Part shown: positions 1 to 64,000 of the stretch, piece by piece | Layout: each line of letters begins with the position of its first letter | Position numbering within the stretch: position 1 is the stretch's first letter | Assembly (NCBI GenBank): GCA_944372585.1 | Contig: CALVZQ010000001.1 | Location: forward strand, 6,512-70,511 | From: an uncultured Clostridia bacterium | Lineage (GTDB): Bacteria; Bacillota; Clostridia; Christensenellales; UBA1242 | Reading direction: 5' to 3' | DNA: 64,000 bases | Notes under the pieces: model-generated | What the model saw: the letters and a program-made list of their open reading frames with translations, nothing else | Database searches by the model: none | What the model was told of the DNA's origin: nothing | Program-made: the position numbers and the translations under genes

Positions 1-1
1 T

Positions 2-1015
2 GCAACAAGAGCGGATTCAAATTCAAGTGCGGACATAAATTTTATCTATGGTGCAGTTGATCCACTTTCTCCAACCTCTGCTTTGTCAGATGAAACAGCA
101 ATGAGAGAATATTTGACTGAACTTTACAACGATGTGTACAGCGATACAACTGTTGATGAAATTGTTGCTGCAGCAATGTCATCATATGAAAGGGGATTTG
201 CGGAAAAAGCAACAGAATTGTCAATTGAAAATCCTGATTTGATCATCAATGAGGGAGACCGTCCTGTTGTGGACTACAACGATCCACAAATTCAGAGTGC
301 TGTTGCAAGTGCGGTTTCAAAATTGTCTACAAACGGAAAGAAGTATGGTGCAGAAGAAATTAATATTGCTTATGGCTCTTATAAAGAGCAAGTGATTTAT
401 GCAAATACGACTGATGGAAAGTATCTTTTTGCAATCGATTTGACAAATGGTGGAAAAGATATGTCAGAGATTGATTCAACTGCAAATATGCTTGAAAAAA
501 TTCAAAATGTTGACAATTGCAAAGAAAGCGCTCAATTGGATTTCATTGTTAGAAACCTTAACGTAGGAAAAGTGCTTGATTATTATAAAAACTCATACGC
601 AAGCGAAAACAGCGTTACAAATCCTCAGATTTATATCTCTGATTACATTGTTCTTGAACAATCAGATGACAATTCTAATAAGTTTGAAATTTCTCCAACA
701 ATTACCATTGTAAGCAACAACGGTGGAAAAATTGAAGAAAGTGATTTGTCAACAGTTAGAGTTAATGCTGGAGAAAAATCATCAATAAGTGAAATGGTTG
801 CAGTTTCAGTGTTTGGTGATGCAGTTGTTGATCAATTCCCTTATTATGAAACGGTCTCAAGAGATTCAAACAATAAGATTTATGAAGATAATGATTTGAT
901 AGTTGACGATGCGACGACCAGTTTGACAGTTGATTATTCAACAGAAACGACCGCTCAAAGCACTTCTTTGACTGAAAAAACTGGAAATAATCACAACAAA
1001 GAAAAAACTTTATAA
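2..1015 (+). CDS. hypothetical protein, 5' end outside window
   Basis: The reading frame is open from nt 2. The track start at 83 is an internal TTG. A rho-independent terminator follows. No recognisable motifs. Confidence 0.55.
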   Translation, partial: ATRADSNSSADINFIYGAVDPLSPTSALSDETAMREYLTELYNDVYSDTTVDEIVAAAMSSYERGFAEKATELSIENPDLIINEGDRPVVDYNDPQIQSAVASAVSKLSTNGKKYGAEEINIAYGSYKEQVIYANTTDGKYLFAIDLTNGGKDMSEIDSTANMLEKIQNVDNCKESAQLDFIVRNLNVGKVLDYYKNSYASENSVTNPQIYISDYIVLEQSDDNSNKFEISPTITIVSNNGGKIEESDLSTVRVNAGEKSSISEMVAVSVFGDAVVDQFPYYETVSRDSNNKIYEDNDLIVDDATTSLTVDYSTETTAQSTSLTEKTGNNHNKEKTL

Positions 1016-1022
1016 TTTTTGA

Positions 1023-1055
1023 AAGAATGTCTGTATTTTTAGACATTCTTTTTTT
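1023..1055 (+). terminator. rho-independent terminator
   Basis: 10-bp stem aagaatgtct/agacattctt followed by a T5 run. Confidence 0.75.
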
Positions 1056-1091
1056 ATGTCAAAATATTTTCAATTTTATTTGATTTTTTGG

Positions 1092-1120
1092 TTGACAAAC
1101 TGATTTTAGATGAATATACT
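1092..1120 (+). promoter_or_regulatory. sigma-70-type promoter of the cadC-cadA operon
   Basis: TTGACA (1092-1097), 17-nt spacer, TATACT (1115-1120). Confidence 0.6.
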
Positions 1121-1126
1121 GATAAT

Positions 1127-1157
1127 AGTTGAATAATTATTCAACTGTTATTCAACT
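1127..1157. promoter_or_regulatory. ArsR/SmtB-type operator palindrome
   Basis: Perfect 20-bp palindrome AGTTGAATAATTATTCAACT (1127-1146) plus an extra half-site GTTATTCAACT. It lies between the -10 and the RBS of the ArsR-family gene. Confidence 0.6.
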
Positions 1158-1171
1158 AAGAAGAGGTATCA

Positions 1172-1537
1172 ATGGGAAAAAAAGAAATGATGTGCGATTG
1201 CGAAGTTATACACGAAGACATTGTTGAAAAGGCAAAAAGAGACATGGCGAATGAGGACATTTTGCTGAATATTGCAGATTTCTATAAAGCATTATCTGAT
1301 AGCACAAGAATCAAAATAATAAATTTGTTGGACGGACATGAATTGTGCGTATGTGATATTTCTGTGGTTTTGAATATGACAAAGTCCGCAGTTTCTCATC
1401 AACTTAAGAATTTGAGAGAGATGCATTTGATCAAATGTCGAAGAGATGGAAAAGAAATTCTGTATAGTTTGGCTGACAACCATGTCAAAGAAGTTTTTGA
1501 AATCAGCATGGAACATATTTTGGAGAAGATAAAATGA
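1172..1537 (+). CDS. cadC: ArsR/SmtB-family metalloregulator, CadC-like
   Basis: Winged-HTH signature (STRIKIINLL, ELCVCDIS, SAVSHQLKNL), an N-terminal CDC pair and a CVC pair. ATGA overlap with the downstream ATPase. Confidence 0.8.
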   Translation: MGKKEMMCDCEVIHEDIVEKAKRDMANEDILLNIADFYKALSDSTRIKIINLLDGHELCVCDISVVLNMTKSAVSHQLKNLREMHLIKCRRDGKEILYSLADNHVKEVFEISMEHILEKIK

Positions 1538-3621
1538 AGAAAACTGTTAAGATTCAAGGATTGGATTGTCCTAATTGTGCAAAGGCATTAGAAAAAGAAT
1601 TAAACAAAATTGATGATGTTGACAATGTTGAAATAGATTTTTTAAAATCAGCTTTATCATTTGAAAGCAATGATGTCGACAAAGCATTTTGCAATATTGT
1701 CAAGACCACGAAAACGATTGAACCTGATGTCAAACTTATTGATGAAAACAAAAACAAAGACAAAACCAAATCAAAATCATTAAATCGCAAATTAATCCTA
1801 GATGTATGCTTGCTTTTTGCAGGAATAGTCTTGGGTTTGTGTGTTCTTTTTGTTGAAATGCCTGTTTGGCTGTTTTGGACATTGTTTGTGATCAGTGCTT
1901 TGTTTTTGGGCTACAAAACTTATTTCAAGGCAATTAGGCTGCTCTTCAAAGGAACTGTCAATGAAAATCTCTTGATCACTATTTCAGTGATCGGAGCATC
2001 TGCCATTGGTGAATATATGGAAGGGCTTATGGTTATTGCGCTCTATTCCATAGGCAAAATTTTGGAAGGTGTTGCAGTTGATAAATCCAGAAAATCAATA
2101 GAAAAGCTTACTCAAATGCAACCAGAATTTGCTGTTGTCATTGAAGATGGTGTTGAAAAAAGTGTTGCGCCTTCAGAAGTTTCTGTAAATTCGATAATAA
2201 TTGTCAGACCTGGAGAAAAAATACCCATTGATGGAAAAATTATTGAGGGTGGTGCATCTTTGGATATGCAAAGCTTGACCGGAGAAAGTGTTCCTGTCTT
2301 TGTTGACGTCGGAAAAGAAGTCCTGTCGGGCTCAATTGTCTTAGATGGAGTGCTTAAGATTCAAACAACGAAAGAATATGCGGATAGCACAGTAAAAAAA
2401 ATTATGGACTTAATCGAACATGCTCAAGATAAGAAATCTAAAACAGAAACTGTGATTTCCAAAATTGCTCGTTGGTACACATTGGGTGTTATTGTCTTGG
2501 CTGTCACTGTTTGGGGCATTGTTTGGGCTGTGACAAAAAATTTTGATGAAGCGTTGTATCGTGGACTTATTTTCCTTGTTGTTTCTTGTCCTTGTGCTTT
2601 TGCCATTTCTGTGCCTTTGTCATATTTCTCTGGACTGGGGAATGCATCAAAACACGGAATTTTGATTAAGGGGTCAAACTATTTAGATGCTTGCGCAAAA
2701 ATAAATGTGGTTGCGTTTGACAAAACAGGAACTCTGACAACAGGAAATTTTATAATTCAAAAAGTTGTCAGCCTGGATAGTTCGAAAGATGAAGATGAAA
2801 TTCTTTATTTGGCGAGTTTGGGTGAACAATATTCTTTGCACCCACTGGCAAAAGCCATTGTTTCTGCAAATAAAAAAAAGTTGCAAAAAGTAGATGACCT
2901 AAAAGAGAAAGCGGGGGAAGGTGTTTATTTTAAATTCAATGAAAAGAATTACTTTGTTGGAAGAAGAAGTAAAAATTCAAAAAATACCATTGTTGAGGTC
3001 TTTGAAAATGAAGAGAAAATTGGAGAAATTGAGCTTGATGATGATATAAAGAAGAGTTCCTATATCGCTTGTCAAGAATTGAAATCTCTGGGGGTTAAGA
3101 CTGTTATGTTGTCTGGCGACAACGAACTTAGTGCTGTTCGCGTGGCAAACGAAATTGGAATCGATGAGGTTCATCACAATCTTCTCCCTCAGGAAAAATT
3201 TGAATGGATTGAAAATGCAAAAACAGACAAGAAGAACTTTATTGGATATGTTGGAGATGGAATCAATGATGCCCCTTCACTTATGCTTTCTGATGTTGGA
3301 ATAAGCATGGGGATTAATGGAAGTGGTGCAAGCAAAGAGGTTTCTGATATTATCTTGGTTGATGACGATCCTTCAAAAGTTCCTTCTGCAATAAAAATTT
3401 CAAAATATACAAGAAAAATTGTTTGGGAAAATATAATTCTGTCTGCTGTTGTCAAAATAACTTTCTTGCTTTTGGGAACCTTTGGTGTGACTGGTATGCT
3501 TTTCGCAGTTTTTGCTGATGTGGGAGTTACTGTGCTTGCAATCTTAAACAGCATGAGGGCGTTGAAATATAAACCAAACAAAAAAGCAAAGAATTTTGAA
3601 GAAAAAAATAAAACGCGCTAG
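1534..3621 (+). CDS. cadA: heavy-metal-translocating P1B-type ATPase (Cd/Zn type)
   Basis: HMA domain GLDCPNC, membrane CPC motif (VSCPCAF), DKTGTLT phosphorylation site and VGDGINDAP hinge. Confidence 0.9.
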   Translation: MKKTVKIQGLDCPNCAKALEKELNKIDDVDNVEIDFLKSALSFESNDVDKAFCNIVKTTKTIEPDVKLIDENKNKDKTKSKSLNRKLILDVCLLFAGIVLGLCVLFVEMPVWLFWTLFVISALFLGYKTYFKAIRLLFKGTVNENLLITISVIGASAIGEYMEGLMVIALYSIGKILEGVAVDKSRKSIEKLTQMQPEFAVVIEDGVEKSVAPSEVSVNSIIIVRPGEKIPIDGKIIEGGASLDMQSLTGESVPVFVDVGKEVLSGSIVLDGVLKIQTTKEYADSTVKKIMDLIEHAQDKKSKTETVISKIARWYTLGVIVLAVTVWGIVWAVTKNFDEALYRGLIFLVVSCPCAFAISVPLSYFSGLGNASKHGILIKGSNYLDACAKINVVAFDKTGTLTTGNFIIQKVVSLDSSKDEDEILYLASLGEQYSLHPLAKAIVSANKKKLQKVDDLKEKAGEGVYFKFNEKNYFVGRRSKNSKNTIVEVFENEEKIGEIELDDDIKKSSYIACQELKSLGVKTVMLSGDNELSAVRVANEIGIDEVHHNLLPQEKFEWIENAKTDKKNFIGYVGDGINDAPSLMLSDVGISMGINGSGASKEVSDIILVDDDPSKVPSAIKISKYTRKIVWENIILSAVVKITFLLLGTFGVTGMLFAVFADVGVTVLAILNSMRALKYKPNKKAKNFEEKNKTR

Positions 3622-3648
3622 TCAATAATTTTCAAACTAATATAAAAA

Positions 3649-3679
3649 ATAGTGGTAAAATATTGCCACTATTTTTTTT
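3649..3679. terminator. bidirectional rho-independent terminator
   Basis: Stem atagtgg/ccactat flanked by an A-run and a T-run, between convergent cadA and flavodoxin. Confidence 0.65.
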
Positions 3680-3712
3680 CTATTTTAAAAACTATGAGCT
3701 TTGATGCATGTT

Positions 3713-4186
3713 TTATTTTATATTCTCAATCCATTTTGAAATGACATGCTGTGGAGTCAAAAGATTTTTCCCTTCAAATTCCAGATTTAAACCATCTCTG
3801 ACTGTGCAATCTTTGCAAGCGTTTTCAAAATCTTTAAATGTGTGACCAAGCCAACCGGCATTTGTTGCAAAAGGATATACTGTTTTGTTTTTAAGACTGT
3901 TTTCGTTTAAAAATGTTTTCATTGCAGGAGCAAATGTATACCACCAAACAGGACTGCCCAAGATTATGATATCATACTTTTCCAAATCTAAAGAAATAGG
4001 TTTGATTTTTGGCATAAAACCAGTTTCAACTTCTTTCTTCCCTTGGTCAACAACAGAATTGTAATTTCCGGTATAAGCGTTTTCTGTTTCAATTTCGACA
4101 ATGTCTGCCTTTAATGTTTTTGCAATTTGTTCTGCAATTTTTTTTGTGTTTCCAGTGTAAGAATAATAGACAACAATTGTTTTCAT
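3713..4186 (-). CDS. flavodoxin
   Basis: MKTIVVYYSYTGNTKKIAEQIA FMN-binding N-terminus. 157 aa. Strong RBS aaaaaggag. Confidence 0.8.
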   Translation of the reverse strand: MKTIVVYYSYTGNTKKIAEQIAKTLKADIVEIETENAYTGNYNSVVDQGKKEVETGFMPKIKPISLDLEKYDIIILGSPVWWYTFAPAMKTFLNENSLKNKTVYPFATNAGWLGHTFKDFENACKDCTVRDGLNLEFEGKNLLTPQHVISKWIENIK

Positions 4187-4356
4187 ATTTTTCTCCTTTT
4201 TTTGTTGTTTTAAATCAATCTTCCAGACATTTTTCAGTCAATGTCAGTTTTTTGTTCTCGCAATCAAGTGTGCACTCAATACCATATGGAATTATTGTAA
4301 TAGGACTTGCATGACCAAAGTTTTCTTAATCTTTTTTGGTTTAATCATATTTACTC

Positions 4357-4758
4357 CTAATTATCACGAATTGAACTTAATTTGCTTAGATTTTTTGATA
4401 GTGATATTGTTTCTTTTGAAATTTTTATAAGAATATTGTCCACTGCAACATAATTTTGAAAGTCCAATTCAAAGCCAAGTTTTCTTATTTCATCTTGTAT
4501 GTAATGCAATTGAATACAATGTGGTGATTTATCTACACTTGCAAAGATCATTCTTTTTATTTTCTTTGCTCTAATCATACCCAAAATTTTTGTGATTGCC
4601 ATGTTGATATGAGTTTGTTCCAAACATAAATCAAAAATTGGCAAATTCAATTTTTCAAGCACATCAAAGGCTTTTGGTTGCATTGTCTTCAAACAACTTC
4701 CAACAATCACAATTTCATCAGAACAATCATAAATATTGCTTTTCAACAAATCTTTCAT
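4357..4758 (-). CDS. hypothetical Cys-containing protein
   Basis: 133-aa ORF from the ATG with a GAAGGA RBS (the track uses an upstream GTG at 4773). No assignable motif. Confidence 0.5.
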   Translation of the reverse strand: MKDLLKSNIYDCSDEIVIVGSCLKTMQPKAFDVLEKLNLPIFDLCLEQTHINMAITKILGMIRAKKIKRMIFASVDKSPHCIQLHYIQDEIRKLGFELDFQNYVAVDNILIKISKETISLSKNLSKLSSIRDN

Positions 4759-4802
4759 AAAACATTCCTTCACAAATCAATATACCACAAAACTTTATTT
4801 TG

Positions 4803-5130
4803 TCAAAACAAAAGAGAGAAGTGTTGAATTGGAACTCTATTTTTATTACCTTAATTATTGGATTTGAAAGGATATAAGTGAGTAGAAGTAATCTTTTATT
4901 TGATTACCTCAATCTCTCCGTTGAAAATTTTTAACGGAACATCGGTATTTAAAACAAAATTTGTATCATTAAGAATTTTTTTATATAAGTCAATAAGTTT
5001 AACTGCTTTTTCCTTTGTAAAAGATACATATCCGTCATAATGTTCAAGTAGCTTTGCACCTAAATATTTTCGATATTGATAAATACTGTGGGCATTTACG
5101 TCTTTAAAAAATTTATTGTATTTTAAACAA
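4803..5130. repeat. 328-bp direct repeat, copy 1
   Basis: Matches 7126-7453 at a constant offset of 2323 nt with only a handful of mismatches. Covers the last ~78 codons of the 512-aa gene plus ~93 nt downstream. Confidence 0.9.
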
Positions 5131-6434
5131 ATTATATATTTCAGTCCTACATCTTCACTAATCGTTTTAATAATATTTAATTGTTTTGACAAGTTTTTCT
5201 CTAATTCTAGTTCTTTTACTTTACTGTTAAATTCTTCTTTATAATAATCAATGACATCAGATACTGATGGCAAAGATTTTTGTTTAAAAAATTTTTTTGC
5301 TTGCCAAGAATTAGGGTGTGCTTCATTGACTATTTCTATTAATGTAGTCATTGGATTTTTTGTAGCATCTTTATCTATAAATTTTAAAATGTTTTTATTT
5401 TCTTGTTTTAAGGTATAATAATTTTTCGTGCTGTACTTTAAAGTCACATAAAAGTCTGGGAAATATCTTTTGCCGTTTCTAATAATGAATTTTCGATTTA
5501 TTAAAGGATTTTTTCTTTTTAGATATGATTTTATATTTGGTAAAACAATTTTATCAGCATCATCTTTGAATTCATCTAAGTCGTATATAAAATGCACTTT
5601 ATCAAAATAGCTCAAAAGCATATCAAAAAGACTCTCGTCATTGTTGAAATGATGAATATTTTTTGCTTCTATAGCTTTGTAATATATCAAATTTTTGAAA
5701 TCTTTAGAAACAATATTTTCCCACAGTTTTTTGAAATCGTGTATAACAAATTTCTTTTCAGTTTTGCTAAACTTAAATTCTTTTATTTCCTTTTTTACAT
5801 TTCTTAGACAGGCTTTAAAATCCTTTCTGTAATAAGCATACCTATCATATTTGAAGATGTCCTGTTTATAATAATCTGATCGTGAAGCAAATCGTGCAAA
5901 AAATTCAGGAGACTGTATGGCATAAAAACAAGCAGAACTAGGGTAAGTCGTTACCCAAAAATTATTTTCTTCAAAGTCTTTTATTCCACTTTGAAACGCT
6001 TTATAAACATTATGTTTTTGATATATATTATCAATTTCCTTGCAAAGTTCAATATTGATACATTTTTTGTTTGAGACGCAGTTTTCGATTGTCATTGATG
6101 AATTTGAGCCATGAAATAAAATTTGTGTATTGCCTAAAATACCATTAAAATACTCTTCTACTTTGCCTTTTTGCTTGTAAATATTTTTTACATTTAATTT
6201 TTGAGAAAGTTTTTTAGATAGGTAAGTTTCTTTATCTATATAAATTTCTTTCAGCTCGTCAGGCAAAATGTCTACAACAAAACTAAGTGTAATGATATCA
6301 GCAAAATAGTATCTAAATGAATTCGTAACATTTTTGTTTAAGCACATTCTAAAATCGTTTTGCTTAGCAATATCGGACAAAATACTTTTTATTTGTTCAC
6401 TACAAAATAAATTATTAATATCATTGGTTAGCAT
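4896..6434 (-). CDS. hypothetical protein, 512 aa, very AT-rich
   Basis: Long uninterrupted ORF with a GGGAGAAA RBS. Asn/Lys/Tyr/Phe-rich. No motif I can assign. Confidence 0.7.
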   Translation of the reverse strand: MLTNDINNLFCSEQIKSILSDIAKQNDFRMCLNKNVTNSFRYYFADIITLSFVVDILPDELKEIYIDKETYLSKKLSQKLNVKNIYKQKGKVEEYFNGILGNTQILFHGSNSSMTIENCVSNKKCINIELCKEIDNIYQKHNVYKAFQSGIKDFEENNFWVTTYPSSACFYAIQSPEFFARFASRSDYYKQDIFKYDRYAYYRKDFKACLRNVKKEIKEFKFSKTEKKFVIHDFKKLWENIVSKDFKNLIYYKAIEAKNIHHFNNDESLFDMLLSYFDKVHFIYDLDEFKDDADKIVLPNIKSYLKRKNPLINRKFIIRNGKRYFPDFYVTLKYSTKNYYTLKQENKNILKFIDKDATKNPMTTLIEIVNEAHPNSWQAKKFFKQKSLPSVSDVIDYYKEEFNSKVKELELEKNLSKQLNIIKTISEDVGLKYIICLKYNKFFKDVNAHSIYQYRKYLGAKLLEHYDGYVSFTKEKAVKLIDLYKKILNDTNFVLNTDVPLKIFNGEIEVIK

Positions 6435-6553
6435 TAATTTTCTCCCATATATTATCGGAATTTAATAGTTAAAACGTGGTGCGACAAGTGATAAAGTATC
6501 TGGACCGACTACAAGTCAAAGTCGGTGTTGACTACATACGGTTGCAAGTAAAG

Positions 6554-7078
6554 CTAAGATAAAGTCTTTTTATAAAAATTCGTGTCATCACAACCTTTAT
6601 ACAAAGTATTTTCATATAAAGTGAAATTATTGTTTATCAGAACCTTATTTGAACCCTTATTTTTAATATCACACTGTGCAAATATTTCTTTCATACCAAG
6701 CTCTTTTGCTCTTTCACATAACAATTCTACAAACTTTGTAGCAAAACCCTTTCCACGTTCTGACGGTCTTGTTTTATACCAAATGTTCCCGCTGTGCCTT
6801 TTCCAATAATTGTTAAGTTTAAATCTAAGACCACCAATACAAACGGGTTTGTCATTTACATATAAAATATAATTTTCAGCAGGTAATATATTTCGACTTA
6901 GTGTCAAAGAATACGCTACTCGCATTCTTGCATTGATTTCTTCCACAATCTCTTTTCGTGTTTTTCCATAGTATTCATTAGTTTGACCATATTCATCAGT
7001 TTTTGGTATTTCTTGTAGCATATTGAAAAGTTCATCATTTAGCAAATTTGAACGAAGCTCTTTCAATTGATAATACAT
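6554..7078 (-). CDS. GNAT-family N-acetyltransferase
   Basis: Acetyl-CoA-binding core RPSERGKGFATKFVELLCERAKELG. 174 aa. GGGAGA RBS. Confidence 0.75.
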   Translation of the reverse strand: MYYQLKELRSNLLNDELFNMLQEIPKTDEYGQTNEYYGKTRKEIVEEINARMRVAYSLTLSRNILPAENYILYVNDKPVCIGGLRFKLNNYWKRHSGNIWYKTRPSERGKGFATKFVELLCERAKELGMKEIFAQCDIKNKGSNKVLINNNFTLYENTLYKGCDDTNFYKKTLS

Positions 7079-7125
7079 AAATGTCTCCCATGTCTGATAA
7101 TATTATAACATAATTTATTAGTATT

Positions 7126-7453
7126 TCAAAACAAAAGAGAGAAGTGTTGGATTGGACCTCTATTTTTATTACCTTAATTATTGGATTTGAAAGGATATAA
7201 GAGAGTAGAAGTAATCTTTTATTTGATTACCTCAATCTCTCCGTTGAAAATTTTTAACGGAACATCGGTATTTAAAACAAAATTTGTATCATTAAGAATT
7301 TTTTTATATAAGTCAATAAGTTTAACTGCTTTTTCCTTTGTAAAAGATACATATCCGTCATAATGTTCAAGTAGCTTTGCACCTAAATATTTTCGATATT
7401 GATAAATACTGTGGGCATTTACGTCTTTAAAGAATTTATTATATTTTAAACAA
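7126..7453. repeat. 328-bp direct repeat, copy 2
   Basis: See copy 1. It ends in a 3-nt overlap (caa) with a copy of the flavodoxin 5' end. Confidence 0.9.
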
Positions 7454-7502
7454 TTTTTTTGGTGTTTACAGTGTAAGAATAATAGACAACAATTGTTTTC
7501 AT
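7219..7502 (-). pseudogene. chimeric remnant: flavodoxin 5' fragment joined to a 3' fragment of the 512-aa gene
   Basis: 7451-7502 matches 4135-4186 (flavodoxin RBS-proximal 17 codons, 2 substitutions). 7219-7453 duplicates the C-terminal codons of the 512-aa gene. The flavodoxin frame hits TAA at the junction. Confidence 0.75.
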
Positions 7503-7594
7503 ATATCCTCCTTTCATATTTTTTACAAATTTGTTGCGACAACAATTTTGTTTAGGTTGGCATTTGTTTAAAGGTCAGAATAGAGTAACTTGGT

Positions 7595-8230
7595 TTACAA
7601 ATGATTTATTATTGATTTAACTTCTTCCAACAATTTGGCGATGAGAGAGCCATCAATTGCAGCATGATTAACTTGAAGAGAGACATTAATCCAACGCTCA
7701 CCTTTTTCGTTTGTTTTCACCTTGTCAAAGCTAATATGTGGAACGAAGGAGTTTCGTTGAACATCTTGAGGATGTGTTATATGTGTAAACTCAAACCAAG
7801 GTGTGCAAGATATATAGGCAATCACTTGACTTCTTCTTGCATCAGGAGGCAGTGGCTCAGTGAATGTAGTTTGATTTTGTAATTTGTTTTTGGTTTCATT
7901 GCAAAATGTTTCAATGTCCGAATGGTATACACCATTTATTATTTTGAAAATTTCTTCACCCTGTTTGTTTGCGCAAATGTTGACAAATTCACCATCTTCA
8001 ACAACAATTTTACCTTTGATTGAGCGTATCATGAATTCTTCAAATTTTAAAAGTGCAGAACAAAAGATATGGCACATGCAAAAGTAGAAAGACAGATCTT
8101 TTGATTTTGCAAATTCATAAACCCTAGACACTTTCAAAGGTGTGCAAAGTGAGATTTGCGGGATATCAAATTGATAGTATAAATTAAAAATATCCCTTCG
8201 GTTCCATGATTCTATATCTAATTCTCTCAT
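7595..8230 (-). CDS. chloramphenicol-acetyltransferase-family (CAT-like) protein
   Basis: CAT-fold landmarks: N-terminal WNRRDIFNLY, and C-terminal SLQVNHAAIDG matching the HHAVCDG catalytic box with the His kept. Start moved to the M with an AAAGGAAGG RBS. Confidence 0.7.
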   Translation of the reverse strand: MRELDIESWNRRDIFNLYYQFDIPQISLCTPLKVSRVYEFAKSKDLSFYFCMCHIFCSALLKFEEFMIRSIKGKIVVEDGEFVNICANKQGEEIFKIINGVYHSDIETFCNETKNKLQNQTTFTEPLPPDARRSQVIAYISCTPWFEFTHITHPQDVQRNSFVPHISFDKVKTNEKGERWINVSLQVNHAAIDGSLIAKLLEEVKSIINHL

Positions 8231-8341
8231 AAACCTTCCTTTCGAATTATAATATACTATAAAAGCAAATTTTTTCAAACTATTTTACTAAAACAAAAGT
8301 GATATGGAATTTAATTTATCTTTGCCTTTATTAATCTAATT

Positions 8342-8427
8342 TGGTGCAGAAGATGGGAGTTGAACCCACAAGATGTTGCCATCACAGGTACCTGAAACCT
8401 GCGCGTCTGCCATTCCGCCACTTCTGC
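8342..8427 (-). tRNA. tRNA-Leu (anticodon CAG)
   Basis: Manual cloverleaf: acceptor gcagaag/cttctgc, anticodon stem caggt/acctg with loop ttCAGgt, long variable arm (gatg..catc), T-arm gtggg-ttcaact-cccat, encoded CCA. Confidence 0.9.
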
Positions 8428-8530
8428 ATGTATGGTCTTATTATAATTTTTATGACATCTCTTGTCAAGAATAAAACTTTCTTTCTCTTTTAAAAATATT
8501 TTGAAAATCTTTTTTCTTATCAGAGATTTA

Positions 8531-8539
8531 TGTTATAAT
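8531..8539 (+). promoter_or_regulatory. extended -10 promoter element upstream of prs
   Basis: TGTTATAAT, 20 nt upstream of the AAGGGGTGGG RBS and ATG 8560. Confidence 0.45.
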
Positions 8540-8559
8540 GCTCTCATAAGGGGTGGGAT

Positions 8560-9672
8560 ATGGAAGAAAATGACCTTGGGCTCATTGTTTTGAAAAGTTT
8601 TGCTGACAGAGGAAAAGAAGTTAATGACTACATTTCGGCTTTTAGGGAAGAGAAAGGGAAAAACTATTTGATTGATTATGACAATCCTCGTTTTAGCAAT
8701 GGTGAGGCAAAAGTCAAAATTAATGAAACAGTAAGAAATAAAGACATCTACATTTTGGCCGATATTGGAAATTATTCTTGTACATACAATCTCTATGGAA
8801 ATATCAATCACATGTCGCCAGACGAACATTTTCAAGATGTCATCAGGACAATCTCAGCAATAAGCGGAAAGGCGAAAAGCATCACTGTTTTTTTGCCTTT
8901 GATGTATGCTTCTCGTCAACACAGAAGGAAGGGAAGAGAATCTCTTGATTGTGCCATGGCATTAAAATACTTGGAAAATTTGGGCGCGCACAATGTTTTG
9001 ACCTTTGATGTGCATGATCCAAACATTCAAAATGTTATGCCAACCAGAAGTTTTGACACTATTTCTCCAATTTATTGTGTTTTGAAAGAATTTATACGAA
9101 ACGAATATAAAGAAATTGGAAAAGATAAAATGATTGTGATAAGTCCAGATGCTGGGGCTATTGAAAGAGCAACAATGTATGCCAGCGTTCTCGGGCTTGA
9201 TTTGGGACTTTTCTACAAAAGAAGGGATTATTCAATTGTTGTTAATGGGAAAAATCCAATCTTGCAACACGATTATATCGGAAATGATGTTAAAGACAAA
9301 AACATCTTGATTGTCGATGACATGATTGCCTCTGGTGAAAGTGTCATTGATATAATCAAACAACTCAAAGCAAGAGGGTGTGCAAAGGTTTATGTGGTCA
9401 CAACTTTTGCATTTTTCACAGAAGGTGTTGCCAAATTCAACAAACTTTATGAAGAAGGAAATTTGACAAGTGTCTACAGCACAAACGCGTCATATTTGAG
9501 CGATGACGTGAAGAATGCACCTTGGTTTTGTGAAGTGTCACTGACAAAATTTATTGCCAAAATCATCATGACATTGAATGAAGGGAAAAGCATTAGCGAA
9601 TATATTTCATCAACTGAGAAAATTAAAAAATTATATAAAAAATATTCAAACAAATTAAAAAAGAATGATTGA
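8560..9672 (+). CDS. prs: ribose-phosphate pyrophosphokinase (long form)
   Basis: PRPP synthetase landmarks: NPRFSNGEAKVKINETVRNKDIYI, RQHRR flexible loop, PRPP-binding IVDDMIASGES. Confidence 0.8.
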   Translation: MEENDLGLIVLKSFADRGKEVNDYISAFREEKGKNYLIDYDNPRFSNGEAKVKINETVRNKDIYILADIGNYSCTYNLYGNINHMSPDEHFQDVIRTISAISGKAKSITVFLPLMYASRQHRRKGRESLDCAMALKYLENLGAHNVLTFDVHDPNIQNVMPTRSFDTISPIYCVLKEFIRNEYKEIGKDKMIVISPDAGAIERATMYASVLGLDLGLFYKRRDYSIVVNGKNPILQHDYIGNDVKDKNILIVDDMIASGESVIDIIKQLKARGCAKVYVVTTFAFFTEGVAKFNKLYEEGNLTSVYSTNASYLSDDVKNAPWFCEVSLTKFIAKIIMTLNEGKSISEYISSTEKIKKLYKKYSNKLKKND

Positions 9673-9690
9673 TTTCATTCTTTTTTTGTT

Positions 9691-10446
9691 TCATTTTATG
9701 ATTACGGTTATTATGCCAATTATTTTGCTCTGATAAATGATTTCAACAAGACCATTTTCGTTTGCCAGAATTTTCCAACTATTAAACCCATCGACCAGTT
9801 TTGATATGGTTATGTCTTGATTGGATTTGAAAGTGCAATCGTTCCAGTTTTCAAATTCGTCTGACGATAGACGAAAATAGCAATTCTCTCCTTTTGATAA
9901 AGTTATTGTCGTTTTTTCAATTTCACAACCTGATTGGTTGAAAATTTCAAAATTGATTATGGCATTTTCTTCATCAGTCGGTGGTGTTGGTTTTTCAGGT
10001 GTTGGAGTTTCTGGCTCCTCTGTTTCATCTGGTGGTTGTGGGGTGTCAGTTGATGGGTGGTCATTGTTTCCATCATCAACATCTGGAGGGGACGATTCTT
10101 CGTCTATGACGGTTATTTTACACTCACAAGTTGCAATGGTTTGATTATACTTTGCAAAAAATTCTATTGTTGTTGTCCCTTCTTTCAGTCCCTTGAGTTT
10201 GAATCCATCTGATGAAACAATGTTTTCATTTTCTATATCAAAAGTCACAATTGCATATGGGTTTGAAACATTGAATTTGAGATTGATTTCTTCGTTGACA
10301 TGAATAATTACATCGTTTGAGTTTATGGAAAGAGATTCTGCTTTTTGCTTTGGCAGAAAAATAATAAGACCAATGATTATAAAAATGCTCAGAAAAATGC
10401 ATGGGCAGACAATTTTTATCATGATATCTTTTGTTTTCACTTTCAT
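9691..10446 (-). CDS. membrane-anchored protein with an Ig-like (Big_2-like) domain and a Pro/Thr/Glu linker
   Basis: N-terminal TM helix, an Ig-like segment (LKGLKEGTTTIEFFAKY), and a PPDVDD...PETPTPEKPTPPTDEE linker. Confidence 0.55.
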   Translation of the reverse strand: MKVKTKDIMIKIVCPCIFLSIFIIIGLIIFLPKQKAESLSINSNDVIIHVNEEINLKFNVSNPYAIVTFDIENENIVSSDGFKLKGLKEGTTTIEFFAKYNQTIATCECKITVIDEESSPPDVDDGNNDHPSTDTPQPPDETEEPETPTPEKPTPPTDEENAIINFEIFNQSGCEIEKTTITLSKGENCYFRLSSDEFENWNDCTFKSNQDITISKLVDGFNSWKILANENGLVEIIYQSKIIGIITVIIK

Positions 10447-10567
10447 AATATAACAAATTTTGATGTATTTTTGTCAAATGTGGCGTCACTTTTTTATATT
10501 TTTTTGATATTTTGTCGAAATTATATTTTTTAATGATTCAAAATAATCAAAAAAGTTGTGCTATTTA

Positions 10568-10576
10568 TGATATAAT
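10568..10576 (+). promoter_or_regulatory. extended -10 promoter 6 nt upstream of the ATG (candidate leaderless mRNA)
   Basis: TGATATAAT, then taaagc, then ATG at 10583. No RBS. Confidence 0.45.
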
Positions 10577-10582
10577 TAAAGC

Positions 10583-11857
10583 ATGGAAAATGAAATAGTT
10601 GATATTTATGACATTTCTTATGAAGGTTCAGGAGTTGGAAAACTTGATGGGCAAGTTGTCTTTGTGCCCAAGACCTTGAAAGGAGAAAAGGTTGAGATTT
10701 CAATCATTAAGAAAAACAAATCTTTTTTGCTTGCAAAGTTGAGCAATGTCCTTAATCCAAGTGCTGAGAGAATTGAACCTAGGTGTCCATATTTTGAAAA
10801 ATGTGGTGGTTGTGATTTTCAGCATTGCAGTTATCAGCATGAGCGAGAGTTAAAAACTGAAATTTTAAGAAAAGAGATGTCGAAAATCGGTTATATTGGA
10901 GATATTTCTTATCAAGAAAGCAAGAATAGATTTTTTTACCGCAATAAAATCAAGTTGGAATTTTTCAATGGAGAACTGGGATATTTCAAAAGCAAATCTC
11001 ATTCTTTTTTTGGCATTGAATGTTGTCCTATTGCGACGGAAATGATTAACAAATCTATACCTGTTGTGAAAAGGTTTATCAGTTCAAATGATTGTTTTGG
11101 ACTTAAGAGTGTTTACTTCAAACAACTGCAAAACAATCTTTCAATTTGTTTTTTATTTGACAAGAAAATTGTGAAAAGTGCACAAAAAACGATAAAAAAC
11201 TTGAAAAATATTGAAATTTTTGGCGATTTTTCAATTTATTTCGCATTTGGAGAAATTTTGGAAAGTGATTCAACAAAAATTTTTTGCGTGAAACAGGGGA
11301 AATGTCTTAAACAAATCTATGATGGAATCACATTTGAGTTTGATGTCTCTTCTTTTAATCAGGTCAACGACGAAATTGCAAAGAAATTGTATGATTATGT
11401 TGCAAGCAAAGTTGAAGGGAAGCGGGTTGTTAATGCATATTCTGGGCAAGGGCTTTTGACATACATTTTGTCTCAAAATGCAAAATTTGTGTATGGAATT
11501 GAATATCAAAAATCAGCACACATGAGTGCAGAAAAAATGAAAGAGCAAGTGCAAGATTACAAAATTGAGAATATTTGCGGGAAGGTTGAAGAAGAAATTG
11601 CAAAAATATTGCAAAGAGACAAGATTGATTGTGTTGTGCTTGACCCATCAAGAGAGGGCTGCGAAAATTCTGTCTTGAACGAAATGAATCAAAGTGAGAT
11701 TATAAAAGTTGTGTATGTTTCTTGCAATTTTTCAACTTTGGTCAGAGATTTGAAAATTTTGAAAGATTTTTATGACATTGAAAGCGTCAAAATTTTTGAT
11801 ATGTTTCCTTGCACTGCAAATATGGAAACGGTTGTCATTCTGAGAAGAAAAGTATGA
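10583..11857 (+). CDS. 23S rRNA (uracil-5-)-methyltransferase, RumA/RlmCD family
   Basis: TRAM domain at the N-terminus, Fe-S cysteines CPYFEKCGGCDFQHC, and a C-terminal SAM-MTase with a conserved DPSREG-type motif (VLDPSREGC). Confidence 0.8.
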   Translation: MENEIVDIYDISYEGSGVGKLDGQVVFVPKTLKGEKVEISIIKKNKSFLLAKLSNVLNPSAERIEPRCPYFEKCGGCDFQHCSYQHERELKTEILRKEMSKIGYIGDISYQESKNRFFYRNKIKLEFFNGELGYFKSKSHSFFGIECCPIATEMINKSIPVVKRFISSNDCFGLKSVYFKQLQNNLSICFLFDKKIVKSAQKTIKNLKNIEIFGDFSIYFAFGEILESDSTKIFCVKQGKCLKQIYDGITFEFDVSSFNQVNDEIAKKLYDYVASKVEGKRVVNAYSGQGLLTYILSQNAKFVYGIEYQKSAHMSAEKMKEQVQDYKIENICGKVEEEIAKILQRDKIDCVVLDPSREGCENSVLNEMNQSEIIKVVYVSCNFSTLVRDLKILKDFYDIESVKIFDMFPCTANMETVVILRRKV

Positions 11858-11932
11858 TTCCTGCCGGTCTTTTGATTGGTTTTAAATTGAAAAAGTGTCA
11901 CATATAATATTTAAAAAAATTTAACTATTTTG

Positions 11933-11961
11933 TTGACATAAACTTCTGACTGTGTTATGAT
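11933..11961 (+). promoter_or_regulatory. promoter of the 321-aa/2,349-aa operon
   Basis: TTGACA, 17 nt, TATGAT, preceded by TG (extended -10). Confidence 0.55.
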
Positions 11962-12045
11962 ATAAACTGAAATCATATATAGTGAAATTTTGACTGAAAT
12001 TGAAGGCAAATAATATATGATAATAAATTGAATTTGAGGTTGTCT

Positions 12046-12993
12046 GTGACACTTTTTAATAAAAAAATAATGAGTTATATTTTGATTTTTGCCATCGCAG
12101 CGGTGACAGGTCTTGCTGTCGGCAAAATTTATGTTGATAATTTGGAAGCACCTTCGACAGTAAGTGCGGAAGAATCTTCGCTGAGAGATGCGGATTCCAC
12201 AATAAGAGAATGGGTTGACAGGGCAGAGGGTGGTGCATCTGTCGATTCTTTCACAGTTGTCCAGCTTTATAATATTGCTGAATATAAACTTACTCATTCT
12301 GAAGATTATTATTCTGGAAAGTTCTACAAACTTATGACTGGGGTTGTCAATGCACCAATGGGAATCAAACAACAAATGAGAAGTGAAAAATTTTATGACA
12401 ATGGAACTTTTCTCTATAACAAGTTGAGTCCTTCCACTTCAAGTTTGGCACCTGCAATTTGTTCGAGAGTTGTTTATGACAAGAATTCTGGAGTGATCAA
12501 AATCAATCCAAAAGGAACTTTTGTTGACGGTGCAGATGTTATCACAGGTGTTTTTGATGCAAACAATTATGTTGACTACACGATGGAAGAATATAAGGCA
12601 ATTTTCAACACCGAACCTTCCACTGTTATGCCATATATCATTTCGACAATAACTTGTGGACAAAACAAGGTTAGTCCTGTGACAAAAAATGCAGATGGAA
12701 CATATTCTTTCAGCATTGCCATTGACGGCGACTATCTCGCTTTGGCTGCACTTTATTATTCTTATGAAATCAAGTTTTCAAGTGGTATGGCAGACCCTCC
12801 AAAGTGGGTTTCTTTGAATATGGACATAACCATCGATGAAAATTTCAATTTTGTCGGCATTGATTATACTGAAGTTTACAAAATGAATGTTTCTGGAATT
12901 GGAATGATGACCGTTACTGATGAATTTTCTGACCAATTCTTTTTTGGAACAGATGTTCCAAATTTTGTCGACGAAATCAAGGAGGTGTTATAA
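12046..12993 (+). CDS. hypothetical N-terminally anchored protein, partner of the giant protein
   Basis: A GTG with a GAGG RBS 6 nt upstream (the track uses TTG 12028; ATG 12070 is also possible). Single TM YILIFAIAAVTGLAV. TAATG overlap with the next gene. Confidence 0.6.
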   Translation: MTLFNKKIMSYILIFAIAAVTGLAVGKIYVDNLEAPSTVSAEESSLRDADSTIREWVDRAEGGASVDSFTVVQLYNIAEYKLTHSEDYYSGKFYKLMTGVVNAPMGIKQQMRSEKFYDNGTFLYNKLSPSTSSLAPAICSRVVYDKNSGVIKINPKGTFVDGADVITGVFDANNYVDYTMEEYKAIFNTEPSTVMPYIISTITCGQNKVSPVTKNADGTYSFSIAIDGDYLALAALYYSYEIKFSSGMADPPKWVSLNMDITIDENFNFVGIDYTEVYKMNVSGIGMMTVTDEFSDQFFFGTDVPNFVDEIKEVL

Positions 12994-15900
12994 TGGAAGG
13001 ACCTATCAGAAAACACCATGATTTTTTCCCTCGCATGTTTAAGGCGTTTACACTTTATTTTGTGATTACATTGTCTGTTTTCTTTGGTTATGTTCAAATT
13101 TTTGGGGACGTGAAACCAAATGTTATCACAATTCCAACAGATGGTGCTGATGCAGAAAATGATACTTTGTTTGGCAACTTTGTTGAGAAAATTGCAGAAT
13201 TTGACAACATTGACACCGATTTTGATTTGACACTGGAAAATTCTGAATTCAGTTTGTCCGCACAAGGAAATGTTGTTTACGACCTAGGCTCTGGAGATTT
13301 GTCCTTAGATGTTGATTTGATTTATAATCAACAATATTTTGACGTGCAAGTTTCTTATGTTTCTCCAAATGTCTATTTGTCTATTGACGAAAGCACCTAC
13401 AAATTTGATGCATCAGAAGATTTGGATCTAAGCAGTTTGCTCGATTTTGTGATGAACAACATTGAAATTGACACAAGTTTTATTGAAGACATTGGAAATT
13501 ATCTAGGCATTGATTTGGTCAACTTTGACCCTAATTCTTTGCTCACAAAACTTAAGATTGAAGAAAGTCAGAATGAAGAAAATGGAGAAATAATCTTTGT
13601 TATTGGACTTGGAAACAATCTCAGTGCCAGAATGGTTTGTGACTCAGAATTCAACATTAAATCAATCAAATTGAAGGATATGTTTGTTGCCGGAAGCACC
13701 GTCAAGTTCAGTGCTGATGTCAACAAAATGAACAAAGATGATGTTGTTGTCGACTATATAGAAACGGGTGATGAAGTTGACATGTCAGGAATCACTCTTT
13801 ACAAAAATTATGCAAAAAATCTGTTTGCGAATGATTTTGTGATGTCAAATGTTGCAATCAGTGTGGATAACGAGACTTATTATGCAAATGTTTATCTTGA
13901 CAACTCAAATTCTACAAAAGTGAAAATTGAAACCTCTTTAAAAGGTGTCGATGTTTCATTAGTTTATTCTGACAATGTGATTTATGTTGATGTTGCAAAC
14001 TTGAAGTTGAGTTTCAATGCTGAAGATTATCCTGTTTGGGAAGATACCATCAATGAGATCCTTGAAAAGCACACTTCAAAGACAGTTTCACAAATCGTCT
14101 CTGAATTTGTTTCACAATATGTTGGAATTGACGAAGAGGGGATTGATGGGCAACAAGTTTTGATGCAAATTTTGGGCATTGTGTTTGATAATGCCGAAAG
14201 TGTTTCTGACTATTTGCCTTCTTCAACCGAAATGACGGAAGATGCTTTTTCGATGATTTGGAACAATGGTCTTGTTATCAATTTGAATGGCGCTGACAAT
14301 CAACTTGTGGGTATAAATGTGATGTTTGACAAAGTTGACATTGACGCGAAATTTGAGATTGTCGAAAAAGGATTTGAAGTTGACGGAAATTATTATGATC
14401 TATCAAACTTGCTTCCTCTTTCAAACGTCGTAGACGAAATTTTGGGGACAAATCAATTTGGAGGTCAAGCAGGAATCACATTCAATGATTTTGTGGTTAA
14501 GGCAAATTATGTAGTTGATTTTTCAAATGGAATTCTGGCAAAGATTTCTACACAGATTTTTGGTGAAAATGTGTCAATCTATCTCAATAACAACCAAATT
14601 TTCATATCTGTTGGAGAGGTGGTTGTTGAAGGCAATATTGATGATTTGGAAAACTATATTGCAAAAATTGACAGCATTTTTGGAACAGATTTAACCAATC
14701 AAGTTGCAAGTTCTGATATTGAAGTTGGCGTTCAGGGTTTGATTGGGAAATTGTCCGAAATCTTGAACGAGTTGAAATTGGCGGAATCTGAAGGTGTTAT
14801 TGCACTGATTGAATATTTAGCAAACAAGGCATACATCTGGGTTGACGGAAACAATGTTGTATTGACTTTTGAGAACCAAACAATTTCTGCTGAAGTTTAT
14901 GTTGGAGCAACATATGAAACAATCAGTCTTCCTTCTGCAACTGACAAGACTGATGATGTCTTGAACAAGATAGAGAATGTCAAAAATTATATTGACACAA
15001 AACAATATGCTTTTGAGTTTGCTGTTTCATATGATGAAATGAATCTTTCTGGTGCCATTCAAATAGATTTGAAAAACAGTGTATTTGCGATATATGGTGT
15101 CGAAATTGGTGGAAATGAATTGGCAATCATATATTCGGACAACACTGCATATGTTGACTATGCAGGCTTGAAAATAAAATTGCAAGCAGAAAACTTGGCG
15201 CAGATTTTTGAAATAGTAAATGCAATTTTGAAAGCAAATGGAATGAATGACAATGTTGATGTTTCAGTTGCATTGACGGAAATTTTTGAGGAAAATGTTG
15301 AGGAATTATCGTTGCAAGAACTTTTATCAATGATTGAAATTGATGTTGCCGGAAGTCTTGACGAACTCAAGCTTGATTTGAAATTTGATTCGGAAAGTGG
15401 AGTTTATGCAACCGGCGATGTTGGTTTTGTTGATGATATGATTGAAAGTGTTGACTTGCTTGTCAATGAAAAAATCAGTATCAACCTCAATGTTGTTCCT
15501 TTTGAAACTTCTGAAATTTCCGATTCCGAATATTATGATTTGACAAGTGTAAACAAAGGAACTGTCACATTATCATATCAAAAAGGCGATGAAAAGGTTG
15601 ATGTTGTTGCAGATGTTGAAATTGCTTTGACTGATAAGATTTATGTTAAACTTTCAGCAAAAGTTTTAAATGAAAAATTTGAAGTTATTATCTACAACAA
15701 TATGCTCTATGCCCAAGTTGGCGATTTGTGTTTTGCAACAAACTTTGAAAATGCAAAAGAACTCTATGATTATATTGTTGATTTGTTTGCCATAGCCATT
15801 CCTGAGGTTGACATAGAAAATGTTTTGAAAGATGTTGATTTGAACCTTGTAAACATTTTTGATGTCGCAGGTTTGAGTGTTTTGGGCGACAATGAAAAGT

Positions 15901-18900
15901 TGCAAGTCGAATATGCAATCAACGAAAATTTGAAAGTTTCATTGAACATATTTGACGGACAAACAATTGAAGAGATTGTTGTTCCTGAGCAATATGAAGA
16001 TTTGAAAGTGCTTTTACCAAAAATAAAAGCTTTGATTGACTATGCTTCTAAGGGTGTTTTTGAGTTTGATTTCTCTCTTGCATACAACACTTTGACATTT
16101 GATGGAACATTTAAATATTTTGATGGCAACTTTGAAATTTCAAATATGGTTGTCCTTGGCGAAAATGTCCTTATCAGATTGCAAGGCAAAACATTGTATT
16201 TTGCTTTTGGAAACATGAAACTTAAATTTGATTTGACAGATACGTCAACATCAAGTGTGGATATTTTTGAAACATTAAACAAAATCACTTCTGACTCACT
16301 TGGTGTGGTTATCGACTTTGGAGTTTTTGAAGAATTGCTCAACATTGCAACCGCATACACTTTGGAAGATTATTTGAATAAGATTATCTTGGATATCTCA
16401 GGAAATTCCGAACTGATTAATATTCTCATTTCCAACAAAAAAGAATATACCGCTTCTCAAATTTTGAGTGTCGGTGTTGCATTCAATGGCAACGATTTGA
16501 GCAAAATTGATTTAAACATCTATGATGTCATAAAAGCACAACTTTCTTTGAGAAAAACAGATGTTTCTACGATCTCTGAATTTGTTGAAGAAGATTATAA
16601 AGATTATTCTGAAAATTTTGTAGACGGAATTTTAAACAGTTTGAAAGTTGAAGAGGGAGTTTATGCTTTCAACAGTGACATTTCAATAAGATATAGCAAC
16701 AATCAATTCTATGGCGAACTTGTGGCAATGCTTGTTGAGAGTGAAAATGGCGTTGTTGGAAATTATATGCCGGCAGTTTCTCTTCACACCACATCACTTG
16801 GACTGAACAGTTATATCTATCTGATTGGAAAAGATATCTACATCGACATCAATGGTTTGCAGGTGACAGCAGATTTGAGTGAAACAACGATTAACGAAAT
16901 TATTGATTTCCTTGAACAAAATTTTGGATTATCATTGACAGAGAATGCAGAAGTCTTGGAAGCAACAACTGAAGTTTTCAAAGTGATCTTGCCAGCATTT
17001 GATAGAATTTATGGAACTTGGGTTTCTGGTGATGTTGGCGATGGACTTCAAATTGATATTGACAGTGATTTGTGGTATACAGAAAGTGCCAGATTCTATG
17101 ATATTGTTGTTCAGGCCTTTGTTCAAAACATCGAGAACACAATTGTTCCAACAAAGATTGTTGTGGGAGCAAATATTGAAGATGAAAACACTACGACATA
17201 TAATGATTATAGTGAATATTGGCTGAAAGACGGAGAAATTGTGATTGAAAGCGAAATCACACAAAAACTCAATTTCGCAGTGTATTTGACCAATGTCATA
17301 GTTGGGAAAAATGTTGAAGGACTTGAAGGAATTTTTGTTGGAGAAAGTTATCAGTCAATTTCCGCTTTGAAGTCTAATTTTGGAACAACAAAATTGGAAG
17401 AATATAATTCTTATGAAGTTGCACTTGATGCTGCCAAGGCGGTTTATGATTATGCAATGTCTTTGCAATATCAGGCAAGAGTTGACGTTACTATCAAAGG
17501 AGAGAATTCAACAAAAATTGGCGCAAATGTGATTGCTTCTGTGACTGATGATGTCGACAAAAAAGCACAATTCAAACTTTTTGATGACAAAATTTTGAAG
17601 GTTCATGGTGATCTTGATATTTATGCAAATTATGGAACTCAAAATGAGGTTCTGCATCAATTATCAATTCTTTATGACAACTTAGAAACTGGACTTTTTG
17701 CAACCTATTCGCATGGAGATCACATTGGTGTTAATGACTTTAAGGCTAAAATTTCAAATGCCAACATGAGTGAAATCATTTCAATGATTGTCAAGTTTGC
17801 CGATTTGAATCTCAGTAAAGAAACAATGGAGGCACTCAATTTGAGTGAATGCCCAACGGATTTCAGATATTTGAGAAGTTTACTTGGAATGACAAAGCAT
17901 GTGACCGACGGGGAAATTTCGGAAGTTGACAAAGTGTTGTCTTCTGTTACGGAAATGACCAAAATTTTGAAAGAAATCAAACTTGAGAAAGTGCAAATTG
18001 ATGGCACAGATTTGTTTGAAACCAGACTTTCTTTGAAAATTCTTTGGGAAGAGGAAATTGCACAAATAATCGTATTGTTGAGAGAAGAAAAGTCTACAGA
18101 TGGGGCGGTGAACTTGGCTTTGCGAGAAATCTCAATCAGCAACTTCAATTTTGGTGGAAGCAAGATTGATGTGGTCATCTATCTCGAGGATTATGATGAA
18201 ACCAATTATGACTATGACACAAGTGCAGAACACATAGATTTCAGTGAAATTTCTTCATTTATGAATGTTGCTGTGAACACACTAAACACTCAAGGTTTCA
18301 GTTTTACCGGCTCTGCAGATGTGGCAATTGGTTCTTGGAACGCAATCACTGTCAATTATGATTTGTTTGTGTCTCTTGATGACGTTGGAGAAGTGTATTT
18401 CTATCTTGAGTTGGACGTTCCTTCTTTCGCAGACATAACTTATGATCTGGGAGGATTTGGTTCGACTTTCACCTATTATTCGGCGGCCGCAGGTTTTGAC
18501 AACAGAATTTCGGTTCTTGAATTTAAAGATGGCATTTTGAATGTGACACAAACGACTTATGGATACAGAGAGACAATCTTTTCATCAAGGGAAACAAGGG
18601 TTAAATCATGGACTCACAGCGCAGACCAAATTGGAACTGACATAATGTTGATTATGGCAGAGGCTCTTGGTCTCACAGACACAATTTACGACGCAATCAA
18701 AGGGCTTATTGCAAGCATGAATCCAAATCCATCATTGGAAGAAACAATTTTAGGCTTCTCAAAAACAAATGGTGGATACACCCTCAGTCTTGATGGAGAA
18801 ACATTGACTGGAAGCGACAGCTTCAGAGATTTTGATGTTATACTCGGACTGTCTGACACCTATTATGATCTTGATGGGAAATCATATCAATTTATTGACA

Positions 18901-20042
18901 GTGTCACAACAGACATCAACATAGCAGACTTTGTGAAGATACCTGTAAAATTGCAGTCAACCAATTCTGGAACAAGTTATTTGACAGGTTATGGCAAAGA
19001 AATTTACACAAATGATTATTACAGAAAAATAAGCATTGACGAATCTAGATATCAGAAAGTTTATTTTGTGAATAGTTATGATGCAGAGTTCAATTCTTCA
19101 ATGTTGGTTTCAGGAGACAAGGTAATATTCCCAAATCTCACCACAAGAGAAGAAACAATAGATAATATGACAACATATTATCAGTTTGATGGCTGGTACA
19201 CAGATTCAACTTACAAAAATCCAGTTGTTGGTGATGTTTACATGGGAAGCGAAGAACTTATGTTCTATGCAAAATGGATAGTCACCAAAGTTGTGAAAAC
19301 CAGTGCCGTCAATGTCTATGATGGGGAAACATTAATAACCACTTTGCGTGTTGAATCTGGCGACACCATTGATCTTTCTGGATTGTCTGTGGTGAACGAA
19401 GATACAGAGTTCTATTATGACGCAGAATATACCCGCAAGATTATTGATTTTGTAATGCCTGAAAATGATCTTAACGTTTATATCAGAAACAAATACACTG
19501 TCACAGTTGTCAGTGACTATGGCAATGCTGGATTTGTCTATACAGGATATCAAGGAGAAGCAATTTCCCTTCCGGAACAACAAACATATGTGGAAGATGA
19601 TGGCGAAACAAGAGTGACATACACATTCTTGGGCTGGAGTGAAGAGATTTCTTCCGTGCCAAACAAGGACATCACAATAACGGCAAATTGGGACGTTGAT
19701 GTGAAGCATTATTACACGATTTCATTTGATTTGAGATGGTATATTGTTGCAGGTACCGTTGCTGGCGGAGCATGGAAAGATGAACCTCCAGCCATCGCAT
19801 CTGAGACATTCCTTGAAGGCACCGTCATTGATTTGACCCAAGAAAAATATCAAGTGGTTGGAAGAGCATATACGAGTGGAGTTAGACCAGGAAAATATAT
19901 TGATTTGTCAACAAAAGCATATTTCAAAGCGACTTCGTGGGGAACTTCGTCTTGGGGTGATTATACAAGTGCAGGTAGCGGATTCACAAGTTTTGAAGTT
20001 ACTGGAAATCAAACACTCTATGCTTGCTGGGAAAAACAATAA
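12993..20042 (+). CDS. giant (2,349 aa) N-terminally anchored repeat protein with C-terminal Listeria-Bacteroides-type repeats
   Basis: Uninterrupted 7-kb ORF. Single N-terminal TM. At least 8 internal modules ending in Y[VI]D..LK.-type signatures. C-terminal YYQFDGWYTD...FYAKW, YTFLGWSEE...ITANW and ...LYACWE repeats. Confidence 0.85.
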   Translation: MEGPIRKHHDFFPRMFKAFTLYFVITLSVFFGYVQIFGDVKPNVITIPTDGADAENDTLFGNFVEKIAEFDNIDTDFDLTLENSEFSLSAQGNVVYDLGSGDLSLDVDLIYNQQYFDVQVSYVSPNVYLSIDESTYKFDASEDLDLSSLLDFVMNNIEIDTSFIEDIGNYLGIDLVNFDPNSLLTKLKIEESQNEENGEIIFVIGLGNNLSARMVCDSEFNIKSIKLKDMFVAGSTVKFSADVNKMNKDDVVVDYIETGDEVDMSGITLYKNYAKNLFANDFVMSNVAISVDNETYYANVYLDNSNSTKVKIETSLKGVDVSLVYSDNVIYVDVANLKLSFNAEDYPVWEDTINEILEKHTSKTVSQIVSEFVSQYVGIDEEGIDGQQVLMQILGIVFDNAESVSDYLPSSTEMTEDAFSMIWNNGLVINLNGADNQLVGINVMFDKVDIDAKFEIVEKGFEVDGNYYDLSNLLPLSNVVDEILGTNQFGGQAGITFNDFVVKANYVVDFSNGILAKISTQIFGENVSIYLNNNQIFISVGEVVVEGNIDDLENYIAKIDSIFGTDLTNQVASSDIEVGVQGLIGKLSEILNELKLAESEGVIALIEYLANKAYIWVDGNNVVLTFENQTISAEVYVGATYETISLPSATDKTDDVLNKIENVKNYIDTKQYAFEFAVSYDEMNLSGAIQIDLKNSVFAIYGVEIGGNELAIIYSDNTAYVDYAGLKIKLQAENLAQIFEIVNAILKANGMNDNVDVSVALTEIFEENVEELSLQELLSMIEIDVAGSLDELKLDLKFDSESGVYATGDVGFVDDMIESVDLLVNEKISINLNVVPFETSEISDSEYYDLTSVNKGTVTLSYQKGDEKVDVVADVEIALTDKIYVKLSAKVLNEKFEVIIYNNMLYAQVGDLCFATNFENAKELYDYIVDLFAIAIPEVDIENVLKDVDLNLVNIFDVAGLSVLGDNEKLQVEYAINENLKVSLNIFDGQTIEEIVVPEQYEDLKVLLPKIKALIDYASKGVFEFDFSLAYNTLTFDGTFKYFDGNFEISNMVVLGENVLIRLQGKTLYFAFGNMKLKFDLTDTSTSSVDIFETLNKITSDSLGVVIDFGVFEELLNIATAYTLEDYLNKIILDISGNSELINILISNKKEYTASQILSVGVAFNGNDLSKIDLNIYDVIKAQLSLRKTDVSTISEFVEEDYKDYSENFVDGILNSLKVEEGVYAFNSDISIRYSNNQFYGELVAMLVESENGVVGNYMPAVSLHTTSLGLNSYIYLIGKDIYIDINGLQVTADLSETTINEIIDFLEQNFGLSLTENAEVLEATTEVFKVILPAFDRIYGTWVSGDVGDGLQIDIDSDLWYTESARFYDIVVQAFVQNIENTIVPTKIVVGANIEDENTTTYNDYSEYWLKDGEIVIESEITQKLNFAVYLTNVIVGKNVEGLEGIFVGESYQSISALKSNFGTTKLEEYNSYEVALDAAKAVYDYAMSLQYQARVDVTIKGENSTKIGANVIASVTDDVDKKAQFKLFDDKILKVHGDLDIYANYGTQNEVLHQLSILYDNLETGLFATYSHGDHIGVNDFKAKISNANMSEIISMIVKFADLNLSKETMEALNLSECPTDFRYLRSLLGMTKHVTDGEISEVDKVLSSVTEMTKILKEIKLEKVQIDGTDLFETRLSLKILWEEEIAQIIVLLREEKSTDGAVNLALREISISNFNFGGSKIDVVIYLEDYDETNYDYDTSAEHIDFSEISSFMNVAVNTLNTQGFSFTGSADVAIGSWNAITVNYDLFVSLDDVGEVYFYLELDVPSFADITYDLGGFGSTFTYYSAAAGFDNRISVLEFKDGILNVTQTTYGYRETIFSSRETRVKSWTHSADQIGTDIMLIMAEALGLTDTIYDAIKGLIASMNPNPSLEETILGFSKTNGGYTLSLDGETLTGSDSFRDFDVILGLSDTYYDLDGKSYQFIDSVTTDINIADFVKIPVKLQSTNSGTSYLTGYGKEIYTNDYYRKISIDESRYQKVYFVNSYDAEFNSSMLVSGDKVIFPNLTTREETIDNMTTYYQFDGWYTDSTYKNPVVGDVYMGSEELMFYAKWIVTKVVKTSAVNVYDGETLITTLRVESGDTIDLSGLSVVNEDTEFYYDAEYTRKIIDFVMPENDLNVYIRNKYTVTVVSDYGNAGFVYTGYQGEAISLPEQQTYVEDDGETRVTYTFLGWSEEISSVPNKDITITANWDVDVKHYYTISFDLRWYIVAGTVAGGAWKDEPPAIASETFLEGTVIDLTQEKYQVVGRAYTSGVRPGKYIDLSTKAYFKATSWGTSSWGDYTSAGSGFTSFEVTGNQTLYACWEKQ

Positions 20043-20050
20043 AACAAAAA

Positions 20051-20077
20051 AAGCATATCATGGCGATATGCTTTTTT
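20051..20077. terminator. bidirectional rho-independent terminator
   Basis: Stem aagcatatc/gatatgctt flanked by an A-run and a T-run, between convergent genes. Confidence 0.7.
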
Positions 20078-20121
20078 CATTAATCTTGCACTTAAATAAT
20101 TTTTTGATTTTCAATGAGAAC

Positions 20122-21849
20122 CTATTTTTTTAATGTTTTGATGTCAAATGGGTGTGACAGTTCTTGCTTGTATCTTTCAATGATTTCATCGTCAAGACGA
20201 GCAAAAAGTGGTTTTGGCAAGTTTACTTTGTGAGACTTTGAAATGTTGATTTTGCTTGCCTTTTCCCACATATCTTGTCCATCAGGACGACCTTCAAAGT
20301 TCAACTGTTCCGTCCAAATCTCAGCTGTTCTGTTGGGGATAATTGGGCTGGCAACAATTGCAAGAGCTTTTGCCATATTGAGACAAAGATAGAGCACTTT
20401 TTTTGCACCATTAATGTCTCCATTTTTAATCAATGACCATGGTGCGGTTTTTTCAAGATAGGTGTTTCCAATGCTTGCAAATCTCATAATTTCCTTATAA
20501 GCCATTCTGAATTCTGTTTTTGAGAACAATTCTCCAATTTGGTCAGGAAGAGTTTTGATTGCTTCAATCATTTCATTATCGTTTTCATCAAGCGAGTTTT
20601 TGATGTCATCATAATCAATCTCAAGAGCACCGCCAAAATTTTTGTTGATCATATTCAATGTTCTGTTGAAGAAATTTCCGTATTTTCCAACAAGTTCAGC
20701 ATTGGTGTTGAGTTTGAATCCTTCATAGGTGAAATCGCTATCTTTGTTTTCTGGAAAGATTGAAACAAGGTAGGCACGCAAAGCATCAATATCAATGTCG
20801 CTGTTCATTAAATTGTTGCAGAAAATTCCAACTTTCTTAGATTTTGAGAATTTTTGACCTTCAAAGTTGAGGAAATTGAAACCAACAACATTTTCTGCCA
20901 AGTTGTATTTCTTGCAAGCAAGTTCCATGCTTGGGAAGAAAATTGCATGGAAATCTATGTTGTCTTTGCCAATAAAGTTGTAGATTTTGCAATCTTTGTT
21001 TTGCCATCTGTCTTTGACCATTTCATCTCCACCAAGTTCTTTAGTGATTGAGATGTAGCCAATTGGTGCGTCAAACCAAACATAGAACACTTTGTCTTGA
21101 TAATCTTTCAATGGCACTTGAATACCCCAAGGAATATCTCTTGTGATGCAACGAGGTTTCAATCCTTCTTTAAACCATTTGTTTGTCATGCTGTAAACAT
21201 GTGGGCGCCATACATCCTTTTTGCTTTCCACCCATTTTTGAAGTTCAGGTTGAATCTTGTCTAACGAAACATAAATATGTTTTGTTGATTTTTTAACGGC
21301 ATCTTTTTCGCAAAAACTGCATTTTGGAGACTTTAAGTCGTCAAGTTCGTAGGTTTTTCCGCATTGGTCGCATTGGTCACCATAGGCTTTTTCATATCCA
21401 CAATATGGACAGGTTCCATAAACGAATCTGTCAGCCAAAGCAATTTTGTCATGTTCACAATAAAGCATTGTGCTTTCTTTTTCAACTGTATAGCCGTTTT
21501 TATAGATTTCATTGAAGAAATCTACTGTTGTTTCTTTGTGGGTTTCTGTGTTTGTTTCACTGAATTTATCAAAACTGATGCAGAGTTTTTCTGCAATTTC
21601 TTTGATTTTTGTATTCATTGTGTGAATAAATTCTTCAGGTTTCATGCCAACCTCTTTGGCAGATATGAAACTTGCAGTTCCGTAATCGTCAGTTCCACTG
21701 ACATAAATGACATCATTTCCTTTTGTTCTGTTGTAACGAGCGAACACATCTCCAGGGAGCCAGCAGCCAACAACATGACCCAAATGTGGAAGACCGTTGA
21801 CATAGAGCAGTGCAGATGTGACTAATATTTTTTCCTTTTTATTTTCCAT
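20122..21849 (-). CDS. metG: methionine--tRNA ligase
   Basis: HIGH-type motif (PHLGHVVG), KFSKS (KMSKS) motif, zinc knuckle CPYCGYEKAYGDQCDQCG. Confidence 0.92.
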   Translation of the reverse strand: MENKKEKILVTSALLYVNGLPHLGHVVGCWLPGDVFARYNRTKGNDVIYVSGTDDYGTASFISAKEVGMKPEEFIHTMNTKIKEIAEKLCISFDKFSETNTETHKETTVDFFNEIYKNGYTVEKESTMLYCEHDKIALADRFVYGTCPYCGYEKAYGDQCDQCGKTYELDDLKSPKCSFCEKDAVKKSTKHIYVSLDKIQPELQKWVESKKDVWRPHVYSMTNKWFKEGLKPRCITRDIPWGIQVPLKDYQDKVFYVWFDAPIGYISITKELGGDEMVKDRWQNKDCKIYNFIGKDNIDFHAIFFPSMELACKKYNLAENVVGFNFLNFEGQKFSKSKKVGIFCNNLMNSDIDIDALRAYLVSIFPENKDSDFTYEGFKLNTNAELVGKYGNFFNRTLNMINKNFGGALEIDYDDIKNSLDENDNEMIEAIKTLPDQIGELFSKTEFRMAYKEIMRFASIGNTYLEKTAPWSLIKNGDINGAKKVLYLCLNMAKALAIVASPIIPNRTAEIWTEQLNFEGRPDGQDMWEKASKINISKSHKVNLPKPLFARLDDEIIERYKQELSHPFDIKTLKK

Positions 21850-21899
21850 TTTTACACTTCCTTTTGCATATTTTTTAGATTGATAGTTAAAAACTTATG

Positions 21900-23237
21900 T
21901 TATTTTTCTGCATCGGACATGCACATTCGGTCAGTTTTGATTTTTTCGATAACTTTCTCAAGAGTCAGTTTTTCTTGTCCTGAATTTTGCATGTTTTTCA
22001 ATGTGTATTCTTTTGTCTTAACTTCATCTTCGCCAACGATTAAGACATATTTTATTTGTCTTTTGTTTGCTTCTTTCATTTTTGATTTGAAAGATTTGTT
22101 TTCATAAAGGCAGTCTGCTTTAATTCCATCTTCTCTGAGTTTTGAAGTCAAAGAAAGTCCTTCTTCCAAAGTGTCGTCAAAAGTGATGATTGCACATTCA
22201 ATTTCGTTGATTTCATCCAAATTGAAATAATTTTCTTTGGTCAATATATCAAAAAGGCGGGTTACACCAACACTCATTCCAACACCTGGCATTTTTTTAT
22301 CTGAAAAATAACTGCACAAATTTTCAAATCTTCCGCCACCACCAATTGCCCCAAGATTTTTGTCTTTTTTCAAGAATCCTTCAAAAACTGTGCCAGTGTA
22401 ATAATTGTGTCCTCTAATCACGGAAAGGTTATATATGACTGAACTAACTCCAAATGCTTTAAGATGTTTGTCAGTTTCAACAAGTTCTTTCATTCCTTCA
22501 TTAAAAAGTGGATTAACGCAAATATTTGCCAAATTTTGAGTTACATCTTCAATATTTCCAGTTGTTTTTGTCAATCTTATGATTTTTTCGCTTTCAAAAT
22601 CGGACAAACCAATCTCTTTGAGCTGTGCCATTGCCTCTTCAAAAGGAATTTTTGCAAGTTTGTCCAAAACAATCAAAATGTCTGTTGTTCTATCTTCCTT
22701 GTTGATTGATTGAATGAAGCCGGCGATAATTTTTCTGTTTGAAACTTCAATTTCCACATCAAGATTCAAAGCTTTGAAACATTTTTCAAAAAGTGCAACG
22801 CATTCGGCATCAGCGACAAGAGATAATGTTTCATTTCCGATTATATCGGCGTCACATTGATAAAACTCTCTGAAACGACCCTTTTGAGGTCTTTCTCCTC
22901 TGTAAACCTTTCCAATTTGATATCTTTTGAAAGGAAATGACAATTCTTCTTTGTGCATTGCAACAAAGCGGGCGAGTGGGACGGTCAAGTCATATCTCAT
23001 GCACATATCGGTTGAACCTTTTGAAAAACGATAGACTTCTTTGTCTGTTTCGCCACCACTTTTGGCAAGCAGTGTTTCGCTATATTCCAAAACAGGAGTG
23101 TCAAGTGGAACAAAACAATTTTGTTTGAAAACATTTTCAATCTTGTCCAAAAGCTCAGAAAAAACCATCTGCTGTCTTGGCATAAGTTCCCAAAAACCTT
23201 GAAGTTTTCTCGGTGTAATAAGCTTTGAATTGTTCAT
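21900..23237 (-). CDS. hisS: histidine--tRNA ligase
   Basis: Class II motifs: MCMRYDLTVPLARF, FKRYQIGKVYRGERPQKGRFREFYQCDADIIG, GGGRF. Confidence 0.9.
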   Translation of the reverse strand: MNNSKLITPRKLQGFWELMPRQQMVFSELLDKIENVFKQNCFVPLDTPVLEYSETLLAKSGGETDKEVYRFSKGSTDMCMRYDLTVPLARFVAMHKEELSFPFKRYQIGKVYRGERPQKGRFREFYQCDADIIGNETLSLVADAECVALFEKCFKALNLDVEIEVSNRKIIAGFIQSINKEDRTTDILIVLDKLAKIPFEEAMAQLKEIGLSDFESEKIIRLTKTTGNIEDVTQNLANICVNPLFNEGMKELVETDKHLKAFGVSSVIYNLSVIRGHNYYTGTVFEGFLKKDKNLGAIGGGGRFENLCSYFSDKKMPGVGMSVGVTRLFDILTKENYFNLDEINEIECAIITFDDTLEEGLSLTSKLREDGIKADCLYENKSFKSKMKEANKRQIKYVLIVGEDEVKTKEYTLKNMQNSGQEKLTLEKVIEKIKTDRMCMSDAEK

Positions 23238-23330
23238 TTTTTCTCCTTAATTGTCATCATTTTTTATATGTCATTTTAATACAAAATTCTTCGTTTTGTC
23301 AATAGAAATGTGAGCATATAATACCAAAAG

Positions 23331-23467
23331 TTGTGCACATTTATTTTCCACTTATCCACAAACTTATAAATATTCATGCCAATTTATGTTTATACAGACG
23401 GACAAAAATGGGTCAAAATCGAAGAAAACCCCACGAGTTATCCACATTTCCACATTTTTGTGGACAA
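23331..23467. promoter_or_regulatory. DnaA-box cluster
   Basis: Two perfect TTATCCACA boxes (23352-23360, 23438-23446), one 1-mismatch box on the other strand (TGTGGACAA, 23459-23467), and three 2-mismatch boxes (23331-23339, 23344-23352, 23446-23454). Confidence 0.65.
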
Positions 23468-23634
23468 ATCTTTGCAAAAATCGTGTATATTGGCACGAAA
23501 ATGGAATATAAATGTGCAAAAAATTGAGTTTGTTTAAAAATGCAAGTTTCGTCATTTTTGTATAAATTTTTAATATCAAAATTCTTTGTTTCAAAAACAA
23601 GAATATTATTCAAAATCTATGCATATTAATTCAT

Positions 23635-25674
23635 TCATTTTTTTGAAGAATTTTTCATCAAAAATGGACTTGGTGTTTTGTCGCTTAAGAAATAAAGTTT
23701 GTGCAATGCTCTGGTTGAAGCGACATACAAAAGATTTCTGTCGAGTTCGTTGTGATAGTTTTGACTGTTTGCAAACGGAACAATGACACAGTCAAATTCA
23801 ATTCCCTTCGCTTTTGCTGGAGTTGTTATGATTTTCTTTGAAGAAATTTTCATATTGTCCATAACTTTGAACTTTTTGATTTGGGCACTTTCTTTTTGAA
23901 GTGCCTTGATTTCTTCCTTAGATTTGCATATGATTGCCACACTCTGTTTTTTTAGTTCTGTATTTTTTTCCCTTTCAGTCAAAATCTTTTCAATTGCCTT
24001 GGCACAATTTTTTGTTCTCAAACACTCAACTTCTTCGCCATTTCTGTTTACATTGTTGGCAATGTGTTTGCCCAGAATCTTTTGTGAAAACAGTGAAATT
24101 TGCAATGTGCTTCTGTATGACTTGTTCAAGAAAGTTATCTTTGATTTGGTCTGTTTTGTCAAATATGTCAAGTATGTTGGTGTCAATGTTCTGTCGATGC
24201 TTTGATAGATGTCACCAAGATAAAGTTTTGAGCACTTCCAAATTTTGTCAAACAAATAGAAATGGCAAGGTGTGTAGTCCTGCATCTCGTCAACTATGAC
24301 ATATTTTGCATCAAAGTTGTTTTTCAGTGAAAACAGATTTTTTTTGATTAAAAGCACAGGGGCAATGTCGTAAGCGCCAATGCTTTCCACTTCATCAAGT
24401 TCCAGACTTCTCAGGAAAAGATTGTAAATTCTCAGCAAGTCTGTTGTGATGAAGTTGTTATACAAAATTTTCTTTGCTCGTTTGAACAAGTCGTTATGTT
24501 TTGATGCGGGGATTTTGAATCTCTCAGTGATGTTCTCTGCCAAAACATCAATTCTTTTGTGAATAGGCAGTTTCTCGAGTTTGTTGAAATAGATGTCTTG
24601 AATTTCTGTCTTATTTATGACAACCTCTCCAAAAGTAAGTGTCTTTGGAATAAATAGATTGCAAATGTCGTTGTTTAGGAAGTTTTTCAAGTCGTCCAAA
24701 AATTCGAAACTTGACTTTATTGCGATGTTTTCAAAGTCTTTTTGATTTTGTTTGCTTATAACTCTTTCAAGCATATCCTCTCTTGACTCAAATTCCATTC
24801 CCAAAAGTCGCTTTGCCATGTTTGCAAAAGTTGTCGTGAAAGTTTTTTCTTCCCCTAATGCCGGAAGAACGTCGTCAATATAGTCGGCAAACAATTCGGA
24901 AGGGGACAGTATCAAAATATCTTCACTTTTGAGTTGATTGCGGTATTTGTAAAGCAAATAAGAAACCCTGTGCATTGCAATTGAGGTCTTTCCAGAACCG
25001 GCAACACCTTGCACAATTGTGTTCTTGAAGTCATCGGCACGGATAAGGACATTCTGTTCCTTTTGAATGGTTGAAACGATGTCATGCATTTTTGATGTGG
25101 CATTTTTTGAAAGTTGCTCCATCAAGATGTCATCGTCGATGACCATGTTGCTGTCAATGTAATATACCAAATTGCCTTTATCAATTTTATATTGACGTTT
25201 TAAGGACAAATTGCCGGATATTTCTCCATCAGGACAAGAATAAGAAGTTTTTCCAACTGTGTCATCATAGTAAAGAGAACAAACATCAGCTCTCCAGTCA
25301 TACACCAAATTTTCGTTTTGGGAGTTTTGAATGAGACCTAAGCCGATATAATATTTATTTGGCTTTTGCTCATTATCCGCTTGGAAATCAAACCTTCCAA
25401 AATATGGATTTTTTCTTTGTTTTTGAAGTCTTGAGATTTCTTTTTCAAGTGAAACATTTTGTTGCTCAAGATTTTCAATTTGAATGTTAAGCCCAGCGAG
25501 CTCATCATCTTCTTTTTTTATATCATAAAAATTCTCAGCAAAGAATTTCTTGAGATATTGAATGTCATTCAGGTTTTGTTTATATTTTTTTGAGTCCTTA
25601 TCTTTGATCTTTTCAATTTCTTTCAAGGTGCTGTCAAGATAAAATTTCTCTTGTTCTGTTACTTTTTTGTCCAT
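23635..25674 (-). CDS. helD: UvrD/Rep-superfamily helicase, HelD-like
   Basis: Walker A VQGVAGSGKTSIAMHR, DEMQD-type Walker B (VIVDEMQDY), and an N-terminal coiled segment with the PYFGRFDF motif typical of HelD/helicase IV. Confidence 0.75.
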   Translation of the reverse strand: MDKKVTEQEKFYLDSTLKEIEKIKDKDSKKYKQNLNDIQYLKKFFAENFYDIKKEDDELAGLNIQIENLEQQNVSLEKEISRLQKQRKNPYFGRFDFQADNEQKPNKYYIGLGLIQNSQNENLVYDWRADVCSLYYDDTVGKTSYSCPDGEISGNLSLKRQYKIDKGNLVYYIDSNMVIDDDILMEQLSKNATSKMHDIVSTIQKEQNVLIRADDFKNTIVQGVAGSGKTSIAMHRVSYLLYKYRNQLKSEDILILSPSELFADYIDDVLPALGEEKTFTTTFANMAKRLLGMEFESREDMLERVISKQNQKDFENIAIKSSFEFLDDLKNFLNNDICNLFIPKTLTFGEVVINKTEIQDIYFNKLEKLPIHKRIDVLAENITERFKIPASKHNDLFKRAKKILYNNFITTDLLRIYNLFLRSLELDEVESIGAYDIAPVLLIKKNLFSLKNNFDAKYVIVDEMQDYTPCHFYLFDKIWKCSKLYLGDIYQSIDRTLTPTYLTYLTKQTKSKITFLNKSYRSTLQISLFSQKILGKHIANNVNRNGEEVECLRTKNCAKAIEKILTEREKNTELKKQSVAIICKSKEEIKALQKESAQIKKFKVMDNMKISSKKIITTPAKAKGIEFDCVIVPFANSQNYHNELDRNLLYVASTRALHKLYFLSDKTPSPFLMKNSSKK

Positions 25675-25725
25675 GGGAACTCCTTATTCAAAAGGTAGTT
25701 TTTTTTGTTGTTCAATGACAGCGAT

Positions 25726-28260
25726 CTAAATGTTTTCGTCGTCACTAGTGTTTTCGTCAGATGTTATTGAAATTTCCGCATTAGTTTCGTTTTCGTTAGA
25801 TTCTTCACTTGCTGGTTTAGATGCTTCTGCTTCAGCAGGTTCTTCTTCTTTTGAAGCAAGGGCAACACTGGTGATTTTTGCGTCGTTCTTAAGTTTCATG
25901 ATGCGAACACCTTGACTCACTCTTGAAAAATGGCTCACATCTTCTGCAGGAGTTCTGATGATAACTCCACTGTCTGCAATAATCAAAAGGTCGCAATTTT
26001 CTTCAATTTGTTTCATTGCAACGAGCTTTCCTGTCTTTTCATTGAAAATGCCTGCTTTAACACCACTTCCACCACGTTGCTGAAGTCTGAATTCGTCAAC
26101 ACTTGTACATTTGCCATAACCATTTTCTGAGATTGTTATGATGTTTGCATCTTCATGAACTATTGCCATGTCAACAACAAAGTCACTTTCTGCAAGTTTC
26201 ATGCTGCGAACACCTTGGCTGTCTCTTCCAACGGCACGAACATCAGTTTCGTTGAAACGAATGCATTTTCCGTCATGGGAGGCAATCAAAATGTCGTCAC
26301 GACCTGTGGTTATGTCAACACCGACAAGTTCGTCACCTTCCACAAGTTTGATGGCAATTTTTCCAACTTTTCTGATGTTTTCATATTCACTTAGAGCGGT
26401 CTTTTTGATAAGTCCGTTCTTTGTTGCCATAATCAAATTGCCCTTGACATCTTTTTGCATTGGAATAATGGCACTGATTTTTTCTCCAAGCGAAAGTTGC
26501 AAAAGATTGATGATTGCACGGCCTTTTGCTTGTCTTTGAGCTTCTGGAATTTCATAGGCTTTTGCACTGTAAACCTTTCCCAAATTTGAGAAGAACAAAA
26601 GGTTTGCATGGGAAGAGCATACGAACATCTTTTCCACAAAATCTTCATCTTTTGTCTTGTGGGCGGTGATTCCCACTCCACCTCTGTGTTGAGATTTGTA
26701 TTCATCAACAGACATACGCTTGATATACCCCATATGAGTCATGGAGATGATGACATCTTCCTCTGCAATGAGGTCTTCAATGTCAATTCCACCCAAATCC
26801 ATGCTGATTTCGGTCTTTCGAGCGTCACCAAATTCCTGTTTAACATTTTCAAGGTCATCTCTGACAATCTGCAGAACTCTTGCAGGTTTGTCCAAGATGT
26901 CCTTCAAATCAGTGATTGTTGCCTCCAAAGTTGCAAGTTCTTCATTAAGTTTCTCAACTTCCAGGCTTGTAAGTTTTGAAAGTTTCATTTCAAGAATGGC
27001 ATTTGCTTGAATTTCGTCAAGTTCAAACAAAGTTGTCAAGTTTGTTATTGCCTCTTGTCTGTCTTGTGATTGTTTGATTGTTTTGATGACTTCATCAATG
27101 TTTGCAAGGGCGATAACCAAACCTTTGACAATATGTTCTCTTTCTTCGGCTTTCCTAAGGTCGAATCTTGTTTTTCTTACAACAACTTCTTTTTGATGTT
27201 CAAGGTAATAATAAAGCATTTCCTTAAGGTTTAAAACCTTTGGAACCCCATTCACCAAAGCAAGCATAATGATTCCGCTGCTTTGTTGAAGCATTGTGTG
27301 TTTGTAAAGCAAATTCAAAACAACTTGTGCGTTTGCGTCTTTTTTGATGTCAACAACGACTCTGAGTCCATCTCTGTCACTTTCATCTCTCAGGTCGCTG
27401 ATACCTTCAATTTTTTTGTTTTTAACCATATCAGCCATTTGTGTTATGAAACGTGCTTTGTTGACTTGATATGGAAGTTCTGTGATGACAATTCTTTGTC
27501 TGCCGGAGGAGGTTTCTTCAATTTCTGCACGACCTCTGACCAAAATTCCACCACGACCGGTTTTGTATGCGTGTTTAACCGCAGTTCTTCCCATGATTAT
27601 TCCGCCTGTTGGATAGTCAGGAGCGGGGATAATCTTGATAAGTTCATCAATGTCGATGTCCGGGTTGTCGATCAATGCTTGAAGACCATTGATGACCTCT
27701 GTCAAGTTGTGAGGTGGAATGTTTGTTGCCATTCCGACAGCAATACCATCTGCACCATTAACCAGAAGATTTGGAAATCTTGCTGGCAAAACGGAAGGTT
27801 GCATCAAAGTGTCGTCAAAGTTTGGATAGAAGTCAACCGTCTCTTTGTCGATGTCTTTAAGCATCAAAGAAGCAATTTTTGAAAGTCTTGCTTCTGTGTA
27901 ACGCTGTGCAGCAGGTGGGTCGCCATCGACTGAACCGAAGTTTCCATGCCCGTCAACAAGAGGGTATCTGATTGAAAAGTCCTGGGCAAGTCTGACGAGA
28001 GCGTCATAGATTGAACTGTCGCCGTGTGGGTGATATTTACCCATAACTTCACCGACAATTCTGGCACTTTTCTTGTGAGGTTTGTCATAGAAGTTGTTTA
28101 ATTCGCCCATACTGAACAAAATTCTTCTATGAACCGGCTTCAAACCATCTCTAACATCAGGAATGGCTCTTGAAACATTGACAGCCATTGCATAGGAAAT
28201 GAAAGACTTTTTCAACTCTCCGACAACTTCGATTGGTTGAATTTTTTCATTTTCAAACAT
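25726..28260 (-). CDS. gyrA: DNA gyrase subunit A
   Basis: [26 protein letters not shown], active-site region [10 protein letters not shown], acidic C-terminal tail. Start placed at the M with a GAGGGA RBS (track start 28317 is upstream). Confidence 0.93.
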
Positions 28261-28297
28261 TTCCCTCAGGTCTTTTTTCTTGTTTTCTTCTTCTTTC

Positions 28298-28627
28298 TTA
28301 TTCATCTCTTTCCTCAACTTGCAAATTTAAATTATGTGCTTTCACTCTTTCTTTTCCACGAGCAAATTTAAAATCTTCAACTTTTGTGACTTCATCTAAG
28401 CAGTCAAACATATATATCAATTCTTCAATGCAAATCTTGACATCAGCGATTTCTTCAATCATGTCCTTCATCAATTTTTTCTCTTCTTCTTTGGAGCAAG
28501 CATTGATTTTGCGTTTATATTTGCAGATGGCTTTTGTAAGTTCGCTCATCTCTTCAATGGCAAAATTCAGTTGTGCATCAGCACCAAATGCGTCCAAAAA
28601 ATCTTTGTAATAATGTTCTTCTCTCAT
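28298..28627 (-). CDS. MazG-like all-alpha nucleoside triphosphate pyrophosphohydrolase-type small protein
   Basis: 109 aa. Paired acidic motifs [11 protein letters not shown] (ExxE) and [15 protein letters not shown] (ExxD). A TAGGAGT RBS overlaps the gyrB stop. Confidence 0.55.
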
Positions 28628-28636
28628 CGCTGACTC

Positions 28637-30672
<2,036 letters not shown>

Positions 30673-30764
30673 TATATAGGGAGAAAAAACAATTTGTTTG
30701 GTGCATATTTTTGCTAAAATTTTGACAAAAGTTAGTCCATCAAATACAAATATTTGTCTTGATG

Positions 30765-30793
30765 TTGACAAAGGGAAAAAAGCATGATATAAC
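30765..30793 (+). promoter_or_regulatory. promoter of the Fic-domain gene
   Basis: TTGACA, 17 nt, TATAAC, with an upstream TG. Confidence 0.5.
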
Positions 30794-30812
30794 ATTTATA
30801 TCAGAGGAAAAA

Positions 30813-31952
30813 ATGAAACCAATAAAGATTAAACAATTTTTAAAACAAGAAGCTCAAGAAAGACTGGCATTTAATCGCAGATTCGGGCGCGTAATCCAAA
30901 ATTTGAGTGGGGAAGGTGTTGAACCTTGGGATCTTTACAGAGACAAAATCGCTGTCTTTGTCAACGGAAAAGCAAAGAAGGGGCACAAATTTTCAAGTTT
31001 CTATTGTTTTAAAGAAAGAGATTACACTCAACTTAACATGATTTTAAATAGAATAAATCAAAAAATTGAAAATGTAAGGAAAACAATAAGCAGAGGAAAG
31101 AAAGTCGACAAAGTTGAAGACATTATGCGCGGAGTCATTTATGACGTAAACAAAAATCAAGAGAGTGAATGTTACAAAGCAAATCAACTCTACAAAAAAT
31201 ATGTCAAAAAGCATGTAAAAGAAATCTTTGAATATTTTCAAAAAAAGCCATTTGATTCTCGAGAATGTTCTCAGTTGTGGCTTCAAGCATACAGAGAAAT
31301 TGTTTGTCAGCCAGAATTTGTTGATTTTAGTGATTTGATAAAGGCCAATTATTTGACTTTCAACACTGCGTTTCAATATATTTTTGACTATGGTTATTTC
31401 AAACGTCATTCCAAAGCCTCAGCTGAGGAGTTTTTGGATTTTATTCACAACACCTATGCATTGGCTTCAAATAATGAATATACGAAATATAGAGATTGCA
31501 CAGCAAGAATTAGAAATGGAAACTGGCTTCCAGTGAGCCAAGAAAACATCAGTCAAAGTATAGAAATTTTGACCGATTGGTTTGCAAATGATTATGAAAG
31601 CCAAAAACTTAATCCAATCGAAAGAGCTTGTATTATGCATTGTGAACTTGTCAGGATTCAAGCATTTCCTGATGGAAATCACAGACTTGCGAGACTGATT
31701 GCAAATGAAACATTGATTGAGGCGGATTTTCCGTCAATTTCCATTGATTTTGAAAGACGTAAAGAATATAACGAAGCAACAAACAAGGCTATTGAAACTC
31801 ATGAAATCGATGATTTGATTGATATTTACTATGAACAGGTTTACAAAAATGCGTTGAAAATTGATAGATGTCTTGATGGATTGGTAAAAAGTTTGCCAGA
31901 AGACACCAAAAAGACCAAAAAAGTGACAGATGAAAGAGAAAAACAACCATAA
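30813..31952 (+). CDS. Fic-domain protein with a degenerate active-site motif
   Basis: The Fic core reads QAFPDGNHRLAR against the consensus HxFx(D/E)GNGRxxR. Start moved to the ATG with an AGAGGA RBS. Confidence 0.7.
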   Translation: MKPIKIKQFLKQEAQERLAFNRRFGRVIQNLSGEGVEPWDLYRDKIAVFVNGKAKKGHKFSSFYCFKERDYTQLNMILNRINQKIENVRKTISRGKKVDKVEDIMRGVIYDVNKNQESECYKANQLYKKYVKKHVKEIFEYFQKKPFDSRECSQLWLQAYREIVCQPEFVDFSDLIKANYLTFNTAFQYIFDYGYFKRHSKASAEEFLDFIHNTYALASNNEYTKYRDCTARIRNGNWLPVSQENISQSIEILTDWFANDYESQKLNPIERACIMHCELVRIQAFPDGNHRLARLIANETLIEADFPSISIDFERRKEYNEATNKAIETHEIDDLIDIYYEQVYKNALKIDRCLDGLVKSLPEDTKKTKKVTDEREKQP

Positions 31953-31968
31953 TTATGGTTGTTTTTTG
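31941..31968 (+). terminator. rho-independent terminator
   Basis: 10-bp stem aaacaaccat/atggttgttt followed by a T-run. The stop codon lies in the loop. Confidence 0.75.
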
Positions 31969-32033
31969 TTAAAATTTGAATTAAACACTTGACAAAGGGA
32001 ATATAGATAATATATAATAATAGAGTCTGATGA

Positions 32034-32110
<77 letters not shown>

Positions 32111-32176
32111 ATTTAAAAAATCGTTATATTTTCAAAATTGAATTTATAACGATTTTTTGTTTTTTAGGAGATTTCC

Positions 32177-32845
32177 ATGGTTGTCAAAATTTGCGCAAAC
32201 AGGAGCATTGAAGATGCTCAAATGTGTTTAGATGCAGGTGCAGATGTCATTGGCTTGCTGGTTGGACAAAAACATAACAGCGTAGATTTTATAGACAAAT
32301 TTAAGGCAAAGGAGATTGCTGATTTTGTAGGTGGCAGGTGTGATGTTTCTATGGTGACACACCTAACCAATGCTGATGAAATTATTTCTTTGTCAAGGTT
32401 CATTGGGAACAACATCATTCAACTTCACTCTGACATTTCAGAAAAGGAAGTTGAAAAAATTGTGAAAGCATTGCCAAATGTGAAGTTGGTCAGACTTATT
32501 CATGTTTTCAAATCTGGAGAAGATCTCACTGACATTTCGAAAATTAAATATGCTGATTATTTTTTGCTTGACAGTTTCAATCAGAAAACCGACCAAGTTG
32601 GAGGCACAGGACTGACACACGATTGGAATGTGAGCCGAGAGATTATTAAGTCTTTAAACAAACCATGTTTTCTGGCAGGTGGGCTGAATCCAGATAATGT
32701 CTGTGAAGCGATAAAAGCAACAGAACCTTATGGTGTTGATGTCAACAGTGGTTGTAAGTCAATCAATGCAAATGGAGTGAGCAAAAAGGATCCTCTCAAA
32801 GTGAAGCAGTTCGTGGAGAATGCAAAGAATTGTTGCAAAAAATAA
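32177..32845 (+). CDS. trpF: phosphoribosylanthranilate isomerase-like (TrpF family) TIM-barrel protein
   Basis: KICANRSIEDAQMCLDAGADVIGLL N-terminus, and GGTGLTHDW...FLAGGLNPDNV phosphate-binding region. Confidence 0.7.
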   Translation: MVVKICANRSIEDAQMCLDAGADVIGLLVGQKHNSVDFIDKFKAKEIADFVGGRCDVSMVTHLTNADEIISLSRFIGNNIIQLHSDISEKEVEKIVKALPNVKLVRLIHVFKSGEDLTDISKIKYADYFLLDSFNQKTDQVGGTGLTHDWNVSREIIKSLNKPCFLAGGLNPDNVCEAIKATEPYGVDVNSGCKSINANGVSKKDPLKVKQFVENAKNCCKK

Positions 32846-32876
32846 AACATATCATTTTTGATATGTTTTTTGTTTT

Positions 32877-33689
32877 TTAAATAATCAAAGTGCTTATTAA
32901 GCAAAAAAATGCCACAAAGAACGCCAGGTGGTCGAAATTGCTTTTTACAAAGGCAGTCAGCCCAACGTAAACACAATAAATCAATGCTCCAACTGAGAAA
33001 AGAATGTTTGTCAAACTGAAAGAGAACAAAAGCACTGTGGCAATTTGTCCGACAATTATTCCTATTGCAAGAAACATAAGAAAATAACTTAATGCATCAT
33101 ATGGATTAATTGTTTTCTTGATTATTAAAAGCAAGAACAATAGCGCACAGGCAAGGGCGACACCAATTAAAAATCCATAAAATGTTTCCATGCCAATATA
33201 AACACCAGCAAGCCCCAAGCAAACCGAAGTCATCACCATTGCAACTGATTTCAAGAGAAGACCATTGCTGTTTAAAAAGTGGTGTTTTGATTCTTTTTTC
33301 TTCTTTTTGTTGTCATCGGGGGAAGTCTCTTCCGGAATATTTAAATTTTCGATTTCTGTGATTTCAGCAATATTTGTTTCTTTGTTTTCTTCTGTTGTGA
33401 TTGCTTTGGTTTTCAAATATTCTGATAAGTCAAACAGAGAGATAAATTGTGGAACAATTGCCAATATCAGAAAGACGGTGTATCCAGAAAAATTGTTTTT
33501 GAAATTTCCAGCAACCAAGCTCAAACAAACGAGTGCAATCAGCGACAATGTTTGCAACAAGAAAAACAATGTCTTATTCTTTTTGGAGAAGCAGACACTG
33601 ACAGCCAAGATTGTTGTTGCAACAAACATACAGATTAGGGCACCCAGTAACATGTTTTTATTATAAACAAAAATTTTTAAATTGTCCAA
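32877..33689 (-). CDS. hypothetical polytopic membrane protein
   Basis: About 7 hydrophobic helices with a central charged loop (EETSPDDNKKKKKESKHH). Confidence 0.6.
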   Translation of the reverse strand: MDNLKIFVYNKNMLLGALICMFVATTILAVSVCFSKKNKTLFFLLQTLSLIALVCLSLVAGNFKNNFSGYTVFLILAIVPQFISLFDLSEYLKTKAITTEENKETNIAEITEIENLNIPEETSPDDNKKKKKESKHHFLNSNGLLLKSVAMVMTSVCLGLAGVYIGMETFYGFLIGVALACALLFLLLIIKKTINPYDALSYFLMFLAIGIIVGQIATVLLFSFSLTNILFSVGALIYCVYVGLTAFVKSNFDHLAFFVAFFCLISTLII

Positions 33690-33732
33690 TAAATATATGA
33701 TTTTCCATTTTTATTGATCATGTTTCATCATG

Positions 33733-33765
33733 AAAAAAGAAAAAATCACAGATTTTTCTGTGATT
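33733..33765 (-). terminator. rho-independent terminator
   Basis: Stem aatcacaga/tctgtgatt followed (on the minus strand) by a T-run. Confidence 0.65.
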
Positions 33766-33921
33766 TTATTTTTTGAATGTCAAAATAACTCCAAAATTTG
33801 GTGTTCCACAGGTTGAAACGAGTGAAAAACCTTGTTTTTCCATTTCATTGCATTTTTCTTCAATCAGTTTGGCCCTTTTTGAGATGTTTGCAGTTTTTTT
33901 GATAATTTCTGTTTTATACAT
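33766..33921 (-). CDS. small hypothetical protein (51 aa), below the ORF-track cutoff
   Basis: Hand translation: MYKTEIIKKTANISKRAKLIEEKCNEMEKQGFSLVSTCGTPNFGVILTFKK. Followed by a terminator. Sits 15 nt downstream of glnS. Confidence 0.4.
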   Translation of the reverse strand: MYKTEIIKKTANISKRAKLIEEKCNEMEKQGFSLVSTCGTPNFGVILTFKK

Positions 33922-33936
33922 TTTTCCCTCTCTAAA

Positions 33937-35637
33937 TTAGTTTTGTTTTGGCATCTTGAAACCATCTTTCAATGATATTGTGAAATTGAAGATCATGTTT
34001 TCTGGGGTGGAGTCTTTGTCAACGCAATAATAACCCTTTCTCATGAATTGGAATTTGTCCTCAGGTTTTGCATCTTTCAAGAAGTTTTCTGCAAGCGCTG
34101 TCCTTTCTGTGAGAGAATTTGGTTCCAAAAGTTCGTCAATTGAAACACCATCTGCAAGGGCTTTTGCGGGGCTTTTATATTCGCTTTTGACAAGATTTTT
34201 AAATTCTCTGACTGTGATTTTGAAGCAGTTGTCAGCGGAAACAAAGTGGATTGTCCCTTTGCATTTGATTCCAGAGTTGTCTTGTCCACTCTTAGTGCCA
34301 GGAATATATTCACATTCCAAATGGTCAATTTCACCATTTTCATCAAAGATAACTTTGTTACATTTGATGATGTAAGCACCTTTCAAACGAACAATTCCGC
34401 CTTCAACAAGACGATTATATTTTGGTGGTGGATTCAAACTGAAATCTTCTTTTTCGATGTAGATTTCTTTGCTGAAACGAGCCTTATGAGTTCCAGCATT
34501 TTCATCGTTTGGATTGTTGTCAAGTTCAATTTCTTCACTGCCTTCATAGTTTGTTATGATAACTTTCAATGGATCAAGAACAGCCATTGCACGGGTGGCA
34601 ATTTTGTTTAAATCTTCACGAACATAATATTCCAATGCAGAGAATGGAACAGTCACTTCAATTGTGCTTCCCCAGCCAACGGACTTGACAAAATCTTTGA
34701 CAGCTTTTGCTGTGTAACCTCTTCTTCTTATGCCAACAAGTGTCGGAAATCTTGGATCGTCCCAACCGCTGACAGCACCACTGTTCACAAGTTGTTTCAA
34801 ATATCTTTTTCCAGTCAAGACATTTTCAATGACAAGACGGCTGAACTCTCTTTGCTTTGGAGCATATTTTTTGCCCCAACCATGTTCAACAAACCATTCA
34901 TAGACAACTCTATGGTCTTGGAAGCCTTTGTCACATAAGCTGTAGGTTGTTCCTTCAAGACAGTCTTCCATTGGGTGAACAAAGTCATATTGTGGCCAAA
35001 TGCACCACTTGTCACCAACGCGATAGTGATGTTGTCTTGCAATTTTGTACATAACCGGATCACGCATATTGATGTTAGGGTGTGCCATATCAATTTTAGC
35101 ACGCAAGGTTTTGCTTCCGTCTGGATATTTTCCATCACGCATTTCCCTGAACAATTTCAAGTTTTCTTCTGGTGTTCTGTTGCGGTATGGACTTTCTTTT
35201 CCAGGTTCTGTCAATGTTCCTCTTGTGGCAGAAACTTCTTCAGCAGAAAGGTCACAAACATACGAATCACCATTCATAATCATTTTTTCGGCAATTTTGT
35301 AGATGTCATCAAAATATGATTCACTTGCATAAACAAGCGCTTCAGGTTTGAAACCAAGCCATTCAAGGTCAGCCATATAGCTGTCAGCAAATTCTCCATC
35401 TTCTTTTGTTGGATTGGAGTCGTCCATACGCAAATATGTCTTTCCGCCAAACTTTTGTGCGGTTTCAAAGTTGATTGTCCATGCTTTGACATGCCCAATA
35501 TACCAATAGCCACTTGGTTCTGGTGGACAACGTGTTACAACTTCTTTTGTTCTTCCTGCTTTTATGTCCGCAATTATTTCTTCTTCCAATTCATTTTCTG
35601 GAACAATTTTGTCAATGTCTATATTTTTTAAACTCAT
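33937..35637 (-). CDS. glnS: glutamine--tRNA ligase
   Basis: RCPPEPSGYWYIGHVKA (HIGH region) and LRMDDSNPTKEDGEFADSYMADLEWLGF closely parallel GlnRS. It has the C-terminal anticodon-binding beta-barrel length (566 aa). Confidence 0.85.
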   Translation of the reverse strand: MSLKNIDIDKIVPENELEEEIIADIKAGRTKEVVTRCPPEPSGYWYIGHVKAWTINFETAQKFGGKTYLRMDDSNPTKEDGEFADSYMADLEWLGFKPEALVYASESYFDDIYKIAEKMIMNGDSYVCDLSAEEVSATRGTLTEPGKESPYRNRTPEENLKLFREMRDGKYPDGSKTLRAKIDMAHPNINMRDPVMYKIARQHHYRVGDKWCIWPQYDFVHPMEDCLEGTTYSLCDKGFQDHRVVYEWFVEHGWGKKYAPKQREFSRLVIENVLTGKRYLKQLVNSGAVSGWDDPRFPTLVGIRRRGYTAKAVKDFVKSVGWGSTIEVTVPFSALEYYVREDLNKIATRAMAVLDPLKVIITNYEGSEEIELDNNPNDENAGTHKARFSKEIYIEKEDFSLNPPPKYNRLVEGGIVRLKGAYIIKCNKVIFDENGEIDHLECEYIPGTKSGQDNSGIKCKGTIHFVSADNCFKITVREFKNLVKSEYKSPAKALADGVSIDELLEPNSLTERTALAENFLKDAKPEDKFQFMRKGYYCVDKDSTPENMIFNFTISLKDGFKMPKQN

Positions 35638-35752
35638 TCGTTTCTCCTGATAATTATTTATTAACCACTATTTTAAGTGGTTTTTCGTCCAAAAGTCAAG
35701 TGAATAGGAGGTGAATGTGGATATATCTGGATATATAAAAAAATAAAAACCG

Positions 35753-36379
35753 TTATAAACGGTTCAATTTTTCTCTCAGTTTGGTTTTAATTCGTGTCAA
35801 ACTGTTGTCAATGCTTTTGTTGCTGATTCCCAAAACACTGGAAATTTCTTTGTAGGAATAACCTTTCAGATACAGTTGCAGGACCTTGTATTCCATCTCT
35901 GACAAACTGGATTTGATTGTCTGTTTCAGATTTTGATAATTTTCCTTGTCTATGACCTTTTCTGCTGGGGTGGAGTCTGACACGAGTTCTACGGGCAAAA
36001 AATCAATGTTTTCTGACGATTTTCCATCTTGGAAACTTTGAAAAGAAATTGCCGATGATAAGGGTTTGTTTTTGTTTGTATTTGCTCTTTTTATTGCCGT
36101 TTGTATTTGATGTTTGATGCAAATTATGGCGAAAGTCTTGAAAGTTGTCTCTTTGTGACCGCTGTAGCCCTTTATGGCTTTGTAAAGACCAATCATGCCT
36201 TCTTGCACCAAATCTTCCAAATCTCCGCCAACAATGAAATATCCACGGCTGATTTTTGTGACCAAATCTTTGTATCTTGCAAAGATTTCATTCTCAGCCT
36301 TATCATCTCCATTTTTGATTCTTTCCAACAATTCTTCGTCTGTTAAATTTTTTATGTCTGTCAAAGTGTTTCCTCTCAA
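35753..36379 (-). CDS. sigH: RNA polymerase sigma factor, SigH-like
   Basis: Sigma-70 region 2 (DLVQEGMIGLYKAIKGY) and region 4 HTH (YKEISSVLGISNKSIDNSLTRIK). Conserved mrnC-rlmB-sigH order. Non-ATG (TTG) start, exact start uncertain. Confidence 0.8.
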   Translation of the reverse strand: MRGNTLTDIKNLTDEELLERIKNGDDKAENEIFARYKDLVTKISRGYFIVGGDLEDLVQEGMIGLYKAIKGYSGHKETTFKTFAIICIKHQIQTAIKRANTNKNKPLSSAISFQSFQDGKSSENIDFLPVELVSDSTPAEKVIDKENYQNLKQTIKSSLSEMEYKVLQLYLKGYSYKEISSVLGISNKSIDNSLTRIKTKLREKLNRL

Positions 36380-37098
36380 TTTTCTCTTTGTCTCAAAATT
36401 TCGTAAACAACAAGTGCAGTTGCCACACTTGCGTTCAAAGAATTGACACTCCCTTTAAGTGGGAGGGTGACAATTCCATCGCAATATGTTCTTATTGATT
36501 GTTTGACTCCGTTGCCTTCACTTCCAATGACAACTCCAATAGGTCCTGTTAAGTTTTGTTTGTAGATGTTCTCTCCACCAGTTTCTGAAACATAAATCCA
36601 AAGACCAGCATCTTTGAGTTTGTCAATGGCTTCTTTAAGGTTTGTAACTCGGCAAATTCTCATGTTTGAAATTGCACCAGCACTTGTTCTGACAACTGTC
36701 TCATTAACTTGACAGGCTCTAACTTTTGGAATGATGATTCCGTCAACTCCGGCACACTCGCAAGTTCTGATGATTGCACCAAGGTTGTGTGGGTCTTCAA
36801 TTCCGTCAAGCAAAACAACAAAAGCATCATGTCCTTGAGTTTTTGCATGATTCAATATGTCTTCAATGCTGCAATATTCAAAGTCTACTGTTTCTGCTAT
36901 GTATCCCTGATGATGTCCTGTTTCACTTATGCTGTCCATTGCTTTTTTAGGCATAAATTCCACACGCAGTTTTCCTTTTTTTGCAAGAGAGATGACATCA
37001 TCTTTTCTTGTCATATAATTTTTGTCGACAATGATTTTGTTGATTGTGACATCGTTTTTGATTGCTTCAATGACTTGATTTTTGCCTTCAATTTTCAT
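36376..37098 (-). CDS. rlmB: 23S rRNA (guanosine-2'-O)-methyltransferase RlmB (SpoU/TrmH family)
   Basis: SpoU motifs: LDGIEDPHNLGAIIRT, IGSEGNGV, LNASVATALVVYE. Confidence 0.85.
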   Translation of the reverse strand: MKIEGKNQVIEAIKNDVTINKIIVDKNYMTRKDDVISLAKKGKLRVEFMPKKAMDSISETGHHQGYIAETVDFEYCSIEDILNHAKTQGHDAFVVLLDGIEDPHNLGAIIRTCECAGVDGIIIPKVRACQVNETVVRTSAGAISNMRICRVTNLKEAIDKLKDAGLWIYVSETGGENIYKQNLTGPIGVVIGSEGNGVKQSIRTYCDGIVTLPLKGSVNSLNASVATALVVYEILRQREN

Positions 37099-37480
37099 CT
37101 TTTACCTCATTTTCTTGAATTGACAGCATCAAAATTTCTTTTAGTCTGTCTTTTTTGTTGTTCAGATACAAATATCCAACAAGTGCTTCAAAAGCAGTGG
37201 ACTTTTTGTAAGTCTCTTCATCAAAATTCTTTGCAGAGTGTTTGCTTTTGCAATTTCTCGCTTTTCTCACAATGTCTTTTTCATCATCAGAAAGAATAGG
37301 TTGCAATTTTTCAAGAGTTTCCTGTTGTTTTTTTGCATTACAGAATTTTTTTGCAAGATTGTGATAGTTGTTTATTTTGTTGAGATTTCCCTTCAAAACT
37401 TCCTCTCTGACAAAAGCGGTATGCACTGCATCTCCCATGAAAGCCAAAGCAAGAGGGGACAATTGGTCAATTTTACTCAT
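37088..37480 (-). CDS. mrnC: mini-ribonuclease 3
   Basis: LALAFMGDAVHTAFVRE RNase III-like signature. 130 aa. Position upstream of rlmB. Confidence 0.8.
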   Translation of the reverse strand: MSKIDQLSPLALAFMGDAVHTAFVREEVLKGNLNKINNYHNLAKKFCNAKKQQETLEKLQPILSDDEKDIVRKARNCKSKHSAKNFDEETYKKSTAFEALVGYLYLNNKKDRLKEILMLSIQENEVKDEN

Positions 37481-37502
37481 AATTTTTCCTTAAACTCATT
37501 GA

Positions 37503-38597
37503 TTAGTTGTTAAAACGGAACAAGATCACATCGCCATCTTGAACAACATAATCTTTTCCTTCCATTCTGACTTTCCCTTTTTCTTTTGCTTTCAAAAAAC
37601 TGCCTGCTTCAACAAGGTCGTCATAACTTACAACTTCTGCTTTGATGAATCCTTTTTCAAAGTCGGTGTGAATTTTTCCAGCGGCGGCAGGGGTTTTTGT
37701 CCCTTTGACGATTGTCCAAGCACGAACTTCTTTTTCACCAGCAGTCAAATAACTTTGAAGTCCAAGCAAATCATAACTTGCCATAACAAGTTTTTCAAGA
37801 CCGCTTTCTTTGATTCCAAGTTCTTCTTTGAACATATCTCTTTCATCTTTGTCTAGGCCGACGATTTCTTCTTCAATTTTTGCAGAAAGAACGACAACTT
37901 TTGCTCCTTCTTCTTTGGCGATTTCTTTGACTTGTTTGACATAATCGCAATCTGGTTTTCCAATGTCATCCTCGCTGATATTTGCAACATAGATGACCGG
38001 TTTTGCTGTCAAAAGAGAAAAGTTTTTTAAGAGTTTTTTCTCTTCATCTGAATACTCCAAAATTCTTGCTTGCTTCCCAACTTCCAATGCCTCTTTGATT
38101 TTTGTCAACATATCAACTGTCAAAATCAAAGATTTGTCGCCAGTGGTTTTGACAAGTTTGGCATTCTTTTCCAAGATTTTGTTGACTTGTTCAAGGTCAG
38201 AGAGTGCCAATTCCATTTCGATTGTCTCAATGTCACGTTTTGGGTCAATGCTTCCACTCACATGAATGATTTTGTCGTTGTCAAAACATCTCACAACATG
38301 AACAATTGCGTCAACTTCACGAATATGACTCAGGAATTTGTTTCCAAGTCCTTCTCCGTGACTTGCTCCGGCAACGAGTCCTGCAATATCAACAAATTCG
38401 ATGCTTGCAGGAGTGATTTTTTGTGTGTGATACATCTCTCCCAAAACTTGTAATCTTTTGTCTGGGACATCAACAATTCCAATGTTTGGTTCGATAGTGC
38501 AAAAAGGATAGTTGGCACTTTCAGCGCCAGCTTCTGTGATTGCATTAAAAAGTGAACTTTTGCCAACATTTGGCAAACCTACAACACCAATTTTCAT
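37503..38597 (-). CDS. ychF: redox-regulated ATPase YchF
   Basis: G1 GLPNVGKSSLFNA, DIAGLV, C-terminal TGS/YchF domain (RAWTIVKGTKTPAAAGKIHTDFEKGFI). Start at the M with a GGAGAA RBS. Confidence 0.9.
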   Translation of the reverse strand: MKIGVVGLPNVGKSSLFNAITEAGAESANYPFCTIEPNIGIVDVPDKRLQVLGEMYHTQKITPASIEFVDIAGLVAGASHGEGLGNKFLSHIREVDAIVHVVRCFDNDKIIHVSGSIDPKRDIETIEMELALSDLEQVNKILEKNAKLVKTTGDKSLILTVDMLTKIKEALEVGKQARILEYSDEEKKLLKNFSLLTAKPVIYVANISEDDIGKPDCDYVKQVKEIAKEEGAKVVVLSAKIEEEIVGLDKDERDMFKEELGIKESGLEKLVMASYDLLGLQSYLTAGEKEVRAWTIVKGTKTPAAAGKIHTDFEKGFIKAEVVSYDDLVEAGSFLKAKEKGKVRMEGKDYVVQDGDVILFRFNN

Positions 38598-38654
38598 AAA
38601 TTCTCCATAGTAATTTGGAGAGATGTTTTTCACCTCTCCGTTTTTACATCAATT

Positions 38655-41600
38655 TCACAGTCCTCTGGATCTGTTTCTATTGTTTCGATTTCTTTCATTA
38701 AGTCTTTCTGTTCGAGAAGTTTGAACCCTTCTTCCATTGTCAGTTTCAGGCGGCAAGTCTCCGAGGGTGTAGTCTTGCATGATTGCACCTTCTCCATCAA
38801 CCCGTCTTCTCATTGTTCTTGTTTCTCTGATTCGTCTTCTTGTAGACCTTTGGTCGTTTCGCGCACCAGATATTTCATTTTCCAATTGAGATATTTCTTC
38901 TTGTCTGGCTTGTCTATTGTTTGCAACAGCTTGCTGTCTTTGAGACAAATTGTTTTGAGCAGTTGTGTATTGTGTGTATAAGTAATTGACTCTTTCGTCG
39001 TTTCTTCTTTCAATAGAACTTCTTTTTGAGCGGTTTTTACCAAATTTCTTACGTAATTTTTTGAGTCTTTCTATTTGTGATAATGTCAAAGCGGAGCGAT
39101 TGTTTCTTTCAAGGTACTCAAGTTCGTTTAATTCATTCAATTCGGCATGTTGTGTTTGCACCTCATTGAAACGTTTCTCCCTTTCAGTCACAATTTTTTG
39201 CAAGTCAGCCAAGTCAGCATCTTCGGCTTTTCGAATTTTCTTATCATTTTTTCTCTTGTTCTTTAAGGTCTTTTTGGCATTGTCGAGATTTTTATCGAGT
39301 TGAAGATTTTGCAATTGCAATTCCACATTTGAAACGCTGAGTTGATGTTGCTCAACATTCCTTCTTGCTTCCCTGATTTCTTTATTGATTTTTTTCAATC
39401 TCTTTTGTTTTTTTGCAGCGGAAAGAGTTTGGTCGTTTATTATTGCTTGTCTCTTTCTTTCAAGATCGTTCAAGTGATTTCTTTGTTTAGATAATTTGCT
39501 TCTTGTTTTTTTTCTTGTTTTCTGCAATTCTTTGCTTTTTTCTTTTCCAGGTTTGTAAGTTCTCTCTTTTTGTTTTTCTTTTTGCTTTTTCTCTTTCACA
39601 ATGTTGACAATCCAAGGGCGAACTTCATTGAGAATTCCGATTCCTGCAAAGATATATGCTCCAATCGCAAGCCATGGAACCAGCATTGAGAAGAGTGTGC
39701 ACATTGCAAACAAAATGATGAACATGTTTCTTGGACCAAGATTTTTTGGTGGTTTATCTTTTACAAGAGGTTCTTTCCAGTCTATTGGTTTGATAGGTTC
39801 TTCTTTTTCTGGAGCAAGTTCTTGTCGCCTTGGTGGTTGTGGTTGAGGTGGTTGAGGTGGCGGAACAGGAGGTTCTTCTCTTTGAATGATTCTTTGTCTG
39901 TTGACGATCGGAGGATCAGGGAGTGATGGAGATCTTGCAATCGGTGGCTCAGAACCTGAATTTTCTTCAGCAGGACGTCTTGAAAGAATTGCAGTGTTGT
40001 CGAAAGAAAGAATGTTTGAACTGTTTTCTTTTGGTCTTGGATAGATTTCGTAATCTTCATCACCAATTTTTCTTTGACTTCCTTCAAACAATGGTGTCAA
40101 CTTATGTTCGTCTTCAATTTTTGCATTAAATTCTTTGTTTAAAATGTCATTTTTGAGACTTTTTAAACTGTTGACATTTTGTTCATAATCCAAATCTATG
40201 TTTACACGAACAACGTTTTTTCCGTCTTTCAATCCCAAATAAAGAGAAGGATTTTGGACAGAATCTAAAGAAGAGGTTGTGCTTTCTTCAAGATGAGCAA
40301 TGTCGATTTCATAGAATTTTGGGATTTTTGCAGATTTAACGCTTTCACCTGTGATGTGAAGATAAGCATAAGATTTTCCTTCTCTGTCAATTCTGATGTT
40401 GAGATATTGCTCGACACTTGAACCATCATCGTTTTTGACAGTGATCGGCACAGAATATAATTTTTCTTCGGGAGTTGCCGAACCTTCAGGAAGTGTCACA
40501 GACACGATTTTGTCTGGTTGTGTTGTTTTTTCTCTTTCAAGTTGGATTCTTGCAATCAAAAGAGCATCATAACTTGCACCTTTTCTGTCAAAGGAATATT
40601 TCTTCTCAACATCACTTTTCTCTGATTCTTGTTTCAAAACCGTTGATAAGAAATCGGTCGAAACACCAATATTGAACGGCTTTGTTTCGTTTGAAACAAT
40701 TCCGAAATGATTGTTTTTGTCAACGATTTGGCAACCTAATGCAGAAAACAAAACTGCAAAATCAGAACTTGCACCTCTGATTTGCACGTCATTGATATTT
40801 AGGTCTTGTGACAATTTGAGTTTTTCAACATCATAAACAACAAAATCGCCATTAATGATTCCATCGGGAATTTCAACGCTTGGATTTTTTGTACGAAAAT
40901 CGTCAAGAAACTCTTTTGAGACTTTAAATTGAACGGTTGAAACACTTGTGCCATCTTCTGTTTTTGTGCCTTTTGCAAACACTGCAATTGGAGTTTCTTT
41001 GTTTTCTGATGTGACTATAAGAAGTGCATCTTTAAGAATTGATGCACCAGAACTGGTGTATGAAGAAGAATCAAACAAAGTTATCTTTTGCGGGGTTGTC
41101 AATCCCAATTTTTCAGAGTCTATTTCTTGGCTGAGACCAGAAATTGATTCTCCGCCAACTGATAAAGTTTGACTTTCTAATGTTTGCCCAGTTTTTTTGG
41201 TTCTGACAAGTTTGTCCTGCTTTATTGTTTCATTTGCAATTGGAACTTCCGCATTTATGCCCGAATTGAAGGCTGGATTTGAAACTCTAGGGCAGTCATA
41301 GACTTCAATCTCTGTGTTTCGTATGTTGTTGTGTGCAAGAAGCGAGTTTATGTCAGACAACAACTGTTCGTTTCGATTTTTTGGAATAGGAAAGTTGACT
41401 GCTCGTCTGCTGCCGTTGACTTCGAGTTCCAATGAAAGAATTTCTCCAGTTCCAACGTTGGCAAAAGAAGCAGAGAAAATTTGACAGGTGGTGTTTTTCG
41501 CCCTGTCTGACTCATCAACCCCTTTGATGTTTAAATAAAGATTTTCACCTTGCTGGATCAAAACCAGGTGACTGTCTCTGTTGTCAGTGGTTTTGTATGG

Positions 41601-43748
41601 AAGAAAAATGTATGAGATATCCCCAGATTTATATATCAAATTTCCAGCGATTCTTCTTGGTCCAGTTGTTTCTGTTCTTGTGGTGGTTCTGGTTCTTCTT
41701 CTTTGATTTCCATTTTCACCACTTCCATTTCCGACAGTTTCACCGCTTCCTCCAGTGGAATTGTTGACAAGTTCTGATGAAAAGTCTTTTGTGATTGTTG
41801 TGAATTTTGGTATTTTGTCTGCTTTTATCTCTGCAATGTCTTCAATTGTGCCATTTGAAATTTCCATGAAATTATTAAAGAAAATTTCGTTGTTTTCCAC
41901 TGTTATAGGAAGTATGACAACATCATTTGTGTCGTTTTGTTCAATCCCAACAGCATAATATTGTTGGTCTCCAACATTTCTTACTCCTTGAGATAGGATT
42001 CTGCAACGAGTGGTTTCTTCAGTGTTTTCTTTCAAACCTGCAACATTCACATAAATCCCTTCGTTGTCCAAAATTACTTCAAGATAGTCAATTTTAGAGC
42101 CATTGTTTTTTGTGTATGGAACATAGAAATGAAAATCCCTTGTTTCATTGTCTACAACAAAAGGAACGGTTTGCAAATCCCTGTCAGGAACTCTTCTCTC
42201 AACTGGGCGAGGATTTACTGTTCTTTCGCGTTCATGCAAAGGTGAAGGGGTCTCAAAAGTTGGTGATGTGTTTCTTTCAAAAGTCGCCATAAGGGAAGAT
42301 ATAACCAGGTTGTTGGCAAATCTCTCATCTGCTCTCCAAAGTTCCAAATCATGCGAGAATGAATCTTGCCAACCAAGTTCATAGATCTTTCGAACTGTCT
42401 CTTGCTTAATTGGTGTGTTTTCATTGACAAGTTTGGTTATGAGTGCTGATTGCAGCCAACCTGTTAAATTTGTTTTTTCGTCTCCGAAGTCATGTCTGCA
42501 GTTGTCAAGGAGTAATGCTTTTGATGGAGTTAAATGCGTTATGACTTCGTTGAGTGTGCTTAAATCAAGAGTGCCAAAAGTTTCTGCAAATCTCTGTGCA
42601 GTTTCATTGTATCTTGCATAAACCTCAGGATTTGAAGTCTTCAATGTGTCATAATCCAAGTCCGCAAATGGCAACAGATCAAGAACGTTCAATCCGCCAA
42701 CTCCGTCTTTTGTCGCTTCAATTTTGTCTTGATCAAAAGGTGCTTCCAAAAATCGCCATTCTGAATCTTTATTCCAACCCTTTTTGACGTCCCATTCACG
42801 ACAATCATCATTGCAAGCCATCAAAACTTTTGTGTCAAGTTCTGACAAAGTCACATTTGGAACTTGAGAATTTGCCTTTATTCTTTCGGGATCTGTTGAA
42901 CGGGTCAGTGATGGCACTTTCAAAACTTGAGTGGTGTAATATGTGCAAAGCTCTGCAGGAGTCATTCCATACTTTGATGCCATCGCTTTGACAAGTTCGT
43001 GATCCAGAAGATGTTTTGACCCTAAAATTGAATATGCAACAGGCTGAATATTGTTCTCTGTGCAAAATCTCATTCTTTCTTCTTCATTATGTCCAATCAA
43101 AAGAGGCATTTGCATAACCTGCGGCATTTGCAAATGTTCGATTTCACAAATTTCTTTCAACTTGTTTAGTGATTGAATTGAAAAGTTTGAAACACCGATG
43201 GTTTTGATCTTTCCTGCTTGATAATATTCATTCAAAACTTGCCATTGGAGAAGAACGCTGTTCATATATTCACTCTCGTGACCTATCTCCATTTTCTCCC
43301 ATGGTGCTGGAGAGTGAATGTAGTAGCAATCAATATAGTCGTGTTCACCAGTCAAACCAAGGGCAGTGAAACTTTTCTCAATTTCTGTTCTTATGCGTGC
43401 TTTTTCTCTTTCCGCGTCCGCCTCAGTCATTGAGCCAAGTTCATCATCTGATTTTGCAGTGTCTGGATCAAGTTTGGAGGAGATAAAAAGTTTGTCTCGT
43501 GAAAGACCTTCAGCCAAAGCATGTTGAATGGCTTTTCCAACAAATTCTTCATTCCCATATCCTTGTGCAGTGTCAATGGCAACATAACCTGCGTCAAGAG
43601 CATCAGAAACCGCTTTCTCTGTGTTTGTGTCATCAAGCATCCAAGTGCCTTGACCAATCATTGGAATCTTTATTGTTTCGTTTATGCCATTTCTTGTAAC
43701 AGTGATTTCCTTGAAACTTTCAGTCAGGTTCAACTTATCGTCTGCCAT
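38655..43748 (-). CDS. giant (1,697 aa) chimeric protein: aldo/keto reductase head, triple repeat, Pro-run, hydrophobic hairpin, basic coiled-coil-like tail
   Basis: Uninterrupted 5.1-kb ORF. AKR tetrad contexts are present: AIDTAQGYGNE, FISSKL, YYIHSP. See findings for the remaining architecture. Confidence 0.8.
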   Translation of the reverse strand: MADDKLNLTESFKEITVTRNGINETIKIPMIGQGTWMLDDTNTEKAVSDALDAGYVAIDTAQGYGNEEFVGKAIQHALAEGLSRDKLFISSKLDPDTAKSDDELGSMTEADAEREKARIRTEIEKSFTALGLTGEHDYIDCYYIHSPAPWEKMEIGHESEYMNSVLLQWQVLNEYYQAGKIKTIGVSNFSIQSLNKLKEICEIEHLQMPQVMQMPLLIGHNEEERMRFCTENNIQPVAYSILGSKHLLDHELVKAMASKYGMTPAELCTYYTTQVLKVPSLTRSTDPERIKANSQVPNVTLSELDTKVLMACNDDCREWDVKKGWNKDSEWRFLEAPFDQDKIEATKDGVGGLNVLDLLPFADLDYDTLKTSNPEVYARYNETAQRFAETFGTLDLSTLNEVITHLTPSKALLLDNCRHDFGDEKTNLTGWLQSALITKLVNENTPIKQETVRKIYELGWQDSFSHDLELWRADERFANNLVISSLMATFERNTSPTFETPSPLHERERTVNPRPVERRVPDRDLQTVPFVVDNETRDFHFYVPYTKNNGSKIDYLEVILDNEGIYVNVAGLKENTEETTRCRILSQGVRNVGDQQYYAVGIEQNDTNDVVILPITVENNEIFFNNFMEISNGTIEDIAEIKADKIPKFTTITKDFSSELVNNSTGGSGETVGNGSGENGNQRRRTRTTTRTETTGPRRIAGNLIYKSGDISYIFLPYKTTDNRDSHLVLIQQGENLYLNIKGVDESDRAKNTTCQIFSASFANVGTGEILSLELEVNGSRRAVNFPIPKNRNEQLLSDINSLLAHNNIRNTEIEVYDCPRVSNPAFNSGINAEVPIANETIKQDKLVRTKKTGQTLESQTLSVGGESISGLSQEIDSEKLGLTTPQKITLFDSSSYTSSGASILKDALLIVTSENKETPIAVFAKGTKTEDGTSVSTVQFKVSKEFLDDFRTKNPSVEIPDGIINGDFVVYDVEKLKLSQDLNINDVQIRGASSDFAVLFSALGCQIVDKNNHFGIVSNETKPFNIGVSTDFLSTVLKQESEKSDVEKKYSFDRKGASYDALLIARIQLEREKTTQPDKIVSVTLPEGSATPEEKLYSVPITVKNDDGSSVEQYLNIRIDREGKSYAYLHITGESVKSAKIPKFYEIDIAHLEESTTSSLDSVQNPSLYLGLKDGKNVVRVNIDLDYEQNVNSLKSLKNDILNKEFNAKIEDEHKLTPLFEGSQRKIGDEDYEIYPRPKENSSNILSFDNTAILSRRPAEENSGSEPPIARSPSLPDPPIVNRQRIIQREEPPVPPPQPPQPQPPRRQELAPEKEEPIKPIDWKEPLVKDKPPKNLGPRNMFIILFAMCTLFSMLVPWLAIGAYIFAGIGILNEVRPWIVNIVKEKKQKEKQKERTYKPGKEKSKELQKTRKKTRSKLSKQRNHLNDLERKRQAIINDQTLSAAKKQKRLKKINKEIREARRNVEQHQLSVSNVELQLQNLQLDKNLDNAKKTLKNKRKNDKKIRKAEDADLADLQKIVTEREKRFNEVQTQHAELNELNELEYLERNNRSALTLSQIERLKKLRKKFGKNRSKRSSIERRNDERVNYLYTQYTTAQNNLSQRQQAVANNRQARQEEISQLENEISGARNDQRSTRRRIRETRTMRRRVDGEGAIMQDYTLGDLPPETDNGRRVQTSRTERLNERNRNNRNRSRGL

Positions 43749-43941
43749 GTAATCCTCCTAAAAACATTTTTATAAGTTTATCATAATGTGTGTATTTTGT
43801 CAATTATTGTAGGAAAAATGGCGGGGCAAAAATTAATTGACTTGGAAATTTTGATATCGCTAAATTAAAGAGAAAAAAACTTGTTTTTTTTTATTATTTT
43901 TGCTATTATTGATATAATTATTGCAAGACAAGGAGAAATTA

Positions 43942-46647
43942 ATGGGACTTTTTGGGAATGAAAACAAATCACAAGTTAAGAAACTTAGGAAAATAGCAGA
44001 TAAGGTTGTTGCACTTGAAGATAAATACAGAGACTACACTGATGAGCAACTCAAAAATTGCACCGAAGATTTCAAAAAACGTTATCAAAATGGTGAAAGT
44101 TTGATGGACTTGCTTCCAGAGGCTTATGCAGTTGTTCGTGAGGCATCTGACAGAGTTTTGAAGATGCGCCATTTCTATGTTCAGATTCTTGGTGGAATTG
44201 CACTGCATCAAGGTCGTATTGCAGAAATGGCAACAGGTGAAGGAAAAACTTTGGTGGCAACTCTTCCAGCCTATCTCAATGCTTTGACTGGTCTTGGTGT
44301 GCATGTTGTCACTGTCAATGAATATTTGGCAAAACGTGATGCTGAGTGGATGGGAAAGGTTTACAAATTTTTGGGACTTTCTGTTGGAGTTGTCGTTTCT
44401 GGCATGGATGAGAAAGCAAAGAGAGAAGCATACAACAGCGACATTACTTATTGCACCAACAACGAGATTGGGTTTGACTATTTGCGTGACAACATGGCAA
44501 TCATGAAAGAACAACGTGTTCAGCGTGGACATAATTTTGCCATTGTCGATGAAGTTGACTCCATTTTGATTGACGAAGCAAGAACTCCTCTTATCATATC
44601 TGGCAGAGGAATGAAATCAAGTGACAACTATGTCAAAGCACAAAAATTTGCAAAAACTTTGAAACCTGAAGATTATGAGAAAGACGAAAAAACCAAGGCG
44701 CTAAACTTGACAGAAAGTGGAATTGCAAAAGCGGAAAGATTTTATGGCACAGAAAATCTGTCCGACATTGACAATTTGGAATTGAACCACTATATCAACA
44801 ATGCTTTGAAAGCAAATTTTGTCATGTTCAGAGATGAGAACTACATTGTCAAAGATGGTGAAGTCATCATCGTTGACGAATTTACTGGTCGTTTGATGCC
44901 GGGAAGAAGATATAATGATGGTTTGCACCAAGCAATTGAGGCCAAGGAAGGTGTGGAAATCAAAGATGAAAACAAGACATTGGCGACAATCACTTTCCAA
45001 AACTATTTCAGAATATACAACAAACTTTCTGGTATGACAGGAACTGCCAAGACAGAAGAAGGTGAATTTAGAGCAATATACAAACTTGACGTTGTCACAA
45101 TTCCAACAAACAAACCAAACATCAGAATTGACGAACCAGACATTGTGTTTACAACTGAAAATGGAAAAATCAAGGCAATTGTGGAAGAAATCAAAAGACG
45201 TCACGAACTTGGACAGCCAATTCTTGTCGGCACAATCACAATTGAAAAAAGTGAATTGCTTTCCAGGGCACTTAAAGAGGCAAAAATCAAGCATACTGTT
45301 TTGAATGCCAAAAATCACGAACAAGAAAGTCAAATTGTTGCACAGGCTGGTCGAAAAGGCGCTGTGACAATCGCAACAAACATGGCTGGTCGTGGAACGG
45401 ACATTTTGCTTGGTGGCAACCCAGAATTTATGGCAAAGAAACAGATGAGAGATGAAAATTTTTCTGATGAACAAATCTCTTATGCCACAGCCTTCAACAC
45501 GGTTGATGATGCCGAAATGAACAAGGCAAGAGCAAGATATAACGAACTTTACAACGAATTCAAAAAGACAACAGATGTCGAAAAAGAAGAAGTCAAAGCC
45601 GCAGGTGGTTTGCACATCATTGGAACAGAACGTCATGAGTCAAGACGTATTGACAACCAGTTGCGTGGACGTGCTTCTCGTCAGGGAGACCCAGGTTCGA
45701 GCGTGTTTTTCTTGTCACTTGAAGATGACTTGATCAGAAGATTTGGTGGCGACAGACTCAAGAAGATTGCAATGTTTTTCAAATTGGAAGAAGATACTCC
45801 AATTCAACTTAAGATTCTTTCAAAGCAAATTGAAGGAGCACAAAAGAAAATTGAAATTCAAAACTTTGGCATGAGAAAAACCGTTTTGCAATTTGACGAT
45901 GTTATGAATGCACAAAGAGAAGTCATCTACAAAGAAAGAAACAAAGTTTTGGACGGACTTGATGTTCATGAACAGATCATGGGAATGTTTCCGGGGGTTA
46001 TCTCAAAGTTCTGTGACAAGTGTGTTGATGATGACAAACCATATTTTGAATGGGATTTTGCCAAAATCAATCAAGAACTTGAAAGAGGACTTTTGGAAAA
46101 AGACAAAAATGTCATAACGGAAGAATTCTGTGAAGGCTTTGATCGTGAAGATCTGGAAAATGCAGTTTTGAAACTTGTTGAGAAGAGATACAACGAGAGA
46201 ATGGTTGAAGCAGGCAAGTTTGGAATTGATTTTGAAAAAATTGAAAGATTTGTTTTGCTTAAAGTTGTTGATTCAAACTGGATGAACCACATTGATGATA
46301 TGCAAACCATGAAAAATGAAATTTTTGCTCGTGGTTTTGGAAATCAAGACCCAATTCTTGCTTACAAAAAAGAAGGTTATGAAATGTTTGACAACATGAT
46401 TGAAAAAATCAGAGAAACAACATGTGTTGTTCTTCTCAACACAAACATTGAAATCAGACGACCAGAGCCAAGGCCTCAGCCAAAAATGACAGAGGCGAGA
46501 GTGTATGACCCACAAGCACAATCCAAGCCACAAGAAATCAAAAAACAGGTCACAGTGAAAAACACAGAAAAGAAAATTGGAAGAAACGATCCTTGCCCAT
46601 GTGGAAGCGGGAAGAAATACAAAAATTGTTGTGGAAAAAATGTGTGA
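43942..46647 (+). CDS. secA: preprotein translocase ATPase SecA
   Basis: MATGEGKTLVATLP Walker A, DEVDSILIDEARTPLIISG, C-terminal zinc finger CPCGSGKKYKNCCG. Start at the ATG with an AAGGAG RBS. Confidence 0.95.
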   Translation: MGLFGNENKSQVKKLRKIADKVVALEDKYRDYTDEQLKNCTEDFKKRYQNGESLMDLLPEAYAVVREASDRVLKMRHFYVQILGGIALHQGRIAEMATGEGKTLVATLPAYLNALTGLGVHVVTVNEYLAKRDAEWMGKVYKFLGLSVGVVVSGMDEKAKREAYNSDITYCTNNEIGFDYLRDNMAIMKEQRVQRGHNFAIVDEVDSILIDEARTPLIISGRGMKSSDNYVKAQKFAKTLKPEDYEKDEKTKALNLTESGIAKAERFYGTENLSDIDNLELNHYINNALKANFVMFRDENYIVKDGEVIIVDEFTGRLMPGRRYNDGLHQAIEAKEGVEIKDENKTLATITFQNYFRIYNKLSGMTGTAKTEEGEFRAIYKLDVVTIPTNKPNIRIDEPDIVFTTENGKIKAIVEEIKRRHELGQPILVGTITIEKSELLSRALKEAKIKHTVLNAKNHEQESQIVAQAGRKGAVTIATNMAGRGTDILLGGNPEFMAKKQMRDENFSDEQISYATAFNTVDDAEMNKARARYNELYNEFKKTTDVEKEEVKAAGGLHIIGTERHESRRIDNQLRGRASRQGDPGSSVFFLSLEDDLIRRFGGDRLKKIAMFFKLEEDTPIQLKILSKQIEGAQKKIEIQNFGMRKTVLQFDDVMNAQREVIYKERNKVLDGLDVHEQIMGMFPGVISKFCDKCVDDDKPYFEWDFAKINQELERGLLEKDKNVITEEFCEGFDREDLENAVLKLVEKRYNERMVEAGKFGIDFEKIERFVLLKVVDSNWMNHIDDMQTMKNEIFARGFGNQDPILAYKKEGYEMFDNMIEKIRETTCVVLLNTNIEIRRPEPRPQPKMTEARVYDPQAQSKPQEIKKQVTVKNTEKKIGRNDPCPCGSGKKYKNCCGKNV

Positions 46648-46676
46648 AACAAAAAGTGTGAAGAAATTAAGAAGAA

Positions 46677-46706
46677 AAAGATTGATATTTTTTCAATCTT
46701 TTTTTA
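46677..46706 (+). terminator. rho-independent terminator of secA
   Basis: Stem aaagattga/tcaatcttt followed by a T-run. Confidence 0.7.
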
Positions 46707-46768
46707 TTTTCGTATTGACAAAAGTGAAAAATCATATATAATCATGTTATAAGTTTAAAGGAGAAACA

Positions 46769-47347
46769 ATGGAAGAGAACAATCTTGATAAAACGATTAA
46801 TTTTGTCGTTAAGTGGTGGACAGACATTCTTTCAGGGAAAACAAGTGCAAGGTCATACTATGAAGAGGCAAAAGATGATTTGGAAGAACTCAAAGAAAAG
46901 AATGAGTTTATGTATTATCTCCTAAGTCGCATAATGACGAAGCTTGACGATGAGAATGAAGAGAAAAGGTCAGAAGCATATTTAAATTCTGAACAAATCA
47001 GAAGGTTTGAAGGACAACTTAGAAAGTTCATTAAAAAAGAATTTGAAACAAACGGACATGTTTATCTTCATACAGACGAAAATGCCAGAGCGAATGGTTT
47101 GCTTGGACTTGCAACATATTATGCAGGCATCAGAAATGAAGGAAATCTTGAAGGAGAACAAAGTCCTTTTCCTGAAGGTGTGGAAATGTGTGTCGAACCA
47201 GGCAAAGTGGAGATCAGATATGATGAAACAGGCAAATATTTTCCAATTTATCAAGAATTGCCACCAGAAACCTCAAAACCTGGACTTTCAAAGGAAGCAA
47301 CCGAATTGATTCAGCGCAAAATTGATGAAGGTAGGGGCGGAAAATAA
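46769..47347 (+). CDS. hypothetical protein (192 aa)
   Basis: Own promoter (TTGACA-16-TATAAT at 46715-46742) and an AAAGGAG RBS. Acidic. No assignable motif. Confidence 0.6.
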   Translation: MEENNLDKTINFVVKWWTDILSGKTSARSYYEEAKDDLEELKEKNEFMYYLLSRIMTKLDDENEEKRSEAYLNSEQIRRFEGQLRKFIKKEFETNGHVYLHTDENARANGLLGLATYYAGIRNEGNLEGEQSPFPEGVEMCVEPGKVEIRYDETGKYFPIYQELPPETSKPGLSKEATELIQRKIDEGRGGK

Positions 47348-47368
47348 AACATGCTTTGGCATGTTTTT

Positions 47369-47584
47369 TTAATATTCTTTACGACCAATGAGATAGTCTA
47401 ATGAAACATCAAACAAATCTGCAAGTTTAATAAAATTTTCTAAAGATGGCAAAGTTTTTCCATATTCATATGCTTGATAAGATTGATAACTTATTTCAAG
47501 TTTTTCTGCCATATATTTTTGTGTGTAACCATATTGCAATCGAAGTTTTTTAATTCTATCTGACAATGTATATAAATTGTTCAT
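47369..47584 (-). CDS. XRE-family helix-turn-helix transcriptional regulator
   Basis: IKKLRLQYGYTQKYMAEKLEISYQSYQAYEYGKTLPSLENFIKLADLFDVSLDYLIG. Start at the M with a GGAGAA RBS. Confidence 0.8.
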   Translation of the reverse strand: MNNLYTLSDRIKKLRLQYGYTQKYMAEKLEISYQSYQAYEYGKTLPSLENFIKLADLFDVSLDYLIGRKEY

Positions 47585-47610
47585 TTTATTTCTCCAATTT
47601 ATTGACATAA

Positions 47611-47655
47611 TACAGAAATAAACTGTAAAATAGTAAAAATGCAGTTTAAAACTGT
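47611..47655. promoter_or_regulatory. two operator-like inverted repeats in the divergent XRE/120-aa promoter region
   Basis: tACAG-N7-CTGTa (47611-47627) and GCAG-N7-CTGT (47641-47655), with the same geometry and centres 29 bp apart. The first overlaps the TTGACA(47602)-18-TAAAAT promoter. Confidence 0.5.
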
Positions 47656-47670
47656 ATTTAAGGAGATAAA

Positions 47671-48033
47671 ATGGATATAGTGGTTATAGGATTTGGTGAG
47701 TTAAAACATGTAAGAGAAATTAGAAATTATATGTATAGAATGTTGAAAGGAGGTGTTGATGATTTGCACTTTGAAAATTTTTATTTTGGAAGCAATAACC
47801 AATTTTGTATATTGTGCAATGATGTGTTAAATTCTTTAAAAAATGAAAATAAAGAAAGGCAAATCAGAATTTTAAATACTGAACCTAAAAATTCGGTAAT
47901 GTATGTTATTTACTATGATGAAAAAAATTGTAAGGCAATTGAGAATGCTAAAAAATATGAATATATTAATGACAATCATATTAATGGTAAATACATTGTT
48001 TCGTTTGTTGAAGAGAAATTTTATTTAAGTTAA
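47671..48033 (+). CDS. hypothetical protein (120 aa), divergent from the XRE regulator
   Basis: AAGGAG RBS. Very AT-rich. No assignable motif. Confidence 0.55.
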   Translation: MDIVVIGFGELKHVREIRNYMYRMLKGGVDDLHFENFYFGSNNQFCILCNDVLNSLKNENKERQIRILNTEPKNSVMYVIYYDEKNCKAIENAKKYEYINDNHINGKYIVSFVEEKFYLS

Positions 48034-48038
48034 TTCTC

Positions 48039-48067
48039 TTGACAAATATTGATTTATGTGTTATAAA
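48039..48067 (+). promoter_or_regulatory. promoter of the rpsF-ssb-rpsR operon
   Basis: TTGACA, 17 nt, TATAAA with an upstream TG, followed by a ~75-nt leader before the AAAGGAGG RBS. Confidence 0.55.
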
Positions 48068-48145
48068 TTAAGAGCAGTAAAAATACTGTCCTTGCTTTTA
48101 AGTCGTGTGAACTTGAAAGCCATTAGTCCAAAAGGAGGTAAAAAG

Positions 48146-48427
48146 ATGAATAAGTATGAACTTATGTTTATCATTGCCAGCGATGTCAGTGAAGAAAAGA
48201 GAGAAGAACTTATTGCAAAACAAAAAGCATATGTTGAATCTCACAAAGGCACTGTTGAAGGCGTTGATAAGATTGGAATGAAAAAGTTTGCTTATCCTAT
48301 CAACTTCAAAAATGAAGGTTTCTATGTGATTATGAACATCTCTATGAACCCAGAAGAAGTTGATGCAATGAACAAACTTATGACCATCACTGATGGCATT
48401 GTTCGTCAAATGTTTGTAAGAAAATAG
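48146..48427 (+). CDS. rpsF: 30S ribosomal protein S6
   Basis: MNKYELMFIIASDVSEEKREELI... 93 aa. AAAGGAGG RBS. rpsF-ssb-rpsR order. Confidence 0.92.
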   Translation: MNKYELMFIIASDVSEEKREELIAKQKAYVESHKGTVEGVDKIGMKKFAYPINFKNEGFYVIMNISMNPEEVDAMNKLMTITDGIVRQMFVRK

Positions 48428-48437
48428 GAGAAAATTT

Positions 48438-48866
48438 ATGAATAAAGTTATTTTGGTTGGAAATTTGACCAGAGACCCAGAACTTCAAACAACAAACAGC
48501 GGAAGATCTGTTTGCAGATTTGGTCTTGCTGTTCAAAGAAGATTTGCAAATGCTGATGGCGAAAGAGATGCAGATTTCTTTAACATCACAGTTTGGGGGG
48601 CACCAGGCGAGAATTGTCATAAATATTTGAAGAAAGGCTCAAAGTGCGGAATTGTTGGAAGAATTCAAATTTCCAGTTATGATGCTGCTGACGGCACCAA
48701 AAGAAACTCAACTGACATCATTGCAGAAGAAGTGGAATTTGTTGGTCCAAGAAATGGAGGAGACAGTTCAGAAAATTCATACTCTGCTCCAAGTGAAAGC
48801 AAACCAGCAAGCAAAAAAGAAACTGCCGAACTTGAAGAGATCGATGATGACAGTTTGCCATTCTAA
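48438..48866 (+). CDS. ssb: single-stranded DNA-binding protein
   Basis: MNKVILVGNLTRDPELQTT OB-fold start, and an acidic C-terminal tip DDDSLPF. Confidence 0.93.
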   Translation: MNKVILVGNLTRDPELQTTNSGRSVCRFGLAVQRRFANADGERDADFFNITVWGAPGENCHKYLKKGSKCGIVGRIQISSYDAADGTKRNSTDIIAEEVEFVGPRNGGDSSENSYSAPSESKPASKKETAELEEIDDDSLPF

Positions 48867-48930
48867 GTCACAAAAGTGACATATCAAAAAGTCGAAAAAA
48901 TTTATGGGGCATGATGCCCAAGGAGAAAAA

Positions 48931-49191
48931 ATGAGCGAAGTTGTTAAAACCGAAGAAAAGGTTGTTAAAAAATATCGTAAACCTGCAAAAAAGAAAGTTT
49001 GTGCTTTCTGTGTTGCTGGCGAAAAAACTATTGACTACAAAGATGTAGTAAAAATCAGAAAATATATCACAGAGAAGGGTAAAATTTTGCCAAGACGTCA
49101 AACAGGCGTTTGCTCTTATCATCAAAGAGAACTTGCAAATGCAATCAAGAGAGCAAGAAATATGGCACTTCTTCCTTATGTTGGTGATTAA
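48931..49191 (+). CDS. rpsR: 30S ribosomal protein S18
   Basis: [60 protein letters not shown]. Start at the ATG after the AAGGAG RBS. Confidence 0.92.
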
Positions 49192-49205
49192 AAGGAGAAA
49201 GGTTT

Positions 49206-49412
49206 ATGAAAAAAGATTTACATCCAGATTATCATGAAGTAACTGTTGTTTGTGCATGTGGAAATACTTTCAAAACAGGTTCTTGTGTTAAGGGCGACAC
49301 ACTCAAGATTGATATCTGCAACAAATGCCATCCTTTCTACACTGGAAAGAAGAAAGTCGTTGACTCAAGCGGAACAGTTGAAAACTTCAAGAAAAAATAT
49401 AATTTGCAATAA
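49206..49412 (+). CDS. rpmE: 50S ribosomal protein L31 (Zn-ribbon type A)
   Basis: [22 protein letters not shown]...[11 protein letters not shown]. Confidence 0.93.
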
Positions 49413-49414
49413 AA

Positions 49415-49439
49415 AAAGACGAATTTTCGTCTTTTTTTT
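49415..49439. terminator. bidirectional rho-independent terminator
   Basis: Stem aaagacg/cgtcttt flanked by an A-run and a T-run, between convergent genes. Confidence 0.65.
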
Positions 49440-50175
49440 ATAATTTTTTATTTGAACCTTCTTTCTCAAACTTTTTGTCAAATTTTTTCAAATCTTTGTC
49501 AAAACTCATTATTCCATTGATATGTTCGCCTTCATGTTTTTTTTCTATATTTTTGATGAGATCTTTTATTGTTTGAGATGTTATGGTTCTGAAAGAAACC
49601 TCTGCTTCTGGAGTGTCAAAACGTTGTGCATCTTCTGACAATTTCAAGAACAGCTGTTTGCTTATTATTGAAAGAACAGAATTGTTTTCCAAAACAGATT
49701 TTGGCATTGTGCTTAATGGATTCAAAACTCTTTTAGGAGTTACATAAATTTTGTTGGAGTAAAAATTGATTGCATTTTTGCGCCTTTGATCCAGTGAGTT
49801 TTCATCATCGAATAAGTCACATTGTTCATTTTTATAGATTTCTTGCGTCAAATTTGCGGCGGTGGAAACAATATATCTTTCAATTGGTTCAATGACATGT
49901 TGACATGCAGTTTCAAAAACCGTCAATTCCAAAAGATTTTGCGTTTGCATATATGTGGTCTCCTGTTCTTTTGGAATTACCACAAAGAAAAGTGGTTTCT
50001 CCAAATTCATAAATCGTCCTACTCCAAGGACCAAATTGCCATTTTCATCTCTGTCATATTCAGAGATAAATAACCCGCTATCCTTGAAAACTCCCTTAAT
50101 GATCTTTCCAGTCAAATCAGTAAAACCTTGTTCTCTCATTTTTGATTCAAATTGAGTAGGCAACAATCCTGGCAT
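49438..50175 (-). CDS. hypothetical protein (245 aa)
   Basis: Start at the M with a GGGAGGA RBS. No assignable motif. Confidence 0.55.
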   Translation of the reverse strand: MPGLLPTQFESKMREQGFTDLTGKIIKGVFKDSGLFISEYDRDENGNLVLGVGRFMNLEKPLFFVVIPKEQETTYMQTQNLLELTVFETACQHVIEPIERYIVSTAANLTQEIYKNEQCDLFDDENSLDQRRKNAINFYSNKIYVTPKRVLNPLSTMPKSVLENNSVLSIISKQLFLKLSEDAQRFDTPEAEVSFRTITSQTIKDLIKNIEKKHEGEHINGIMSFDKDLKKFDKKFEKEGSNKKL

Positions 50176-50287
50176 AATATCCTCCCTTTTAGATGATGAT
50201 ATTTTAACATAAGAAATGAATGATGTCAATGTTTTTCAAAAACTTGAATTTCGCATAAAATAATGAAAAATTGTCAAAAATCAGGTT

Positions 50288-52054
50288 ATGGACAGGATTT
50301 TTTTTCCAACTTCAAATGGTGTTGTCATACATTGTGATGACAAAAAAGTCATTTCAGCCATAAATTGTGATGGTCAAAAAAAAATGAAAAGCTTCAGAGA
50401 AAAGAACAAAATTATTTTTTGGCATTTTCCATTTATGAGAGGTTTTCAATTCTTTTTTTGTGGCATTTTTGGTTTTTTTCAAGCTCTTTTGCTGTCCTAT
50501 GATTTATGCAATACAAACAAAAGAACAAAAACAAACGAAATTAACAAATTTTACACACAAAAATTGATCATTGTTGGATTAGTTTCAATTTTGGCAGTCA
50601 TTTTTTCGGCATTTGTGTTGGGTTTGTTGCCAGGAAAACTTGGATACTTGATTGTGGATTATAAAGGCAGTGAACTGTTGAGAAATTTTGTCATTTTTGT
50701 TTTTAAATTGATTCTGTTTTTTCTTTTTGTCTTGGCACTGCGTGTTTTTCCTGTCGTTGTGGAATGTTTTAGGTTTAACAAAGCCGGAGAAATTGTTTTA
50801 AGAGATTTTGAAAGAGACAAAGAAAAATCTCAAAAAAAAGATAAAAATATAAAAAAAATCAAAAATTTGAATTCTTTTATTGTGAAAAATTCGAATTTAA
50901 CGCCAAATTTTTTGAATTATTTGATTTTTGTTTTTGTTTTGGATTTTCTTGTGGTAACATTATGGGGAGCAGATTATGGTTTTTGGTTTAACCTTGCTTT
51001 GAATGTTGCGGTGTTTCTTGTTTGCATGAGTTTTGCATATGAAATTTTGTGGCTTATGAATTTGCCAAAGTGCAAATTTTTAAACAAACTGCAAAATTTG
51101 ACTGGGTTTTTGGTTTACGACAAGCCAACGACAACTCATATTGAAACGGTTATGGTGGCCATGACAGAAATCAATTTGCTGACTAGTCAAAAGGAAAGAG
51201 AGTTTATGGACGACGAAAACAAAAAGGCTTTTTCCGTTGTTTATACGCAGGTCAGAAACAAACTTTATAACGCGGGGATTACGGACAAAAGCGATGCTGA
51301 TTGGATTATTGCCACAGTGCTTGGCAAAAACAGAGCAGAAATCAAACTGCTTTCTTTTGTGACAGAAAAACAATATCAAGAAATCATGAAAGCAACAGAA
51401 AGGCGAGCAAAGGGAGAAAGCATTGACAACATTTTTGGTTATACAGAATTTTATGGATTGCGATTTGATGTGAACAAAAAAGTTTTGACACCAAGAATGG
51501 AAACGGAGATTTTGGTCGAGCAGGTTTTGAAAGCAGAAACATACTTCAAAAATGCCACCATTTTGGATTTGGGAACAGGTTCGGGTGCCATTGCTGTTGC
51601 CATTGCAAAAAACTCTGATGCCAATGTGACTGCTGTTGACATAAGCAAATCTGCTCTTTTGACAGCGGAGTCAAATGCAAAGAAAAATGATGTCAAAATT
51701 GAATTTCTACATTCAAATTTGTTTGATAACTTGAAAAGAAAGCGTAAGTTTGATATAATTGTGTCGAATCCACCATATATCCCAACAAAAGACATTGAAA
51801 AATTGGACAAAAATGTCAAAGAGTGCGATCCAGTTCTTGCTTTGGACGGGGGAGAAGATGGCCTCGACTTTTATAGAAAGATCGCAGAGCAGGCTCCATT
51901 GAGATTAAATCAAAATGGTTTGATTTTCTTTGAAGTTGGAAAAGGACAGGCAAAAGCAGTTCGAAAAATTTTGAGGGATAATGGATTTGAAGAGATTAAA
52001 ACAATTAAAGATTATAATAAGATTGAAAGGGTGATTTGTGGAAAACGAAAGTAA
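50288..52054 (+). CDS. prmC: fusion protein: DUF1385-like membrane domain + release-factor glutamine methyltransferase PrmC
   Basis: The N-terminal ~300 aa has several TM helices and a PFMRG motif like DUF1385/YqhQ. The C-terminal half has PrmC landmarks (LDLGTGSGAIAV, IVSNPPYIP). Overlaps prfA. Confidence 0.75.
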   Translation: MDRIFFPTSNGVVIHCDDKKVISAINCDGQKKMKSFREKNKIIFWHFPFMRGFQFFFCGIFGFFQALLLSYDLCNTNKRTKTNEINKFYTQKLIIVGLVSILAVIFSAFVLGLLPGKLGYLIVDYKGSELLRNFVIFVFKLILFFLFVLALRVFPVVVECFRFNKAGEIVLRDFERDKEKSQKKDKNIKKIKNLNSFIVKNSNLTPNFLNYLIFVFVLDFLVVTLWGADYGFWFNLALNVAVFLVCMSFAYEILWLMNLPKCKFLNKLQNLTGFLVYDKPTTTHIETVMVAMTEINLLTSQKEREFMDDENKKAFSVVYTQVRNKLYNAGITDKSDADWIIATVLGKNRAEIKLLSFVTEKQYQEIMKATERRAKGESIDNIFGYTEFYGLRFDVNKKVLTPRMETEILVEQVLKAETYFKNATILDLGTGSGAIAVAIAKNSDANVTAVDISKSALLTAESNAKKNDVKIEFLHSNLFDNLKRKRKFDIIVSNPPYIPTKDIEKLDKNVKECDPVLALDGGEDGLDFYRKIAEQAPLRLNQNGLIFFEVGKGQAKAVRKILRDNGFEEIKTIKDYNKIERVICGKRK

Positions 52055-53129
52055 AGAATTGTTGATAAAGACGGAGAAATCAAAGGTTAGGTTTGATGAA
52101 TTGACTGACCTTATTTCTCGTCCAGAGATTATTGCTGACAACAAAGAATGGAAAAAATTAGTTAAAGAAAGAAGTTCTCTGGAAGAATTGGCAAATGCTC
52201 ATGAAGAATTGAAAAAGAGCATTAATGACTTGGAAAATTGCGAAAATGACCTGAAAAACGAAAAAGATGCAGAGATGAAGGCTTTGTTTGAAAGTGAAAT
52301 CCAAAGGCTTAATGAACAAATTGACAAAATTGTTGAAAATATCAAAATTTTGTTGTTGCCAAAAGATGAAAATGATGACAGCAATGCCATTGTTGAAATT
52401 CGCGCCGCCGCAGGTGGAGAAGAGTCTGCTCTCTTTTGTTTGGAACTTTGCCGTATGTATTCTCATTATGCAGAGAAAAAACATTGGAAAGTTGAATACA
52501 TTGACATGTCAGAAACTGAAATAGGAGGAATCAAAGAAGCCACTTTGATGATTAAAGGCAAGGGCGCATATGCTCGAATGAAATATGAAAGTGGTGTGCA
52601 CAGAGTTCAAAGAGTCCCAGAAACAGAAAGTCAGGGAAGAATTCACACATCAACTGCAACTGTTGCTGTTTTGCCAGAAGTTGAAGATATTGACATTGAA
52701 ATTTCGGACAAAGATTTGAGAATTGACGTTTATCACTCTGGTGGTGCGGGCGGACAAAATGTCAACAAAGTTGAAACTGCCATTCGTATTACATATCTTC
52801 CACTCAATATTGTGGTCACATGTCAAGACGAGAGGAGTCAACTCAAGAACAAAGAAAAAGCCATGAACATTTTGAAGGCAAAACTTTATGACTATTATGA
52901 AGAACAGAGAAACAACGAATATGATCAAAACAGGAAAAATCAGGTTGGTCGCGGAAACAGAAATGAAAGAATCAGAACATACAACTATCCTCAGGGTAGA
53001 GTGACAGACCACAGAACAAACCTCTCTTCATATGATTTGGAAGGTGTTTTGAATGGCGATCTTGATCAATTTATTGACGCAATGATTTTGAAAGTCCAAA
53101 CAGAATTGTTGAATGCTGAAAATAATTAA
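52038..53129 (+). CDS. prfA: peptide chain release factor 1
   Basis: RF1 tripeptide context RVPETESQGRIHTS, GGQ motif SGGAGGQNVNKVETA. GTG start overlapping prmC. Confidence 0.93.
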   Translation: MENESKELLIKTEKSKVRFDELTDLISRPEIIADNKEWKKLVKERSSLEELANAHEELKKSINDLENCENDLKNEKDAEMKALFESEIQRLNEQIDKIVENIKILLLPKDENDDSNAIVEIRAAAGGEESALFCLELCRMYSHYAEKKHWKVEYIDMSETEIGGIKEATLMIKGKGAYARMKYESGVHRVQRVPETESQGRIHTSTATVAVLPEVEDIDIEISDKDLRIDVYHSGGAGGQNVNKVETAIRITYLPLNIVVTCQDERSQLKNKEKAMNILKAKLYDYYEEQRNNEYDQNRKNQVGRGNRNERIRTYNYPQGRVTDHRTNLSSYDLEGVLNGDLDQFIDAMILKVQTELLNAENN

Positions 53130-53134
53130 TAAAA

Positions 53135-53165
53135 AAAGAGAAAATCTTTTTTCTCTTTTTTTTCT
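53135..53165. terminator. bidirectional rho-independent terminator
   Basis: Stem aaagagaaaa/ttttctcttt with flanking A and T runs. Confidence 0.65.
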
Positions 53166-53239
53166 ATAATTTCTTATTGTAATTAATAATGCGAAATAAA
53201 TTCCATAAAAAAACATCACTTTTGTGATGTCTTTTCTTT

Positions 53240-53623
53240 TTATATTAATGATGTCCCTGTGAAAATTGGATCGAATACGCCGAATGCATTAAGAATCATT
53301 GGCAAGAAAATGTTAAAGAACAATATCAATACAACGACTACTACAATAGTGACAATAATATTTATTAAACGCTTTTTATTTTCATCTCTTTGTTCAGCAG
53401 ATTCTGCTCTTGCCATTTTGACACCAACATAGATTGAATAGATACCACCAGCGGCGCCAACTAAAACCAATAATACCCAAAGCAAAGTGGACATAACACT
53501 AAGAAGGTTTGTGAGCCAACCCCAGTTTCCAATTTCACTTGCTCCAGAACTGTTAATATGGTCTATAATGTCTTGCCAAGATGATACATTATCCAAACTC
53601 AACAACGTACTCATAAAGTTCAT
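53240..53623 (-). CDS. small two-TM membrane protein (127 aa)
   Basis: Start at the M with a GGAGGA RBS. Two long hydrophobic helices separated by the charged loop KMARAESAEQRDENKKR. Confidence 0.55.
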   Translation of the reverse strand: MNFMSTLLSLDNVSSWQDIIDHINSSGASEIGNWGWLTNLLSVMSTLLWVLLVLVGAAGGIYSIYVGVKMARAESAEQRDENKKRLINIIVTIVVVVVLILFFNIFLPMILNAFGVFDPIFTGTSLI

Positions 53624-53860
53624 ACAATTTTCCTCCAATTTTAATTCATATTTATTGTTCTCAAAAGACTTAAATAATATTCTCATCTTTGATTACAAAA
53701 GAATAATATCATAAATAAAAAAAAATTCCAAACGATTTGACAAAAAATTATAAAATTTTTTTTAAATATTTTTTGGAATTTTTTTATGCTATTTTAATTG
53801 CAGAAAATATTTTTTTATTAGAAAAAATGTGAACAAAAATTTAAAGCCAAAAGTTATATT

Positions 53861-54028
53861 TTAAATCAAGTTGTTAAAACAACGACAACCTTGGAAGTTG
53901 TTGTTATTGTTGCTGTTTGAAAGCCCAAGCAAAAGTAGAAGCAAAATGTTTGTGTTGGTGGCAAGATTTGTGTCGTTTGAAGAACTCAACACCGAAAGCA
54001 AAAACACCCATAAAATATCTTGTGACAT
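53861..54028 (-). CDS. small Asn/Leu-rich peptide (55 aa), below the ORF-track cutoff
   Basis: Strong RBS AAAGGAGGGAAT, then ATG. MSQDILWVFLLSVLSSSNDTNLATNTNILLLLLLGLSNSNNNNNFQGCRCFNNLI. Confidence 0.45.
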   Translation of the reverse strand: MSQDILWVFLLSVLSSSNDTNLATNTNILLLLLLGLSNSNNNNNFQGCRCFNNLI

Positions 54029-54228
54029 AATTCCCTCCTTTTCAACAAAATATTTCAAAATAAGTCCAAAAGAGAAATATTTTCTTTTTGACTTTTCTTC
54101 TTTTGTTTGGGAAAATATATTTGAAAGAAAATCTTTCAGCACAATCATTAAGAAGTTGTCTTAATGTTTGTTGCTCTTGATTTAATATATGTGAGTGAAA
54201 AGTTAAATGTTCCCAAAAAGGAGAAAAA

Positions 54229-54564
54229 ATGAATAAATTGTTGAGAATTACCGAAAGAAACAAATTTGAAATGCAAGAACTGCTTCCAAATGACAGCTGC
54301 ACCAACAAGTTGGCTTTGTATTTTCAAAATTTTTCTGACCAGACTAGAATCAAGATTTTGTCCGCTCTTTCAATCAAAGAATTGTGTGTGAATGATTTGT
54401 CAAAACTTCTTGGAATCAATCAGACTACAATTTCTCATCAACTGAAGACTTTGAAAGATCAAGACATGGTGGAATATAAGAGAGAAGGAAAGATTTTGAT
54501 TTATCGCATCAAATCTCCAATTGTCAATGAAATGATGATGTATGCTGTCAAAAGTCTATCTTAG
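54229..54564 (+). CDS. ArsR-family transcriptional regulator (no obvious metal-site Cys pair)
   Basis: FSDQTRIKILSALSIKELCVNDLSKLLGINQTTISHQLKTLKD. It has only CVN where CadC-type sensors have CVC. Confidence 0.75.
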   Translation: MNKLLRITERNKFEMQELLPNDSCTNKLALYFQNFSDQTRIKILSALSIKELCVNDLSKLLGINQTTISHQLKTLKDQDMVEYKREGKILIYRIKSPIVNEMMMYAVKSLS

Positions 54565-54746
54565 GCGAAAAACTGCACTTTGGCTCATTTTTACAAATGC
54601 AAAAAGTGTCGCAGTTACATTTGTTTTTCGCCCTTGCAACCAGACGAAAACGAACGTCGCTTTGCTTGTTGGTGTTTTGTTGCACTTTCTTGCGAAGTGA
54701 GAGCTTTTAAGAAAAAGAGAAATAGTTTCAAATAAAAGTTTTATTG

Positions 54747-54775
54747 TTGACAAAATTTTCAAAAGAAAGTATAAT
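54747..54775 (+). promoter_or_regulatory. consensus sigma-70 promoter abutting the queH ATG (candidate leaderless mRNA)
   Basis: TTGACA, exactly 17 nt, TATAAT. Only 7 nt separate the -10 from ATG 54783. Confidence 0.6.
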
Positions 54776-54782
54776 TTGAGGC

Positions 54783-55328
54783 ATGAAGAAAAAGTTGTTG
54801 CTACATTCTTGTTGTGGACCATGTTCGACGGTTGTTATCGAGAGGTTGAAAGATGATTTTGATGTGATCGTCTTTTATTTCAATCCAAACATTGAGCCAA
54901 GAGAAGAATATGAAAAAAGAAAAGTTGAGCAACAAAAAGTTTGTGAGTTTTTTAATGTTCCTTTTGTTGATTATGATTATGACAATGCGGGGTGGCACAA
55001 ATTTGTTGAAGGTCTTGAAAGCGAAAAAGAAGGTGGGGCAAGGTGTGAAAAATGCTTTCTTTTCAGGTTGAAAGGCACGGCACAATATGCAAAAGAAAAT
55101 GGTTTTTCGATTTTTGCCACCACTCTTTCTGTGAGTCCACATAAAAACACCTTGGTCATAAACAAAGTGGGAGATAATGTTTCGAAAGAAATTGAGATTG
55201 AATTTTTGCCAGAAAGTTTCAAAAAGAAAGATGGTTATTTGAGAAGTATCAATCTTTCCAAAGAACTTGAACTTTACAGACAAAATTATTGCGGTTGCAG
55301 TTTTGCAAATTGGAATTTGAAAAAATAA
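54783..55328 (+). CDS. queH: epoxyqueuosine reductase QueH (DUF208)
   Basis: LLLHSCCGPCSTVVIERL, FYFNPNIEPREEYEKR, CEKCFLFRL, YRQNYCGC. Confidence 0.85.
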   Translation: MKKKLLLHSCCGPCSTVVIERLKDDFDVIVFYFNPNIEPREEYEKRKVEQQKVCEFFNVPFVDYDYDNAGWHKFVEGLESEKEGGARCEKCFLFRLKGTAQYAKENGFSIFATTLSVSPHKNTLVINKVGDNVSKEIEIEFLPESFKKKDGYLRSINLSKELELYRQNYCGCSFANWNLKK

Positions 55329-55334
55329 TGATTT

Positions 55335-56225
55335 TTGGAGATTGTTTTGAGCAAATATAACAAAGATTTCATTCAATACAGTGAAGAAAAAGTGAAAGAT
55401 GAAACAAAGCATCTTGCATTGTATTTCACTACGCATATTTTTCTTTATATTATATTGATATTCTTTTTGATTTTCTTTGCTTGGTACACTGTTTTCACCA
55501 CAACACATAGATTTTATGAGGTTCGTGGGGTTTCTATGATGCCAACACTCAACAATCAAATCACTGAAGAACAACTTGTCTATGACACTGAAAATGCTCA
55601 AAATTTGGCATATGATGCTGTCTATGTTGACAAACTCACAACTCCTGAGATTTTTGATATTATTGTCGTTGAACGTCCTGGTTCTTCAAGCGTTATAAAA
55701 CGATTGATGGCAAAAGAAGGGGACTATATTACGATTGCAAAAGGAGAGTCGCCAAGCGGAGCAGATTGTTTCTACTTTTATAGAATACCAAATGGCGTCA
55801 TTCTTGAAGACTATAGTGATGAACAAGCATTGGTAAGAGAAAATGGAGAAAATGGCTATCAGATCTACAACACTGAAACACTTTGGATCCACAAATCTAT
55901 GTCTCAAATTGTTACAGCGCAAATAGGCTCCTGGGAATATGAATACAATTTCTACTCAACTTTTCTTGCCCGTTATGAGGTTGATAGTGCCGGATATTAC
56001 GTTTCAGAAAATGGCTTAGTCTATGTTCAAGTTCCAGAAAATATGGTTTTCTATATGGGTGACAACAGAGAATATTCCTCTGATTGTCGTGAAAATGGTT
56101 TCTGCAATGAAGACTATATTGTTGGCAGGACGGAATTTGTTGTCTATGACTATAATTTTGCAAATCGTCTTTGGGAAGTTATCAAATTTTATTTCAGAGA
56201 AATGGAAGATTTCTTTGCTAGATAA
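55335..56225 (+). CDS. lepB: signal peptidase I (S26), enlarged form
   Basis: Ser box RGVSMMPTL, Lys box VIKRLMAKEGD, GDNREYSSDCR box. There is no in-frame ATG before the TM helix, so the start is non-ATG (TTG 55335 or nearby). Confidence 0.8.
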   Translation: MEIVLSKYNKDFIQYSEEKVKDETKHLALYFTTHIFLYIILIFFLIFFAWYTVFTTTHRFYEVRGVSMMPTLNNQITEEQLVYDTENAQNLAYDAVYVDKLTTPEIFDIIVVERPGSSSVIKRLMAKEGDYITIAKGESPSGADCFYFYRIPNGVILEDYSDEQALVRENGENGYQIYNTETLWIHKSMSQIVTAQIGSWEYEYNFYSTFLARYEVDSAGYYVSENGLVYVQVPENMVFYMGDNREYSSDCRENGFCNEDYIVGRTEFVVYDYNFANRLWEVIKFYFREMEDFFAR

Positions 56226-56331
56226 ATTTTCTTTGTTTTTGTGCGTTTTTATTTGCTAAATCCCTTTATTTATGATAAACTAACAATAGCATTGATATGC
56301 GAAATTATCATCAAAAGGAGATAGAATAAAG

Positions 56332-56607
56332 ATGAACAAAGGTGAATTCGTTAAAGCAGTTGCTGAAAAAGCAAATTGCACACAAAAAGACGCTGGTATT
56401 GTTTTTGATGCTGTTATCGATACAATCGTAAGTGCTCTTAAAAAAGGAGAGAAAATTCAAATCCCTGGCTTCGGTTCTTTCGAACTCGTTTCCAAGGCTG
56501 CAACAACAAAAATCAACCCTCTCACTAAGAAACCTGTGAAGGTTGCTGCATGTAAAATGCCAAAATTTAAATTCGGCAAGAGCTTTAAAGCAGTTTTTAA
56601 TGACTGA
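56332..56607 (+). CDS. hup: DNA-binding protein HU
   Basis: MNKGEFVKAVAEKANCTQKDAGIVFDAVIDTIVSALKKGEKIQIPGFGSFE... 91 aa. Confidence 0.92.
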   Translation: MNKGEFVKAVAEKANCTQKDAGIVFDAVIDTIVSALKKGEKIQIPGFGSFELVSKAATTKINPLTKKPVKVAACKMPKFKFGKSFKAVFND

Positions 56608-56621
56608 TGAACATCTTTAGA

Positions 56622-56652
56622 AAAAACCAACATTTTGTTTGTTGGTTTTTTT
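56622..56652. terminator. bidirectional rho-independent terminator
   Basis: Stem aaccaaca/tgttggtt with flanking A-run and T-run. Confidence 0.7.
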
Positions 56653-56674
56653 GTTTTTGATTGGTGAGGAGAAG

Positions 56675-56753
56675 GGCGAAAAAGCCAGACAAAATTGTCT
56701 GGCTCAAAGCCCTTCACAGGGCTTTGTTTGCACTTTTGTGCAAACTTTTCGCC
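56675..56753. other. 79-nt perfectly paired four-way-junction element (three hairpins closed by an outer stem)
   Basis: Outer stem ggcgaaaa/ttttcgcc (8 bp), HP1 agccagac/gtctggct (8 bp), HP2 aaagccc/gggcttt (7 bp), HP3 gtttgcac/gtgcaaac (8 bp). All pairs are Watson-Crick and one junction nt is unpaired. Confidence 0.7.
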
Positions 56754-56758
56754 TGTTT

Positions 56759-57358
56759 TCATTGTTCTCTAAGTTCTTTCTCCAAGTCAATAATGATATA
56801 TCCTTGAGGCATCTTGCAAAGAGGACACTCTTTGAAACTCTCTTTGGCAATGCTGACATAACCGCAAGACGAACATTTCCATTCAGTTGGATTGGTGCGT
56901 TTGTACATTCTGTTGGTTTTATAAAGTGAGGCTAGGTAATCCAAAATTTTGTGATGTGTGGCTTCAACATTGGCGACCATTTCAAAAGATTTTGCGATAT
57001 CAAGAAATCCCTCATCTTTTGCAATTCTTGCAAAACTTGGATAGATGTTATCCGCTTCTGACAATTCAATTTTGCTTTCTTCCAAAAGACTGTTTCTGAG
57101 CTCTGGTTCTTCAAAAGGAAAACCTGCTTCAATTGATATATTTTTGACACTTCCATTGCTTTTTTCGATGATGTAGTCATAAAAAATTTTGGCATGAGCC
57201 ATTTCATTTTTAGCCAAAGTCTTCATAGTGTCGGACAGAAATTGTTGGTTGTCCGCCAGTGCTTTTTTTGACATAAATTGATATCTTGCACCTGCTTGAC
57301 ATTCTGCTGCAAAAGAACGAGCCAAATTTGTTTTTGTTACGCTATCATTAAATTCCAT
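56759..57358 (-). CDS. rbr: rubrerythrin
   Basis: Diiron ferritin-like domain (ECQAGARYQF, NEMAHAKIF, EATHHKIL) and a C-terminal rubredoxin CSSCGY...CPLC. Start at the M with an AAAGGAG RBS. Confidence 0.88.
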   Translation of the reverse strand: MEFNDSVTKTNLARSFAAECQAGARYQFMSKKALADNQQFLSDTMKTLAKNEMAHAKIFYDYIIEKSNGSVKNISIEAGFPFEEPELRNSLLEESKIELSEADNIYPSFARIAKDEGFLDIAKSFEMVANVEATHHKILDYLASLYKTNRMYKRTNPTEWKCSSCGYVSIAKESFKECPLCKMPQGYIIIDLEKELREQ

Positions 57359-57467
57359 AATTATTCTCCTTTTTACATTGAGAACTATTGCCAAAATTAA
57401 ATATGTTTAAACATTTGCATTTTTTTTGTTTATTGTTTACAATAATATTGAGAAAAGGAGAGAAAAC

Positions 57468-58247
57468 ATGCTTCTTGAAGATAAGGGTGTTCCAACCAAA
57501 TATCCAACCATGAGAATGAACTATGACATTATCATAGATAATGAAAATTTCACATTGCAAAAATTGACTAGAAAACTTGGGTTTTATACTATCATATTTA
57601 AGGAAAAAATCAAAGATGTTGAAATTATATATGATACAGACAAGAAGCTTTTAACTGGGGCAGGATTGATATTAAGGAAGAAAATTACACCCAAAAGAGC
57701 ATATTTCTCTTTGATTAGACTTTCAACAATGAGCAACATCAAAAACAGAGAAAAGAAATCATTTTTGGGCGAATGCGAACCAAAAGATCAACCAAGTGAT
57801 TTTCCTGTACAGATTGCAGATGCAATAAACAAAGTTTTCAACAATCTTTTCACAATCAATCTTGTTGACATAGTCAAATACAGCACTCCTTATTTGAAAT
57901 TGGATATCGGCGGAAACAGATATAAAATTGTAAGTGGCACAGGATACGAAGCAGAAATTGCATTTGAGAATTTGAAAGTTAAAGATGTGAGAACTGGACG
58001 AAAGGGCAAAAAGAGAATTTTCTCTTTGAAAATGGAATTGGATCCAAACTATGAAAAAGAGAGAGAACAGATCTTAGATGCCATTGAAAGCAAATGTAAG
58101 GAACTTGTCTACACTCAAAGGCATAGAGCGGAAATTGCTGAAGTGCTCGTCAGACCACCTGTGATAAAAGAGAATGACGAAGCAAAATCCAATGAAAAGT
58201 CAAACAAGAAAAATATGAAAAAGAAAAAAATTGAAGAAGAAATTTAA
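57468..58247 (+). CDS. hypothetical protein, possibly CYTH-like, with a Lys-rich tail
   Basis: IIYDTDKKLLTGAGLILRKK resembles the CYTH Y-DT..L...G.aLRiR strand pair. Start at the ATG with an AAAGGAGAG RBS. The assignment is weak. Confidence 0.4.
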   Translation: MLLEDKGVPTKYPTMRMNYDIIIDNENFTLQKLTRKLGFYTIIFKEKIKDVEIIYDTDKKLLTGAGLILRKKITPKRAYFSLIRLSTMSNIKNREKKSFLGECEPKDQPSDFPVQIADAINKVFNNLFTINLVDIVKYSTPYLKLDIGGNRYKIVSGTGYEAEIAFENLKVKDVRTGRKGKKRIFSLKMELDPNYEKEREQILDAIESKCKELVYTQRHRAEIAEVLVRPPVIKENDEAKSNEKSNKKNMKKKKIEEEI

Positions 58248-58360
58248 ATTTTTCTTCTTTTTTTATCATTTTTTGTTGAAAAATGTTTATTTTTTGATAT
58301 TTTTATAACCTAATTTTTTTATGGGTTTTTTAATTTTTTGAGCGCTCATATAAATATAGA

Positions 58361-59884
58361 GTGAAAAAGAAAGACAAGAAGGGTAATTTAACATTCAAAA
58401 CAAAACTATGCTATGGGATTGGAAATCTCGGTTATGGTTCCATGGGACAAACTGTCAGCAGTTTTATCATGTTTTTTGCGACAAGTGTCTTGGGGTTGCC
58501 CGGCCTTTTGGTTGGAACAACGATTGCCATCACTTCTCTTTGGGACGGGCTTTCAGACCCGTTGATAGGCTATCTTTCTGACAGAACGAAGAGCAAGTTT
58601 TTTGGACGACGATTGGGACATATGTTGTTTGCAAGTTTTGCACTGGCAATAAACAACATATTGCTTTGGTTTTGTCCACAATCGGACAGTCAGGCGGTTA
58701 TGATTTTGTGGCTTTTGTCATTTTTACTTTTGCAGGAAACCTTTAACACTTTTTTTGCAACACCTTATTCAGCCCTTTGTATTGACATTGCTCCAGATTA
58801 TAATGACCAAACAAAAATGCAAGGTTTTAAGACGGTTTTTTACATCATGGGACTTATTATGCCAAGCATTTTGATGTATATCTTCATGCCATCTGCAGGA
58901 ATTGGCACGCAAGGACAATTCAATCGTCAAGGCTACATCAACATTGCGTGTGTCAATTCCGCCTTGGCACTTATTTGCGGACTGATTACAGTTTTTGGAA
59001 CAATGAAAAGAGTTTGTTCAATGCCAAACTATGCTCAAAGCATGGAAAGCGGAAATGGTGAAAAAGAAAACATTGAAGATAATGTTGTTGATGAAAATTC
59101 AAATAAAGAAACTAAGAAATCAAAAAAACATAAAAAAGGTCACAGCTTATCCACCATTTTGGCTGGTTATATTGAAACATTCAAGAAAAAAGATTTCAGA
59201 ACGGTCATGCTGGGCTATTCCGTTTCTTTGATTGCGACGGTTTTCATCACGTCCGTTGGAATGCATTTGTTCACTTTCTGTTATCATTTTTCCAGCACAC
59301 AAATTTCAATTTTGATGATATGTTTGTTTGGTGGAGCAATTGTTTCACAAGCACTTTGGGTAAACATAGTGAAGAAGTATGACAAGAAACAAACACTCAT
59401 TTTTGCCCTTTCTGTCATTTTGTTTGGCATTGCCATGACAAGCATAACCTTTTTATTTAGGCTGTATTGCTCAAGCGACTATATCTTTTGGTTTGTCCTG
59501 CCGTGTATGTTTATTTGTGGCATAGGCTCAGGGGCACTTTACTCTCTTCCACATTCAATGTATGCCGATGTTGTGACGATGGAACAATATAAAACGGGAG
59601 TGAATAACGCGGGAAGATACACGGGGTATTACACTTTCACATACAATTTTTCAAATTCAATTGCATTGCTTTTTATTGGACTTTTGTTAGATTTGGTCAA
59701 ATTTGATTCTTCTCAACCAGTGCAGGCACTTTCTGTTCAAGCGGGACTTGGGAAAATAGTGTTTTTTGGAAGTGCGATTTCTCTGACTTTGGCAATTATC
59801 ATTTTTTCCAGATACAGCATAAAACGCTCCGATGTTTTGAAAGTTCAAATCAAAGCGAACGAAAACAAAGAAAAAGTGGAATAA
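58361..59884 (+). CDS. MFS transporter, glycoside-pentoside-hexuronide (GPH) family
   Basis: KLCYGIGNLGYG...DGLSDPLIGYLSDRTKSKFFGRR signature. About 12 TM helices with a charged central loop. GTG start. Confidence 0.75.
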   Translation: MKKKDKKGNLTFKTKLCYGIGNLGYGSMGQTVSSFIMFFATSVLGLPGLLVGTTIAITSLWDGLSDPLIGYLSDRTKSKFFGRRLGHMLFASFALAINNILLWFCPQSDSQAVMILWLLSFLLLQETFNTFFATPYSALCIDIAPDYNDQTKMQGFKTVFYIMGLIMPSILMYIFMPSAGIGTQGQFNRQGYINIACVNSALALICGLITVFGTMKRVCSMPNYAQSMESGNGEKENIEDNVVDENSNKETKKSKKHKKGHSLSTILAGYIETFKKKDFRTVMLGYSVSLIATVFITSVGMHLFTFCYHFSSTQISILMICLFGGAIVSQALWVNIVKKYDKKQTLIFALSVILFGIAMTSITFLFRLYCSSDYIFWFVLPCMFICGIGSGALYSLPHSMYADVVTMEQYKTGVNNAGRYTGYYTFTYNFSNSIALLFIGLLLDLVKFDSSQPVQALSVQAGLGKIVFFGSAISLTLAIIIFSRYSIKRSDVLKVQIKANENKEKVE

Positions 59885-59930
59885 AAATTATATATAGAAT
59901 AAATTTTCATCATTTAAACACAATAAAAAC

Positions 59931-60443
59931 ATGAAAAAATGTAAAGTGTTGGTAGTTTTATTGTGCTTAATGATGATTTTTCCTTTCATAAGTTTTGGTT
60001 GTGGAAGCAAAGAGCTTGACTCGGCAAGCATTGTGAGAGATGACCTAAGAACTGGTGGAAGTCTCAGTTTTGTTTATGACAAGAGTCAAAGAGTGGTCTA
60101 TGTTGGTGGAGAAGATGAGGTCGTTCAGTTTAGTGAAGCAGATGAGTCGAAGGGGCTTTCGGAGGGTTGCCGCATTGGACTTAAGGTGACTGCACCAGAT
60201 GAGAACTTGGATTTGGAAACAGCAACTCTTGAAATGAATGGTGTGAACTATTCTTCTAGGAATTTTTTGGAAACGATAAATGGGCAAAAACAAAGGTTTT
60301 TCAATTTATATCCACTTGTTTCAAAAGAAGATGATGAAATCAAATTTTCTGTGACATGGCAAGATGGGACAAAACAGCAAGATTACAAAATAATCATGGT
60401 GAGTGGCACAAAATATATGCAAAAAGATGGAAGCGTTGAATAA
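59931..60443 (+). CDS. putative lipoprotein
   Basis: Signal peptide with lipobox ISFGC (MKKCKVLVVLLCLMMIFPFISFGCGS). Confidence 0.6.
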   Translation: MKKCKVLVVLLCLMMIFPFISFGCGSKELDSASIVRDDLRTGGSLSFVYDKSQRVVYVGGEDEVVQFSEADESKGLSEGCRIGLKVTAPDENLDLETATLEMNGVNYSSRNFLETINGQKQRFFNLYPLVSKEDDEIKFSVTWQDGTKQQDYKIIMVSGTKYMQKDGSVE

Positions 60444-60454
60444 AAAAAAGAAGA

Positions 60455-61795
60455 TTAACCTTCTTTTTTATCTTTGTAAAATATTTTTGGAGATGTTATT
60501 TCTTTGATTCCATCATCATTGAAAGTTATATATTTAACCTTTCCTTTGCAATATTCATTCATAAGTTTTTCTCGATTTTTCAAACAATACTCCAATCCAG
60601 CAACATGAACATTATATTTTTCTATCCAAAAATACAAATCTTTATCCAATCTGAACATCAAGTTGTGTTCCAATCCTTGTGAGTTTTCTTCGCTGATGTC
60701 AGATACAATGCAGATTGTTAAATGTTCCATGACTGGTCTGAAAATTGCTCTGGTATATAAATTTAAATTTTCATAGTCAAATTTTAAATGTTCTGGCATT
60801 TGAATATTTTCATTATCTGGGGAATCGTTTTCAATAATTCTTTCGTTGGTTTGAAGTTCATTTTCAATGTCCAAATCTTCTCCAAATTGAGCTTTGTATA
60901 ATTCATTCAAAATTTCATAGTCATATTTTTCATCATAATCTATGAAAGATTCATTAAATTTGAAAGTTAAAGAATTATAGAAGTCATAAGCATATTTTTT
61001 TGTGTCAGATTCAGGGACAAACCTGTTGTCATAGTTAAACAAATTAACAAAATATGGAATGCTTTTCTTTCTAATTATTGGAAGTAAAATCATTGGAATG
61101 ATGCAAACCAGGACACTCGTAGCGATCCAAATTCCAAGGAAAACATAGAAGGCAACAGATGTGTCGTCTATTGTTCCAAAGACTATGAGCGGAATTAGAA
61201 GCAAAAACCAAATTAACAATGCAACAAAAAATGAACCAAGAAATTTTTTATAGACAGGTGATTGCTCGGTCGCGTAAGAGTTGTAATGTTGAAATATGTC
61301 AACTTTTTTAAATTTCCTTTTGCGTGACAGATAATAATATAAAAATGAAATCCCTGCAAGAATTGCGACGAGAATGAAAGAGAAAATTATTCCAGTTATG
61401 TAGTTGTTACATAAAAATGTGAATCCGTCTTGTTTGTCTAAAATGGTTTCATCTGCTTCAATGCCGATAACAGTGAGATCAAAATAGTATAGTGTGGCAT
61501 TTTGTCCTTCAATAGACTCGACAGTGTCAAAAGGAAGGTGGGTTGTGATGACACCAGTTATTGTGTATTGGTCCCCATTTTCCATAGTTATGACATAGTT
61601 GCTGTCATTTTTTTCATCAATTTGAACATCTGCAACAACTCCTGTGGCGGTTTTTGCATCATTTAAATCATACTCAACAAGAGTGACTATCAACCATATA
61701 CCCATAAAGAAAATCAAGATGCTTGCGATCAGCAAGATGATGGAAAGTATCTTATTTCTTTTGTGATTGTTCTCTACAACAACATGATCTTTCAT
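60455..61795 (-). CDS. hypothetical polytopic membrane protein (446 aa)
   Basis: N-terminal TM, a beta-rich ectodomain-like segment, about 4 more TM helices, and an acidic C-terminal domain. Confidence 0.6.
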   Translation of the reverse strand: MKDHVVVENNHKRNKILSIILLIASILIFFMGIWLIVTLVEYDLNDAKTATGVVADVQIDEKNDSNYVITMENGDQYTITGVITTHLPFDTVESIEGQNATLYYFDLTVIGIEADETILDKQDGFTFLCNNYITGIIFSFILVAILAGISFLYYYLSRKRKFKKVDIFQHYNSYATEQSPVYKKFLGSFFVALLIWFLLLIPLIVFGTIDDTSVAFYVFLGIWIATSVLVCIIPMILLPIIRKKSIPYFVNLFNYDNRFVPESDTKKYAYDFYNSLTFKFNESFIDYDEKYDYEILNELYKAQFGEDLDIENELQTNERIIENDSPDNENIQMPEHLKFDYENLNLYTRAIFRPVMEHLTICIVSDISEENSQGLEHNLMFRLDKDLYFWIEKYNVHVAGLEYCLKNREKLMNEYCKGKVKYITFNDDGIKEITSPKIFYKDKKEG

Positions 61796-61861
61796 TTTGG
61801 TTTCCTTGTGTTATTTTTCATAGTATAACATATTATTTTCGCAAAATAAAAGCATATATTT

Positions 61862-61890
61862 AAAATAAAAAAGTTCGAAAATCTCGGACT
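61862..61890 (-). terminator. rho-independent terminator of the recombinase gene
   Basis: Stem agtccga/tcgaact (one G-U pair) followed on the minus strand by TTTTTTATTTT. Confidence 0.55.
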
Positions 61891-61904
61891 TTGTAACAAA
61901 CAAT

Positions 61905-63416
61905 CTATAAAAAATTCCCAGAGTGTTCGTGTTTTGATAATTTGGTGACCTTTTCGGTTAAGCATGAGAACTCGTTGTCTTTTACTTCATCAAAGTCAAT
62001 TTTATCTTGTTTTTGAAAAAGGTTAAAGTAGATATGAATATGGTCATCAAAAACATAGATGGCATTTACAAATAAATCTATTAACTTTTGGTAATGGGCG
62101 TCAGTGGAGTCTGAAGAATTTTTTATAAAAATATTTAAATAATCTATAATATCTTTCTTTGTATGTTTAATGCTGTTTGCCAATTTTAACTTTGCCAGTT
62201 CATTTTTATAAACTTTTTGCTCATTTGTTAGGTCGTCAGCTTGTTTATTGAGTCTAATGATAATATTTTCATTTGTTGATTTTACAATTTGATTAGTAAT
62301 TTTATCAAATTCTTTTTCTATCTCTGCAATCTTTTTCTCATATTGTTTTATTGCGTCCGAAGATAAACTTTGTTCATAAGCTTTTAAAACTTGATCTGCC
62401 AGATAATCAATGGTTTTAGGTTCTAAAATTCTTTTTAAGATAAAGTCTATAACTTTGGACTCTAAATCTTGTTTCTTTTCATTTTTCTTAGTGCAGTTGT
62501 GAAACTTATTTTTTTGTGAACAAGCATAATAGCAGTGTTTAGCCTGAGTTTTACTTGTTCCAGAAGTTCCCACCATAATATTCCCACAGATCCCACAATA
62601 GACTTTCCCTCTTAAAAGGTAATTTTCTTTGTTTCTTGAGTGACGTTTGTTAAAACGTAATCTTTCCTGGACTTTTTTAAAGACATCAAGAGAAATAATA
62701 GGCGGATAATAATTGTCATTGTCTGCTAACTTACTTTTATAAATTCCAACATACTTTTCATTTGACAGCATATTCTGTAAGCTTTGCAAACTGAATTGAG
62801 AATTTGAGTTTGTTTTAATATTCAGTCTGTTTAATTCTTTTTTTATCTCTTGTTTACTTTTCCCATTTGTATAATCACTAAAAACTTTTTTGACAACTTT
62901 AGCTTGTTCTTCATTGACTACAACTTTTTTGTTTATAACCGAATAACCAAAAAGAGTTCTGCCACCAATAAAATTGCCTTTTAAAATACTCTCTCTCATA
63001 CCACGTTTAACTTTTTCGCTTAAGTCTTTGATATACATTTCTGCAAACATTTCCAAAAGACCTTCCATCAGTGCACCTTCAGGGGTGTTGCTGATTGATT
63101 CAGTTGCAGAAATAACCTTGACACCATTTTGCTGAAGTTTGTGTTTATAGATGGCGTTGTCATACTTGCTTCTTGAAAAACGGTCAAGTTTATATACCAG
63201 GACAAATTCAAACTCTTTCTTGGTAGAATCTTCAATCATTTGTTGGAATGCTGGGCGGTGGTCATTTGTTCCTGTCATTGCTCTGTCAATATATTCATTA
63301 ACAATGTTGTAATTGTTACGTTCGGCAAATTCATGACAAACCCTTAACTGACCTTCAATGGATTGTTCAGTTTGTTTTTCTGATGAATATCTTGCATAAA
63401 TTACAATATTTGTCAT
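61905..63416 (-). CDS. large serine recombinase (integrase)
   Basis: N-terminal resolvase domain IVIYARYSSEKQ...YKLDRFSRS, recombinase domain, Zn-ribbon CGICGNIM...CYYAC, and a C-terminal coiled coil. 503 aa. Confidence 0.88.
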   Translation of the reverse strand: MTNIVIYARYSSEKQTEQSIEGQLRVCHEFAERNNYNIVNEYIDRAMTGTNDHRPAFQQMIEDSTKKEFEFVLVYKLDRFSRSKYDNAIYKHKLQQNGVKVISATESISNTPEGALMEGLLEMFAEMYIKDLSEKVKRGMRESILKGNFIGGRTLFGYSVINKKVVVNEEQAKVVKKVFSDYTNGKSKQEIKKELNRLNIKTNSNSQFSLQSLQNMLSNEKYVGIYKSKLADNDNYYPPIISLDVFKKVQERLRFNKRHSRNKENYLLRGKVYCGICGNIMVGTSGTSKTQAKHCYYACSQKNKFHNCTKKNEKKQDLESKVIDFILKRILEPKTIDYLADQVLKAYEQSLSSDAIKQYEKKIAEIEKEFDKITNQIVKSTNENIIIRLNKQADDLTNEQKVYKNELAKLKLANSIKHTKKDIIDYLNIFIKNSSDSTDAHYQKLIDLFVNAIYVFDDHIHIYFNLFQKQDKIDFDEVKDNEFSCLTEKVTKLSKHEHSGNFL

Positions 63417-63426
63417 GATTTTCCTT

Positions 63427-63813
63427 TTATAATTTTGAATTTATAGTGTTAATAATGTCTTTTTTTGTATATGTATTGCTCTCTATTTCTAATCTTTTTC
63501 GTTCGTTGAATCTAATTTTTTCATCGTGACGTACTCTATCATTATGCTTTGCAATTTTAACAAGTTTTCTGTATGGTTCCAAAATTCCTACATAAACAAA
63601 AAACATTATAAGGATTAACCCAGCGAATACAGAGCCCAATATCATAAATAAAACCCAGTGTTTTACATCTAACATTGCAAGATAAAAAATTGAAGTTAAA
63701 ATAATGGGAAGTATATATAGCCAACAATAAATTTTTCTTTTTTGTTTAAGAATTTCTTTTGCTTCTTTTGTTTCTTTTTCATCAATTAAAGTGATGTATT
63801 TAAATTGTTTCAT
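63427..63813 (-). CDS. small two-TM membrane protein within the element
   Basis: Two hydrophobic helices and a basic C-terminal tail. TAATG overlap with the upstream repressor-like gene. Confidence 0.55.
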   Translation of the reverse strand: MKQFKYITLIDEKETKEAKEILKQKRKIYCWLYILPIILTSIFYLAMLDVKHWVLFMILGSVFAGLILIMFFVYVGILEPYRKLVKIAKHNDRVRHDEKIRFNERKRLEIESNTYTKKDIINTINSKL

Positions 63814-64000
63814 TAAAATTTCCCCCTTAATTCAACAACTTTTCCTAAAATTCTAACAGGTAGTTCTTGAATGTCTTTATTTGAATAAAACATTGACCTG
63901 TATTCATCATTAAATGGCACTAAGGTTATGCCGTTATAATCTTTTTTTACTTGCTTTAAAGTAGCATCAAATCCGTTGACCATAACGACACAAACATCAC
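63813..64000 (-). CDS. C-terminal part of an S24/LexA-like phage repressor (5' end outside window)
   Basis: Hand translation: ...DVCVVMVNGFDATLKQVKKDYNGITLVPFNDEYRSMFYSNKDIQELPVRILGKVVELRGKF, typical of the S24 peptidase C-terminal strands. Confidence 0.5.
   Translation of the reverse strand, partial: DVCVVMVNGFDATLKQVKKDYNGITLVPFNDEYRSMFYSNKDIQELPVRILGKVVELRGKF

What the first reader, a model, noticed from the sequence alone, without database searches (positions are those of the whole stretch)
4135..8427. AT-rich accessory islet next to tRNA-Leu with a 328-bp direct repeat and a flavodoxin-5'-end rearrangement scar
Seen in the sequence: 4803-5130 and 7126-7453 are near-identical (constant offset 2323 nt, a handful of mismatches). 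They bracket a cassette made of the 512-aa unknown gene and a GNAT acetyltransferase. Copy 2 is joined, through a 3-nt overlap (caa), to 7451-7502. That stretch repeats 4135-4186, the first 17 codons of flavodoxin, with 2 substitutions. The order is repeat-then-flavodoxin-5', the opposite of the intact locus (flavodoxin-5' ... repeat). That is the junction expected from tandem duplication or circularisation of 4135-5130. A CAT-like acetyltransferase (7595-8230) and tRNA-Leu(CAG) (8342-8427) follow. Established knowledge: tRNA genes are frequent island insertion points. Inference: this is a recently rearranged, horizontally acquired acetyltransferase cassette region. No integrase or transposase is present, so the mechanism is open. 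Homologous recombination between the repeats would excise a 2.3-kb circle.
Basis: partly seen in the sequence, partly recalled or inferred. Interest (0 to 1): 0.55.

Follow-up and report, generated by a model that had tools for sequence, protein, structure and literature searches.

The report
Recombination scar in a tRNA-Leu hotspot
The repeats are real: a 3.3-kb block of foreign, AT-rich genes sits inside the start of a conserved flavodoxin gene in an uncultured gut Clostridia bacterium, and it is built from pieces of small mobile elements that target tRNA-Leu genes, which makes it an instructive but ordinary recombination scar.

Summary
R1 (4803-5130) and R2 (7126-7453) differ at 5 of 328 positions. 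H1 (4135-4188) and H2 (7451-7504) differ at 2 of 54. R2 and H2 meet at a 3-nt 'caa' overlap.

Sister species carry tRNA-Leu, CAT, flavodoxin and ATPase in that order with nothing between them. CAT and flavodoxin are therefore ancestral core genes with core-like GC. H2 plus its upstream 90 nt is the original flavodoxin start.

The foreign part is 4189-7450 (27% GC). It holds a truncated 512-aa gene tail, the GNAT gene, the full 512-aa gene and the 138-aa gene. Recombination between H1 and H2 would restore the ancestral locus exactly.

The GNAT gene is followed at 6477-6553 by a degenerate tRNA 3' end ('att''). The same end closes a family of 1.3-4.2-kb elements that sit at tRNA-Leu genes. Some of them encode a large serine recombinase. 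Other strains of the same species carry tRNA-Leu | 2H-GNAT-att' | 512-138aa-flavodoxin and lack CAT.

My best reading is that the window is a hybrid of two structural alleles of this hotspot. It needs one illegitimate joint (caa) plus a duplicated or accreted 512-gene module. The order of events is unresolved, and this arrangement comes from one sample only.

The parts
8342..8427 (-). tRNA-Leu(CAG). Its 3' end ...CTTCTGCACCA (GCACCA at 8347-8342) is the attachment point used by the element family.
   Evidence: ARAGORN; Rfam tRNA at 51 bits. Elements start directly after GCACCA in L053, L055 and L070-L077.
7595..8230 (-). CAT-like O-acetyltransferase. It is an ancestral core gene of this clade, not part of the insert.
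   Evidence: Pfam CAT at 67 bits. NCBIfam CatA-type models score far below their cut-offs. The gene sits at the same position in L012/L013 and L062-L069. GC is 33.8%.
7505..7594 (-). up1: the ancestral CAT-flavodoxin intergenic region with the flavodoxin RBS (GGAGGA).
   Evidence: It aligns with the flavodoxin upstream region of L012/L013. Identity is 68-72%, and the local score beats 2000 of 2000 shuffles against L012 and all but 1 of 2000 against L013.
7451..7504 (-). H2: the orphaned original first 17 codons of flavodoxin (plus 2 nt upstream). It now reads MKTIVVYYSYTVNTKKIV* and is a pseudogene stub.
   Evidence: The G>T change (Gly>Val) is unique to H2. Its ACC codon is shared with the type B strains.
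7126..7453 (-). R2: a truncated copy of the last 78 codons of the 512-aa gene (7219-7453) plus the 93-nt downstream module ds' (7126-7218). It is joined to H2 at 'caa' (7451-7453).
7079..7129 (-). GNAT promoter-like site (TTGAAA, 16 nt, TATAAT, with TG). Its -35 box overlaps the end of R2.
   Evidence: Consensus scan, 11 of 12 positions. This is a pattern match only.
6554..7078 (-). GNAT N-acetyltransferase (174 aa). The 3' 440 nt are 89.7% identical to the GNAT fragment carried by a multi-copy 1.75-kb tRNA-Leu element.
   Evidence: Pfam Acetyltransf_3 and Acetyltransf_1.
6477..6553 (-). att': a degenerate copy of a tRNA 3' end (...GGTCCAGATACTTTATCACTTGTCGCACCA). It is the conserved right end of the tRNA-Leu element family. 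GCACCA lies at 6482-6477.
   Evidence: It is identical or nearly identical to the right ends of L070-L079, L055 and L080-L091. It is the only other GCACCA on this strand in 3600-8600 and the only match in the window with 6 or fewer mismatches.
4896..6434 (-). 512-aa protein of unknown function. It belongs to an orphan family of 24 clusters and is intact here.
   Evidence: No hit in Pfam, NCBIfam or PADLOC. AF2 pLDDT 86 with no structural neighbour.
4803..5130 (-). R1: the 3' end of the 512-aa gene (4896-5130) plus the ds module (4803-4895). ds-like sequence also lies upstream of att' in related elements.
4779..4806 (-). Promoter-like site for the 138-aa gene (TTGACA, 16 nt, TATATT, with TG). 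Its -35 box overlaps the end of R1.
   Evidence: This is a pattern match only.
4357..4773 (-). 138-aa ORF (133 aa from the ATG at 4758), AF_0155-like (PF27217 in precomputed annotation). A homologue is the last gene before att' in the serine-recombinase element of L084.
   Evidence: L084 region: 81% nt identity over 500 nt; 135-aa ORF.
4189..4356 (-). up2: the present flavodoxin upstream region. The proximal ~64 nt (4189-4252) look like a strongly diverged copy of the ancestral intergenic region. The distal part is of unknown origin.
   Evidence: BLAST extends the L012 alignment to 4252. Local score 16 against 9.8 +/- 1.6, reached by 8 of 2000 shuffles. No att' remnant was found.
4135..4188 (-). 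H1: the first 17 codons (plus 2 nt upstream) of the intact flavodoxin gene. It is the partner of H2.
3713..4186 (-). Intact flavodoxin gene (157 aa). It is a core gene adjacent to the P-type ATPase, as in the sister species.
   Evidence: Pfam Flavodoxin_4 at 78 bits.

Best explanation
The stretch between tRNA-Leu(CAG) and flavodoxin is a recombination hotspot that exists as alternative structural alleles. The window carries a hybrid of two of them.

The ancestral allele is tRNA-Leu | CAT - up1 - flavodoxin. The derived allele, common in other strains of the species, is tRNA-Leu | [2H phosphoesterase - ds'' - GNAT - att'] | 512 - ds - 138aa - up2 - flavodoxin. Its modules come from small integrative elements that insert directly after the CCA end of tRNA-Leu genes. 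These elements end in a degenerate tRNA 3' end (att'). They are moved by a large serine recombinase that autonomous family members encode, and they pile up in tandem.

In the window's lineage, DNA carrying two copies of the 512-ds module was joined to an ancestral-type chromosome. The two copies arose either by unequal exchange between the two ds copies or by accretion of two sibling elements. One end recombined by homology in flavodoxin. The other end joined illegitimately, at a 3-nt microhomology (caa), between codon 434 of the upstream 512 copy and codon 17 of the resident flavodoxin. The same product would arise if a circularised fragment integrated by a single crossover in the first 52 nt of flavodoxin.

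The result keeps an intact flavodoxin behind a new upstream region. It strands the old flavodoxin start (H2) next to CAT and leaves direct repeats H (54 bp) and R (328 bp).

Shown: the anatomy, the ancestral state, the allele types, and the att' link to the element family. Inferred: the order and mechanism of the events.
For: 1. Empty site. L012, L013 and L062-L069 have tRNA-Leu, CAT, flavodoxin and ATPase contiguous. The window's up1+H2 is the orthologous flavodoxin start and up2 is not. Deleting between H1 and H2 restores this arrangement exactly.
2. Composition. The insert is 27.3% GC against 33-35% for CAT, flavodoxin and the flanks.
3. The derived allele is found in at least 10 contigs from other samples (L052-L061, L092). 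It has the same GNAT-att'-512-ds-138aa-up2-flavodoxin backbone at 94-98% identity and lacks CAT, H2 and the 512 fragment.
4. Both H copies lie one change from the species consensus and about 5 changes from the sister species. Both alleles therefore belong to this species.
5. R1 and R2 share at least 13 differences from the type B copy. At 5109 and 5118 R2 keeps the B state. The R duplication is therefore younger than the divergence between the window and the B strains.
6. The end of R (4803/7126) falls in an ~18-nt run (CTTCTCTCTTTTGTTTTGA) inside the ~35-nt ds core. That core already exists twice in type B, after the 512 gene and before GNAT.
7. att' at 6477-6553 is the conserved right end of elements that start directly after tRNA-Leu GCACCA. 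Six metagenome loci with att' carry a large serine recombinase. L084 has ds-138aa-att'. L088 has att' directly upstream of CAT-flavodoxin. L055 shows tandem accretion, att' | 2H...GNAT-att' | 512.
8. One-sided homologous plus illegitimate recombination, and single crossover of circularised fragments that duplicates part of the homologous locus, are both documented experimentally (PMC3240628).
9. A ComEC competence gene lies about 9 kb from the locus.
Against: - The hybrid arrangement is seen only in the window's own lineage: ENA scaffold_320 plus one further contig that carries identical proteins and was not displayed. No same-species strain with the pure ancestral allele was found. No donor with two 512 copies was found either.
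- The junction 41-mer is absent from JGI metagenomes.
- H identity (96%) contrasts sharply with about 52% identity between up1 and the proximal part of up2. Homology ends almost exactly at the start codon. A plain duplication does not predict this, and it requires long-diverged alleles with a homogenised coding region.
- The informative sites are few: 2 in H and 5 in R.
- Natural transformation is not demonstrated for this organism.
Confidence: 0.5

Rival explanations
1. Ancestral-intermediate model. The window's arrangement arose once, by insertion of a 3.26-kb fragment into flavodoxin codon 17/18 of the ancestral allele, with a 54-bp target duplication. It is the ancestor of the common type B allele. 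Type B then arose by loss of CAT-up1-H2-512C', for example by att x att' excision followed by integration of the 2H-GNAT element. R1 and R2 stay similar through gene conversion.
For: The window keeps two ancestral features that type B lacks: CAT next to the tRNA, and flavodoxin next to the ATPase without the 2-kb TMEM164 insert. att x att' deletion in the window would give exactly the backbone found in type B. The window's CAT is as diverged from sister-species CATs (~88-90% aa) as vertical descent predicts.
Against: R1 and R2 differ by 1.5%, while the same segment differs by ~6% between the window and type B. Gene conversion is therefore needed. The inserted fragment already ends in a flavodoxin-type upstream remnant plus H1. 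This implies a donor that already had 138aa-up2-flavodoxin, so a type-B-like backbone predates the event.
Confidence: 0.15
2. Captured-host-DNA element. The 1865-bp segment between the tRNA-Leu end (8341) and att' (6477) is a non-autonomous element of the tRNA-Leu family. Its cargo (CAT, up1, flavodoxin stub, 512 tail) was picked up by imprecise circularisation from a chromosome of the type tRNA | ...512-ds-GNAT-att' | CAT-flavodoxin. It was then re-inserted at the tRNA-Leu of a chromosome carrying 512-ds-138aa-flavodoxin.
For: The segment is bounded by the same GCACCA repeats as the family members. An att' directly followed by CAT-flavodoxin exists in a sister species (L088). Cargo is highly variable in the family.
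Against: The site on such a circle would be an attR-type hybrid, which large serine recombinases do not normally recombine with attB (established knowledge of this enzyme class). The model also needs a second, nearly identical 512 gene in the donor. The tRNA-CAT joint is indistinguishable from the native one.
Confidence: 0.15
3. A horizontally acquired acetyltransferase islet at tRNA-Leu underwent a recent intragenomic tandem duplication or circularisation of 4135-5130.
For: The order at the joint (flavodoxin 5' followed by the 512 tail) is what a head-to-tail junction of 4135-5130 gives.
Against: A tandem duplication of that segment would place the joint downstream of the full 512 gene and would duplicate the 138-aa gene and up2. 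Neither is seen. CAT is core rather than acquired, and H2 lies in its ancestral context.
Confidence: 0.08
4. Assembly artefact. The scaffold concatenates two co-occurring strain variants.
For: The source is a short-read metagenome scaffold. The arrangement comes from one sample only. R divergence (1.5%) resembles strain-level divergence (98.6% for L003). The Logan unitig L051 stops exactly where H1 and H2 start to share 30-mers. That only shows both contexts exist in those reads.
Against: The R2|H2 joint has 3 nt of overlap, and the switch from ds to the GNAT promoter has about 18 nt. Both are below any assembly k, so reads must contain them. There is no N. A second contig carrying identical proteins is indexed but was not displayed, and whether it is an independent assembly is not known.
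Confidence: 0.07

Closest known systems
Homology-facilitated illegitimate recombination, and single-crossover integration of circularised fragments (described for Acinetobacter, S. pneumoniae, P. stutzeri and E. coli; PMC3240628)
   Same: Foreign DNA is attached to a chromosome by homology at one side and by a joint with only a few nt of microhomology at the other. The single-crossover variant leaves a direct duplication of part of the homologous gene, as H1/H2 do here.
   Different: Nothing was observed experimentally here. The homologous segment that ended up duplicated is only ~52 nt. The incoming DNA was itself an alternative allele of the same locus, not unrelated DNA.
Tandem accretion of integrative elements and their non-autonomous derivatives (CIME-type elements) at tRNA or other att sites, e.g. 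the ICESt1/CIME family in Streptococcus (recalled from memory)
   Same: Modules are bounded by repeated att-like ends next to a tRNA gene. Short recombinase-less derivatives exist beside autonomous elements. Tandem arrays occur (L055). Decayed remnants are present.
   Different: The recombinase here is a large serine recombinase, not a tyrosine integrase. The elements are very small (1.3-4.2 kb). In the window no recombinase is present, and the array is interrupted by native host genes (CAT, flavodoxin stub).
Genomic islets at tRNA genes
   Same: Variable, AT-rich, strain-specific content lies directly 3' of a tRNA gene. The sister species L013/L064 has a 5.9-kb serine-recombinase island at the same tRNA, flanked by a ~20-nt repeat.
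   Different: In the window the gene next to the tRNA (CAT) is native. The foreign block lies 0.9 kb away, inside a gene.
Integron gene cassettes
   Same: Several short, same-orientation, unrelated genes are each followed by a conserved ~90-nt module.
   Different: There is no IntI integrase and no attC-type imperfect palindrome was identified. Each gene has its own promoter-like site. I do not file it here.

Membership tests
tRNA-targeting integrative element with a large serine recombinase (the family defined here by att') | Left end directly after the 3' CCA end of a tRNA-Leu gene | tested here: met
   The segment 8341-6477 starts after GCACCA of tRNA-Leu(CAG). However, the first 0.9 kb (CAT-up1) is native sequence, as in sister species.
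tRNA-targeting integrative element with a large serine recombinase (the family defined here by att') | Right end is the conserved degenerate tRNA 3' end ...GATACTTTATCACTTGTCGCACCA | tested here: met
   Exact 24-mer at 6500-6477 on the minus strand. The 77-nt region aligns with L084, L055 and L070-L079.
tRNA-targeting integrative element with a large serine recombinase (the family defined here by att') | Encodes a large serine recombinase (PF00239 + PF07508 + PF13408) | tested here: not met
   No such ORF lies in 3600-8600. It is present in relatives L082, L084, L086, L087, L089 and L090. The window holds at most a non-autonomous remnant.
tRNA-targeting integrative element with a large serine recombinase (the family defined here by att') | Excises or integrates by site-specific recombination at GCACCA | not testable with these tools
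   This is inferred only from identical element ends in different contexts.
Product of homology-facilitated illegitimate recombination or single-crossover integration | One novel joint with microhomology of a few nt between unrelated sequences | tested here: met
   The R2|H2 joint shares only caa.
Product of homology-facilitated illegitimate recombination or single-crossover integration | The other side merges into the recipient through a homologous segment, and removing the insert restores the recipient locus | tested here: met
   H1 is continuous with intact flavodoxin. Deletion between H1 and H2 gives the L012/L062 arrangement.
Product of homology-facilitated illegitimate recombination or single-crossover integration | An identifiable donor arrangement exists | tested here: inconclusive
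   Type B strains supply GNAT-att'-512-ds-138aa-up2-flavodoxin. No donor was found with a 512 copy upstream of GNAT.
Simple tandem duplication | Two adjacent copies of one segment with a single head-to-tail joint | tested here: not met
   The R and H repeats have different periods (2323 and 3316). The 138-aa gene and up2 are single-copy.
Type A chloramphenicol acetyltransferase (CatA) | Score above the NCBIfam equivalog cut-off | tested here: not met
   75 bits against a cut-off of 270. The Pfam CAT fold family is met at 67 bits against 23.5. The NHAAIDG motif keeps the catalytic His. The gene is best called a CAT-like O-acetyltransferase of unknown substrate.
Integron cassette array | IntI integrase and attC sites | tested here: not met
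   No integrase ORF. The ds module is shared with serine-recombinase elements instead.

The most novel reading that the evidence does not exclude
The window preserves an intermediate in which native chromosomal genes (CAT and the flavodoxin start) have become enclosed between a tRNA-Leu attachment site and an element-type att' end. This would show how a family of very small (1.3-4.2 kb) serine-recombinase elements, which target several tRNA-Leu isoacceptors and are 99.6% identical across different gut Clostridia genomes, capture and shuffle host genes as promoter-gene-terminator modules. The 512-aa orphan protein would be one such cargo.
Probability: 0.15. Interest if true: 0.55.

Novelty: new member of a known kind. 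Interest (0 to 1): 0.3.

Why it matters
The finding itself is modest. It is a well-documented natural example of a one-sided illegitimate recombination scar in which the empty site, the alternative allele and the hybrid are all available from uncultured gut bacteria.

It corrects the annotation: CAT and flavodoxin are core genes, while GNAT, the 512-aa gene and the 138-aa gene are variable.

It also predicts three alternative deletions that would interconvert the alleles: H x H (3316 bp), R x R (2323 bp) and att x att' (1865 bp).

The by-product may be more useful than the scar. It is a family of miniature tRNA-Leu-targeting serine-recombinase elements, together with non-autonomous derivatives that appear to be spreading. 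Small site-specific large serine recombinases with defined tRNA targets are of practical interest as genome-engineering tools.

Tried and rejected
- A decayed att' after the 138-aa gene, which would make 512-ds-138aa a complete older element: local alignment of up2 against att' of the window, L084 and L070 is no better than shuffles. Rejected.
- ds or the 6435-6553 spacer as a dispersed repeat in the window: no further copies.
- An RNA gene or riboswitch in the GC-richer spacer 6435-6553: Rfam finds only the tRNA.
- 133-aa protein against PDB: nothing significant.
- Independent copies of the R2|H2 joint: the 41-mer is absent from JGI metagenomes. Exact-protein look-ups found the window's arrangement only in its own lineage.
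- A same-species strain with the pure ancestral allele: the closest flavodoxin variant (P0029, L092) is type B.
- Plasmid or phage origin of the insert: no blastn match. att' is absent from viral contigs.
- A crossover position inside the ds core, inferred from R2 against the type B ds'': the 1-2 informative sites conflict, so only the boundary coincidence is used.
- Serine-recombinase action at the caa joint: flavodoxin codons 14-16 contain CACCAAA, resembling the tRNA end, but the partner site in the 512 gene has no such motif and the H duplication is incompatible with conservative site-specific recombination. I treat the resemblance as coincidence.

Full report
**Observation**

I read 3600-9000, ran the repeat finder and compared the sequence with itself at fixed offsets.

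- R1 (4803-5130) and R2 (7126-7453) are co-linear at offset 2323. They have 5 mismatches in 328 nt, at 4827, 4834, 4879, 5109 and 5118.
- H1 (4135-4188) and H2 (7451-7504) are co-linear at offset 3316, with 2 mismatches in 54 nt. Homology ends 2 nt upstream of the flavodoxin ATG.
- R2 and H2 overlap by caa (7451-7453).
- All genes are on the minus strand: tRNA-Leu(CAG) 8427-8342, CAT-like 8230-7595, GNAT 7078-6554, the 512-aa ORF 6434-4896, the 138-aa ORF 4773-4357 and flavodoxin 4186-3713.
- R1 is the last 78 codons of the 512-aa gene plus 93 nt downstream ('ds'). R2 is a truncated second copy of that stretch.
- The stub H2 reads MKTIVVYYSYTVNTKKIV followed by a stop.
- The AT-rich part is 4189-7450 (27.3% GC). 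CAT (33.8%) and flavodoxin (32.5%) match the window average of 34.6%.

**Source and reliability**

The window is 100% identical to ENA metagenome scaffold ERZ28614938 ONAT22-1_SAMEA6814653 scaffold_320. A second contig that carries the identical proteins is indexed but was not displayed.

There is no N in the window. The R2|H2 joint has 3 nt of overlap, which is too short for a k-mer mis-join.

A Logan unitig (L051, run ERR4096376) is 100% identical to 8412-7475. It stops exactly where the last 30-mer becomes shared by H1 and H2. Both flavodoxin-start contexts are therefore present in those reads.

The joint itself was not found elsewhere. Read-level proof is still missing.

**The ancestral state**

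A scan of one genome per species with the neighbouring prs protein gave two sister species, L012 and L013, at about 85% nt identity. In both, ATPase, flavodoxin, CAT, tRNA-Leu(CAG) and prs are contiguous.

Exact-protein look-ups of the sister-species CAT (P0058) show the same order in many assemblies. The content between tRNA-Leu and CAT varies: nothing, a DUF4932 gene, or a 5.9-kb island with a large serine recombinase.

Alignment A1 shows that the window's 7505-7594 (up1) and H2 are the orthologue of the sister species' flavodoxin upstream region and start. The region now upstream of the intact gene (up2, 4189-4356) is not.

It follows that CAT and flavodoxin are core genes. The foreign block is 4189-7450, and it sits inside the first 18 codons of flavodoxin. 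Deleting between H1 and H2 would restore the ancestral locus exactly.

**A second allele in the same species**

The flavodoxin 90% cluster led to at least 10 contigs from other samples (L052-L061, L092). They are 94-99% identical to the window in the flanks.

Their order is tRNA-Leu | 168-aa 2H-phosphoesterase-like gene - ds'' - GNAT - spacer - 512 - ds - 138aa - up2 - flavodoxin - (46 aa, 2 x TMEM164) - ATPase. They lack CAT, H2 and the 512 tail.

Identity to the window by segment:

| Segment | Identity to window |
|---|---|
| GNAT | 98.5% |
| 512 N-terminal part | 95-98% |
| 512 C-terminal part | 94% |
| ds | 93.5% |
| 138aa | 95% |
| up2 | 98% |
| flavodoxin | 97% |

The 47 nt beyond tRNA-Leu in the 98.6%-identical strain L003 are of this type. 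In many of these strains the 512-aa gene is split into 112+399 aa or 257+125 aa.

**The link to a mobile element family**

The GNAT 90% cluster has 61 members. One of them is named from Candidatus Onthoplasma faecigallinarum, Christensenellaceae.

Its commonest member (130 aa) lies in a ~1.75-kb segment that is 99.6% identical in at least 9 different contexts. In each context the segment begins directly after the CCA end of a tRNA-Leu gene, with anticodon TAA, AAG or CAG. It ends in ...GGTTCGGATACTTTATCACTTGTCGCACCA, a degenerate tRNA 3' end, after which unrelated host sequence starts.

The window has the same end ('att'') at 6553-6477, 42 nt upstream of the 512-aa start codon. On this strand GCACCA occurs in 3600-8600 only there and at the tRNA end.

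A search of metagenome contigs with the att' 24-mer gave 12 loci:

- Six have a large serine recombinase (PF00239, PF07508, PF13408) between a tRNA-Leu and att', giving elements of 3.3-4.2 kb.
- L085 and L091 are 1.3-kb versions without a recombinase.
- L084 carries ds and a homologue of the 138-aa gene (81% nt identity) as the last gene before att'.
- Several loci have a ds-like sequence directly upstream of att'.
- L088, from a sister species, has att' directly followed by CAT-flavodoxin.
- In the type B strain L055, another att'-terminated module (with a radical-SAM gene) precedes the 2H-GNAT-att' module in place of the tRNA end. This is tandem accretion.

GNAT-att', ds and the 138-aa gene are therefore parts of this element family. 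The tRNA-Leu site in this species is an active accretion site.

**Dating clues**

At the two H mismatches, H1 and H2 each differ by one change from the sequence shared by all type B strains (GGA...ACC). The sister species differ at about 5 positions. Both flavodoxin starts therefore belong to this species.

R1 and R2 share at least 13 differences from the type B copy. At 5109 and 5118 R2 keeps the B state and R1 is derived. The R duplication is therefore younger than the split between the window's cassette and the sampled B cassettes.

The R homology ends (4803/7126) in an ~18-nt run, CTTCTCTCTTTTGTTTTGA, that R1, R2 and the type B ds'' all share. This run lies inside the ~35-nt ds core that already exists twice in type B, after the 512 gene and before GNAT. 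It overlaps the -35 boxes of promoter-like sites for the 138-aa gene and GNAT.

The proximal ~64 nt of up2 appear to be a strongly diverged copy of the ancestral CAT-flavodoxin spacer. BLAST extends the L012 alignment to 4252. The local score is 16 against 9.8 +/- 1.6, reached by 8 of 2000 shuffles.

up1 and up2 themselves are not detectably similar. This is in sharp contrast with 96% identity in H, and I cannot fully explain it.

**Most likely history**

The window is a hybrid of the ancestral allele (CAT-up1-flavodoxin) and a type-B-like allele that carried two 512-ds modules. The two modules arose either by unequal exchange between ds and ds'', which would produce the 2323-bp unit, or by accretion of two sibling elements.

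Homology in flavodoxin joined the two alleles on one side. An illegitimate caa joint between 512 codon 434 and flavodoxin codon 17 joined them on the other. Integration of a circularised fragment by a single crossover in the flavodoxin start gives the same product.

Both routes are documented experimentally, including duplication of part of the homologous locus (PMC3240628). I give this reading about 0.5.

The rivals are:

- The window's arrangement is the ancestor of type B, with gene conversion in R (0.15).
- Segment 8341-6477 is a non-autonomous element that captured host DNA (0.15).
Its geometry does not fit, because the 138-aa gene and up2 are single-copy and the joint is upstream of GNAT.
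- Assembly artefact (0.07).

**Cargo**

The CAT-like protein matches Pfam CAT but is far below the CatA equivalog cut-offs. The GNAT is of the Acetyltransf_3 type.

The 512-aa protein belongs to an orphan family of 24 clusters among 5.8 billion proteins. Its homologues sit in unrelated contexts. It has no family or defence-system match. A confident AF2 model (pLDDT 86.3, pTM 0.79) has no significant structural neighbour in PDB or BFVD.

The insert has no similarity to known plasmids or phages.

**Verdict**

The finding is real and was mostly read correctly at the sequence level. Its biology is different from what was proposed. It is not an acetyltransferase islet inserted at a tRNA. It is a scar where the native CAT-flavodoxin locus was fused to an array of modules from small tRNA-Leu-targeting serine-recombinase elements.

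It is a new instance of known processes. Interest is low to moderate. The element family seen in passing is the more promising lead.

Noticed in passing
L070-L079 (e.g. L070 6721-8470; GCA_018715225.1 DVMB01000044.1 = L072); homologous to window 6993-6477: A ~1.75-kb element is 99.6% identical in at least 9 different contexts, and its GNAT protein (P0043) is indexed in 193 assembly blocks. It lies directly after tRNA-Leu genes with anticodons TAA, AAG or CAG and ends in a degenerate tRNA 3' end (GCACCA repeat). It carries a 193-aa ORF with no Pfam hit, an antisense DDE_Tnp_1_6 remnant and an N-truncated GNAT, and it has no recombinase. It looks like a non-autonomous element that is currently spreading.
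   Followed up: partly
L084 (element ~4.2 kb; recombinase at L084 12064-13689), L082, L086, L087, L089, L090: Compact 3.3-4.2-kb elements lie between a tRNA-Leu(CAG) gene and the same att' end. They encode a large serine recombinase (MKKAVIYARYSSDSQSEQSIDGQLRVC...) that reads towards the tRNA. In L084 the ORF runs into the tRNA gene in antisense.
   Followed up: partly
L084, reverse-complement coordinates 5262-5460: About 165 nt after att' there is a second partial tRNA-Leu 3' end (21 nt identical to the tRNA). It is followed by the same downstream sequence that follows att'. This may be a displaced attB remnant or a second tiny module.
   Followed up: no
L013 3846-9769; L064: The sister species has a 5.9-kb island between tRNA-Leu(CAG) and CAT. 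It carries a different 526-aa large serine recombinase and an RNase_T/BRCT protein. It is flanked by a ~20-nt direct repeat equal to window 8331-8350 (the last 9 nt of the tRNA plus 11 nt).
   Followed up: partly
L055 1060-1260: In one type B strain the 2H-GNAT-att' module is preceded by another att'-terminated module with a radical-SAM gene, not by the tRNA. This is tandem accretion of elements at the locus.
   Followed up: yes
window 3640-3671 versus L052-L061: Type B strains have a ~2-kb insertion (a 46-aa ORF and two TMEM164-family genes) between flavodoxin and the P-type ATPase. It is absent from the window and from the sister species.
   Followed up: no
L052, L054, L056-L058 (512-aa gene): In many type B strains the 512-aa gene is split (112+399 aa; 112+257+125 aa), which suggests ongoing pseudogenisation. 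It is intact in the window, L053 and L055.
   Followed up: no
window 4896-6434: The 512-aa protein gives a confident AlphaFold model (pLDDT 86, pTM 0.79) with no significant Foldseek neighbour in PDB or BFVD. The weak top hits are aminoglycoside nucleotidyltransferases (probability 0.25). It may be a new fold or a very distant nucleotidyltransferase relative.
   Followed up: partly
window 3713-4186; P0025-P0030: Flavodoxin alleles within the species are mosaics of five variable residues (37, 72-73, 95, 102, 146). This indicates frequent homologous recombination across this locus.
   Followed up: no
window 4140-4152 / 7456-7468: Flavodoxin codons 14-16 (AAC ACC AAA in H2 and in type B) contain CACCAAA, the same heptamer as the tRNA-Leu end plus its downstream bases. 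It lies 8-10 nt from the caa joint, and H1 has lost it (ACA). This is probably coincidence.
   Followed up: no
L005 / L006: The closest 512-aa homologue outside the species (61% identity) lies about 2 kb upstream of comEC-holA. Those same neighbours lie about 7 kb from the window's copy, but in a different order and on the other strand.
   Followed up: no

Follow-up and report, generated by a model that had tools for sequence, protein, structure and literature searches.

The described systems closest to the element analysed here are the REP/BIME palindromes of enterobacteria and pseudomonads. These extragenic palindromes lie just after genes, between convergent genes or in operons, form part of transcribed 3' UTRs, are richer in GC than their surroundings, and have been proposed to stabilise upstream mRNA and to bind proteins that recognise DNA structure. 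A REP is one imperfect hairpin of 20-40 nt; a genome holds tens to hundreds of nearly identical copies, which are marked by a GTAG or CGTC tag and accompanied by a RAYT transposase. BOX, Correia and other MITEs are small non-coding insertions whose terminal inverted repeats pair into a long closing stem, with a modular interior (boxA-boxB(n)-boxC) and a patchy presence among relatives. Copies of MITEs share sequence and carry target-site duplications. Integron attC sites form a class that is set by folded structure rather than sequence, and have palindromic ends, but they are bulged single hairpins with conserved R and L boxes and extrahelical bases, found adjacent to cassettes and an integrase. 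Intrinsic terminators, including bidirectional ones, have unique sequences built on a common architecture and stand at gene ends, each being a single hairpin with a U-tract.

Two further systems are relevant. Fungal and sponge mitochondrial double-hairpin elements and GC clusters, which we compared by description, are GC-rich multi-hairpin modules of AT-rich genomes, where they have entered intergenic DNA and even genes for structural RNAs. Unlike the elements studied here, they are organellar and similar in sequence from copy to copy, and neither a clamp nor a four-way junction is reported for them (PMC2800124, PMC4478555). Template switching at quasipalindromes is a mutational mechanism, not an element, and predicts perfect arms, loop inversion and one-step multi-nucleotide 'compensatory' changes (PMC8604942, PMC5941160).

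We analysed a 64-kb stretch of DNA from an uncultured Clostridia bacterium, referred to as the window, in which a 79-nt palindrome (e1) separates the stop codon of the rubrerythrin gene from the terminator that this gene has in common with the convergent gene hup (Table 1; loci of relatives carry L numbers). The element is one locus in a structural class of 'clamped triple-hairpin' palindromes. What sets the class apart among extragenic palindromic elements is its perfect four-way junction, and a shape that is conserved without sequence.

Table 1. Positions of e1, its parts and neighbours in the window, and location of its orthologs and of the other class members
Feature	Position or locus	Strand	Details
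e1, clamped triple-hairpin element with perfect four-way junction	56675..56753	.	79 nt; fold, scan outlier, covariance model
e1 clamp, 5' arm GGCGAAAA	56675..56682		pairs with TTTTCGCC at 56746..56753, 8 bp
e1 hairpin A, AGCCAGAC-aaaatt-GTCTGGCT	56683..56704
e1 unpaired C between hairpins A and B	56705
e1 hairpin B, AAAGCCC-ttcaca-GGGCTTT	56706..56725
e1 hairpin C, GTTTGCAC-tttt-GTGCAAAC	56726..56745
e1 clamp, 3' arm TTTTCGCC	56746..56753
rubrerythrin gene, 199 aa	56759..57358	-	PF02915; stop codon 56759-56761
hup, HU-type DNA-binding protein, convergent neighbour	56332..56607	+	PF00216
bidirectional A-tract/hairpin/T-tract terminator common to hup (+) and rubrerythrin (-)	56620..56652		terminator scan
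e2, copy of a sequence-conserved structured repeat of ~150 nt	54564..54706	+
e1 ortholog right after rubrerythrin	L011		rubrerythrin protein 98% identical to that of the window
e1 ortholog right after rubrerythrin	L012		rubrerythrin protein 97% identical to that of the window
e1 orthologs right after rubrerythrin	L211, L212, L213		rubrerythrin protein 93% identical to that of the window
class members after rubrerythrin	window clade; L020; L069a
class members after MFS transporter	L075/L066/L081; L068
class members upstream of ArsR-like gene	L069b/L077/L086a
class member between ArsR-like gene and queH	L050
class members between two co-directional genes	L086b/L077b
class members, other sites	L061, L072

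The initial annotation had described e1 as a perfect four-way junction, and the sequence proved to be as claimed, with 31 Watson-Crick pairs and one unpaired C in its parse and a fold z-score near -9; RNAfold adds three loop-closing pairs. Stems are 7-9 bp and loops 4-6 nt long. The minimum free energy (ViennaRNA) was -46.1 kcal/mol for the + strand and -47.4 kcal/mol for the - strand as RNA, and -32.0 kcal/mol as DNA, with z-scores of -9.05, -8.98 and -8.44, respectively, confirming that both strands, and the DNA itself, can take up the fold. Not one of 200 dinucleotide shuffles folded as well, and the four-way junction was both the minimum free energy and the centroid structure on both strands. 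In a sliding scan, e1 was the most stable 80-nt window in all 64 kb, the runner-up (-28.6) being a tRNA. The copy number of e1 within the window is one. We conclude that e1 is real, statistically extreme and evolutionarily maintained; candidate functions are weighed below.

Known RNA identities were considered. The element is not a tRNA, in agreement with the annotation, nor a tmRNA, since ARAGORN and Rfam (RF00005) matched only the two genuine tRNAs of the window; the features sought were a cloverleaf with an acceptor stem of 7 bp, an anticodon loop and the signatures of the D and T loops. The annotation had also called for an Rfam check, which returned no family: no Rfam 15 model reached its gathering score on e1, and the matches at E <= 10 were noise, none scoring above 21 bits where the thresholds are 55-80. 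It is very unlikely that e1 is a stand-alone small RNA, a tRNA-like processing signal (an RNase P/Z 't-element') or a protein-binding RNA. The cloverleaf topology, the tRNA-like size and the conservation in five lineages would agree with such a role, but, besides the missing tRNA or Rfam match, a promoter of its own was not found, its unpaired nucleotides are not conserved, G-U pairs are absent, the two strands show no asymmetry, and helices of 7-12 bp joined by linkers of 0-1 nt are unlike those of a tRNA.

Relatives were collected by a rubrerythrin protein search with one genome per species, which gave 80 syntenic loci; all come from uncultured gut Clostridia, and their records bear the names Catabacter, Christensenella or Caccovivens; a syntenic neighbourhood of ~20 kb per genome was scanned, 1.35 Mb in total. 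The element was unchanged in ten conspecific metagenome contigs. Across the orthologs, only 2 of 62 stem nucleotides differed, representing a single compensated pair (C-G to T-A, in hairpin B), and all three loops differed, with nearly every position changed. Four-fold degenerate sites differed at a frequency of 0.30-0.32 between the window and L011 or L211. The stems of e1 are conserved approximately ten times better than synonymous sites, and the loops are scrambled. Length was more variable than pairing: the clamp measured 8 bp in the window, 9 bp in L011 and L012 and 11 bp in L211 and L213 (that of L211 overlapping the TAG stop codon) and was always perfect, and the stem of hairpin A was 8, 10, 11 or 12 bp long and perfectly paired every time. 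The loop of hairpin B, TTCACA, is inverted between the window and L011, where its reverse complement is found in the same orientation. Hairpin C has an invariant stem in the five lineages and a loop of TTTT, TGCA or CGCA. Covariation among the e1 orthologs alone was not significant (one compensatory pair, a result that 102 of 500 shuffle controls equalled), as there is hardly any stem variation in these five sequences. The support that e1 orthologs provide is differential conservation, not covariation.

Sister species differ from the window clade at this position. In L217 (rubrerythrin 89% identical), a spacer of 41 nt is filled by the common bidirectional terminator alone, and in L013 and L214-216 (91-92% identical) a plain second terminator is found where e1 would stand. 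In the window clade, the junction and ~25 nt lie ahead of the common terminator. Relative to these species, the presence of e1 lengthens the stretch from the rubrerythrin stop codon to the common terminator by ~105-118 nt, and from these alignments it looks like an insertion. An apparent decayed relic follows rubrerythrin in L016 (81% identical).

We defined the class by a perfect clamp of at least 8 bp, three adjacent hairpins, no more than ~4 unpaired junction bases, Watson-Crick pairing only and an intergenic position, and e1 shows every one of these properties. The members have clamps of 8-14 bp, hairpins of 5-12 bp, 0-2 unpaired junction bases per gap and a total length of 73-118 nt. Besides e1, at least eight further locus groups in ~80 related gut Clostridia genomes share the architecture with unrelated sequence. 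A scan for a perfect clamp around adjacent perfect hairpins found 13 elements with at least three hairpins in the 1.35 Mb of relatives. Six dinucleotide shuffles yielded none, and 1.14 Mb of unrelated viral contigs yielded a single AT-rich artefact. Where three perfect, GC-containing hairpins stood side by side, a clamp closed the run in 9 of 9 cases as compared to 0 of 28 two-hairpin runs, where eight of the nine pass the automatic test for a clamp of at least 6 bp and L066 is counted among the nine though its 10-bp clamp is offset by one stem mismatch. When the scan was seeded with one perfect hairpin and followed by RNAfold, closed junctions were four-way in 24 cases and three-way in 5. Finally, a covariance model built from e1 orthologs only and run with filters off on 91 kb placed members of unrelated sequence at the top, with E values from 2e-6 to 0.06. 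With default filters the same search recovered only the e1 orthologs and L086, the remaining members being lost to the sequence filters.

The elements are GC-rich (45-66%) in genomes of ~35% GC, and their presence is patchy among close relatives. One end of the element falls 0-9 nt past a stop codon in seven cases and 26-36 nt past in three; in L068, the MFS-transporter ORF runs into the element and its stop falls in a hairpin loop. Since other class members do not lie beside hup, the adjacency of hup and e1 is probably a coincidence. Two copies each are found in the genomes of L069 and L086, and they are unrelated in sequence, indicating a structural class and not a repeat family. Clamp sequences at different loci of one clade are related: five locus groups have GCGCGCAA, and the window has GGCGAAAA. 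The search for further copies that the annotation had suggested yielded only orthologs when the clamp and hairpin arms of e1 were sought in the window and the 1.35 Mb of relatives. No meaningful match was obtained by blastn against phages and plasmids, and two scans of viral contigs with the clamps GGCGAAAA..TTTTCGCC and GCGCGCAA..TTGCGCGC gave 240 clamp matches and no triple-hairpin junction. The case that the annotation took to count against a function, a single-copy element with no conservation, is not what we see: e1 has orthologs in five lineages and its architecture recurs at other loci. No class of four-way-junction, cloverleaf or multi-hairpin intergenic bacterial elements is described in the searchable literature or in Rfam, and the clamped triple-hairpin class is apparently undescribed.

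With regard to the suggested REP/MITE-like unit, the family is set by architecture and not by sequence, and is therefore no classical repeat family. Many near-identical copies, as expected of a REP or BIME, were not found in the 64-kb window, and the hairpin arms recur in orthologs only. A GTAG or CGTC tag is absent from the element ends, and a tblastn search with an approximate IS200 TnpA query found no IS200/RAYT transposase in the 1.35 Mb (~20 kb per genome). Unlike REPs, the class elements have their own sequence at each locus and consist of three perfect hairpins and a clamp, untagged and with no RAYT in the DNA sampled. Terminal inverted repeats of the MITE type are present in every class member as a perfect clamp of 8-14 bp. 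Unlike MITE copies, however, class members have only the architecture in common, plus a similar clamp within a clade; no direct repeats indicative of a target-site duplication flank them, and the interiors are unrelated between loci. The dissimilarity of copies within one genome, and the fact that neither a target-site duplication nor a transposase was seen, count against kinship with REPs, BIMEs and MITEs.

A recombination site read as folded single-stranded DNA, like integron attC or the attP of CTX phage, is an extremely improbable identity for e1. The class keeps structure and not sequence, as attC does, and has a patchy distribution. Nevertheless, neither R''/R' core motifs (RYYYAAC / GTTRRRY) nor extrahelical bases were found at e1, there is no cassette array and no IntI or other integrase nearby, and flanking gene order is identical with or without the element.

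The position of e1 at the end of a gene raises the question of termination. The gap between the rubrerythrin stop codon and e1 is 5 nt on the - strand, as originally noted, and the only terminator on the rubrerythrin side is the common one, 22 nt beyond e1. We required of a terminator a GC-rich hairpin followed within 0-2 nt by at least five T in 8 nt. The scan called no hairpin of e1, and the common terminator was its only call there; the tails past the clamp read CTTCTCC (- strand) and TGTTTTC (+ strand). None of the e1 hairpins has a proper U-tract, and the earlier statement that e1 is not needed for hup termination is upheld. Could e1 be a compound or backup terminator for rubrerythrin, formed by the last hairpin and the T-rich clamp arm (GTCTGGCT-TTTTTCGCC, - strand)? 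A plain terminator occupies the orthologous position in L013 and L214, T6-8 directly follows the clamp in L069b/L077/L086a, and many inner hairpins of the class resemble A-tract/GC-stem/T-tract terminators. We nevertheless think this quite unlikely. The scan result apart, the last hairpin is trailed by just 4-5 T, which the clamp takes up in its own pairing, the clamps of e1, L011, L012, L020, L069a, L061, L075 and L068 have no T-run behind them, and a canonical terminator stands shortly downstream. Class elements also differ from intrinsic terminators in having three hairpins and a clamp, usually without a U-tract. The element itself is not a terminator.

The annotation had pointed to a second clamped element at 54564-54632. 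A second GGCGAAAAA...TTTTTCGCC pair does exist there (two matches in the window, none expected), but the interior forms no four-way junction and belongs to a different, sequence-conserved family. We therefore rejected a decayed four-way junction at 54564-54632, since no junction fold is conserved there. This copy, e2, overlaps the ArsR-like gene by one base, its first position being the final base of the stop codon. We found 23 copies of the e2-type repeat in these loci, at different genomic positions and often right after a stop codon; at times they are in tandem, and L027 holds three. The conserved blocks are CTGCRCTTTTGGCTCATTTT, AAAAGYATCGC and GCGACCAAACGAAAAYCGC, and the fold is a clamp helix with an inner hairpin, in which compensatory changes occur at 9 of 16 predicted pairs and G-U pairs are few. 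The family has no match in Rfam, and its HMM showed no similarity to e1 or the other four-way-junction elements (E > 30). Local alignment of e1 (-) with e2 (+) scored 37 against 19.7 +/- 3.4 for shuffles (1/500), mainly through the termini and a short 3' flank. All that e2 shares with e1 is the 9-bp clamp GGCGAAAAA/TTTTTCGCC (9+9 nt) and this flank, and e1 is not a member of the e2-type repeat. The common clamp may mean that e1 descended from an e2-type copy, or that the two swapped sequence.

The pairing of the class elements is unusually strict. Eleven orthologous elements contain 388 stem pairs, of which 387 are Watson-Crick, none is G-U and one is a mismatch, in a count biased by the scanner's demand for perfect seed helices. 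Terminator-like hairpins in the same loci (n = 268) contain 7.8% G-U pairs, and the probability of finding none in 388 is ~2e-14. When G-U was allowed in RNAfold, just 8 G-T were seen among 576 pairs, all at helix ends. Changes inside locus groups are almost always two-sided, as in a clamp (GCGCGCAAGT/ACTTGCGCGC to CCGCGCAAGC/GCTTGCGCGG) and in a third hairpin (GTGCTT/AAGCAC to GCGCTT/AAGCGC); one pair changed stepwise, from G-C (L075) through T.C (L066) to T-A (L081). Whole hairpins have also been swapped while their neighbours remained unchanged (hairpin 2 in L075 compared to L066 and L081, hairpin 1 in L077 and hairpin 3 in L086a). The compensatory evidence from locus groups other than that of e1 is strong, as read from hand alignments in which register shifts inflate some counts.

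Several members place the junction in DNA and not in a transcript. The clamp of L020 encloses, as its third hairpin, a canonical A7-stem-T7 terminator. One clamp arm is the T-arm of a genuine tRNA-Glu gene in L041, L030 and L025, and of a genuine tRNA-Ser gene in L081, L067 and L075; the partner arm is an inverted copy of the T-arm, with two hairpins interrupting. The inverted copy in L041 lies beyond the terminator of that tRNA, and the L041 junction therefore cannot be an RNA feature. L020 and the tRNA-linked members show that the junction is a property of DNA.

How might perfect pairing be kept? Arms made perfect by homogenisation, in-register stem growth, spacer inversion and multi-base 'compensation' are published signatures of inverted-repeat template switching (PMC8604942, PMC5941160), and imperfect inverted repeats are reported to be preferentially corrected to perfect ones (PMC5941160). 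Pairing in the class is probably maintained on DNA by template switching, in which intramolecular switching would copy one arm onto the other, with added selection against unpaired intermediates. Together these would explain the lack of wobble pairs, the in-register lengthening, the flipped loop and the hairpin swaps. Template switching alone explains neither the design of three hairpins and a clamp nor the slow stems. As unbiased arm conversion would not slow change, the tenfold deficit of stem substitutions in e1 also needs selection for pairing.

Template switching could also operate with no benefit to the host. According to this explanation, e1 would be a by-product or a selfish palindrome without host function, arising either as template switching enlarges and perfects terminator-side hairpins or through low-copy, MITE-like spread, and persisting through preferential restoring of perfect palindromes. 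The patchy presence among close relatives and the decayed relic in L016 agree with this, as do clamps made from nearby DNA (a tRNA gene, or the 3' end of the MFS-transporter ORF in L068), the related clamps at different loci within a clade (GCGCGCAA, GGCGAAAA), and the published correction towards perfect inverted repeats (PMC5941160). We consider it a serious rival but an unlikely one, however, since unbiased arm conversion leaves the rate unslowed and e1 stems change ~10 times more slowly than four-fold sites, the high GC content in ~35% GC genomes argues for stability selection, and the exclusive four-way architecture looks selected and not accidental.

A further rival is a role for the folded DNA. 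The element may be a DNA-structure site, a cruciform or a Holliday-junction-like single-strand fold formed in replication or transcription and bound by HU, RuvA, RecU or gyrase, and would then help to organise the nucleoid, to manage supercoils or to replicate the DNA, as suggested for BIMEs. Watson-Crick-only pairing lets both strands fold equally, the DNA fold is itself stable (-32 kcal/mol, z = -8.4), and the strict preference for four-way over three-way junctions would be expected if a fully stacked junction matters. Moreover, the junctions of L020 and of the tRNA-linked L041 and L081 cannot exist in RNA, and recognition would be by shape, as loop and junction sequences are not conserved. 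On general grounds, however, the kinetics disfavour extruding a three-hairpin cruciform from duplex DNA, and positive supercoiling is expected between convergent genes, which is where e1 sits. Further, no candidate binding protein is linked to the elements. This role is, in our assessment, as serious a rival as the selfish palindrome and as unlikely.

The reading we favour, tentatively and by analogy, is that e1 is a REP/BIME-like palindrome transcribed into the rubrerythrin 3' UTR, where it may act as an exonuclease barrier. The element lies inside the rubrerythrin unit and upstream of its sole terminator, so that transcription would place it at the far end of the 3' UTR. There, a junction of -46 kcal/mol would bar 3'-to-5' exonucleases in the manner proposed for REPs, and e1 would also insulate the convergent genes hup and rubrerythrin from each other. 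Among the functions listed in the initial annotation, a structured 3' UTR or stabiliser and a REP/MITE-like unit fit best, and a small RNA or a recombination site gained no support. Several points sit uneasily with the REP-like reading. One GC-rich hairpin already blocks exonucleases, so the need for exactly three and a clamp is left unexplained. An RNA function cannot cover the whole class, because in L020 and the tRNA-linked members the junction cannot form in RNA. Lastly, as the clamp begins 0-5 nt past the stop codon, a terminating ribosome would melt it.

A more speculative view, and one we hold to be rather doubtful, is that the class consists of genome-encoded Holliday-junction mimics defined by shape alone, in the way of attC sites but with a four-way fold, whose arms are corrected by templating and whose folded DNA is read by a junction-specific protein, any RNA effects being secondary. 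Replication, recombination or nucleoid organisation would be candidate roles for such mimics.

A module of ~80 nt and -46 kcal/mol that is natural to 3' UTRs could serve as an mRNA-stabilising part. As neither repeat finders that work on sequence nor searches of the Rfam type can see such elements, similar classes may hide in other uncultured lineages. If real and functional, the class offers an unusually clean natural case in which arm correction at the DNA level, through template switching, could be told apart from selection for the fold; the absence of G-U pairs here, when they make up 7.8% in the terminators of these genomes, makes that question directly testable. On the same condition, it would be a new architecture among the few known bacterial extragenic palindromes, with an identity that lies in shape and not in sequence.

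A second structured repeat, of about 150 nt and conserved in sequence between copies, gave no match in Rfam. Its layout consists of a covarying clamp helix, the conserved strands CTGCRCTTTTGGCTCATTTT and AAAAGYATCGC, an inner hairpin that also covaries, and finally a long hairpin centred on GCGACCAAACGAAAAYCGC. Copies (Table) often lie immediately 3' of a stop codon and sometimes form tandem arrays. Compensatory changes were found at 9 of the 16 predicted pairs, and a small number of G-U pairs is present. These few G-U pairs suggest an RNA of the same sense as the gene upstream. A further repeat type, with the core GTCATYCTGAG...GAAGRATC, occupies the same intergenic hot spots; a clamped two-hairpin version of it occurs twice in L018.

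Four-way-junction elements, in which a perfect clamp closes three adjacent hairpins, were also seen in other settings. The junction 3' of rubrerythrin in L020 has as its third hairpin a bidirectional terminator of canonical A7-stem-T7 form, which is enclosed by an 11-bp clamp, and this junction could not fold in the terminated transcript. The first hairpin of the AT-rich element in L072, together with the start of the next, is also present at L061:11333-11370, the sole module sharing observed between non-orthologous positions. In the window, the 540-nt divergent region that precedes the ArsR-like gene contains overlapping, AT-rich, imperfect palindromes (53718-53785; arms of 29-32 nt, 72-79% complementary). 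This region in L069, L077 and L086 has a GC-rich four-way junction with a T-run directly behind it.

At the tRNA-Glu and tRNA-Ser loci, part of the genuine tRNA gene, comprising T-arm and 3' end, is repeated beside it in inverted orientation as an incomplete copy; in L041, the inverted tRNA-Glu copy is situated past the tRNA's terminator. The T-loop of the inverted copy carries two inserted perfect hairpins, and therefore the tRNA gene itself constitutes one arm of a four-way junction. This arrangement is kept across species, with changes in the stems compensated.

The window, which is 99.98% identical to strain contig L001, carries from position ~61950 a strain-variable insertion that is probably a prophage or an integrative element. 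The first gene of the insertion encodes a serine recombinase (503 aa, minus strand); an S24-peptidase repressor-like gene is among its contents in L001. L002 and L003, from the same species, are without the insertion and have other genes at that position.

Homology of the MFS-transporter ORF in L068 ends at the border with a four-way-junction element, and the reading frame continues into the element to a TAG stop within a hairpin loop. The element has therefore taken the place of the last part of a coding sequence.

Table. Features in the window and in syntenic loci (L-numbers) of the same species or related uncultured gut Clostridia
Feature	Location	Remarks
Strain-variable insertion region	window 61905-64000	starts ~61950
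~150-nt repeat	window 54564-54706	+ strand
~150-nt repeat	L011:12661-12820	
~150-nt repeat	L020:6354-6500	
~150-nt repeat	L025:7444-7765	two copies
~150-nt repeat	L027:15386-15972	three copies in tandem
~150-nt repeat	L035:1834-1979	
~150-nt repeat	L042:4234-4382	
~150-nt repeat	L049, L053, L056, L062, L014, L022	further loci
~150-nt repeat	L061; L067	two copies each
GTCATYCTGAG...GAAGRATC repeat	L020:6297-6350	
GTCATYCTGAG...GAAGRATC repeat	L025:7175-7300	includes 24-nt tandem repeats
GTCATYCTGAG...GAAGRATC repeat	L033	
GTCATYCTGAG...GAAGRATC repeat	L035:1750-1790	
GTCATYCTGAG...GAAGRATC repeat	L018:1552-1612 and 15055-15132	
Four-way junction 3' of rubrerythrin	L020:6202-6296	sequence unrelated
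Clamped triple-hairpin element	L072:5923-6005	AT-rich (24% GC)
tRNA-Glu-linked junctions	L041:344-459; L030:105-177; L025:1369-1403	
tRNA-Ser-linked junctions	L081:19163-19257; L067:19214-19306; L075:17166-17240	
Four-way-junction element at MFS-transporter ORF end	L068:7566-7654
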